This document shows, piece by piece, positions 1 through 32,000 of a stretch of DNA of 32,000 bases. The stretch lies in NCBI GenBank assembly GCA_002952755.1, contig CP025011.1, positions 480,001 to 512,000 on the forward strand, in the 5' to 3' direction. The position numbers and the translations under genes were made by a program. Under the pieces are notes generated by a model that saw only the letters and a list, made by a program, of their open reading frames with translations, did not search any database and was not told the origin of the DNA. The DNA comes from Candidatus Saccharimonadota bacterium. GTDB lineage: Bacteria; Patescibacteriota; Saccharimonadia; Saccharimonadales; UBA4665. Numbering within the stretch: the first letter of the stretch is position 1; each line of letters opens with the position of its first letter.

Positions 1-80
1 AAATGGCGGCCATATCGCATGTGGGCAACGGTGCTTACACATGTTTGGGCACGGGAGAACCATATTATGCCCGCGCCAAT

Positions 81-554
81 ATGGCGATCGGCAAAAAGGT
101 AATCATGGACCGGCAAACGTATACCAGCCCTAGTCAGAGCCTTGGCTTTTTATTGCACCAAGCTGCCATTGGCTGGCGGCGATCATTGGCGCGCGAGCTG
201 CGACACATCGGGATAACCCCAGTCCAGTTTTTCATACTAGGGTCAACTTCTCGTCTCACGAAGCAAATCGGTGAAGGACCGACACAAAAGGCCATTGCTG
301 AGCATACGCTTATTGATAATAACGTTGTCTCGCAGGTGGTACGACAGCTGGAAAAAAGGGGACTGCTTGTAAGGATACGTGACGATGCTGATAAGCGAGC
401 GTATCGCCTTGCGCTGAACGATGGGGGGCGCCTGAAGCTTCGACAAGCGATTCGGGTAGTATATTCGGTTGATGAGGCATTTTTTGCAGACGTTATGCCC
501 GAGTCAACCTTTCTCCACGCAATTGGCGGGCTTTCCGGTCATAGGATGAATTGA
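81..554 (+). CDS. MarR-family winged-helix transcriptional regulator
   Basis: The ORF is open from the window edge (3..554). It has a MarR-like core: GITPVQFFILGSTSRL...GPTQKAIAEHTLIDNNVVSQVVRQLEKRGLLVRIRDDADKRAYRLALNDGG. I placed the start at ATG 81 (alternative ATG 105) to give a typical ~150-157 aa protein. A longer N-terminus cannot be excluded. Confidence 0.75.
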   Translation: MAIGKKVIMDRQTYTSPSQSLGFLLHQAAIGWRRSLARELRHIGITPVQFFILGSTSRLTKQIGEGPTQKAIAEHTLIDNNVVSQVVRQLEKRGLLVRIRDDADKRAYRLALNDGGRLKLRQAIRVVYSVDEAFFADVMPESTFLHAIGGLSGHRMN

Positions 555-753
555 CAAAGCAGTTAACGCGACTGCCTGCCAAGCGCGTAGCAGCTAGGAG
601 AGTATAGCCCGCTAGTTCTCTCGCTAGAAAATTTATACAAAAACAGCCCCTTAATCTACCGCGATTTTCTTGAAGAGCAGTACCCGAATGTGTAACCCCG
701 ATACCCCAACCTGCTACACTAAACATTAGTAAGCCGGAAAGGAAGGGTGTGGC

Positions 754-1371
754 ATGAGAAAGATAATCATCCAAGAATTTATTACGCTAGACGGAGTTAT
801 GCAGGCTCCTGGCGGGCCAGAGGAAGATACATCGAGCGATTTTAAGTACGGCGGCTGGACCGCCCCTTACTTTGCCGAAGTCGACGAAGCAGCCGCTGAC
901 TTTATGCAGAAATGGATGGAGTCAACGGATATTCTTTTAGGTCAAAAAACTTTTGAGATTTTTGCCGGGTATTGGCCCAAACATGCTGATATGTGGCCAG
1001 GTATCATTGACGTCACCAAATATGTCGTGAGCGATACTATGAGCCAGTCAGATGTAGACAAGGCGGGTTGGAAGAACTCAGTATTGCTTAAGGACGTGGA
1101 CGATATCAAAAACCTCAAAAGTTCGGAAGGATCTACCATAAAAGTCCATGGTAGTGGCAATTTGGCGCAGACGCTATTCAAATATGATCTGGTAGATGAG
1201 CTATGCTTGATGACGTTTCCGATTACGCTTGGGAGGGGGAAGCGTTTGTTTGGGGAGGGCACCATACCTATGGCCTTTACAATGACGGATAGTCTGATTA
1301 CGCCAAACGGCGTGATTTGTGCGTATTACAAGCGTGCTGGAGAAGTTAAGACAGGTACCGTCGGGGCCTAG
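754..1371 (+). CDS. dihydrofolate reductase-like (RibD C-terminal domain) family protein
   Basis: 205 aa. The family pattern is present: IIIQEFITLDGVMQAPGGPEED ... KVHGSGNLAQTL...DEL.LMTFPITLGRGKRLF. A Shine-Dalgarno aaggaagg lies just upstream of the ATG. Confidence 0.8.
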   Translation: MRKIIIQEFITLDGVMQAPGGPEEDTSSDFKYGGWTAPYFAEVDEAAADFMQKWMESTDILLGQKTFEIFAGYWPKHADMWPGIIDVTKYVVSDTMSQSDVDKAGWKNSVLLKDVDDIKNLKSSEGSTIKVHGSGNLAQTLFKYDLVDELCLMTFPITLGRGKRLFGEGTIPMAFTMTDSLITPNGVICAYYKRAGEVKTGTVGA

Positions 1372-1469
1372 AATGTAGCTCCCGACATCCACTGCTCGGA
1401 AAGCATCAGCGCACCACGGTTTTTATCGCACCCGTGTCCTTATTACGGCGGAGATCGGCGCTACGTGCA

Positions 1470-1497
1470 TTGTAGCGCCACAGACACCAGGTATACT
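1470..1497 (+). promoter_or_regulatory. sigma70-like promoter TTGTAG-N16-TATACT ending 6 nt before ATG 1504 (leaderless candidate)
   Basis: Hexamers read directly from the sequence: TTGTAG at 1470..1475 and TATACT at 1492..1497. There is no Shine-Dalgarno between the -10 box and the ATG. Confidence 0.35.
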
Positions 1498-1503
1498 ACA
1501 TAG

Positions 1504-2289
1504 ATGAAGATGCAATACGCGGTACTCGAAGAGCAAGTCGTGTATTTCGATCTGCCGCATACACCTGGGCTCCGCATTAAAGGTATTATGCGGGGCGACC
1601 CTACCAGATCAGTGGCAGTCATGATGCATGGTCGTCCTGGCAGCGGCAACGAACTGCTGCAGTATTTGGGTGCTCGCTATCTAGCAGAGAAGGGTATTGC
1701 GACGCTCAGACTTTTTATGTACGATTTTGAGCCGAATACGCGTAATCTATTCGATTGCACCCTACAAACAAACGCCGACGATTTTGATGCGGTAATTGTC
1801 GCCCTCAGAGGGCGTGGCGCATCGAAAATATTTGGTGTTGGGCACAGTTATGGGGGCCTGACGATCTTAAAATCGCAGGCAAAACTCGATGCTGTGGTGT
1901 TGTGGGACCCGTCGCACGGATCTTGGTGGGCGGATCATGGGCACGCCAAAGATGCCATGTACCCCGAAATTCAGGCCGGCGAGTTCATAATTGGAACCGC
2001 GGGCTATGGCTGGGTGAATAGTGCCGCTGCCATCGCCTATGACAAGCAGCTCGGTGACACTTCCGGCTGGTCAGCTAAGCCTTATCCTATAATGGTGATT
2101 TCCGCAGGCGAAGGCAGGCTGACCGACCTTGGCGCGCAATACATAGCTGCAGCTCACGAGCCAAAACGGCACGTTATAATTCCTGACGCCCATCATAGCT
2201 TTGATGATTCGGACGCGGTGATGTGTCAGCTCTTTGCTGAGACGCACGAATGGCTAAGGCGCTATGATGAGGTCGCTCATAAGGCATAA
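1504..2289 (+). CDS. alpha/beta-fold hydrolase
   Basis: 261 aa. Nucleophile elbow GVGHSYGG (G-x-S-x-G). A late acidic residue and His lie in IIPDAHHSFDD. The size is typical for the family. Confidence 0.75.
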   Translation: MKMQYAVLEEQVVYFDLPHTPGLRIKGIMRGDPTRSVAVMMHGRPGSGNELLQYLGARYLAEKGIATLRLFMYDFEPNTRNLFDCTLQTNADDFDAVIVALRGRGASKIFGVGHSYGGLTILKSQAKLDAVVLWDPSHGSWWADHGHAKDAMYPEIQAGEFIIGTAGYGWVNSAAAIAYDKQLGDTSGWSAKPYPIMVISAGEGRLTDLGAQYIAAAHEPKRHVIIPDAHHSFDDSDAVMCQLFAETHEWLRRYDEVAHKA

Positions 2290-2313
2290 GCTGCGGTTAT
2301 TCGCTGAAAGACA

Positions 2314-3201
2314 CTAGTCTGTAAGTAAGCCGAGGGTAGTCAGTATGTCTGTGGATGCTTGTATGATTTTATTGCGCTGCTTAGGGTATGCTGCTCTCTT
2401 CTTAGTGTTTAACTTACGCAGCTTTGATGCTGCATCGGCTTCGTCATTTAGTTCGCCTAGGACGCTTTGGATGCTTCTCATACCGTCGCCTGCAATTGCA
2501 AGAGGGTGAATGCCGTCTGCGAATGTAGCTTCAGTTTCTCTTTCCAGGTTTACCTTTATTGCACGAGTAGACAGGAATCTGTTGTCGATGCCCATATTCC
2601 AGTCGTGACGGATTTTGTTAGAGCCAGTGTCCGTCCTCACCTGGTGGCGCGCAAAGCTTGGCCACGTATAAATGGGGTCAGATCCCCGCAGCAAGCTGAA
2701 ACGGGCGATAAGCATATGTAAGGCGACTTCATCCCATTCTTCCCATGGCTGCCCTCCGTTAGGATAGGAATTTGCTCTTATATGTCGGGGTGTGCTCAGT
2801 TCGCTGAAATCGTCGAATAAGGTACCCTGGGCGCCAGTGTCTGCTGTGTATCCGGTGGTGGCTTGTCTGAATAAGGGCACAAAAGCTTCTAGCACGGCGG
2901 CTTTCAACTGCAGACGGCCTAGTGCGATGGTGGTGGACTTGGGTTGTTGCAAGCCTCGGAGCCTGGAATCGGCTTCGTCGAGTAAAACGGGTGCAGCCCC
3001 TTGGTTTTCCGGATTAGTCGCAGCCTCTATAAGCGCGTTAGCAAGCAACCATTGAGCCGGGATGGTCGGTTCGTCGGCTTTGCGAAGTGTATTTATAGCG
3101 GCATTGAGCTGATCTGTGCTTACCTCGTGGTGACCAAGCGCCAGGTAAGGATCGTCTTGAGGGGAAGGAAGGATGTCGGAATACGCCATGTCTTTTATCA
3201 T
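2314..3201 (-). CDS. hypothetical protein (295 aa), no domain recognised
   Basis: This is the longest ORF in the region, and the opposite-strand ORFs look like shadows. No motif recognised. An alternative start is ATG at 3189. Confidence 0.55.
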   Translation of the reverse strand: MIKDMAYSDILPSPQDDPYLALGHHEVSTDQLNAAINTLRKADEPTIPAQWLLANALIEAATNPENQGAAPVLLDEADSRLRGLQQPKSTTIALGRLQLKAAVLEAFVPLFRQATTGYTADTGAQGTLFDDFSELSTPRHIRANSYPNGGQPWEEWDEVALHMLIARFSLLRGSDPIYTWPSFARHQVRTDTGSNKIRHDWNMGIDNRFLSTRAIKVNLERETEATFADGIHPLAIAGDGMRSIQSVLGELNDEADAASKLRKLNTKKRAAYPKQRNKIIQASTDILTTLGLLTD

Positions 3202-3470
3202 AGCAGATGAGTTTTATTCGTCCGAAGTCCACCTCTTCCTTGTCTTACCGGACTCGATTCGGTGTCCAGCCGCCCCGGGTTGGCGGAGGAGAGGAGTATT
3301 CATTAGGTAGAACTGTTTACGGTACTCGCTCGGAGGAAGGTGAGATCAATATTTTTTCTGCGCTGAAGGGATGTGTTGCATTATTTTGAGAGCAGTTATA
3401 GCAGTGGCAATGTTGCCCGTATGGTGGGTTGAGATCGCCACGACAACATGGTTAGGGCTGCTTTAAGGCC

Positions 3471-3499
3471 TTGGCGAACGGGGTAGCATCTGTTATGAT
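3471..3499 (+). promoter_or_regulatory. candidate tRNA-Val promoter TTGGCG-N17-TATGAT with TGn extended -10
   Basis: TTGGCG at 3471..3476, TGT at 3491..3493 and TATGAT at 3494..3499. The mature tRNA 5' end at 3517 is ~18 nt downstream. Confidence 0.4.
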
Positions 3500-3516
3500 A
3501 GTTTCTGTCCATTAGG

Positions 3517-3593
3517 GGGCGCTTAGCTCAGTTGGCTAGAGCACCTCGTTTACACCGAGGGGGTCGGGGGTTCGAGCCCCTCAGCGCCCACCA
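3517..3593 (+). tRNA. tRNA-Val (anticodon TAC), CCA encoded
   Basis: Cloverleaf folded by hand. Acceptor GGGCGCT/AGCGCCC, D arm GCTC/GAGC, anticodon stem CCTCG/CGAGG with loop TTTACAC, T arm GGGGG-TTCGAGC-CCCTC, discriminator A plus CCA. 77 nt. Confidence 0.9.
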
Positions 3594-3633
3594 AAGAAAA
3601 AATCCATCCGCGAAAGATGGATTTTTTCTTTGG
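3591..3633. terminator. bidirectional rho-independent terminator (perfect 18-bp palindrome arms)
   Basis: CCAAAGAAAAAATCCATC-cgcgaaa-GATGGATTTTTTCTTTGG. The stem is followed by a T-run on both strands. It sits between the convergent tRNA-Val (+) and the DD-carboxypeptidase gene (-). Confidence 0.7.
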
Positions 3634-3650
3634 TGGGGAACTTTTAATAA

Positions 3651-4850
3651 TTAATGTCTCGTAATACGCCACCAGAGGCTAGGGCCGGGTACGGCCGACT
3701 TTGTAGCGAGCGTAACCTCGTGAGTGTGTCCATCGGCGGTAACGGTGAGCGTACCGAGCTTATCACCACTCTTGAGGGCATGATTGACGGTGCCGAGTTT
3801 GGCTTGAGCGGTCAAGTCGTCGCCATTCCAGTGAATAAAGTTGATATTGTCTTGGGCGACCGCTGTTACACTGCCACCCCACGGTAAAGTGTAAGATCCG
3901 ATAGTCTCGCCTTTTGTAACGGGAGTGACGGGTGAGAAGGTCGCGGCAACTGAATCGATGAGCGCTGCGCTACTGGAAAGTGCCGAGGTGAGGTCGGCGG
4001 TGCCCATAACGGCGCCTACTAGCGTAACCGTGGAGTCGCCTATCTGCTGTTTGCTCGCGAACAAGAAGCAGCCTCCGGCTTCGTCAGAGTTGCCGGTTTT
4101 GATGCCGATAACACCATGGCTACCGAGCAGCCAATCGACATTATGGACAGTACCTACTATCGGTAATGTTGCGCTGCTCTGGGAAACGATCTGCGTCAAC
4201 ACCGGGTTATTGAGCACCGCTGTACCAAGCTTGATGAGGTCGCTTGGGGTACTCAAGGTGTCTGGCGATAGCCCACTGGCATCAGATCCAATAATGGTGT
4301 TCGTTGCGCCAAGTGATTGCAGCATTTGCGTGGCGTAGCTTCGATAGTTAGAAAACGAGCCGAACACCCAAGTAGCTAAACTATCGGCAATATTGTTGGC
4401 AGACGGAAGCATCAGCGCTTCTAAGGCCTGATATTCGGTTAGCCGCTCGCCTTCGCTTACAACGACAACCGAGCCATCTTTGGCAACGTAATCGTTATAG
4501 CGTGCAACGTCGTCAGCGGTTACGGTGTAAGTCGAGCCTTGACTGCCGGGTGAGAGTGGGTCTTTTTGGAGCACTGCCAAGCTAGTGATTATTTTTGCCA
4601 CACTGGCTGTAGGTAGCTGCCGTGTCCCGCCATATGTTGCTAAAGTACCGTACCCAATACCTGCCACCGAGGCTTCACCTTTAGTTGGCCAGTTAAAGAT
4701 GGCTGAGCCGCTGCTATGGGGCAATGTCTTGATGTTGGCAGCAATTGCTGGGATCGGCCGGACGGCGTTATCAATACCTATGCCGATGACTGTCAATAAG
4801 ACCAAAGACAGTACGCCCGCAATGATTCGGGATCTTTTGCTTTCCTGCAT
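3651..4850 (-). CDS. D-alanyl-D-alanine carboxypeptidase (peptidase S11 / low-MW PBP), N-terminally membrane anchored
   Basis: All three PBP motifs are present: SxxK (ASVAK), SxN (PSANN) and KTG (GIKTGNS). I placed the start at ATG 4850 (MQESKRSRIIAGVLSLVLLTVIG..., a TM anchor) rather than the ORF maximum at 5027, because the longer version would overlap the upstream gene and adds a non-protein-like Arg/Pro-rich extension. Confidence 0.85.
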   Translation of the reverse strand: MQESKRSRIIAGVLSLVLLTVIGIGIDNAVRPIPAIAANIKTLPHSSGSAIFNWPTKGEASVAGIGYGTLATYGGTRQLPTASVAKIITSLAVLQKDPLSPGSQGSTYTVTADDVARYNDYVAKDGSVVVVSEGERLTEYQALEALMLPSANNIADSLATWVFGSFSNYRSYATQMLQSLGATNTIIGSDASGLSPDTLSTPSDLIKLGTAVLNNPVLTQIVSQSSATLPIVGTVHNVDWLLGSHGVIGIKTGNSDEAGGCFLFASKQQIGDSTVTLVGAVMGTADLTSALSSSAALIDSVAATFSPVTPVTKGETIGSYTLPWGGSVTAVAQDNINFIHWNGDDLTAQAKLGTVNHALKSGDKLGTLTVTADGHTHEVTLATKSAVPGPSLWWRITRH

Positions 4851-4873
4851 GAGGCCAGTATAGCACTCCAGTG

Positions 4874-5368
4874 TCACCCCAATGCGGCAAGTGCGCCATC
4901 GTAGGCGGTATGCCATTCGCCATATACGGCCAGGAGGCCGCCCTGCCGCAGGTGTGTCAGGCAAGCTGCGAGTTCGACTGGGGTGATAGTGGTCGTGAGG
5001 TAGATAGTTGTATAGGGTGCGCGACACGCTTTTACACCTGCAGCGGTAGCAAAAAGAGCGTCGGCGTTGTAGGCCAGGCGCTCTTTGCTTGTAAAGCGGG
5101 ATTCATGCAAATGCGCGATTTCCTTAGCAAAACTGTCACGCTTACGACGATCGAGGGTTCGTGAACGCTGCGTTTCGATGTCATGCAATAATTTCATCCA
5201 GCGTTTCCTGATCACTGAGAGTAATATAGCTGGATGATCGGTGATTACCAGCGCTGGGCCGATGCTCAAGCGGCGCGGCAGATGTTGGGCCAAATCGAAA
5301 CTCATCAGGTCGCTCGTTTTGGCGCTGCGCACGTCAATATACCACCGGCTGATAAGGTCGGTCTTCAT
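4874..5368 (-). CDS. hypothetical protein (164 aa)
   Basis: ORF with a 4-nt overlap (ATGA) with the upstream 78-aa gene and 23 nt from the DD-carboxypeptidase start. No motif recognised. Confidence 0.6.
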   Translation of the reverse strand: MKTDLISRWYIDVRSAKTSDLMSFDLAQHLPRRLSIGPALVITDHPAILLSVIRKRWMKLLHDIETQRSRTLDRRKRDSFAKEIAHLHESRFTSKERLAYNADALFATAAGVKACRAPYTTIYLTTTITPVELAACLTHLRQGGLLAVYGEWHTAYDGALAALG

Positions 5369-5601
5369 GCGACGCTGCTCCCTAGATTATGCTCATGTTG
5401 CTCCTGCTGTTCGGCATCGAATGCCAGCCAAGCTAGGACCCAGCGCAAGCGCTCGTGTATATGTCCGTTGCAGGCAAACGCCTGGCGCCCATCAGCATAT
5501 AACGAGCCAGCAGTTACTGACACGAGCGGAACTGTCTGCAGACAGATAACACACTGGGCCTCGGCAATGGGTTGATGGGGAGGTGGTGTGCTGTCGGTCA
5601 T
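5365..5601 (-). CDS. small Cys/His-containing protein (78 aa), possible zinc-ribbon-like
   Basis: CVIC...(25 aa)...CNGH spacing. I placed the start at ATG 5601 because the longer ORF (to 5649) would begin inside the terminator-like hairpin at 5639..5715. The stop overlaps the next gene's start. Confidence 0.5.
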   Translation of the reverse strand: MTDSTPPPHQPIAEAQCVICLQTVPLVSVTAGSLYADGRQAFACNGHIHERLRWVLAWLAFDAEQQEQHEHNLGSSVA

Positions 5602-5631
5602 GCAGTCGGTTCCGGTAAGTGACAGTAATAG

Positions 5632-5754
5632 AGGGCAAAAAAAGAGCAATCATTGGTAGGTTGTCTACACCCGTAACAACAAGATAAACCCGTTGTATCA
5701 ATGATTGCTCTTTTTAGGGGTCTAAATAATTTTGTTACGCAGTGGTGTAGACAA
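5632..5754 (-). promoter_or_regulatory. structured leader or ~120-nt sRNA candidate: 17-bp hairpin plus U7 tract, with a long-range 11-nt complementarity
   Basis: Perfect inverted repeat AAAAAGAGCAATCATTG (5639..5655) / CAATGATTGCTCTTTTT (5699..5715), with a 43-nt loop. On the minus strand it is followed by TTTTTTT. GGTGTAGACAA at 5744..5754 is the reverse complement of 5661..5671, which lies inside the loop. Confidence 0.45.
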
Positions 5755-5759
5755 AAGGA

Positions 5760-5788
5760 AGTATACCGCGCTCTACATAAAAGTGCAA
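5760..5788 (-). promoter_or_regulatory. minus-strand sigma70-like promoter TTGCAC-N17-TATACT
   Basis: Read on the minus strand: TTGCAC (5788..5783), a 17-nt spacer, then TATACT (5765..5760). The predicted TSS near 5753 coincides with the start of the 11-nt complementary segment. Confidence 0.45.
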
Positions 5789-5885
5789 GTACTTTTCTTA
5801 TTTTTCGTATCAGAGGTGGCGCAATAAAAGTGTGTCAAACATGCTTTTGTTGTATACTAAAATGAGCAAATAGAAGGAGTGATAG

Positions 5886-6446
5886 ATGATTTGGATTATT
5901 GTCGGCATTGTAGTGCTGCTCATAATTGTTGTTGCCGCGATGTATAACGGTCTAGTGCGCTTAAACCAACAAGCGGACGAAGCTTGGAGTGACATTACAG
6001 TGCAGCTCAAGCGTCGGGTTGACCTGATCCCTAACCTGGTAGAAACAGTCAAAGGCTACGCGACACACGAAAAGACCGTTTTTGAAGACGTCACTAAGGC
6101 TCGCGCTCAGGTTGTAAACGCGCAAGGCCCTGCGGATGCCGCTAAGGCCGAGAATCAGTTTGAGCAGACCCTTAAAAGCTTGTTTGCGGTCGCTGAAGCC
6201 TATCCGCAGCTGAAGGCTAGCGACAATTTCCAGCAGCTTTCTGGTGAGCTTACTGACACCGAAGACAAGATTATGGCTTCTCGCCGTTTTTACAACGGTG
6301 TCGTACGTGACTTTAATACCAAACGCAAAGTATTCCCTACGAGCATTTTTGCTAACATGCTCGGCTTTAAGAAGGACAAAGAATTCTTTGAACTTGCTGC
6401 CGACGACCAAGCTGCTGCCGAGAAGCCCGTCGCCGTAAAGTTCTAG
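5886..6446 (+). CDS. lemA: LemA family protein
   Basis: N-terminal TM helix followed by YNGLVRLNQQADEAWSDITVQLKRRVDLIPNLVETVKGYATHEKTVFEDVTKARA, a typical LemA sequence. Shine-Dalgarno aaggag upstream. Confidence 0.9.
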   Translation: MIWIIVGIVVLLIIVVAAMYNGLVRLNQQADEAWSDITVQLKRRVDLIPNLVETVKGYATHEKTVFEDVTKARAQVVNAQGPADAAKAENQFEQTLKSLFAVAEAYPQLKASDNFQQLSGELTDTEDKIMASRRFYNGVVRDFNTKRKVFPTSIFANMLGFKKDKEFFELAADDQAAAEKPVAVKF

Positions 6447-6517
6447 GCATTCAGAATAGGGTAATGTAATTCCTATCTCCAGGTGGTGCTGGGGATTCAG
6501 AATAAGAATAGATATAT

Positions 6518-7390
6518 ATGTACAGCAATATAGCCAGCAATAAGCGCCGTTCGGCTGTTATGATACTGCTGTTTTTGCTGTTGGCAGCCGTCGTCGCCTG
6601 GATTTTTGACAAATATAGCGGATCTTTAGGATTTACCGTTGTGGTACTGGCTTTTGCCGCCAGTTATGCTATTTTTGGCTATTTTGCCGGTGGCAGCATG
6701 AGTTTGGCGATTAATGGTGCGCAGGAAATTGAGAAGAAAGACAATCCACGGCTGTGGCGGATAGTGGAAAATTTGGCAATTACCGATGGACTGCCAATGC
6801 CCCGCGTGTTTATCATGAATGATCCTGCACCGAACGCTTTTGCTACAGGGCGCGACCCCAGGCACGCGGCTGTGGCGGTCACGCAAGGTCTGCTTGATAT
6901 TATGAACGACGATGAGTTGCAAGGGGTAGTAGCGCACGAACTAGGACACATCAAAAATTATGACATTCGCGTGGCGATGTTAGCTTTTGCGCTCACTGCT
7001 GTTATATCAATCATTGCTGACATTATTTTGCGCATGGTGTGGTTTCGGGATGATGAGCGGGAAAATAATCAGGTATTTGTCGTGCTGGGTATCGCGGCAG
7101 CGATTTTGGCGCCCTTGGTCGCCACGTGTATTCAGCTAGCGGTTTCCAGACAGCGTGAGTATCTGGCTGACGCTACCGGTGCGCTCACCACTCGCTATCC
7201 GGATGGGCTGGCCAGTGCGCTGGAGAAGATTCAGCAAACCGGGAGCGCTCTGAAGCGTCAAAATACTGCCACTGCTCACTTCTTTTTCGCCAATCCACTC
7301 AAAGGGCATAGCATCACGAATTTATTTAGTACCCACCCACCAATCGACCAGCGCATTGCGCGCCTCCGCTCTATGAACACGCACGCCTAA
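6518..7390 (+). CDS. htpX: HtpX-like M48 zinc metalloprotease
   Basis: HELGH zinc motif in VVAHELGHIKNYD, the downstream REYLAD glutamate motif and four TM segments. The lemA-htpX pairing is common. Confidence 0.9.
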   Translation: MYSNIASNKRRSAVMILLFLLLAAVVAWIFDKYSGSLGFTVVVLAFAASYAIFGYFAGGSMSLAINGAQEIEKKDNPRLWRIVENLAITDGLPMPRVFIMNDPAPNAFATGRDPRHAAVAVTQGLLDIMNDDELQGVVAHELGHIKNYDIRVAMLAFALTAVISIIADIILRMVWFRDDERENNQVFVVLGIAAAILAPLVATCIQLAVSRQREYLADATGALTTRYPDGLASALEKIQQTGSALKRQNTATAHFFFANPLKGHSITNLFSTHPPIDQRIARLRSMNTHA

Positions 7391-7421
7391 AGAAGAGCGC
7401 ATGCTACACTAAAATAGACGT

Positions 7422-10445
<3,024 letters not shown>

Positions 10446-10447
<2 letters not shown>

Positions 10448-10552
10448 GGCGCCTTGCCTCACTCCCCAAGTAGAGTCAGGCATAGTGCAGCCAGACCGGT
10501 GTAAGCCGGCCTGCGTGTAACGCTCTACTTAGGGAGTGAGGCAAGGCGCCCT
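10446..10552. repeat. long inverted repeat (30-nt arms, 1 mismatch, 47-nt spacer) overlapping the ligA stop codon
   Basis: Left arm AGGGCGCCTTGCCTCACTCCCCAAGTAGAG (10446..10475). Right arm CTCTACTTAGGGAGTGAGGCAAGGCGCCCT (10523..10552). The spacer contains a CCGG-tgtaag-CCGG sub-hairpin. No T-run follows. Confidence 0.8.
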
Positions 10553-10644
10553 CCGCTATCGTAGGAACGTTGCCAGTACTTCTAGGGAGAGTTTCTCGCT
10601 ATCGGGGATGAAATTCCGTATACTTAGCACAAGAGGTAACGACA

Positions 10645-11574
10645 ATGATTAAGTACTATTTTAAGAGTTTGCGTAGCGAGCGTATGCAGGAGTTGGCTAC
10701 GTACAAACCCGGCTCTTGGGTGTATGTGGAGGCGCCGTCACACAACGAGATCGACATATTAGTCCAGAAGTTTGGTTTAACGGCAGGGCACCTGGAAGAC
10801 GCGCTTGACGAAGATGAAATGCCCCGTCTGGAAAAAGAAGGCGAACAGAGCTATATCTTTGTACGCTTTGCCTATAAAGAGCCCGATGGTACGCTGGCCA
10901 CCACGCCGTTGCTATTCATATTCAGCGGTGATTTAGTGGTAACCGTTGCACAGGTCCCGGTGCCTTCGCTCGATCTGTTTTTGAGCGGCAGGATTGCCTT
11001 TGCTACCACCCAGCGCGCCAAGCTTATCCTGCTCATTTTGCAGCAAGTAGTTGATCGTTACGACGTGTTTATTGCTACCACGAGCAAACAGATTAAGATG
11101 ATCCGTTCGCGCCTGCGCGGGCACGAGATTACCAATCAGGATTTTATCGACTTTGTGGTGATCGAAGATGAGCTGAATGAGTTCTTAAGCTCGCTGATGC
11201 CCACCAACGCTACTCTGCGGCGCCTGCTGCTCGGACGTTACATGCCGCTATTTACTGAAGATCAGGACATTGTAGAAGACTTGCTGCTCAACAACGAACA
11301 ATCCATCGAGGCTTGCAACAGCAACATGCAGTCGATCATTCACATCCGCGACGCCTATACCAGCATCAGTTCCAACAATTTGAACCGTACCATGAAGGTG
11401 CTCACGGCCGCTACGGTTATCATCGCTTTGCCCAATGTGTTTTATAGTATGTATGGCATGAATGTACCATTGCCCTTCCAGCATGAGCCTTGGATCTACG
11501 GGGTAATGAACGCCGGCATCGTGGTGCTTATCCTTTCCATAGTTGCCTTCGCTAGGCGTAAGCGGATTTTCTAG
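10645..11574 (+). CDS. corA: CorA-family magnesium/cobalt transporter
   Basis: 309 aa. YGMNV (GMN signature) lies between two C-terminal TM helices, with a large N-terminal cytoplasmic domain. Confidence 0.9.
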   Translation: MIKYYFKSLRSERMQELATYKPGSWVYVEAPSHNEIDILVQKFGLTAGHLEDALDEDEMPRLEKEGEQSYIFVRFAYKEPDGTLATTPLLFIFSGDLVVTVAQVPVPSLDLFLSGRIAFATTQRAKLILLILQQVVDRYDVFIATTSKQIKMIRSRLRGHEITNQDFIDFVVIEDELNEFLSSLMPTNATLRRLLLGRYMPLFTEDQDIVEDLLLNNEQSIEACNSNMQSIIHIRDAYTSISSNNLNRTMKVLTAATVIIALPNVFYSMYGMNVPLPFQHEPWIYGVMNAGIVVLILSIVAFARRKRIF

Positions 11575-11644
11575 CTAGTCTTTTCTTTTGCGCGCCAATC
11601 TGTTAAAATCCTCATTTGTAACCCTAGCTTGCGGATCTGCAAAT

Positions 11645-11721
11645 GGGGCATTAGCTCAGTTGGCTAGAGCGCCTGCATGGCATGCAGGAGGTCAGGAGTT
11701 CGAGTCTCCTATGCTCCACCA
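11645..11721 (+). tRNA. tRNA-Ala (anticodon GGC), CCA encoded
   Basis: Hand-folded cloverleaf. Acceptor GGGGCAT/ATGCTCC with the G3:U70 Ala identity pair, anticodon stem CCTGC/GCAGG with loop ATGGCAT, and T arm AGGAG-TTCGAGT-CTCCT. 77 nt. Confidence 0.9.
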
Positions 11722-12151
11722 TGACCGCCTTACTCCAACCCTTGTCCCAAGCAAGCGCGAGTGAGTTGATCAAGGTAGTCCGATCAGAGGCGGTCTTCGT
11801 CAGGAGATTGCCTCTGATCGTTGTTATGACCCAGCGCTGTACTCGCACCCTGGCGGTAGCTCGTGGCCAGTGACCACCCGTCCATCGATGTACAGCCGGG
11901 TAAATATCGGAATGAAGAAATAGGGCCGCCTGCTGGCAGCCTGGTAGACGTCAGGCTTGTTGAAGGGCAATCGCGGTAGCTGGATAGCATCGTCCCCTAA
12001 AATATTCGAGGCTACGTTGCACCTCCGGTGTGCAGCAAACGCCAGCCTTCTCTTACGTTCTCAGCTCCATCACAAACATGTCATTGCTTGCGTTCAGGAT
12101 ATTAGCGTCGTGAGCTTTGTGGCCGTCTACGGACAATTGTTAAGCTCACTC

Positions 12152-12180
12152 TTGACGCCGTATATACCATTATATATACT
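12152..12180 (+). promoter_or_regulatory. promoter TTGACG-N17-TATACT ending 7 nt before the antitoxin ATG (leaderless candidate); AT-rich partial palindrome in the spacer
   Basis: TTGACG at 12152..12157 and TATACT at 12175..12180. The spacer ccgtatataccattata contains TATATA-type half-sites, which could act as an autoregulatory operator. Confidence 0.45.
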
Positions 12181-12187
12181 ACGGTAT

Positions 12188-12475
12188 ATGAGTACTTTAG
12201 ATAAAACCATCATTAATATCAAGGTTAGCAAGACCCTAAAACGTGAAGCCCAGGACTTGGCTGACGAGATTGGTGTGCCTCTTACTACTGTAATAGCGGC
12301 AAGCTTGAAAGAGTTTGTTCGCAGTCGCTCGTTGACCGTGTCCGCTTTCCCTCGTCTAAGACCCGAGATTGAGCAGGAGCTTAGTCAAGCAATTGCGGAT
12401 TACAAAAACGGTAAGAATGTATCAAAGATTCTTGCTAAGCCTAGTGAAGTAGCAGATCATCTCAACTCTCTATGA
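12188..12475 (+). CDS. type II antitoxin, RelB/DinJ-like (ribbon-helix-helix)
   Basis: 95 aa. The N-terminus KTIINIKVSKTLKREAQDLADEIGVPLTTVIAASLKEFV resembles DinJ/RelB antitoxins. The stop overlaps the toxin ATG (ATGA). The longer ORF starting at 11957 is not protein-like. Confidence 0.75.
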   Translation: MSTLDKTIINIKVSKTLKREAQDLADEIGVPLTTVIAASLKEFVRSRSLTVSAFPRLRPEIEQELSQAIADYKNGKNVSKILAKPSEVADHLNSL

Positions 12476-12732
12476 ACGTTGTTTTCCATAAACGCTTCGA
12501 TAAGATGGCTAGCAAGCTTCCTCCAAAGATAAAAGCAAAGATGGTGGAGCGAATCACAATTTTTAGTAAAGATCCGCTCGACTATGCACTCAGAAATCAT
12601 ACCCTGAATACCCCATACAAAGGGAGCTATAGTATCGATATCACTGGCGATTATAGGGCTATCTATTTTTTAGTAGATGATGAGACGGCTATGTTTACGC
12701 ATATCGGCACGCATAGCCAGTTATATAGATAA
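12472..12732 (+). CDS. type II toxin, RelE/YafQ-family mRNA interferase
   Basis: 86 aa. LRNHTLNTPYKGSYSIDITGDYRAIYF...MFTHIGTHSQLY matches the RelE/YafQ pattern (H.L.G..kg..s..i..DyR.iy....GtHs.L). Confidence 0.8.
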   Translation: MNVVFHKRFDKMASKLPPKIKAKMVERITIFSKDPLDYALRNHTLNTPYKGSYSIDITGDYRAIYFLVDDETAMFTHIGTHSQLYR

Positions 12733-12969
12733 CCTATGACATTAGGGCCTACTTGACCGCGACTCCTATCGAGTTCGTCTAATTGATCGCTTTAAAACCG
12801 CTGGCCGCCCCAATTCGTGTTCGGCCGGTCTGCCACGGGTAATAGCCAAGCGTCCCGAATAGGGCAGCGTTTCTTGCGCAATGTGATTTTTCGAATCCTC
12901 ACTCAACTCATTATAGTGGAGGGTCAGAGTTGGTTTAATAGTCTTGCCCGCTGTTGTACTATTACTTGC

Positions 12970-14334
12970 ATGGAAGTTATTACACCTTGGCAAGTGGCTT
13001 GGCCGGCGTATGCGTCCCGCTATGTGCCTGACCGATTTGGCGGGCCCGTCCAGGATCGTCGCTTTGATTTAATTGAGGTTGGTCCTGATGGTAATGAGTC
13101 GACGACTTTCGTGGCTCATATTCCAGGAGTAGAAGCTACTAGAAACACGCACCGCATTCTCGTACATGGCGATTCGGTAGCCTGGGGGTGTGATGACGAC
13201 GAGCAGGCCAACCGATTGCTGCCAAGAGATCGCTTTCCCATACAACTCCTTGGTAATCTCGCACTTTTGGACAACGGGAGCTATACGAGTTTCGAGCATG
13301 CGGTAAACGGCATGACAACGGACCAGGACCGCGTAGGCAGACCAGGTAGAAACAGTTTGGCTGTATTCCCTGAAGTGCTTTCACGTGTTAAGCCGCATTC
13401 AGTGGTGGTACACCTTGGGCTGAACGATCTTAATAATGAGATACGCCGTACCGCAGTCGAGTCTGCAGCTGGCGTTAGTCGGAACTTGGACGCGATTATT
13501 ACGCATAATGCTAGGCAGCGGTTGGAACGGAATCGTGTACAAAACGTAGTCGTGCTTGGCCCGTCACCGATCGTGCCAACGAGGCGTTTCGGCCGTCTCC
13601 AACTTGGCGATTATTTCTCTGAGCAATCGATTGCCGAATCGTTTTCTTTGGGCTCGGAGATTCGGAAGGTGGTGCATAGGTATGACGATCGCCATCCAGA
13701 CGTTTCTTTTTCCTTCACCCAAGTTAATTTCCATGGTCATAAGCGATGGGAGGGGTTGCATGAGCATGCAGACGGTCTGCACCTAGGCGCGCTCGGTCAT
13801 GCGGCTATTGCCCAGTCGGTTGCCCATGCTTTGTTGCGGCGTCCCGGGACGGAACTCATGAATGTTATGAATGGTTTTGAGGCGTACGATCCGAAGCTTT
13901 TAGATCATATGCTTCCGGCAGCTAACACGCTCCAGTACCGGGCTATGGTTAGTGCCGGTGGTCTGCCGCCTATGGGCGGGCCAGTGGAGCAATATGTCTG
14001 GCCAAGTCCACGTATTGTCGGCCCGGATCAACTCGTTTTGGACCATGCGGGTAACCCATTTTCTGAGGGATACCTGCTTGTGCGGGCCAAACCTAGCTGG
14101 GAAGAAAAACACCCTCATCCCATAACCCCCGATCAGTTGAAAGATTCATGGCAGCAGCCTGGCCTACGCATTTCTCGCCAAGCTCAGTCGCAGCTACCGC
14201 TACCTCCACGACCAGAGCTTCCGGTCCATATACGGGGGCGGGCGGGAAAACCTCTAGGTATCGGTGATTATAAAGATGATTTTCAAAGAGGAATGGCTCG
14301 CCTACTGGAGGGCGAAGCTCCACTACCGGGCTAA
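12970..14334 (+). CDS. SGNH/GDSL-family hydrolase with ~160-aa Pro-rich C-terminal extension
   Basis: All four SGNH blocks are present: I VHGDSVAWG (GDS at 13168..13176), II AVNGMTT, III HLGLNDL and V DGLH (13771..13782). The start is uncertain: the ORF maximum is 12817, and the first ATG giving protein-like sequence is 12970. Confidence 0.65.
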   Translation: MEVITPWQVAWPAYASRYVPDRFGGPVQDRRFDLIEVGPDGNESTTFVAHIPGVEATRNTHRILVHGDSVAWGCDDDEQANRLLPRDRFPIQLLGNLALLDNGSYTSFEHAVNGMTTDQDRVGRPGRNSLAVFPEVLSRVKPHSVVVHLGLNDLNNEIRRTAVESAAGVSRNLDAIITHNARQRLERNRVQNVVVLGPSPIVPTRRFGRLQLGDYFSEQSIAESFSLGSEIRKVVHRYDDRHPDVSFSFTQVNFHGHKRWEGLHEHADGLHLGALGHAAIAQSVAHALLRRPGTELMNVMNGFEAYDPKLLDHMLPAANTLQYRAMVSAGGLPPMGGPVEQYVWPSPRIVGPDQLVLDHAGNPFSEGYLLVRAKPSWEEKHPHPITPDQLKDSWQQPGLRISRQAQSQLPLPPRPELPVHIRGRAGKPLGIGDYKDDFQRGMARLLEGEAPLPG

Positions 14335-14414
14335 AGGGGGATGCTTTCCGCAAGCAAGAGGTGCATATTTACCGCACGTTTGTTACACTAGAACAGCTAT
14401 AAGGGGGGTTACGC

Positions 14415-14825
14415 ATGAAAAAAGATCTTTCTGGCATTTGGCAAAGCCACTACCGTTTCACCAGCAGCTCTCGTGCTGGCGAATATGAGGCCTGGCACTA
14501 TCTAAAGGTCCACCAAAAAGGCAACCAGCTGGTGGCTGAGAGCCTACCCGATGTGAATCATTCCTATTTGATATTACGTTTATCCCGGGACGGGGACGTG
14601 CTTACCGGCAGCTGGCAGGAAACGACAGACCCCGAGGGCTACTACAAGGGTTCTACGTATCACGGCGCCATTCAGTTGGTCATGAACGACGATGGCGGTT
14701 TTTCTGGCAAATGGGTTGGGGTTGGCAAAGAGCGGGTTATTAAGACTGGCCCGTGGAAGTTGACCTACATTGGCGAAGAGCTACCAGCCGGGACCAAAGC
14801 TCCGGAAGTGGCGGCGGTACCTTAG
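14415..14825 (+). CDS. hypothetical protein (136 aa)
   Basis: Strong Shine-Dalgarno (aagggggg) 6 nt upstream. The composition looks beta-rich. No motif recognised. Confidence 0.6.
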   Translation: MKKDLSGIWQSHYRFTSSSRAGEYEAWHYLKVHQKGNQLVAESLPDVNHSYLILRLSRDGDVLTGSWQETTDPEGYYKGSTYHGAIQLVMNDDGGFSGKWVGVGKERVIKTGPWKLTYIGEELPAGTKAPEVAAVP

Positions 14826-14884
14826 GCTCCCTCTGTTGCCATACGAATCCTTGCTGGGTGGACGCTCTCATTGTTATAAGTACG

Positions 14885-15511
14885 CTAGCGCCTTGCCAGT
14901 TCTATAATTGTCGCTTCAGTTATACGAGGGGGGCTGGAGGTGTCGAATCTATGCCAGGTTAGACCATGCTGCCTGGTTCCAAAGGGAAAAATAGTGATAT
15001 CTCTTTCTTCTAAATGTGCCACGTGAATGGCGGGGGAAAGTATGTCATCTGGTACCTCACCACCAAGAACAATTAAGCCGGTATCAGCTTCAACGAGTTC
15101 TGCCTCACACTCATCATATCTGTCAAAGTCTGGACCGCTGTTTGCCAGCATTACTTTACCGGCACCCTGAATAGTCCTATGGACGTTGAGGTATCGCGGG
15201 AAAGATTTATCGGGATAGGCGGAGTCCGTATGTAATCGCCCGGTCCCTTTATGAGTCCAGTCGCCAGAAAAAGATTGCGCGTCTAGCACACGCTCCCCGA
15301 CTATGTATCTTTCGCCCGTAATGCCGCTATATAGGGTGGCTACGTTTTGCGTAAGGATAGAGTAATCGCCTGCGTTTGCAGCCCGAATAACGAAACCCGG
15401 AAGGCCTATATCGTATATTTGCCTGAGGGCATCGTGCAGTTCGTCTTGAGTTGCCTCGAGTAGCGGCACCTCGCTTATAGGGGAGCGACTAGAGTGTCCG
15501 AGAATTAACAT
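14885..15511 (-). CDS. hypothetical protein (208 aa)
   Basis: Clean ORF convergent with 14415..14825. It contains an H-x-D (LHTDSAY) plus later His residues, which alone does not justify a dioxygenase call. Confidence 0.55.
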   Translation of the reverse strand: MLILGHSSRSPISEVPLLEATQDELHDALRQIYDIGLPGFVIRAANAGDYSILTQNVATLYSGITGERYIVGERVLDAQSFSGDWTHKGTGRLHTDSAYPDKSFPRYLNVHRTIQGAGKVMLANSGPDFDRYDECEAELVEADTGLIVLGGEVPDDILSPAIHVAHLEERDITIFPFGTRQHGLTWHRFDTSSPPRITEATIIELARR

Positions 15512-15643
15512 GCACGGCTATTATGGCATACTTACCAATGGCAGCGCGATGACTTGCAGAATAGCCTAGAGGTTACCAATTGTGCTAATCTGTTTTTATC
15601 CCGTGCTGCTGCCTGGCTGGATATCTACGCTGCGGGGTTTTTC

Positions 15644-15719
15644 GGGGCATTAGCTCATTTGGTAGAGCGCCTGCATCGCACGCAGGAGGTGGGCGGTTCG
15701 AATCCGCCATGCTCCACCA
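15644..15719 (+). tRNA. tRNA-Ala (anticodon CGC), CCA encoded
   Basis: Hand-folded. Acceptor GGGGCAT/ATGCTCC (G3:U70), anticodon stem CCTGC/GCAGG with loop ATCGCAC, and T arm GGCGG-TTCGAAT-CCGCC. 76 nt. Confidence 0.9.
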
Positions 15720-15849
15720 AATATAAACAAACGTTTATATTTTATCTGTAAAACGACAGATGCCGCCACAGCAATGTGACGGATTTTTGTATGGTACGTA
15801 TGCATGCTTACCTTTTAGATACATACTATATTTATGTATAGTATTAAAA

Positions 15850-16521
15850 ATGAATTCTCTAGTCGGCGAGGCGTATCTTGCTAGCAGCCAGAAACGTAAG
15901 TTTGAATGGTCGATAGCTATGGGTATAACACCGCCTGCTGCTGTTCTTATGGCGTTAGGCGCGAGCGCATTTTATGCCGAAAATCGTATTAATCCCATTT
16001 TTGTGCAGGAAAGAGACGGCCAGGGAGTGCAGCCTATCAAACTGTTTAAATTACGTTCATTCCCTTCTCTTGAAGACCTGGCCGACCAAAGTGCTGGCGA
16101 TACTGATCCGCGAGCTAGCCGTGTCGGCCGCATCTTGCGCAAATCAAAGATTGACGATCTAGCTGCTCTCTGGAATTTTTACAAGGGAGAACTTGCCCTT
16201 GTTGGCCCGCGTCCGATCGTACCTCAGGAGACCCTCGATACTTATGCTCTACTATCACCTACGGATAGGGAAGATTGGGTACATGCCAGAACTATTGCAC
16301 GGGCGGGCGCTGTCAGTGCGTTCAATAAGGTGGGCCGAACGCTAGAACCAGCATCGGAAAAGTATCTACTAGCTAGAGTAGAAGCTGATATTACCTATGC
16401 CGAGCAAGCTAGTATTGTGGTTGATACCAAAATAATGCTTGATGCTGTAGGAGGCGCACTGGCGCGTGTGATTGGAAGGACATTCAATTCGCCCCCTTCG
16501 CCTCCACTGGATGGACTATGA
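15850..16521 (+). CDS. small monotopic phosphoglycosyl transferase (bacterial sugar transferase, PglC/WbaP C-terminal type)
   Basis: 223 aa from ATG 15850. There is one N-terminal hydrophobic helix with a PP break (WSIAMGITPPAAVLMALGASAFY). Family blocks are NPIFVQERDG..QPIKLFKLRSF and DPRASRVGRILRKSKIDDLAALWNFYKGELALVGPRP. The upstream ORF extension to 15760 is not protein-like. Confidence 0.8.
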   Translation: MNSLVGEAYLASSQKRKFEWSIAMGITPPAAVLMALGASAFYAENRINPIFVQERDGQGVQPIKLFKLRSFPSLEDLADQSAGDTDPRASRVGRILRKSKIDDLAALWNFYKGELALVGPRPIVPQETLDTYALLSPTDREDWVHARTIARAGAVSAFNKVGRTLEPASEKYLLARVEADITYAEQASIVVDTKIMLDAVGGALARVIGRTFNSPPSPPLDGL

Positions 16522-17453
16522 GGCCCGTGTTGTTAGGACCAACTCCCATACGTGTGCTTGCCTTGGAAGCTGGCGGTCCTGCGAGCACGTCTGCTTTACT
16601 CCAGCTGAGAGAGAGCGGCCTTTCGGTAAAATTAATCGCCGCCGATATGGACCCGAATTGTGCGGTTAGTTCACTAGCTGATGAGTTTTATCGCGTATTG
16701 CCGGCCTCTAATGTAGCATATATCGATGAAGTGATTGACCTTATAACTCGCTGCCACGTCGATGTAGTGTTGCCGAGCTTCCATTTTGCTATGAGGGAGT
16801 TTGCAGAACTAGATCACCCAGCGTTTGTGAACGATTTCACCGCTGGGCTAGTATGTCAGGATAAATGGCAGTTTTATAAGTGGTGTCGCGACAATGGATA
16901 TAGCGTTCCTGAGACGACATTGCTGGCAGGTAGCAATAAGATTAAGGCAAGCAAGCTATATGCTAAGCCACGGTATGGCGTAGGTTCAAAAGGAAATTTT
17001 GCCTTAGCTCATCAGGAACTGAAGAATATTGCTGATTATTTGCAGCATCATGATGAGTATATTATTCAAGAATTTATTGATGGTGAAATGTGGGTCGTCG
17101 ATGCCATGCGATGCGATAGACAATTCCTAGGGTGTACCTCAGCGCGTGTGATCACCCAGCGTGCTGGTCATGCGGTTGCCGTAGAGATTATCACTAACCC
17201 TGAACTTGCCGCCCTCGCCGAAGACGTTCTAAACAAGCTGGATTATGAAGGACCTGCTAACTTTGATGTAATGCGTAGCACCGGGGGAGATTATTTTATC
17301 CTAGAACTCAACCCTAGATTTGGCGGCACTATCTGCTTTGCTCATGCTGCAGGAATCAATTTGCCAGCTTATCTCTTGAGTAGGCAGAAAAAGTTTCTTG
17401 GCGCGCCTATCGAGGGGCGGTATTCCCTTAGCAGCAACGTCGTGCGGCTCTAA
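16518..17453 (+). CDS. ATP-grasp domain ligase (311 aa)
   Basis: A pre-ATP-grasp Rossmann-like N-terminus (RVLALEAGGPA...KLIAADMDP...ADEFYRVLP...VDVVLPS) is followed by KWQFYKWCRDNGYSVPET, YAKPRYGVGSKGNF, IIQEFIDGEMWVVD and FILELNPRFGGT. The ATG overlaps the PGT stop (ATGA). Confidence 0.8.
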   Translation: MRPVLLGPTPIRVLALEAGGPASTSALLQLRESGLSVKLIAADMDPNCAVSSLADEFYRVLPASNVAYIDEVIDLITRCHVDVVLPSFHFAMREFAELDHPAFVNDFTAGLVCQDKWQFYKWCRDNGYSVPETTLLAGSNKIKASKLYAKPRYGVGSKGNFALAHQELKNIADYLQHHDEYIIQEFIDGEMWVVDAMRCDRQFLGCTSARVITQRAGHAVAVEIITNPELAALAEDVLNKLDYEGPANFDVMRSTGGDYFILELNPRFGGTICFAHAAGINLPAYLLSRQKKFLGAPIEGRYSLSSNVVRL

Positions 17454-17634
17454 TCACAAGAAACCGGTAGCGTCTTGCCTTTATCTTCACGTCCTCTATA
17501 GTCCACCAATTACCACTGTGTATATTTGATTACCTTGACAGCCTTGGGCCGGTTGAGAGCCGCGATGCACCCTGGTGGGCCGAGGTTTTCTGTCATTTTA
17601 GCTGTATAGTAATAGTCAAGCAAAAAGGAGGGTT

Positions 17635-17844
17635 ATGACGGAAGGATTACATGAAAATTCAGGAGCTTTAGACGACGAGAATGAAGGCCAGACTCCCAAT
17701 GGCGCGAGCGATGGACAAGTAAGGGGTTTTACTATCGTTGACAGTCCTTACGGGACAACTATGTATACGGGCGGTGCAACGTCAGTTAGCCTCGAAGTGA
17801 GTATAAAAATGCCAGAAGAACCTGGCGGAGATGCCCCGGCTTAA
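17635..17844 (+). CDS. small acidic protein/peptide (69 aa), orphan
   Basis: Strong Shine-Dalgarno aaaaggaggg 3 nt upstream. An extended -10-like TGTATAGT lies ~25 nt upstream. The N-terminal half is acidic and disordered, and the C-terminal half is Thr/Ser/Glu/Lys-rich. Coding status is unverified. Confidence 0.45.
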   Translation: MTEGLHENSGALDDENEGQTPNGASDGQVRGFTIVDSPYGTTMYTGGATSVSLEVSIKMPEEPGGDAPA

Positions 17845-17905
17845 GACTTGTATTGCCTGTCCAGGCTTCGAGCAAACTCTGGGGTGAGCTGCTATACTAG
17901 CACCT

Positions 17906-18622
17906 ATGTATCAATACCTCGTTGGCATGGCGATTGCGGGGTTCGTGTGGGCGCTGTTCTTTGTTGTGCGGAGAGATTTGCGGCGCACTATGCTGTGGGG
18001 TGGGCTCCTGTATGTTGCGTTGCTGAGCGTGGGCTTTGTGGCATACAGGCTGCTCTTCCATGACGTGACGCGCTCGATCACGCCAGGATATTGGTCGCCG
18101 CCAACGCTACTTGAATTGCAGAGCAAGACGCATGGCTACGGCATTGAGGACGCACTCTTTATGTTCTTTTTGGCTGGTAGTGCAACCTGTTTGTACGAGA
18201 TATGCTGCCACAAGAAACTCGAGTCTGTTGACCTTAAAAACCCCCGTATAAAGGCTATGTTGTTGGTCGTTTTGGTCAGCGCTATCGGTTCACTCGTGCT
18301 TTATAAGCTTTTTTATATGAATGACATATATTTGCTGATCGATTCCAGCCTATTTGCAGCCCTGGCTATATGGTGGATGCGGAGAGACTTGATTGTACAG
18401 TCGGTTGTGGGCGGCATATTCTTCGTAATCCTTTATATTGCAGAGTTTTCTGTCTTTACCCATATATTTTCGCATTTTATTGCCAACTACTATCATTTGC
18501 GAGCTACGAGTGGCGTCTTGCTGCTGGGGATTCCGTTGGAAGAGTACCTATATGGGCTAGCCTTTGGTCTGTTCTGGACGCCACTCTATCGCTTTATATA
18601 TGGGCTACAAAGAGCAGACTAG
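17906..18622 (+). CDS. lycopene cyclase domain-containing membrane protein (two-repeat, CrtYc/Yd-like)
   Basis: 238 aa and polytopic. It has two copies of the family's acidic motif at helix starts: GYGIEDALFMFFLAG and LGIPLEEYLYGLAFGLFW (PxEE-type). Confidence 0.7.
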   Translation: MYQYLVGMAIAGFVWALFFVVRRDLRRTMLWGGLLYVALLSVGFVAYRLLFHDVTRSITPGYWSPPTLLELQSKTHGYGIEDALFMFFLAGSATCLYEICCHKKLESVDLKNPRIKAMLLVVLVSAIGSLVLYKLFYMNDIYLLIDSSLFAALAIWWMRRDLIVQSVVGGIFFVILYIAEFSVFTHIFSHFIANYYHLRATSGVLLLGIPLEEYLYGLAFGLFWTPLYRFIYGLQRAD

Positions 18623-18628
18623 CGTTTT

Positions 18629-19585
18629 ATGGGCATACAGACCGTTCCTACTGAGTGGTCTGTTACAATAGATGACATGACATTTAAACAACTGAAACAA
18701 TCATCATATGCGCGGCTTTACATTCTGGGCGCCCTCTTATTATTGGTAGCCGGCGGCTTGTGGTGGAATAAGGTGGCCACAGACCCGCAGCAGGTCTTTT
18801 CGGCAATGATTGCCCAGAGTTTGCAAACCAGCGGCGTCACATTAGAGTCAGCACAGACAGTTAATGGCACCAATGCCAAGCAGACAGTGCAATATGCATT
18901 GGGCGCTCAAAATATGAGCCATTCCATTACCACACTTACGCAGCCCGGTACGGTAGTAACTGACGAGATGATTGGCACGCCAGGCACTGACTACACGAGA
19001 TACGATAGCATCCAGACTACTCAGAAAACGCAGTCGGGTAAGGCACTCAATCCATCCAAGGTGATTGGCGTATGGGCGAAGAGCCCGACTACGGGCGCTG
19101 GCAGTAATGCCTCGTTATCGCAGGCCATCCTCGGCACCTCGCTACCACTTGGCGGCATCGTTGTGCCGATGGGCACGCTCACCCCAGCGCAACGGGCGAC
19201 ATTACTTCAAGAAATCAAAACTGACAAAGTGTATCAGGCGTCATATAAAAACGTACAGCGTAAGACCGTGGCAGGTCGTTTGTTGTATACCTACGATGTG
19301 ACGATTCCGCCGATCGGATATGTCAAACTGCTGCGCAATTTTTCCCACGACATTGGGCTGCATGATCTCGACCAGGTGAATCCAGATAGTTACAAGGGTC
19401 AGCCCGACCTGCATCTGCGTTTAACGGTTGATGTGCGTGCTAGTCATCTGGCTCAAGTGTCGCTCACCCAGGGGCAATATTCTCAATCGTATACAGGATA
19501 CGACGAGCCGGTGCAGGTTGCTGTGCCTAAAAAGGCTATCTCCGTTGCTCAGCTGCAGCAGCTCTTGCAGCAAATGCAGCTGTAA
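18629..19585 (+). CDS. membrane-anchored extracytoplasmic protein (318 aa), paralog of the next gene
   Basis: A single TM (YARLYILGALLLLVAGGLWW) is followed by a Thr/Gln-rich soluble domain. It begins 6 nt after the preceding stop. Confidence 0.65.
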   Translation: MGIQTVPTEWSVTIDDMTFKQLKQSSYARLYILGALLLLVAGGLWWNKVATDPQQVFSAMIAQSLQTSGVTLESAQTVNGTNAKQTVQYALGAQNMSHSITTLTQPGTVVTDEMIGTPGTDYTRYDSIQTTQKTQSGKALNPSKVIGVWAKSPTTGAGSNASLSQAILGTSLPLGGIVVPMGTLTPAQRATLLQEIKTDKVYQASYKNVQRKTVAGRLLYTYDVTIPPIGYVKLLRNFSHDIGLHDLDQVNPDSYKGQPDLHLRLTVDVRASHLAQVSLTQGQYSQSYTGYDEPVQVAVPKKAISVAQLQQLLQQMQL

Positions 19586-19676
19586 CACGGGCTAGGCACA
19601 TGGATGGTTCTGCTTGCAAATGTTTTCGCTTATGTATAGGCTTGGAATAGTATCAAACGCTTAAGCTGGAAAAAAT

Positions 19677-21158
19677 ATGGACCCCTTACAAAAGCCTTCA
19701 ACGACAAACGAACCTGAAGAGCAGCTGCACGAAAAGGCAGGCGAGCCGCAGTCAGATAACCAGACGATGAGTACGCAATCTTCAGAAAGCGAGTTTACGC
19801 CTGCTGGAGCAGGTGATGCTGTCACTGATTCGTCTGTTGGTCCGGCTCCGGAGGCGCCAAGCGCTCCGTCTGTTGCTACTGACGCGCAACTTGCGGATAA
19901 AAGTTCTGACCTGCCGAATACCGACCCGCCTGCATCTGGCGCCAGCACAGGCGACGTAACTGCAGAGAACCCGGGTGCGCCAGAAGGGAGTCCATCATTT
20001 CAGTCATCAGCAACTGTAAACCAGTCTTTTGCTTCTGATGAGACATCGCCGCATGCATCCGCCCCTGATAGTCCACCTCCTGCCTCGCCCGATAGTGTCG
20101 TAATGGGTAGCATGGGGGGCGATGCCACCGTGATGGGTGCTGCCGCGGTAAGGGCTGGCAAGAAGAGTAGAAGGCGTTTACTGGCTTTTGTTGCTCTAGG
20201 TGCTGTACTCCTACTGCTGGCTGGTGGCGCCTCGGCGCTCTACTATGTCATGAATAAGCCGCAGAATGTGCTCGATATGGCACTTTCCAACGCCTTTTCT
20301 GATAAGACCAAAACAGCGGCCTTTGACGGCGAAATAGTGGGCACTGATGCAAATAAAAAGCAGGCCGGCAAGCTTACTTATAACGGTGCATTCGGCCAAG
20401 CCGGCGCGCTGACAGTCAGCGCCAAGCTCGACGCCGTTGTCACGAACGTCAACTTCGATATACGTAGTGTAGACGGCAGCTCTTATTTTGTACGTGTCGG
20501 CGGGCTGGAGGGCTTGCCGCAACTACTGAGTACTAGTGAAGCTAAACAGCTCGCTCCGCTAGTAAGCACCGTGAATAATCAGTGGTTCGAGATCAACCAG
20601 AGCCTCATTAAGCAGTTCACCGGTAGTGAAGTATCTACCAAGTTGAGCGATAGCGACCGCACTAAGATGGTGAACGCCTATAAGCAACATAGATTCTTAG
20701 TGGCCAAGCAAAGTTTCGTCGATCAGGACATTCTGGGCAAGGCTGCGCACCACTATCGGGTCGCCGTCGATAAGACGAAATTGAAGGCCTTCTATGCTGC
20801 GCTTAAGAACGCTAACTTAGACACTACGAAAATAACCAGCGACCAGCTAAGCGCCTTCGACACGACAATTGATGACTCAAAAATCGATACCTATTTGGTA
20901 GACGTCTGGATTGACAAAGGCGACCGTTTATTCCGACAAGTAGCCTATACCAAAACTGAGTCTGATGGCAGCAGTACTAGCCTCCGCTTCACTGTTGATA
21001 GCTACAATCAACCGCTGAACGTAGAAAAACCAGCAGGGTCCAAGTCGCTGCTTGACGTGCTAGGTCAATTTGTGGGCAATGACAGCATCGACACCTTGAA
21101 GCCGATAAACGACAACAATATTAACATGTTCAATCTTCCTTCGGGTATTTCGCTTTAA
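19677..21158 (+). CDS. membrane-anchored extracytoplasmic protein with ~170-aa acidic Pro/Ser/Ala-rich N-terminal region (493 aa)
   Basis: The N-terminus is low-complexity, followed by KKSRRR and a TM (LLAFVALGAVLLLLAGGASALYYV). The ~300-aa domain after it aligns loosely by eye with the 18629 protein. Confidence 0.7.
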   Translation: MDPLQKPSTTNEPEEQLHEKAGEPQSDNQTMSTQSSESEFTPAGAGDAVTDSSVGPAPEAPSAPSVATDAQLADKSSDLPNTDPPASGASTGDVTAENPGAPEGSPSFQSSATVNQSFASDETSPHASAPDSPPPASPDSVVMGSMGGDATVMGAAAVRAGKKSRRRLLAFVALGAVLLLLAGGASALYYVMNKPQNVLDMALSNAFSDKTKTAAFDGEIVGTDANKKQAGKLTYNGAFGQAGALTVSAKLDAVVTNVNFDIRSVDGSSYFVRVGGLEGLPQLLSTSEAKQLAPLVSTVNNQWFEINQSLIKQFTGSEVSTKLSDSDRTKMVNAYKQHRFLVAKQSFVDQDILGKAAHHYRVAVDKTKLKAFYAALKNANLDTTKITSDQLSAFDTTIDDSKIDTYLVDVWIDKGDRLFRQVAYTKTESDGSSTSLRFTVDSYNQPLNVEKPAGSKSLLDVLGQFVGNDSIDTLKPINDNNINMFNLPSGISL

Positions 21159-21188
21159 CTAATCGTCCCTGCGGTATAATAAACGGTA

Positions 21189-21941
21189 ATGCAAGTTGTA
21201 GTTGACGGGCTGCTAACTAATTACGAGTCGCTTGGCTCCGGTAAGCCTATACTCTTATTGCATGGTTGGGGGGACAGCTCTAAGGGCTTGCGCTCACTCC
21301 AGAAAACACTGAGCGTATCGGCCCGTGTTATCGCGCTGGATCTACCGGGCTTTGGGGGTAGTGAATCTCCAAGATCCGCGTGGGGATTGGATGAATATGC
21401 CCAGTTTATCGCGCATTTTCTTACCAAGATCGAGGCGCCTCACCTTTCGGCAGTATTCGGACACAGCAATGGCGGTGCAATCGCTATCCGGGGTTTAGGC
21501 CGTGGCTGGTTACAGGCCGACAAGCTTATACTGCTGGCAAGCGCCGGTGTACGCGACACAGACAAGGGCCGACTCAAAATTATGCGCTATGCGACCAAAG
21601 CAGGGAAAGTATTGGCGTCCCCCTTACCTAAGAGGACGCAGCAACGACTGCGCCAAAAACTATATACCCGCGTTGGCTCCGATATGCTCGTTGCCGAGCA
21701 CCTGCAAGAGAGTTTTAAACGCGTGGTCGCAGACGATGTGCAAGCAGATGCCAAAACCCTCACACTTCCTACGCTGATCATATACGGCGAGCAGGATCAG
21801 GACACACCTGCTGTGTACGGCATGGCGTTTCATGAAGCGATTGACGGATCGACACTTGAAATCTTGCCCGATGCCGGCCATTTTGTACATCTTGACCAAC
21901 CTCAAAGAGTGGAACGTAGCATCAAGGATTTCTTAGTATGA
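21189..21941 (+). CDS. alpha/beta-fold hydrolase
   Basis: 250 aa. HG oxyanion motif LLLHGWGDSS, nucleophile elbow GHSNGG and C-terminal DAGHF (catalytic His). The stop overlaps the next ATG (ATGA). Confidence 0.8.
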   Translation: MQVVVDGLLTNYESLGSGKPILLLHGWGDSSKGLRSLQKTLSVSARVIALDLPGFGGSESPRSAWGLDEYAQFIAHFLTKIEAPHLSAVFGHSNGGAIAIRGLGRGWLQADKLILLASAGVRDTDKGRLKIMRYATKAGKVLASPLPKRTQQRLRQKLYTRVGSDMLVAEHLQESFKRVVADDVQADAKTLTLPTLIIYGEQDQDTPAVYGMAFHEAIDGSTLEILPDAGHFVHLDQPQRVERSIKDFLV

Positions 21942-23380
21942 TCCGAGAATTGCTCAGTTTTTATTCCTGGCGAATGCCCACAGTGCTCGCTTACATGTTG
22001 CAAAATACCGAATATCACCCAGGAACGTATCTGGCATGGTTCTGGCGTACGACCCGATTCGATAAGGTATTGTATCGCCGCGAGCTTGTGCCCACGAAAG
22101 CAGCACGTCTTTTACAACTGGCGCTACGCGTAGGCATGTTGCTGCAGATAGCGGCCGGGGTTGGGCTTGTCGTATGGTGGCGACATGATGCAGCCTCCGG
22201 GGGATTGGCATTTGGTTTGGCGCTACTGCTGGCTTATCCGATTGTGTGGGCTCATTTGGTAGTGGTGCCGCTCTTTTTGGGCAGGTGGCTAATCGTGCAG
22301 CCCCGTCAGCGCCAGGCCATTGAGACTTCGGGCAAAATTTTTGCTGCGTTCAAAGGCGAAAAGATCGCCGTAACCGGTAGCTACGGCAAAACGAGCATGA
22401 AGGAACTACTGTACACAGTGCTGAGCGAGGGCAAGAAGGTGGCTGCTACCCCCGGTAACAAAAACGTTTCTATTTCGCACGCTACTTTTGCGCGCCAACT
22501 CGATGGTGACGAAGATATTCTTATTATTGAATATGGTGAGGGTGAACCGGGCGACGTGGCACGTTTTGCAGGCATTACCAAGCCAACCCGTGCAGTTATC
22601 ACTGGGGTTGCGCCCGTTCATTTAGATAGGTACAAGACATTGGAGCGGGCGGCAGTAGATATTTTTTCGGTATCCAACGCCGCTAAACCGGAGCACATAT
22701 ATGTAAATGGTGAGTCGCCCGATGCCTTGCCCTACGTCCAGCCGGGACAACAATTGTATAGCCAAAAGAATGCCTTAGGCTGGAAGGTTAGTGGTGTTAA
22801 GGTTGGTTTAGACGGTACGCAGTTTGTCATGCAAAAGGGACAGGAAAAAATGGCCTTACACAGCGGATTGCTTGGACGTCACCAGGTGGGCCCGGTGGCA
22901 TTCGCCGCCGCGTTAGCCAGTGAGCTAGGCCTGACACACAAGCAGATCCAGGCCGGGATCTCTAAAACCGTCCCGTATGAGCACCGGATGCAACCATATC
23001 AGGTTGTGCCGGGTGCTTGGGTGATTGATGATACCTATAATGGCAATATTGAGGGCATCCGCGCTGGTACTAGATTACTTCAGGAGCTGTCGGCAAAACG
23101 CAAGATATATGTAACGCCAGGCTTGGTAGATCAAGGTCCGGAATCGGCTGCTATCCATAAGGAAATGGGCCAGCTCATTGCTGTCGCTGAGCCAGATGTT
23201 GTCGTGCTCATGCAGCATACCGTGACAGCTGACATCCAAAGAGGATTGGAGGCGGCTGAATATGCCGGCAAAGTGATTATTGAAACTGACCCCGTATCTT
23301 TTTATACTAACCTCAACTTATTCGTGGCTACCGGCGACCTGGTATTAATGCAAAACGACTGGCCGGATAACTATCATTAG
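21938..23380 (+). CDS. Mur ligase family protein, MurF-like, with transmembrane N-terminus
   Basis: Residues ~55-120 form 2-3 hydrophobic helices. The central domain has the P-loop VTGSYGKTS (22370..22396), PGNKN, and IIEYGEGEPGD...ITKPTRAVITGVAPVHLDRY. The C-terminal domain has DDTYNGN, a MurF-type motif. Confidence 0.8.
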   Translation: MIRELLSFYSWRMPTVLAYMLQNTEYHPGTYLAWFWRTTRFDKVLYRRELVPTKAARLLQLALRVGMLLQIAAGVGLVVWWRHDAASGGLAFGLALLLAYPIVWAHLVVVPLFLGRWLIVQPRQRQAIETSGKIFAAFKGEKIAVTGSYGKTSMKELLYTVLSEGKKVAATPGNKNVSISHATFARQLDGDEDILIIEYGEGEPGDVARFAGITKPTRAVITGVAPVHLDRYKTLERAAVDIFSVSNAAKPEHIYVNGESPDALPYVQPGQQLYSQKNALGWKVSGVKVGLDGTQFVMQKGQEKMALHSGLLGRHQVGPVAFAAALASELGLTHKQIQAGISKTVPYEHRMQPYQVVPGAWVIDDTYNGNIEGIRAGTRLLQELSAKRKIYVTPGLVDQGPESAAIHKEMGQLIAVAEPDVVVLMQHTVTADIQRGLEAAEYAGKVIIETDPVSFYTNLNLFVATGDLVLMQNDWPDNYH

Positions 23381-23552
23381 TTTTGACTTACTGTATTCAG
23401 TCGGACTCGGCACTCTCCCCTGTCGTTCTTGGCTCTATATCTTATTATAGAGGGATAATATCCACCAGTTCCTCAACCCCTCCTCCTAACGCACTACTCC
23501 CTCAACAAACCTCCTCAGTACTTCTTTAACCGCGAATTGCAACCTTCCTAAT

Positions 23553-23579
23553 GCTACTTTTTTCCCGTAAAAAAGTAGC
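23553..23579. repeat. perfect 11-bp A/T-rich hairpin GCTACTTTTTT-cccgt-AAAAAAGTAGC
   Basis: Read directly from the sequence. It lies in a convergent intergenic region. No downstream T-run follows on either strand, so it is not a classical terminator. Confidence 0.6.
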
Positions 23580-23590
23580 CAAAAACCTCT

Positions 23591-23729
23591 CGGCCTAAAA
23601 ATGAAAAAGCCTACTAATAAAAACAGCCAAAACACTGAGCCTGCGGAACTCGCCCTAAGGGGCTCAAACAGTCCTCGGCTTTATCCAGTGTTTTGGCTGT
23701 TTTTATTAATCGGTTTTTCATTACGGCCG
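23591..23729. repeat. long imperfect inverted repeat (~45-nt arms, 23 nt perfect) around a 48-nt centre
   Basis: Left arm cggcctaaaaatgaaaaagcctacTAATAAAAACAGCCAAAACACTG (23591..23637). Right arm CAGTGTTTTGGCTGTTTTTATTAatcggtttttcattacggccg (23686..23729). Confidence 0.75.
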
Positions 23730-23936
23730 AACTACTCGGATATTCAACCCTATAATTGAAAGCTACTCAGTATTTACTACACCAGCTACAATTACCACTC
23801 TATCCTCTCCGACGGGGTTCGGGGCTGGAGTAAAACTGATTCAGAGATCTGGTTTTCTGGTCGTGTAAGAGCGAGGACTATTTGAGTCCTTAAGATGCAC
23901 CATAAAGCACGAGCAGCAGGATTATTTATAAGGGGG

Positions 23937-24476
23937 TTACAATCGATAGTAATCGACGATGGCTTGGGCTGCTTGTTGTTGCGTAAGGGTAGAATTGTTG
24001 AGCACTAAATGCTCCATATCGGGGAATGTAGCAAACGCACCTTCGTTATTATCGGTAAGTTCATGCCAACGTTCGACGGTGTCGATTTTTACGCCTCTAC
24101 GGTTCTCGCTTAATACGCGGGTTTTTAGTACTTCTTGGGAAGGTAGTAGTTGTACTAGGCAAGGTTTTCCATTACTTCTGCTTACAGACTGTATAATGTC
24201 GCGCATGAAGTCGAACATACCGGCAGACAACGGCGCAAAGGTAATAATAAGATTTATATCTGCTTCGGCAGCAGCTTCTACGAGGTCGATGCGTATCTTG
24301 CGGCCCAGCTTGCTGCGCCAGGGGTGCAGACGGGCATCAGAACGGGGAAATACTTCTTCTAGAAAATCAGTCGCCTTATGGTTATCTACCAGTTTATATC
24401 CTGTTATAGCGGCAAGCTCGGTAGCTACCGTCAATTTACCGGCAGCAGGAGGCCCATATATAAAAATCAGTTTCAT
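23937..24476 (-). CDS. P-loop NTPase, small kinase-like (AAA_33-type) protein
   Basis: 179 aa. Walker A IYGPPAAGKLT at the N-terminus. The opposite-strand ORF 23959..24495 is a shadow with no motifs. Confidence 0.7.
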   Translation of the reverse strand: MKLIFIYGPPAAGKLTVATELAAITGYKLVDNHKATDFLEEVFPRSDARLHPWRSKLGRKIRIDLVEAAAEADINLIITFAPLSAGMFDFMRDIIQSVSRSNGKPCLVQLLPSQEVLKTRVLSENRRGVKIDTVERWHELTDNNEGAFATFPDMEHLVLNNSTLTQQQAAQAIVDYYRL

Positions 24477-24598
24477 GAGCTTATTATACAGATAAGGTGC
24501 GTCAAGGTCTGGCTATTAAATCCGGGCTAAGATTAAGCCCATACTCGTTATAGGATTGCGCATTGTAATTGCATAAGTGGCTTGTTAGCCTAAGAAGT

Positions 24599-25762
24599 AT
24601 GAAAACAGTCGCAGTTATTTTTGGTGGCCGCTCGGCCGAGCACGACGTGTCAATCGTCACAGCTATAAGTAGTATTATTAAGCCGCTCGAGCTGAGCAAG
24701 CAATATCATGTAGAGGCAGTGTATGTTGCCAAAAATGGTGCATGGTTTTGGGATAATAAACTCAAAGACATTAAACTCTTTAGTTCTGGCGCTATCGAGC
24801 AATTCATTGCCCGCACGCAACCTGCAAGCGTGCAATTCGACAGCGGCCTGACGCTGTCTCGGGGGCGTGGGCTCACGGGGCGCACGCAACGCAAAAAGAT
24901 CGACATTGTGTTTCCGAGTATGCACGGCACTTACGGCGAAGACGGGGCGCTGATGGGCCTCCTGGATATGAGTGGGGTTCCATATGTGGGCTGTAGCCTC
25001 GAAACAGCGGCAATCGCTATGGATAAGGTCTTGTCTAAACAAGTTGCCGCTGCAAACAATATTCCTGTCAGTAAGTTTTTGAGTTTTACGAGCCGGGAAT
25101 TCGCACATAAGCAGTCGGCGGTCCTTGAGCGTATTACTAATACGCTCAAATATCCCTTATTCATCAAGCCGGCCCATCTCGGTTCCAGCATTGGCATCTC
25201 CCGCGCAACGACTGAGACCGAGCTACGTAATGGCTTGGAAGTAGCTGCTCGATACGACGACAAGATTATCGTTGAAGAAGCGGTGCAGAACCTTATTGAA
25301 GTAACGCTGCCCATTATTGGCAACGATGAGCTGACGCCTGCATATCTAGAAGAGCCTCTCGTAAGTGCCGAAGATTTCTTCGATTTTGACACTAAGTATA
25401 TCCGCGGCGGCGGCAAAAAGACGGGCGGCGGCAAAAAAGGCGCCCAAGGGTATAGCACGATTCCGGCTCATATCCCCAAGGATCTGTATCAGAAAGCTGA
25501 AGCGTTAGGCCTCTCTGTATATCGCGCCTTAGGGTGCTCGGGCATTGCCCGCATCGACATGCTTATAGATAGTAAAACCAAAGAAGTCTATTTTAACGAG
25601 GCTAATCCTATGCCGGGCAGTCTTTACGCCCACAACTGGCGCCAAAAAGGCATCAGTACTATGGAACTTACCCTCCGCCTTATACAGCTAGCCGAAGCCC
25701 GTCACCGGGCCCGCCAAGCGTTTACCACCGTCTTCAATACGAACTTCTTAAAACAATTTTAA
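24599..25762 (+). CDS. ddl: D-alanine--D-alanine ligase
   Basis: MKTVAVIFGGRSAEHDVS, PSMHGTYGEDGALMGLLDMSGVPYVG, FIKPAHLGSSIGISRA, the K-Y of the omega loop, and ARIDMLID...VYFNEANPMPG. I chose ATG 24599 because it matches the canonical Ddl N-terminus. Confidence 0.9.
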   Translation: MKTVAVIFGGRSAEHDVSIVTAISSIIKPLELSKQYHVEAVYVAKNGAWFWDNKLKDIKLFSSGAIEQFIARTQPASVQFDSGLTLSRGRGLTGRTQRKKIDIVFPSMHGTYGEDGALMGLLDMSGVPYVGCSLETAAIAMDKVLSKQVAAANNIPVSKFLSFTSREFAHKQSAVLERITNTLKYPLFIKPAHLGSSIGISRATTETELRNGLEVAARYDDKIIVEEAVQNLIEVTLPIIGNDELTPAYLEEPLVSAEDFFDFDTKYIRGGGKKTGGGKKGAQGYSTIPAHIPKDLYQKAEALGLSVYRALGCSGIARIDMLIDSKTKEVYFNEANPMPGSLYAHNWRQKGISTMELTLRLIQLAEARHRARQAFTTVFNTNFLKQF

Positions 25763-25810
25763 CAAGAGTCTTCTTATCGTCTTATGGTTTGCTGCGGCCG
25801 ATTACGGCAG

Positions 25811-26812
25811 TCATTGAGTCGTAAAATAGCTCGCCCAAATTCTCTTTGGATCATCAATAAGAGATTTTTGTTTCTTCCTAACCCGGATAACCAGGTTCAT
25901 CGTAATGTTATCCACTACGATAGTACTCTGGTTGCTTCGCGTTAAAGCGTCAAATCTTTGTGCATCGGCTGGCGATGCACAAAGCAGACCATGAGGCATG
26001 TTTATGCGATCGTGCGTACCCACGCGGATCATGTTTTGATCACAAATATAAGCTAACAATTGTTTAGTAGTCTGCGCCGCCTCGCGCCAGATGTCCAACA
26101 TGTCTATAGACAAGGGAAGGCACTTATTTTTGGAACCGCCACTTCCTATAGATGTGGTAATCGCGATAAGCCATACATTCTTCTTGGGTGATGTAGTTTG
26201 CTCAGGTATGAATATACATCCGGGAGCATGCTTATTTTTGTTGTGCAGTAGCCTAAACGATGCATCCAACCTATATATGGCTTGAAAAAACTTACCTGCC
26301 ATAAGGACTTCTCTGTCTAAAACCTGTTTGACGAACCCTCTATCTTTCGGTTCCAAGTCCCGATACCATTTTTTCCTATAGAATCCATTAATACCAGATG
26401 CGCGCGCATAGAGCGACCGCTTTTGTTGTAACGTTAAATGTTTATGCTTATTGCTTCCCCTGTGAAAAAAGTTCTGAGATGCTTCTTTATCTCCAGAAAT
26501 CAGTTCCTCCAGTTGTTTGATATTGCCGCTGGAGTTGACCAATAACACGGCAAGATCGTCAAATAATTCTAGAATCTGTCCCATGTAGTCAATGTATTTC
26601 CAAACCGTACTATGTTGGAGCGATCCGTCCGCCGCGCTATCTATGGCATTTCGGATTTCTCTGTCGGTTTCGTCTATGGAAGCAATTTTGTTATGCAAGA
26701 ATTGCAGGTAACACTGCGTGTATATAAGCGCACCAGGTAAAAATTTTTTGATAAATTCTGCTTCTGGCATACCTTTCTCGCTTTTATAGTCTGATATTTT
26801 CGGTGTGGCCAT
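25811..26812 (-). CDS. hypothetical protein (333 aa), low-GC orphan
   Basis: Clean ORF. The ORF maximum starts at GTG 26845. ATG 26812 lies 6 nt downstream of a minus-strand TATAAT (26824..26819). No domain recognised. Confidence 0.6.
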   Translation of the reverse strand: MATPKISDYKSEKGMPEAEFIKKFLPGALIYTQCYLQFLHNKIASIDETDREIRNAIDSAADGSLQHSTVWKYIDYMGQILELFDDLAVLLVNSSGNIKQLEELISGDKEASQNFFHRGSNKHKHLTLQQKRSLYARASGINGFYRKKWYRDLEPKDRGFVKQVLDREVLMAGKFFQAIYRLDASFRLLHNKNKHAPGCIFIPEQTTSPKKNVWLIAITTSIGSGGSKNKCLPLSIDMLDIWREAAQTTKQLLAYICDQNMIRVGTHDRINMPHGLLCASPADAQRFDALTRSNQSTIVVDNITMNLVIRVRKKQKSLIDDPKRIWASYFTTQ

Positions 26813-27033
26813 GTGTTTATTATAGAGGGATCGGTACCGATTCACTGTATGGCGAAAGTCAGCTTACTACCCCTAACATTCGAGTAGATAAATGGAGATA
26901 TGCTATACTGCAAAATAATATGAGCAAAGTCCCGAGTAATTTGCTACGACTCCTTGCCCGCTAGGGCGTTTTTCTTTTTACCGATTTTTAGCAACAAACA
27001 GCAGATATAGCAGATACCTGATAGGATAGAAGC

Positions 27034-29907
27034 ATGAAACGATACAACCCTAAAGAGATTGAGCCCAAGTGGCAGCAAAAATGGTCCGAAGATAAGACGT
27101 ACGAGGCTTCGGACGATCCAAGCGGCAAACCCAAGAAGTATATTTTGGAATTCTTCCCATACCCGAGCGGAGCCGCCATGCACGTGGGCCATGTGCGCAA
27201 CTACACCATTGGGGACGCCATGAGCCGCCATGCACGCATGATGGGTTACGACGTACTGCACCCGATGGGTTGGGACGCCTTCGGCTTGCCAGCTGAGAAT
27301 TATGCGATTAAAACCGGCATCAGCCCCAAGCAGGCGATTGCCGAAAATACTGGTCGCTTTAAGCAGCAACTGACTCAAATGGGCTTTGGCTATGATTGGT
27401 CGCGCGAGTTTGCCAGCTCAGACCCGGAATATTACCGCTGGACCCAGTGGTTCTTCCTACTGCTGCACAAGCGTGGCCTTGCTTACCAAAAAGAGAGTTT
27501 GCAGTGGTGGTGCCCCGTGGATAAAACGGTGTTGGCCAACGAGCAGGTCGAAAACGGTAAGTGCTGGCGCTGCGGCTCGGAGGTGGAGAAGAAGTCGCTC
27601 AAGCAGTGGTTCTTCAAGATTACAGAGTATGCCGAGCGATTGGAAAAAGATCTAGACGACGTTGATTGGAGCGACTCCATCAAAGCCATGCAGCGCAACT
27701 GGATAGGCCGCAGCAAGGGTGCTGAGGTGGTATTCGCTATGGATGGATCTGACGAAAAAATTACGGTGTTTACGACTCGGGCAGATACGCTGTTTGGTGC
27801 CACCTTCTTAGTGCTCGCCCCTGAGCATCCGCTGCTCAAGACGATTACCGCGCCGGAGCACCGCGCCCAAGTCGAGAATTATCTGCAGAAAACACGTAAT
27901 AAATCGGATATCGAGCGCCAGGAAACCAATCGGGAAAAAACCGGCGTCTTTACGGGTGCATATGCTATCAATCCCGTGAATGGCGAGAAATTGCCCATTT
28001 GGACGTCTGACTACGTATTGGTGGGCTACGGCACGGGCGCAATCATGGCGGTGCCAGCCCACGATGAGCGCGACTGGGCATTTGCCCAGGCCTTTAAGCT
28101 GCCAGTTGTCCCGGTAATCGAGCCCGAAACGGGCACACCGCAGGAAAATCCGGAAACACGCTTAAGTATTGTGGCTATTGTGCGCAACCCACGCACCAAT
28201 GAATATCTATCGATTAATTGGGGGAAGCTCGGCGGTAACCTGTTCATCGGCGGTGGCCGCGAAGCAAATGAAGATATTGTCGAGACGGCTAAGCGGGAGA
28301 TTGCCGAAGAAACCGGCTACCGCAATCTGAAGCTGGTCGCGCAAACTGATCGCATACACCATCACTACTTCGCCCATAGCAAAAATGTGGCTCGCTATAT
28401 CGAAGCCTATGGCCTGTTGTTTGATCTCGAAGACGAGACGCGCGATGAGCAGAGACTGGAGCCGGACGAGCAGGGCAAGTTCACCGTTGAATGGTTGCCG
28501 GCGTCAGCAGCTGAGGCGGTTATTACCGATGAGTTGCATACCACTTGCTATCGCCTACTAGTAAAAGGAGAGTGCTACCACGGCGAAGGCATCATGATGC
28601 ACTCCGGCTCATATGACGGTTTGCGCTCCAGTGAAGCACGTGAGAAAATCGTTGCCGATCTTGAAGCGAAGCACCTCGGCAAGGAACGGGTTAATTACAA
28701 AATGCGCGACTGGCTGATTAGCCGCCAGCGTTACTGGGGTGCGCCGATCCCGATGATTCATTGTGCGAAGGACGGCGTGGTTCCCGTACCTGAAGACCAA
28801 CTACCGGTGTTGTTGCCTGATATGCAAAGCTACGAGCCAAGCGGTGATGGCCGCAGCCCATTGGCCCGCGTGCCGGAATTTGTGAACACAACGTGCCCCA
28901 TATGCGGCGGCCCGGCCGAGCGCGAAACAGACACTATGGACGGCTTTGCCTGCTCTAGCTGGTATCCGATGCGCTTTGCCGACCCCCGTAACAACGACCG
29001 TCCATTCGACGCCGTAAAGGTGCAGCGTTGGCTGCCGGTAGATTATTATATTGGCGGTGCAGAGCATGCAGTTATGCACCTTTTGTATATCCGTATGTGG
29101 ACCAAAGTGATGCAGGACGAAGGGTTGGTCGACTTTGGCGAACCTTTTACCGGTCTGCGCAATCAGGGGATGATCTTGGCCCCGGACGGTCGCAAGATGA
29201 GTAAGAGCTGGGGCAATGTTATCGCGCCTGATGATCTTATCGAGCAAGGCTACGGTGCCGACGCCATTCGCGTTATGGAGCTCTTTATCGGTCCCTGGAA
29301 TCAGTCGGCTAACTGGAGCGTAGAGGGCATGGGCGGCAGCTTCCGCTTCCTGCAGCGGGTGTGGGCACTCAGCCAGGACTACCTCACGAAAAATGAGCCA
29401 GCCAACCCGGCAGACGATATTGCAATCAAGCAGGTAATGCATCGGACCATCAAAAAGGTGAGTACCGATATGGAGGCAATGGGCTTCAACACCGCAATTG
29501 CCGCGGTTATGGAGGCAGTCAACGAACTCTATCGACTGAAGGTCACCGTGCCGTTTGGTGCTGCTCCAGAGGCCTGGCGCTGGGCGATTGAGTCACTCTT
29601 GCTACTACTTGCCCCATTTGTGCCGCACATCACTGAGGAGTTATGGATGCAGCTTGGTCACACCGATTCTATCCATCTTGCCAAGTGGCCGGTGTATGAA
29701 GAACAATACCTTACAAGCGACAGGATGACGATCGTCATTCAAATTAACGGCAAGGTACGCAGTCAGATCGAGGTCAGTTCATCCGCCACCGAAGAAGAAG
29801 TCACGGCTCAAGCCAAAGAAGACAAAAAAGCCGTCGTTTATTTAACCAATCAGACTCCTAAAAAAACTATCTACGTACCCGGCAAGCTTGTTAATTTCGT
29901 TCTTTAG
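27034..29907 (+). CDS. leuS: leucine--tRNA ligase (957 aa) carrying an internal Nudix-like insertion
   Basis: HIGH variant HVGH, ZN-1 CPVD...CWRCGS, CP1 editing motifs TTRADTLFGATF and AVPAHDERDWAFA, ZN-2 CPICGG...C, KMSKS, and the C-terminal domain. Confidence 0.95.
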   Translation: MKRYNPKEIEPKWQQKWSEDKTYEASDDPSGKPKKYILEFFPYPSGAAMHVGHVRNYTIGDAMSRHARMMGYDVLHPMGWDAFGLPAENYAIKTGISPKQAIAENTGRFKQQLTQMGFGYDWSREFASSDPEYYRWTQWFFLLLHKRGLAYQKESLQWWCPVDKTVLANEQVENGKCWRCGSEVEKKSLKQWFFKITEYAERLEKDLDDVDWSDSIKAMQRNWIGRSKGAEVVFAMDGSDEKITVFTTRADTLFGATFLVLAPEHPLLKTITAPEHRAQVENYLQKTRNKSDIERQETNREKTGVFTGAYAINPVNGEKLPIWTSDYVLVGYGTGAIMAVPAHDERDWAFAQAFKLPVVPVIEPETGTPQENPETRLSIVAIVRNPRTNEYLSINWGKLGGNLFIGGGREANEDIVETAKREIAEETGYRNLKLVAQTDRIHHHYFAHSKNVARYIEAYGLLFDLEDETRDEQRLEPDEQGKFTVEWLPASAAEAVITDELHTTCYRLLVKGECYHGEGIMMHSGSYDGLRSSEAREKIVADLEAKHLGKERVNYKMRDWLISRQRYWGAPIPMIHCAKDGVVPVPEDQLPVLLPDMQSYEPSGDGRSPLARVPEFVNTTCPICGGPAERETDTMDGFACSSWYPMRFADPRNNDRPFDAVKVQRWLPVDYYIGGAEHAVMHLLYIRMWTKVMQDEGLVDFGEPFTGLRNQGMILAPDGRKMSKSWGNVIAPDDLIEQGYGADAIRVMELFIGPWNQSANWSVEGMGGSFRFLQRVWALSQDYLTKNEPANPADDIAIKQVMHRTIKKVSTDMEAMGFNTAIAAVMEAVNELYRLKVTVPFGAAPEAWRWAIESLLLLLAPFVPHITEELWMQLGHTDSIHLAKWPVYEEQYLTSDRMTIVIQINGKVRSQIEVSSSATEEEVTAQAKEDKKAVVYLTNQTPKKTIYVPGKLVNFVL
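28120..28581 (+). other. Nudix hydrolase-like domain nested within LeuRS (residues ~363-516)
   Basis: Exact Nudix box G-x5-E-x7-R-E-U-x-E-E-x-G-U, read as GGREANEDIVETAKREIAEETGY (28252..28320). Strand-like RLSIVAIVRNPRTNEYLSINW precedes it. The insert is in frame, with no stops or frameshifts. Confidence 0.75.
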
Positions 29908-30057
29908 TGAAATTCCCGGAGCTCTTTACTCACAGCGTGAGAGCTATTATCGTCAGCTCGCGGCAAATGAAGGCACCGACCAGCATTTTGCAGCAAAATT
30001 TGCTATTACGTATTCAAGTAACCTAGAGTCAGAATCTAGCTGTGCTCGATCAACACG

Positions 30058-30627
30058 CTATTTCGAAGTATGATGCCCCTTAATTGCAGCTTCGACGACA
30101 TCGCGCGGGAGTTTGGCCGATCCCAGTAGGGTGTCGCGCACTTTTTCTAGGGCGTCACTGCCAACATCGCCGGCTGCATCAAGTACTCCGCTTACTGCTG
30201 CCTCGGCTGCCTTAGACGAATCTGCACCGATATCGCCTGCAGCCTTGATCGCTCCCTCGACAGTAGAGATGGCTACTGCGCCAATATCACCGCCGGTTTC
30301 GCTTGTAGCTTTAACTACTCCCCGAGCTGCCGCTTGCGTAGCCTCAACGACGTCGCCGCCAACGTGGCTAACTCCGCTAATCGCACCATGCATTATCTCC
30401 TGCGTGGCATCCGTCAGAGATGTCCCCACTTTGCTCGCACCATGAATGGCGCCGCTGGCTACTGCTGTTACGCCTTCAATTCCAGCTTGCGACACTTCGC
30501 CAGTGCCCTGAAGAATATTGACGATTTGGTGTTTTACCGTTCCGGTTACGGCGCTTATAATGTCATCGGCACCCTGGATAGCTGCAACTACTGCGTTACT
30601 TGTCTCATTAATAATTTTTTCTAGCAT
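30058..30627 (-). CDS. Ala/Gly/Val-rich protein made of ~8 tandem 22-residue repeats (189 aa)
   Basis: Start at ATG 30627, with a strong Shine-Dalgarno (aaggaaggtgg) upstream. The longer ORF to 30786 is Arg-rich and not protein-like. The 22-aa register is visible by eye (e.g. ...GAIKAAGD / IGADSSKAAEAAVSGVLDAAGD / VGSDALEK...). Confidence 0.65.
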   Translation of the reverse strand: MLEKIINETSNAVVAAIQGADDIISAVTGTVKHQIVNILQGTGEVSQAGIEGVTAVASGAIHGASKVGTSLTDATQEIMHGAISGVSHVGGDVVEATQAAARGVVKATSETGGDIGAVAISTVEGAIKAAGDIGADSSKAAEAAVSGVLDAAGDVGSDALEKVRDTLLGSAKLPRDVVEAAIKGHHTSK

Positions 30628-30859
30628 ACGCCACCTTCCTTTTAATGCTGGTCTTTCCACTTTAGTCTGCTTACTGCGAACTGGCAATCTAAAATGCAGG
30701 GATGACCTCGCATTTTGCGCAGTTCTTCTCCTGCTAACCTCTATTGGACTGGCGATACTGAGCTTATATAGTCTTAAAAAATGCAAAAACCAAACTGAAG
30801 CCTCAAGCGTACCTATTTTATAGTTTACCTGCCAGAATTATCCTGTAGAGTTGTTAACT

Positions 30860-31561
30860 ATGAGCAGTCGATCGGCAGAATCATTTACGCTTACTCCGGC
30901 GCAAATGTTAGAGCGCTTTCCCGCAACCGCTAAAGAGAGTGTCTATAATTGGCCATTCGCTGACATACCCCTATCTGCACAACGTAAAACTACGCCTCCA
31001 ATGGAGATACGAAGACATAAGGCAGGAGGGGATCTGCTTCGCGTTATGGGTCTTATTGTGCCGGACCATTATCACGATGATCCATCGGCCACGATGCTCC
31101 TCAAAAAAGGCAACGACCGCATGACCCTTAGGCTAGAAGTAGAGGGCGCCCAACATTACTGGCAACTGGCAGGCTTGTTTATGGAGGCGAGCGTAGAACT
31201 TAATAAGTCGTCTGAAATGCAAGCCGCCGGCATACTCCACGAGGTTGTCGGGATTGAACAGCCCTTGTTGCCCACTCAGTTAGGCCCGGGTGTAGCTCGT
31301 GGCATAGTATCGAAGATCCGGGTCGGGTCTAATGAAATGACTGAGGGTATGACGCTGTGGGCTGGCGGAGGCGCTAGGAGCATTTCTTGGGGGGCGAGTG
31401 GTGCGCGTAGGTTTGCAAGAGAGCATACGCTTGAACTCGACAGCGTAGTTGCTATAGGGGTGGATAATCACTATTGGGATCCTTCTCGCGATAGCAGATA
31501 CTATGTGATTAAACCTCCTGGTCAGGAAGGGCGGCCAGCGCCCACATTACCCACTATATAA
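30860..31561 (+). CDS. hypothetical protein (233 aa)
   Basis: ORF divergent from the repeat protein. The start is ATG 30860 or TTG 30851. No motif recognised. Confidence 0.55.
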   Translation: MSSRSAESFTLTPAQMLERFPATAKESVYNWPFADIPLSAQRKTTPPMEIRRHKAGGDLLRVMGLIVPDHYHDDPSATMLLKKGNDRMTLRLEVEGAQHYWQLAGLFMEASVELNKSSEMQAAGILHEVVGIEQPLLPTQLGPGVARGIVSKIRVGSNEMTEGMTLWAGGGARSISWGASGARRFAREHTLELDSVVAIGVDNHYWDPSRDSRYYVIKPPGQEGRPAPTLPTI

Positions 31562-31688
31562 GTAAAGGCGCACTATTAGATTACCTGAACGAGCAGTGGC
31601 AAACTATCTCGAAGCGCAAGAATAGCGACCCCTAGGCAGGCAGCTGTTTTTATCTTGGCTAGACTAACAAAACGCGACAGCCCAAAAA

Positions 31689-31717
31689 TTTGCTATCTCT
31701 GTAATTTACGCTATAAT
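31689..31717 (+). promoter_or_regulatory. promoter TTGCTA-N17-TATAAT upstream of rpmF
   Basis: TTGCTA at 31689..31694 and TATAAT at 31712..31717. It is followed by a ~40-nt leader carrying the Shine-Dalgarno aggag. Confidence 0.45.
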
Positions 31718-31756
31718 AGCAAGCAATTATTGTAAAAAAGTAGGAGTATATTACCC

Positions 31757-31966
31757 ATGGGTAAGCCAAAGAAACGAACCAGTTCGCGCCGCCGGGACGC
31801 TCGCCGTAGCCATCTTGGGTTAGAGTTAGCACGCAAAGTAAACGCCAGTTCACCAGTGAAGGTTTTTACTACTCGCCGCCAAAATCCTAAAAAGGTAGTT
31901 GAGTCCAAGGCTCCTAAAGCTGCCATTAAGCCTGCGAAAGTCACAAAAACTCCCCAGGCGGCCTAG
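31757..31966 (+). CDS. rpmF: 50S ribosomal protein bL32 (Cys-less form with Lys-rich C-terminal tail)
   Basis: The N-terminus GKPKKRTSSRRRDARRSH matches the bL32 signature. There are no Cys residues. Shine-Dalgarno aggag lies 10 nt upstream. Confidence 0.8.
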   Translation: MGKPKKRTSSRRRDARRSHLGLELARKVNASSPVKVFTTRRQNPKKVVESKAPKAAIKPAKVTKTPQAA

Positions 31967-32000
31967 TCTCGTTCCTGCTGTTCGAGCTATACTAGGTGGA

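Follow-up and report, generated by a model that had tools for sequence, protein, structure and literature searches.

A putative two-gene glycan-initiation module pairing a small phosphoglycosyl transferase with an ATP-grasp ligase in a Candidatus Saccharibacteria genome

In a Candidatus Saccharibacteria genome, a variable part of the chromosome probably carries a two-gene accessory module consisting of a small phosphoglycosyl transferase (PGT) and an ATP-grasp carboxylate-amine ligase. Judged from sequence comparison, the pair is best read as a horizontally acquired, stripped-down glycan-initiation module, in which the ligase probably decorates the sugar that the PGT starts. This would be a known arrangement, modestly varied, and not a new four-gene pathway. 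What is unusual in the module is a conserved Asp-Asp catalytic dyad in place of Asp-Glu, altered sugar-side motifs, and the lack of other sugar genes in the 32-kb window, meaning the whole 32,000-nucleotide stretch of DNA that was analyzed. The conserved unit is the PGT and the ligase only; the two genes that follow, one for an acidic peptide (p69) and one for a lycopene-cyclase-domain membrane protein (LycC), appear to be mere neighbors. All four ORFs listed in an earlier note on this DNA are present (Table 1), and the family matches at the locus are far beyond chance.

Table 1. Features of the locus, with positions counted from the first nucleotide of the window
Feature	Position	Strand	Evidence or remark
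tRNA-Ala(CGC)	15644..15719	+	ARAGORN; Rfam tRNA, 63.3 bits
-10-like TGTATAGT	15835..15842	+	Pattern scans; 8 nt before the PGT start codon
PGT, 223 aa, PglC-type, divergent subfamily	15850..16521	+	Bac_transf, PDB PglC, alignments, hydropathy
ATGA stop/start overlap of PGT and ATP-grasp	16518..16521	+	Read from the sequence
ATP-grasp carboxylate-amine ligase, 311 aa	16518..17453	+	Pfam, NCBIfam, alignments, AF2, Foldseek
Intergenic spacer after the pair	17454..17634	+	Second TGTATAGT at 17603-17610; p69 Shine-Dalgarno at 17625-17631
p69, orphan acidic ORF, 69 aa	17635..17844	+	Codon usage, GC3
LycC, 238-aa membrane protein, two homologous repeats	17906..18622	+	PF18916, repeat alignment, synteny

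How closely are the two genes tied together? They share 4 nt, with the ligase start codon (ATG, 16518-16520) overlapping the PGT stop codon (TGA, 16519-16521). This ATGA overlap, already pointed out in the earlier note, would imply translational coupling. PGT and ligase genes are adjacent and no more than 10 nt apart in four of four distinct loci with a close PGT relative, and the orthologous pairs (55-62% identity) are separated by 1, 7, and 10 nt in L003, L008/9, and L010, respectively. Another ligase orthologue (L001/L002; 62% identity) stands without a neighboring PGT gene; the gene after it encodes an EamA-like membrane protein. Because ligase orthologues are known from only five distinct loci in the databases searched, the co-occurrence statistics are thin.

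The PGT, the ligase, and p69 together form an accessory block. The GC3 values of the three genes are low (0.40, 0.455, and 0.386, respectively, compared to 0.52-0.64 for backbone genes), and the pair is absent from a syntenic Saccharibacteria MAG (L014) in which LycC occupies the same backbone position. The left-hand landmark of the block is the tRNA-Ala(CGC) gene, which plays no part in the module's function; a repeat of its 3' end was sought downstream and none was present, so no att-like site was found. Between the tRNA and the PGT, the -10-like TGTATAGT might conceivably serve as the promoter of a leaderless or near-leaderless transcript of the pair. A second copy lies 25 nt before the p69 ATG, and in pattern scans the counts of this element are not above chance expectation.

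The PGT matches the Pfam family Bac_transf (PF02397) with an E value of 3e-27 and 95.7 bits (cutoff, 27) over profile positions 1-175 of 179, and it matches PglC in the PDB (8e37) at 8.7e-11. As in Campylobacter PglC (PDB 8E37, 8G1N), the only domain is a Bac_transf catalytic domain of roughly 200 aa, with one candidate hydrophobic helix-break-helix at the N terminus (GITPPAA in the PGT); the two proteins also align over the Arg...Asp stretch of the active site and over the nucleotide motif GPRP. VGPRP, Arg97, and Arg147, which represent the PRP nucleotide-binding motif and the conserved Arg residues, are invariant in two alignments. A longer, 253-aa reading that starts at 15760 was rejected as unsupported because the starts of the homologues coincide with the Met at 15850. 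Some relatives in the PGT clade are fused to an uncharacterized domain with Asp-rich motifs.

The ligase scores above the Pfam cutoffs for ATP-grasp_3 (5.6e-18, 66 bits) and ATPgrasp_Ter (2.3e-12, 47 bits) and just below the cutoff of 27 for PylC-like_N (7e-6, 26.5 bits). The ATP- and Mg-binding residues (K116, K150, the hinge Q184-E185, D250, E263, N265, and R267) are intact and show little or no variation in two alignments. The top Foldseek matches of its AF2 model (pLDDT 86) are 2PN1, an uncharacterized "carbamoylphosphate synthase-like" protein (E value 1.7e-21, TM about 0.78; phmmer, 5e-17), and PylC, a 3-methylornithine--lysine ligase (PDB 4FFL; E value 1.7e-18). These are the closest solved folds, and they have the three-domain ATP-grasp architecture in common with the window ligase at only 18-21% identity. 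The N-terminal substrate-side motif of the ligase is EAGGPAS, compared to GRR in most relatives. To which group of ATP-grasp enzymes does it belong? In NCBIfam, it scores highest against the PRK12767 "CPSase-like" set (NF009402, 100.3 bits, under the cutoff of 218), while the NCBIfam models of other clades were not matched (RimK, 22.6 bits versus 143; PylC, 19.4 versus 248; archaeal Ddl-like, 33 versus 500). By these comparisons, it is a divergent member of the PRK12767/PylC-like group of small-molecule carboxylate-amine ligases; no precursor peptide of the graspetide kind is conserved beside its orthologues.

More distant relatives of the ligase (23-30% identity) lie in polysaccharide clusters in nine of nine contexts inspected. 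Their neighbors include DegT aminotransferases, a nucleotide-sugar dehydrogenase, a PglD-type acetyltransferase, a PIG-L deacetylase, glycosyltransferases (GTs), and Wzx. In two of the nine, metagenomic L033 and L036 (plasmid p3 of Priestia filamentosa), a canonical small PGT gene is directly upstream of the ATP-grasp gene, the same order as in the pair, with the frames overlapping in L036 and 19 nt apart in L033. The ligases of these two loci are of the PylC_N plus ATP-grasp_3 type, like the window ligase, and are its best-scoring nonorthologous relatives (85-102 bits), at only 25-27% identity. Their PGTs, unlike the one in the window, are canonical (LDELPQ/LDELPE, PGxxGLAQ), and L036 also encodes an aminotransferase, a HAD hydrolase, GTs, and a flippase.

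A similar neighborhood is described for Bacillus cereus ATCC 14579, in which the small PGT Q814Z7 (SSN cluster 24) adjoins the ATP-grasp enzyme Pyl, which makes UDP-yelosamine by N-acylating an amino sugar with 2-oxoglutarate (PMC11626204). The likeness is one of gene arrangement and described function, namely, an ATP-grasp that forms an amide on a UDP-sugar beside the small PGT that is predicted to transfer this sugar. The B. cereus operon, however, includes the dehydratase and aminotransferase for the amino sugar, and its ligase gene is upstream of the PGT gene, whereas here the PGT comes first and the rest of the 32 kb contributes no further sugar gene. In the window, nothing was recognizable as an aminotransferase, a dehydratase, a sugar dehydrogenase, a GT, or a flippase, nor was any ORF of at least 110 aa recognizable as a sugar-nucleotide gene; this absence counts against the glycan reading. 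The earlier note had suggested a pathway that initiates a lipid-linked glycan and amidates or ligates it. That suggestion is plausible for the PGT and the ligase, given their adjacency, the group to which the ligase belongs, and the glycan contexts of its relatives, but not for the four genes.

How might the pair work? In the scheme that follows, the substrates, the acceptor lipid, and which of the two enzymes acts first are inferred. Small PGTs generally prefer modified UDP-sugars (PMC11626204), and the soluble ligase may act first, converting a carboxylate to an acyl phosphate and joining it to an amine to give an amide-decorated sugar. One possible product is an amino sugar whose nitrogen is acylated by an acid or amino acid, in the manner of Pyl and 2-oxoglutarate; another is a uronic acid joined to an amino acid through an amide bond. 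The PGT, presumably anchored on the cytoplasmic face of the membrane by its candidate re-entrant segment, would then use Asp102 to transfer the sugar-1-phosphate of the nucleotide sugar to polyprenyl phosphate, with the release of UMP. Alternatively, the ligase may act after transfer, on the lipid-linked sugar; modification at this later stage also occurs, for example, with WreQ (PMC11626204). Extension, flipping, and attachment would have to be encoded elsewhere in the genome.

Could the pair instead modify cell wall precursors? The ligase would then attach an amino acid to a precursor of peptidoglycan or of a linkage unit, and the PGT would start the linkage unit of a wall polymer; the model for such a ligase is D-aspartate ligase, which acts on UDP-MurNAc-pentapeptide. 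One weak database relative (P0028) is labeled as a D-aspartate ligase, and a Mur ligase, a Ddl, and a D,D-carboxypeptidase are encoded within the same 32 kb, which has no sugar-tailoring genes near the pair. Derivatives of UDP-GlcNAc and UDP-MurNAc are also the sugar nucleotides that a reduced Saccharibacteria genome should certainly have. However, the Mur ligase and Ddl belong to the backbone and are present in L014 without the pair, the Ddl encoded in the window is not a significant blastp match to the ATP-grasp, and all nine inspected contexts of the ATP-grasp's relatives are polysaccharide, not murein, clusters. We regard a cell wall role as unlikely.

The preferred reading, a PGT that starts a glycan and a ligase that decorates it, also has to accommodate the peculiarities of the PGT. 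IDDLAAL takes the place of LDELPQL, a substitution that the earlier note had pointed out and that is confirmed against the sequences of the PglC and WbaP structures; it is kept in all three close homologues. In PglC of C. concisus, the catalytic dyad is Asp93-Glu94, with the Glu marking the center of the active site (PMC10186338). Asp102-Asp103 of the window PGT aligns to this dyad; the nucleophile Asp is retained, the Glu is replaced by Asp in four of four subfamily members, and Ala stands where LDELPQ of PglC has Pro. Outside the subfamily, the Asp-Asp dyad is rare, being found in only 3 of 149 other representatives (P0068, P0106, and P0155). In the PGxTGxAQ region, AGAVSAF replaces the PGITGLAQ of PglC; further differences from PglC are an N-terminal extension of 20 aa and a pair of insertions that follow GPRP. 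Unlike the diNAcBac enzymes, it is without GLLLP or aromatic-box features. There is only one candidate re-entrant segment (residues 22-40, with a Thr-Pro-Pro break), and it is much less hydrophobic than the membrane segment of Campylobacter PglC, with a maximum hydropathy of 1.57 versus 2.7-3.3 in canonical small PGTs. None of the named PGT equivalogs in NCBIfam (WbaP, WcaJ, EpsZ, RfbP, and others) is matched at cutoff, the best being TIGR03025 at 96.9 bits versus 295.6.

Given the Asp-Asp dyad, the changed PGxTGxAQ, and the weakly hydrophobic segment, the activity or substrate class of this PGT may differ from those of its canonical relatives. Taken further, these features, together with the lack of an NCBIfam PGT model at cutoff, would fit a protein that is no conventional polyprenyl-phosphate sugar-phosphate transferase, either a scaffold with little or no activity that brings the ligase to the membrane or an enzyme whose donor or acceptor has changed. 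Such a departure strikes us as rather improbable: the Asp/Glu exchange is conservative and leaves a carboxylate in place; GPRP, both Arg residues (Arg97 and Arg147), and the nucleophile Asp do not vary; and across four loci the subfamily retains 55-60% identity with its reading frame unbroken, which points to selection on function.

What of the downstream genes? LycC matches the Pfam family Lycopene_cyc (PF18916) at 7.7e-15 and 55.7 bits (cutoff, 27), over residues 139-230 only. By hhalign, one half is a homologue of the other (probability, 93%; E value about 3e-7), so that, like the heterodimeric or fused CrtYc/CrtYd lycopene cyclases of PF18916, it has two repeats of 3-4 helices, each with an acidic motif, although its first repeat is not recognized by Pfam. 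Two PxEE motifs had been reported; the C-terminal one is there (IPLEE), but its N-terminal equivalent is GIED, which has no Pro. GIED (E81-D82) and PLEE (E212-E213) occupy equivalent positions in the repeats and are invariant or nearly so across homologues. These number 21, including named Saccharibacteria MAGs, and in contrast to CrtYc/CrtYd they make up a Saccharibacteria/Patescibacteria clade that is set apart by the invariant motifs ITPGYWxPPTL and RxDL. No NCBIfam model was matched, and this includes the lycopene-cyclase-domain model TIGR03462 if it is in that release. In further contrast to the cyclases, LycC has no carotenoid gene nearby, as the earlier note had remarked (none was recognizable among the window's ORFs of at least 110 aa), and comparison of flanks by clustering found no recurrent gene family beside its homologues across 15 loci. 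LycC is a separate, conserved, lineage-wide Saccharibacteria backbone gene that lies outside the module.

The earlier note had tentatively joined the PGT, the ligase, p69, and LycC into a single compact pathway, with LycC working on the polyprenyl carrier or a different isoprenoid of its product. All four are close together on the same strand, and the PGT and LycC, going by their families, would both handle isoprenoid lipids. Yet by the co-occurrence test that the note itself had set, the four do not travel together in related genomes, which leaves the four-gene pathway unsupported and, in our estimation, very improbable. Neither a PGT nor an ATP-grasp gene adjoins LycC homologues in any of the 15 loci. 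L003 has the pair without LycC or p69 after it, a reverse-strand gene following the ligase instead, and L014 has LycC without the pair. The GC3 of LycC (0.586) is unlike that of the pair, and the ligase is followed by a gap of about 180 nt with its own -10-like element, with a further -10-like element 8 nt before the LycC ATG. Given that LycC does not co-occur with the pair and differs from it in GC3, the idea that LycC works on the polyprenyl carrier is only a guess.

The small ORF p69 is probably a genuine gene and belongs to the accessory block. Its codon-usage score is 0.105 per codon in frame, compared to -0.42 to -0.80 in the other five frames, and is similar to those of the PGT and the ligase. 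The strong Shine-Dalgarno sequence ascribed to it is present (AAGGAGG, 3 nt before the ATG), and the spacer in front of it contains no known RNA family (Rfam) and no stable structure (fold z-score, +2.3). Profile searches gave no family match, and no homologue was found in 35 loci. That the ligase acts on p69, as a RiPP/graspetide-type precursor or a LysW-like acidic carrier modified on its carboxylates, is extremely unlikely: p69 is acidic (pI 4.05, with 12 acidic and 2 basic residues), looks coding, and lies just downstream of the ligase with a similarly low GC3, but it has no counterpart after any ligase orthologue (a reverse-strand gene in L003, the EamA-like gene in L001), about 180 nt separate the two genes, and the ligase groups with the small-molecule ligases PRK12767, PylC, and 2PN1, scoring just 22.6 bits against RimK. 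The best explanation is that p69 is a strain-specific small protein unrelated to the function of the pair.

Returning to the two-gene module, a bolder version of the glycan reading is conceivable, though we consider it unlikely. The Asp-Asp PGT and its dedicated ligase might be a self-sufficient maker of a new kind of lipid-linked, amide-decorated monosaccharide, starting from a nucleotide sugar of the housekeeping set, for example, a derivative of UDP-GlcNAc or UDP-MurNAc. The PGT would then belong to a branch of the monotopic PGT superfamily with a changed catalytic dyad, changed sugar-side motifs, and a changed mode of membrane association. If this proved true, the product of the pair would be a strain-variable surface determinant of episymbiotic Saccharibacteria.

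The small PglC-type phosphoglycosyl transferase (PGT) and the ATP-grasp ligase encoded directly after it are read here, on balance, as a minimal, horizontally acquired module for initiating a glycan. The PGT stop codon and the ligase start codon lie in a common ATGA, just as the earlier note had read it, and the overlapping frames suggest that the two proteins are co-translated. Does the pair hold together elsewhere? Relatives were sought among 5.8 billion protein clusters, which yielded only a few close ones, two for the ligase and three for the PGT (55-62% identity). In this very small sample of orthologous loci, the next same-strand gene after a close PGT was the ligase orthologue in every distinct locus (L003, L008/L009, and L010), with 1, 7, and 10 nt, respectively, from PGT stop to ligase start. 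One further locus, L001/L002, carries the ligase orthologue without a PGT and has a gene for an EamA-like membrane protein next. A scan of JGI metagenomes for further copies of the pair returned only two distant ATP-grasp proteins.

Features discussed in the text. Positions are those of the window unless a fetched locus is named; the first four genes are taken from the ORF list.
Feature	Position	Strand	Remark
PGT	15760/15850-16521	+	223 aa from 15850
ATP-grasp ligase	16518-17453	+	311 aa
p69 (acidic ORF)	17635-17844	+	69 aa
LycC (lycopene-cyclase-domain membrane protein)	17906-18622	+	238 aa
Common stop/start ATGA	16518-16521		
Hydrophobic segment of PGT	15913-15969		residues 22-40
-10-like TGTATAGT	15835-15842		8 nt 5' of PGT ATG
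-10-like TGTATAGT	17603-17610		25 nt 5' of p69 ATG
-10-like TGCTATACT	17890-17898		8 nt 5' of LycC ATG
Variable segment	10448-17905		LigA to LycC
tRNA-Ala(GGC)	11645-11721		
tRNA-Ala(CGC)	15644-15719		flanks block
GDSL hydrolase	12817-14334		505 aa from GTG as mechanical ORF
Leucyl-tRNA synthetase	27034-29907	+	957 aa
UbiA-family prenyltransferase	L014 10811-11671 (= L004 8808-9671)		convergent with LycC
PGT/ATP-grasp unit	L033 2881-4468		
ATP-grasp relative and neighbors	L032 2869-7085		
Tandem LycC paralogues	L018 9336-9941; 10001-10696		29% and 39% identity

What kind of ligase is it? Pfam assigns ATP-grasp_3, ATPgrasp_Ter, and PylC-like_N to the protein. Among curated models, the PRK12767 "carbamoyl phosphate synthase-like" set fits best, although its scores of about 100 bits stay under the cutoffs; those for RimK, PylC, and archaeal Ddl-like enzymes fall far behind. 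The sole PDB sequence match (5e-17) is 2PN1, an uncharacterised structural-genomics protein, and an AlphaFold model (pLDDT 86) has 2PN1 and PylC as its best fold matches, with biotin carboxylases, PurK, and L-amino-acid ligases ranked below them. The residues for ATP and Mg are conserved in alignments. From the models, the structures, and the catalytic residues, the enzyme is predicted to be a small-molecule carboxylate-amine ligase. Assignment as a Ddl, RimK, or graspetide enzyme was rejected.

Relatives of the ligase at 23-30% identity lie in polysaccharide or glycan clusters in all nine contexts inspected. On plasmids, these include a Haloarcula cluster (L029) with a glycosyltransferase (GT), DegT, a nucleotide-sugar dehydrogenase, and HAD; a deltaproteobacterial one (L030) with perosamine synthetase and AsnB; a Sphingobium one (L031) with, in order, a small PGT, a PLP enzyme, GNAT, the ligase, and DegT; a Priestia one (L036) with an aminotransferase, a small PGT overlapping the ligase, HAD, GTs, and a flippase; and an Escherichia coli one (L037) with dTDP-sugar genes, DegT, GNAT, a PLP enzyme, the ligase, and a GT. 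On metagenome contigs, the ligase is found with a PIG-L deacetylase, PHP, and GT2 (L032), with a small PGT immediately upstream (L033), with DegT immediately upstream plus Wzx and GTs (L034), or with an upstream, overlapping PglD-type acetyltransferase (L035). The L033 genes, a canonical small PGT and an ATP-grasp, are flanked by ldh on one side and a divergent lacI-type regulator on the other; on this low-GC (32%) contig, they make up an isolated pair like that of the window. The L032 ligase has the AGGPA N-terminal motif of the window enzyme and sits between a response-regulator-PIG-L deacetylase fusion and the PHP phosphoesterase and GT2 genes, a set that suggests acylation of a de-N-acetylated sugar. 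In Bacillus cereus, an ATP-grasp enzyme, Pyl, adds 2-oxoglutarate to a UDP-amino sugar to give UDP-yelosamine, and the modified sugar is the predicted substrate of the adjoining small PGT, Q814Z7 (PMC11626204). The arrangement proposed for the window, in which a small PGT has a glycan-modifying ATP-grasp as its neighbor, is already known.

The PGT itself is, by sequence, a true but divergent Bac_transf protein (Pfam, 3e-27). Because its homologues start at the Met that lies at 15850, the correct length is 223 aa. In the alignments, the nucleophile Asp102 and the Arg residues on either side of it never vary, nor does GPRP, and no curated NCBIfam PGT equivalog is reached. The divergence to which the earlier note had pointed is real: the window PGT has KIDDLAAL in place of the SLDELPQL of the PglC and WbaP structures. 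In PglC, the dyad Asp93-Glu94 marks the active site (PMC10186338); here, its Glu is exchanged for Asp103, the Pro of the canonical LDELPQ is Ala, and the canonical PGxTGxAQ has become AGAVSAF. Compared with PglC, there are also an extra N-terminal extension and two insertions after GPRP. How widespread are these changes? When 1.84 billion representatives were searched exhaustively with a profile, the insertions proved to mark a wider clade (31 representatives at E < 1e-30), and the Asp-Asp dyad is confined to the window's own cluster, P0068, P0106, and P0155. The sole hydrophobic segment, containing GITPPAA and presumed re-entrant, peaks at a 19-residue Kyte-Doolittle hydropathy of 1.57, compared with 2.7-3.3 in canonical small PGTs; the label "monotopic" therefore rests on homology. 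Together with the relatives P0067-P0074, the window PGT has a segment that is Ala/Gly/Pro-rich and weakly hydrophobic (Kyte-Doolittle maximum, 1.4-2.0).

About 25 representatives of the nearest PGT clade (P0075, P0081, P0088, P0093, P0094, P0096, P0100, and about 18 more) are fusions of 400-450 aa, in which an N-terminal PGT is followed by a further domain about 230 aa long. The latter has invariant Asp-rich motifs (R..DD.VD, FN.W, and GY..D...DL..DY..G), matches nothing in Pfam or, by sequence, in the PDB, and resembles none of the window proteins. These motifs may be akin to the DDxxD motifs of class I isoprenoid synthases.

How might the pair work? The protein families, the catalytic residues, the conserved adjacency, the setting of the relatives, and the accessory status are observed; for its substrates, reaction order, acceptor, and product fate, we infer the following scheme. 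The ligase would convert a carboxylate and ATP to an acyl phosphate and then form an amide with an amine, decorating either a uronic acid or, in the manner of Pyl, an amino sugar; the PGT would move the sugar-1-phosphate onto polyprenyl phosphate. The order may also be reversed, the ligase acting on a sugar already lipid-linked, and WreQ is a precedent for modification at that stage (PMC11626204). By analogy, the coupling may suggest a physical complex in which the ligase passes its completed nucleotide sugar directly on to the PGT at the membrane; bifunctional PGT fusions are a described class (PMC11626204). The scheme is weakest in the very small number of orthologous loci and in the lack of any other sugar gene in the 32-kb window, where family searches of the other ORFs of at least 110 aa gave no sugar-nucleotide match. 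One unlikely alternative is that the pair modifies cell-wall precursors, a reading against which the nine glycan clusters of the ligase relatives speak. It is equally unlikely, as a more specific proposal, that this PGT branch has a changed reaction and, together with the ligase, turns a housekeeping nucleotide sugar into a lipid-linked amide sugar of a new kind. The variant features of the system are the conserved Asp-Asp dyad, the altered sugar-side motifs, the weak membrane segment, and a gene set that is down to two, within an accessory region of Saccharibacteria. A PGT that is functionally altered or a scaffold is slightly less probable still, the changed dyad and motifs standing next to an invariant nucleophile.

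The glycan-initiation module favored here comprises the PGT and ligase only. The earlier note had tentatively placed four genes, the pair together with p69 and LycC, in one pathway that starts a lipid-linked glycan and amidates or ligates it. All four neighboring ORFs are present on one strand, and the proposal is plausible for the coupled pair but fails for the membership of p69 and LycC. The four genes do not co-occur in related genomes, the outcome that the earlier note had named as refuting such a pathway: the 15 LycC-carrying loci examined lack both PGT and ligase, p69 has no tblastn match in the fetched loci, and third-position GC (GC3) is 0.402, 0.455, and 0.386 in PGT, ligase, and p69 but 0.586 in LycC, within the 0.52-0.64 of the backbone genes. 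The syntenic Saccharibacteria MAG L014 (= L004; assembly GCA_964508535.1), which places the window on a chromosome of this group, has M48 peptidase, p330, LigA (80% identity), a variable segment, and LycC (59%), followed by an inserted block, p318, an alpha/beta hydrolase, Mur ligase (68%), and Ddl (72%); LycC thus keeps its backbone position there without the pair. Composition, synteny, and the neighborhood split place the accessory/backbone boundary between p69 and LycC, so a four-gene operon was rejected and a four-gene pathway is very improbable.

By composition and synteny, the PGT/ATP-grasp/p69 block is accessory. The segment that varies relative to L014 also holds CorA, a GDSL hydrolase, two orphan ORFs, two tRNA-Ala genes (81-95% alike), and a YafQ-type toxin pair that is called in L011/L012, and GC3 is low in most of its genes. 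Gene callers on identical contigs start the GDSL hydrolase later (454 aa), and the first 51 codons of the longer reading are probably untranslated. Around the block, no att-like repeat or phage signature was found. An island integrated at a tRNA was rejected, as the tRNA-Ala 3' end is not repeated, there is no integrase, and the block genes have no PHROG match; so was an anti-phage defence system, with no PADLOC match. Elsewhere in the window, the leucyl-tRNA synthetase has a NUDIX domain inserted directly after its editing domain (Pfam, 5e-10; residues 378-493) with an intact Nudix box, GGREANEDIVETAKREIAEETG, at 407-428.

p69 does have the strong Shine-Dalgarno sequence claimed for it (AAGGAGG, 3 nt from its end to the ATG), and its codon usage is coding-like, at +0.105 per codon in frame versus -0.42 to -0.80 in the five other frames, comparable with PGT and ligase. 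None of the fetched loci gave a tblastn match to p69, and it belongs to no recognised family (Pfam, NCBIfam, PADLOC, PHROG). Three other contigs that carry it are 99.99-100% identical to the window, too alike for dN/dS from polymorphism. A remnant of the gene that follows the ligase elsewhere was rejected, as tblastn showed p69 to be dissimilar to the neighbors of the orthologues, the EamA-like one included. That p69 is a substrate of the ligase is the least credible reading of all. A riboswitch or sRNA in the 180-nt gap after the ligase was rejected: Rfam gave no match, and the gap folds less stably than shuffled sequences do (z, +2.3). The -10-like elements before PGT, p69, and LycC, a motif no more frequent in the window than chance in pattern scans, hint at separate, partly leaderless transcripts.

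What, then, is LycC? Pfam Lycopene_cyc matches residues 139-230 only (7.7e-15). The two PxEE-type motifs attributed to it are essentially right: IPLEE is strict, GIED is degenerate, and the two halves are homologous (hhalign, 93%). LycC has 21 homologues at 36-59% identity. The invariant residues of this two-repeat protein include RxDL, ITPGYWxPPTL, E81-D82, and E212-E213. It is predicted to have seven helices (model pLDDT, 84), and a fold search of the PDB with the model gave nothing at E < 1. With a pair of acidic residues in either repeat, LycC would suit acid-catalysed chemistry at an isoprenoid double bond, as in lycopene cyclases. Carotenoid genes are, as had been noted, not visible nearby: none is recognisable by family match among the other window ORFs of at least 110 aa, none recurs beside LycC in the examined loci, and no other gene family does so across the 15. 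In L014 only, LycC adjoins a UbiA-family prenyltransferase gene heading a four-gene reverse-strand block with an ABC transporter, a set wholly absent from the window. Relatives in species-representative genomes are mostly from Candidatus Saccharibacteria, Saccharimonadales, and Patescibacteria MAGs, with distant ones (28% identity) in Desulfobacterales-type MAGs; one Saccharimonadales MAG (L018) has tandem paralogues. Saccharibacteria-type LycC (36-42% identity) in MAGs labelled Methanosarcinales archaeon, Nanoarchaeota archaeon, and Chlamydiae bacterium (L017, L020, L021, L022) is probably due to misbinned contigs or wrong labels and not to a genuinely wider range. No paper linking the lycopene-cyclase domain to Saccharibacteria was found in the literature, and a two-repeat LycC conserved across this group is a possible lead on roles of the domain outside carotenoid synthesis.

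Neither the PGT/ligase pair nor LycC alone answers a long-standing question. Small PGTs, few of whose substrates are known, determine which surface glycan a cell is committed to. With its natural, conserved Asp-Asp dyad and one ligase as its only partner, the PGT forms a system of minimal size, one that could test the role of the second dyad residue and the coupling of a sugar-modifying enzyme to a PGT. As Saccharibacteria spend their lives attached to host bacteria, a strain-variable envelope module, the role predicted here, may affect contact with the host.

Follow-up and report, generated by a model that had tools for sequence, protein, structure and literature searches.

Eukaryotes are well known for aminoacyl-tRNA synthetases (aaRSs) that carry appended domains, and fusions such as IleRS-GNAT, mycobacterial MutT1 (a Nudix domain with a histidine-phosphatase) and NadM-Nudix are joined end to end. 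Leucyl-tRNA synthetase (LeuRS) is a weak producer of Ap4A and its CP1 editing domain is the target of the benzoxaboroles, which are LeuRS inhibitors, while ArgRS requires tRNA for adenylate formation. Nudix hydrolases are defined by cleavage of a nucleoside diphosphate joined to another moiety X, a reaction that depends on a divalent cation. In the bacterial LeuRS structures from Thermus thermophilus (1h3n/2bte) and Escherichia coli (4aq7/4arc) the modules are arranged as core, ZN1, CP1, anticodon-binding and C-terminal domain, and the LeuRS described here follows the same order. aaRSs make Ap3-5N, which are degraded by the Nudix enzymes RppH/NudH, MutT1 and NUDT2 (PMC7705103), and ApnA hydrolases carry a specificity tyrosine about 17 residues after the Nudix box, in the X-loop (a rule of Dunn et al. 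1999, as reviewed in PMC5389931). The searchable literature yielded no account of an architecture that combines LeuRS with Nudix, and tRNA synthetases go unmentioned in the 2017 review of the Nudix clan.

We analysed a stretch of 32,000 nucleotides (the window) from a Candidatus Saccharimonadota bacterium, in which a LeuRS gene contains a Nudix domain within the region coding for CP1.

The leuS gene and its product

The host gene and the features of its synthetase portion are as follows:

27034 to 29907, + strand: leuS open reading frame, 957 aa, bacterial-type leucyl-tRNA synthetase with nested Nudix domain (TIGR00396, Pfam, alignment to T. thermophilus LeuRS)
27181 to 27192, + strand: HVGH, aa 50-53, HIGH-type signature of the class I catalytic core (sequence reading)
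27703 to 28152, + strand: CP1 editing domain, N-terminal part, aa 224-373 (PF13603, T. thermophilus alignment)
27742 to 27759, + strand: CP1 hairpin MDGSDE, aa 237-242, empty in this LeuRS
27772 to 27789, + strand: editing-site motif TTRADT, aa 247-252 (conservation in alignment A1)
28063 to 28065, + strand: D344, editing residue (conservation in A1)
28573 to 28698, + strand: CP1 editing domain, C-terminal part, aa 514-555 (residue 514 onward aligns to T. thermophilus 376 onward)
29182 to 29208, + strand: PDGR, aa 717-720, followed by KMSKS, aa 721-725 (T. thermophilus alignment)
29425 to 29799, + strand: anticodon-binding domain PF08264, aa 798-922 (Pfam)

The protein scored 1042.4 bits against the equivalog HMM for bacterial leucine--tRNA ligase (TIGR00396, leuS_bact; curated cutoff 548.4). 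H50, G52 and H53 of the HIGH-type signature were invariant across the 103 sequences of alignment A1, as were the editing residues T247, T248, D251, T252 and D344, with R249 conserved in at least 90%. TTRADT and D344 presumably form the post-transfer editing pocket, on the residue roles of E. coli LeuRS. Judged from the sequence, both the synthetic site and the CP1 editing site look intact, with HIGH and KMSKS present.

The sequence-only reading that preceded this analysis had described all canonical LeuRS modules as intact and in their usual order, which held for the order, the core and CP1 but not for the leucine-specific domain. Residues 716 and 721 align to T. thermophilus 579 and 637 (1h3n), and the domain is therefore absent with PDGR in its place. 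LeuRS from Bacillus subtilis and Mycoplasma mobile also do without it, the latter having GKDG instead (PMC3643597), so membership among the bacterial LeuRS is unaffected. No upstream regulatory RNA was found: the window contains neither a T-box nor a member of any other Rfam family.

A Nudix domain nested in the CP1 editing domain

The Pfam model for the LeuRS editing domain (PF13603) matched aa 221-371, corresponding to profile positions 1-149 of 185, and was broken at position 149. The inserted segment contains the following features:

28153 to 28572, + strand: nested Nudix domain, aa 374-513, about 140 aa (PF00293, AF2, Foldseek)
28252 to 28320, + strand: Nudix box GGREANEDIVETAKREIAEETGY, aa 407-429 (exact match to GX5EX7REUXEEXGU)
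28366 to 28395, + strand: X-loop region YFAHSKNVAR, aa 445-454, with aromatic 446, K450 and R454 (subfamily conservation)
28468 to 28494, + strand: E479 (28468-28470) and W487 (28492-28494), both conserved in the subfamily

In the alignment to 1h3n, residues 1-373 correspond to T. thermophilus 1-372 and residues 514-716 to 376-579, so that about 140 residues stand in for the three residues 373-375 of a CP1 hairpin. Relatives that have no insert carry 5-30 residues at this site. The Pfam NUDIX model (PF00293) matched aa 378-493 with 39.9 bits in the full protein, and the isolated segment 28120-28581 scored 45.3 bits, against a gathering cutoff of 21.1. AF2 modelled the whole LeuRS confidently, with a pLDDT of about 86-95 for the Nudix domain in the full-length model and 93.8 for the domain alone. 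The modelled domain is an alpha/beta/alpha sandwich in which the box forms a loop-helix-loop and helix 415-427 bears the REUXEE residues. Foldseek returned only LeuRS structures for the full-length model; the insert-only model matched solved Nudix proteins with a probability of 1.00 and TM-scores up to 0.79.

These results confirm that a complete Nudix domain sits in frame inside a CP1 surface hairpin. The sequence-only reading had proposed such nesting, and its letter-perfect Nudix box was recovered at the same coordinates and with the same pattern. It had also argued for a domain insertion as opposed to a fusion at a terminus, and the conserved LeuRS blocks on both sides of the in-frame segment bear this out. 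The reading's own counter-possibility, an ordinary LeuRS linker of the lineage with no Nudix fold, is ruled out by the above-cutoff PF00293 match and the fold found with AF2 and Foldseek.

Conservation, selection and authenticity

Within the box, G407, R421, E422, E425, E426 and G428 were invariant and E413 was at least 90% conserved in the 103 sequences, and 119 of 120 close homologues kept the strict Nudix box. Over a wider set of 145 nested and free-standing domains, E422, E425 and E426 were conserved at 97-99% with variants included. In this set position 446 was Y in 52% and F in 42% (94% together), K450 was conserved at 97% and R454 at 81-93%. E479 and W487 were invariant in alignments A1 and A2 and conserved at 91% and 97%, respectively, across the subfamily; E479 is a candidate additional catalytic or metal ligand. 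The signature of the subfamily beyond the box comprises R376, W396, [YF]446, K450, R454, E479 and W487. About one domain in ten had a variant box, with E413 replaced by Q and the Arg displaced, and these domains may not all be active; the variant occurs in some LeuRS lineages and, where an enzyme has several Nudix domains, in the middle copy. Of 81 Paceibacteria-type inserts, 31 failed the strict box pattern. On this residue conservation the Nudix domain of the window appears catalytically competent.

Because synonymous sites were saturated, pN is given against pS and not as dN/dS proper. The insert had a pN of 0.07-0.21, which does not exceed the 0.15-0.30 of CP1 aa 224-373, showing that it is under purifying selection. 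GC content was 0.52-0.53 in the insert and 0.54-0.56 in the flanks, with no break in composition. The identical 957-aa protein came from four datasets, each time on an independently assembled contig. All 120 of the closest homologues had PF00293, and the same architecture recurs in dozens of clusters at 50% identity. Misassembly, named in the sequence-only reading as a possible undoing of its claim, is excluded by the four datasets and the 120 homologues. An assembly chimera or a gene-calling error fusing a Nudix gene to leuS, considered because the assembly behind the window is of metagenome type, has a negligible chance of being the explanation, being contradicted also by the reading frame, the even composition, the purifying selection and the confident AF2 fold of the whole protein. 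A recent horizontal insertion or an intein-like mobile element was considered and rejected on the absence of a composition shift, the lineage-wide presence and the purifying selection.

Distribution in Patescibacteria

Among the 150 best hits examined, members of this Nudix subfamily were either nested in LeuRS, the only host, or free-standing. In Patescibacteria one to three nested copies occur at two CP1 hairpins. The hairpin at aa 237-242 is the second insertion hot spot and holds Nudix copies or a Ser_hydrolase in relatives, and two paralogous Nudix lineages have each been captured at two different CP1 hairpins.

The insert was missing, with a short loop instead, from 39 of 120 Paceibacteria-type LeuRS and is therefore dispensable; Adlerbacteria and Kaiserbacteria each contain LeuRS with and without it. 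Insert-less relatives of 760-830 aa occur, a length which suggests that the leucine-specific domain is missing from them as well. A Fitch count on a quick NJ tree gave about 20 presence/absence changes, a figure probably inflated by tree error. The LeuRS-Nudix arrangement is widespread yet optional across CPR bacteria. In the Saccharimonadia-type lineage to which the window belongs the fusion would be both ancient and fixed, with repeated losses or gains elsewhere.

Free-standing relatives and other nested modules

Free-standing relatives of about 160 aa carry the same extra-box signature as the nested domains. One is encoded 4 bp downstream of fpg, and one copy precedes by 2 bp a leuS with a nested Nudix domain of its own. 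Another clusters with dUTPase, CYTH, NTPase_I-T and further Nudix genes, and this cluster adjoins argS and an IleRS gene with a nested His_Phos_1 domain. Free-standing members of the subfamily are often unlinked to aaRS genes.

Related LeuRS hold other nested modules, namely Ham1/ITPase (E 1e-59), HAD_2 and Ser_hydrolase (alpha/beta-hydrolase). An ASCH-like identity was considered for a module of about 135 aa at site 3 in relatives, but neither Pfam nor PDB sequence searches supported it. Together the one to three Nudix domains, Ham1, HAD and Ser_hydrolase in LeuRS and His_Phos_1 in IleRS suggest a general strategy of streamlined genomes, in which domains 'hitch-hike' on enzymes essential to translation.

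Similarity to Nudix enzymes of known substrate

All curated Nudix equivalogs in NCBIfam scored far below cutoff for the 22 members searched, indicating generic Nudix similarity. The most frequent weak matches were the RNA pyrophosphohydrolase RppH (21 of 22 members) and YtkD (18 of 22), with the segment of the window scoring 18.7 bits against RppH models (NF001938 and related) that have a cutoff of 116. The MutT 8-oxo-(d)GTP diphosphatase models (TIGR00586/NF008044) matched 8-9 of the 22 members below threshold, with best E values of 1e-7 to 5e-7.

The best structural neighbour was 2azw, an uncharacterised MutT/Nudix protein from Enterococcus faecalis (Foldseek TM-score 0.76/0.79), which was also matched over the full length in the profile search (E 2.4e-9). 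The second-best PDB profile match, lupin Ap4A hydrolase (1f3y; E 4e-9), covered the box region only. The Aquifex Ap4A hydrolase and the T. thermophilus Ap6A hydrolase were among the structural neighbours with TM-scores of 0.66-0.79; the former (3i7u) had a TM-score of 0.68/0.77 and a single-sequence E value of 0.35. E. coli RppH structures were among the top Foldseek matches. PDB sequence and profile searches found no full-length similarity to characterised ApnA hydrolases and, like Foldseek with the insert-only model, pointed to generic Nudix similarity. In the window, Y445 and F446 lie about 17 residues past the box.

Possible roles of the nested domain

The observed architecture, fold, catalytic-residue conservation, purifying selection, distribution and dispensability are the ground on which we weigh function. 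The dispensability of the insert, the shared signature of the free-standing relatives and the nesting of Ham1, HAD and Ser_hydrolase modules argue for an autonomous tethered enzyme, and with middling confidence we favour a house-cleaning pyrophosphohydrolase carried on a functional LeuRS. The Nudix lobe, a self-folding domain on a distal CP1 hairpin, would work independently of the LeuRS cycle and hydrolyse a soluble nucleotide-derived substrate, the best candidates being dinucleoside polyphosphates (ApnN) and (d)NTPs that are non-canonical or damaged. LeuRS, being essential and constitutively expressed, would be its carrier in this very small genome, and the one to three Nudix domains, Ham1/ITPase, HAD and Ser_hydrolase would represent several hydrolase modules captured by Patescibacteria LeuRS. 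A house-cleaning context is provided by the fpg and dUTPase neighbours of the free-standing relatives and by the other modules nested in LeuRS. The evidence weighs against a new step of the LeuRS cycle or of proofreading, which the module probably is not.

The sequence-only reading had proposed hydrolysis of Ap4A-type by-products of aminoacylation, or a new proofreading or regulatory activity beside the editing site. Its first idea amounts to a domain that clears by-products of LeuRS itself. As an asymmetric ApnN (Ap3-6N) or Np4-cap hydrolase, the domain would destroy the dinucleoside polyphosphates or adenylylated RNA 5' ends that arise when Leu-AMP meets ATP, NTPs or 5'-ppp RNA. The known synthesis of Ap3-5N by aaRSs and their breakdown by Nudix enzymes (PMC7705103) speak for this, although LeuRS goes unmentioned in that review. 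Y445/F446 lie about where ApnA hydrolases have their tyrosine of specificity (PMC5389931), and the conserved K450 and R454 might contact the polyphosphate chain of a substrate, but the aromatic marker is unspecific, about half of the family having Phe at 446. Likewise, the lupin enzyme is the second-best PDB profile match and the Aquifex and T. thermophilus hydrolases are structural neighbours, yet the lupin match is confined to the box region. Free-standing relatives adjoin leuS and argS; since ArgRS makes adenylate only with tRNA, the argS neighbour is no argument for an adenylate by-product. Many close relatives also manage with no insert, and the co-nested Ham1, HAD and Ser_hydrolase misfit an Ap4A-specific story, so that we regard by-product clearance as rather unlikely. 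An action on RNA, in which the domain would treat CP1-held tRNA-Leu or RNA 5' ends as a new tRNA-repair or proofreading activity, is improbable; it might take the form of RppH-like removal of 5' pyrophosphates or caps, or of the repair of CCA 3' ends blocked by RSH-type toxin 3'-pyrophosphorylation. The restriction of captures to LeuRS, their recurrence at two hairpins in two Nudix paralogue lineages and the placement of the Nudix captures in CP1, which binds the tRNA 3' end, are consistent with such a role, as are RppH and YtkD as the most frequent weak NCBIfam matches and E. coli RppH among the top Foldseek matches. The RppH and YtkD scores are, however, far under cutoff, free-standing members with the same signature are often unlinked to aaRS genes, and the insert is dispensable.

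A non-catalytic Nudix fold with a structural, tRNA-binding or ligand-sensing role, for example as a stand-in for the lost leucine-specific domain or as an NrtR-type allosteric nucleotide sensor, seems improbable too. The absence of the leucine-specific domain from this LeuRS would fit a stand-in, but the loss is tolerated with a mere tetrapeptide in its place (PMC3643597) and insert-less relatives of 760-830 aa exist. The variant class with E413 replaced by Q and a displaced Arg, seen in some LeuRS lineages and middle copies, and the Paceibacteria-type inserts that fail the strict box speak for a non-catalytic role, whereas E422, E425 and E426 are almost fully conserved even in variants and the strict box is exact in the window and kept in nearly all close homologues. 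Returning to the tethered house-cleaning enzyme that we favour, LeuRS-only nesting among the 150 best hits, repeated captures in CP1 and the leuS-adjacent free-standing copy make the pattern look too specific for pure piggy-backing, and this specificity of capture may reflect some functional connection with LeuRS or CP1 beyond that model. We consider it unlikely that the Nudix domain is functionally coupled to LeuRS such that CP1 offers it a LeuRS-bound ligand, either the acceptor end of tRNA-Leu (for repair of blocked or pyrophosphorylated CCA, or for 5'-end processing) or ApnN/Np4-capped RNA. Were this coupling real, CPR LeuRS would be bifunctional, with aminoacylation tied to nucleotide signalling or tRNA repair, and would act as a docking platform for Nudix, Ham1, HAD and Ser_hydrolase enzymes of metabolite and nucleotide repair.

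Comparison with known systems

As far as the searchable literature shows, it is undescribed that a bacterial aaRS has a catalytic domain nested in its editing domain and conserved across much of CPR. In organisms with minimal genomes, the arrangement would connect an aaRS with the hygiene of nucleotide pools or of the alarmones ApnN in a concrete and testable way. That whole domains can be accommodated at two CP1 hairpins is of use to LeuRS engineering and to work on CP1 dynamics, and annotators and designers of LeuRS inhibitors are warned that CPR/Saccharibacteria LeuRS are structurally unlike the model enzymes.

Compared with bacterial LeuRS structures the protein gave Foldseek TM-scores of 0.77-0.87 and its editing-site residues are conserved. 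Identity to T. thermophilus LeuRS was 41-42% overall (Foldseek) and roughly 55-60% by eye in conserved blocks. Unlike the Thermus enzyme, it has a Nudix domain of about 140 aa where the Thermus hairpin has 3 residues, and PDGR for the leucine-specific domain. A tetrapeptide before KMSKS replaces that domain as in M. mobile LeuRS (GKDG; PMC3643597), but M. mobile LeuRS is without CP1, while the LeuRS of the window has a whole CP1 that is larger by the Nudix domain. The nested domain itself resembles 2azw, 3i7u, T. thermophilus Ndx1 and E. coli RppH and NudI in its alpha/beta/alpha fold, canonical box and similar size. It differs from these compact Nudix hydrolases in its low identity (14-22%), its own signature residues and its nesting in another enzyme. 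NF040702, the IleRS-GNAT family, was in the NCBIfam match list of this LeuRS and MutT1 was among the Foldseek structural neighbours. Like IleRS-GNAT (NF040702), mycobacterial MutT1 and NadM-Nudix, the protein covalently joins a housekeeping enzyme to a small nucleotide- or metabolite-directed enzyme; unlike them, it carries that enzyme nested within CP1. Some relatives have one to three copies of the Nudix domain, and in others it is joined by Ham1, HAD or Ser_hydrolase modules.

Architecture of the window LeuRS

The leucyl-tRNA synthetase (LeuRS) encoded in the window is of the bacterial type, the 957-aa protein scoring 1042 bits against TIGR00396 (cutoff 548) in a profile search. Its Pfam domains are tRNA-synt_1, the editing domain PF13603, Anticodon_1 and NUDIX (PF00293). 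PF13603 covers aa 221-371 and ends at profile position 149 of 185, and PF00293 matched aa 378-493 with 39.9 bits (gathering cutoff 21.1); the segment 28120-28581 on its own scored 45.3 bits. Alignment to T. thermophilus LeuRS (1h3n) paired query residues 1-373 with 1-372 and query residues 514-716 with 376-579, and about 140 residues therefore stand in place of three at the tip of a hairpin in the editing domain, CP1. The sequence-only reading had placed a Nudix domain within this editing region and a letter-perfect Nudix box inside it, and both points were confirmed, the former by the PF00293 score together with the alignment and the latter by an exact fit to the consensus. The features of the gene are:

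27034..29907, + strand: leuS, ORF of 957 aa (ORF and TIGR00396)
28252-28320, + strand: Nudix box GGREANEDIVETAKREIAEETGY, aa 407-429, exact fit to GX5EX7REUXEEXGU
29182-29193, + strand: tetrapeptide PDGR, aa 717-720, in the place of the leucine-specific domain and directly before KMSKS (T. thermophilus alignment)

All canonical LeuRS modules had also been described as intact, and here the alignment disagreed. Query 716/721 aligned to T. thermophilus 579/637, a jump across the leucine-specific domain, which is thus absent from the window LeuRS and replaced by PDGR (PDGQ in the consensus of relatives). Absence of this domain is a tolerated state in B. subtilis and M. mobile LeuRS, and the M. mobile tetrapeptide GKDG is able to replace the E. 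coli domain functionally (PMC3643597); the PDGR preceding KMSKS is analogous to the GKDG of Mycoplasma mobile.

GC content was continuous across the insert, with no break, no T-box or other Rfam element was found upstream of leuS, and leuS lies among ordinary housekeeping genes. Five ORFs of the window had no Pfam match, among them both of those flanking leuS. A lycopene cyclase domain was also detected, seemingly unexpected in a putatively reduced Saccharibacteria-like genome.

17906-18622, + strand: 238-aa protein with lycopene cyclase domain PF18916 (55.7 bits)
18629-19585, + strand: ORF, no Pfam match
19677-21158, + strand: ORF, no Pfam match
25811-26845, - strand: ORF, no Pfam match
30058-30786, - strand: ORF of 242 aa, Ala/Gly/Val-rich, with a repetitive 'G..I.GAS.VG'-like pattern, no Pfam match
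30851-31561, + strand: ORF, no Pfam match

Fold and conservation of the insert

The nested architecture is real: four contigs, each assembled independently and one being 1.45 Mb long, encode the identical 957-aa protein. AlphaFold2 modelling of the full-length LeuRS with 103 homologues (mean pLDDT 87.7, pTM 0.74) returned the insert as a confident Nudix fold, with pLDDT of about 86-95 and the strand/helix order of Nudix proteins, and modelled alone the insert reached 93.8. By Foldseek, the full-length model matched LeuRS-tRNA complex structures (TM 0.77-0.87) and the insert matched compact Nudix hydrolases, the best being the uncharacterised E. faecalis 2azw (TM 0.76/0.79), followed by NudI, RppH, ADP-ribose pyrophosphatase, Aquifex Ap4A hydrolase (TM 0.68/0.77), T. 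thermophilus Ndx1 and MutT1.

PF00293 was present in all 120 closest homologues (62-80 % identity, labelled mostly Saccharimonadales or Saccharibacteria), 119 of which kept the strict Nudix box. Across the 103-sequence alignment, G407, R421, E422, E425, E426, G428, E479 and W487 were invariant and E413 was conserved at >= 90 %, with the insert more variable overall than the catalytic core (mean column conservation 0.50 vs 0.83). The editing-site residues T247, T248, D251, T252 and D344 were also invariant, and CP1 editing is therefore expected to be functional. When codons were aligned to those of the closest genomic loci, synonymous sites were saturated (pS 0.69-0.81) and pN of the insert (0.07-0.21) was not above that of CP1 aa 224-373 (0.15-0.30).

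Distribution, gain and loss

When 1.84 billion cluster representatives were searched exhaustively by phmmer with the insert as query, only 262 clusters matched at E <= 1e-3, so the subfamily is narrow. Among the best 150 of these 262, the long proteins were LeuRS or LeuRS fragments, with no other aminoacyl-tRNA synthetase (aaRS) host; the exception, P0201, is a low-complexity protein without LeuRS or Nudix similarity. Around 30 of the 150 were free-standing proteins of roughly 160 aa, including Candidatus Moranbacteria KKP58971.1 and Paceibacterota proteins. Close copies of the LeuRS Nudix occurred in 25 GTDB species representatives. Three metagenome-assembled genomes with inconsistent labels, L001 (DATIJU010000009.1, 'Bacillota bacterium'), L011 ('Gammaproteobacteria bacterium') and L017 ('Kaiserbacteria'), carried close Saccharibacteria-type LeuRS-Nudix, a mismatch that suggests mislabelled or contaminated bins.

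Some relatives' LeuRS contain two or three Nudix copies (P0125, P0127, P0128, P0134, P0138, P0140, P0144, P0200, P0202, P0249, P0150, P0176 and P0256; confirmed by Pfam for P0127 and P0202), in tandem either at the canonical site or at a second CP1 hairpin (site 2), to which the extra copies mapped (window aa ~238-242); in P0134, site 2 alone is occupied by Nudix. Two paralogous lineages were distinguished: type A with the canonical box and type B, a single clade with a Q-variant box (E413 to Q, Arg displaced, E422/E425/E426 retained), to which the middle copy of multi-Nudix LeuRS usually belongs by box type. Each type has free-standing members as well as members nested at site 2 and at the hairpin occupied in the window LeuRS (site 1), which indicates capture, or excision, on several occasions.

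With a Paceibacterota LeuRS as query, the insert was present in 81 of the 120 closest relatives and absent from 39, which have a loop of 5-30 residues at the insertion site; since these lack it, the domain is dispensable for LeuRS function. Both states occur within Adlerbacteria and within Kaiserbacteria, and about 20 state changes, probably an overestimate, were counted on a rough tree.

Nested and free-standing members share a signature outside the box (R376, W396, [YF]446, K450, R454, E479, W487). One free-standing gene stops 2 bp short of a downstream leuS, which has a Nudix domain of its own, another lies 4 bp downstream of fpg, and two loci showed no aaRS link. A further member lies 13 bp downstream of argS in a cluster rich in dUTPase, CYTH, NTPase_I-T and further Nudix genes, adjoining an IleRS in which a His_Phos_1 domain is nested. 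At locus L026, an IleRS-type synthetase with nested His_Phos_1 has free-standing Nudix genes on both sides, argS upstream, and surroundings rich in dUTPase, CYTH, NTPase_I-T, nucleoside deoxyribosyltransferase and dNK genes.

Other modules nested in related synthetases

Further modules were found in relatives' synthetases:

IleRS-type class I synthetase, 1167 aa, with nested His_Phos_1: L026 11386-14889; also loci L027, L029
Ham1/ITPase (PF01725): P0196 aa 952-1179 (E 1e-59); also P0287, P0337, P0394
HAD_2 phosphatase (PF13419): P0232, mapped to site 3 (window aa ~582-630); P0356, P0364 and P0376 by precomputed Pfam only, position mapped for P0232 alone
Ser_hydrolase/alpha-beta hydrolase (PF06821, PF12697), site 2 (nt 27742-27759): P0049, P0182, P0225, P0240, P0380, P0381, P0399
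Module of ~135 aa: P0002 after window aa 582; P0170 aa 595-727; P0196 aa 625-768

The Ham1/ITPase is nested after the catalytic core and ahead of the anticodon-binding domain, additional to the Nudix, in LeuRS of 1149-1330 aa, and the HAD_2-bearing P0356, P0364 and P0376 are without Nudix. The ~135-aa module recurs at the third site with the motif G(T/K)KT(I/V)E(T/S)RA and had no Pfam match and no PDB sequence match; an ASCH-like identity was unsupported by either search. In the 1452-aa LeuRS P0017, a 494-aa insertion after window aa 547 resembles a second LeuRS editing region ('FIALSPNHP'), which either an internal duplication or misassembly of that contig could explain.

Possible function and relation to known systems

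No curated Nudix equivalog matched at cutoff, with RppH, NudB, YtkD, NudE and MutT all weak. In known Nudix subfamilies the X-loop, ~17 residues past the box, carries specificity motifs, a Tyr in ApnA hydrolases (PMC5389931). The corresponding residue in this subfamily is Tyr (52 %) or Phe (42 %), followed by the conserved K450 and R454, a pattern compatible with a polyphosphate substrate and not diagnostic of one. RppH and MutT1 are among the Nudix enzymes that degrade Ap3-5N, which aaRSs synthesise (PMC7705103).

The best-supported reading is that the domain would be an autonomous pyrophosphohydrolase, predicted to be catalytically competent and tethered to LeuRS for house-cleaning, one among several hydrolase modules captured by LeuRS of the Candidate Phyla Radiation (CPR). 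The idea that the insert adds an obligatory step to the LeuRS cycle is argued against by its dispensability, by the shared signature of the free-standing relatives and by the co-nesting of Ham1, HAD and Ser_hydrolase modules in related LeuRS. A purely structural role is unlikely, because the metal-binding glutamates are near-universally conserved.

Tethered house-cleaning does not, however, account for the specificity of capture. Among the best 150 of 262 clusters the subfamily is nested in LeuRS only, and its captures are recurrent and all in CP1, which leaves room for a function coupled to LeuRS, either clearance of ApnN or caps or repair of tRNA ends; even taken jointly, these two alternatives seem rather improbable. 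The main interest lies in the breadth of LeuRS-Nudix across CPR and in the multi-hydrolase 'platform' pattern.

Full-text literature searches turned up no account of a LeuRS with a Nudix domain, and a comprehensive review of the Nudix clan leaves tRNA synthetases unmentioned (PMC5389931). The architecture is already implicit in precomputed Pfam annotations. Both the aaRS with an accessory domain and the Nudix fusion enzyme are known kinds of protein, and we classify LeuRS-Nudix as a variant of these.
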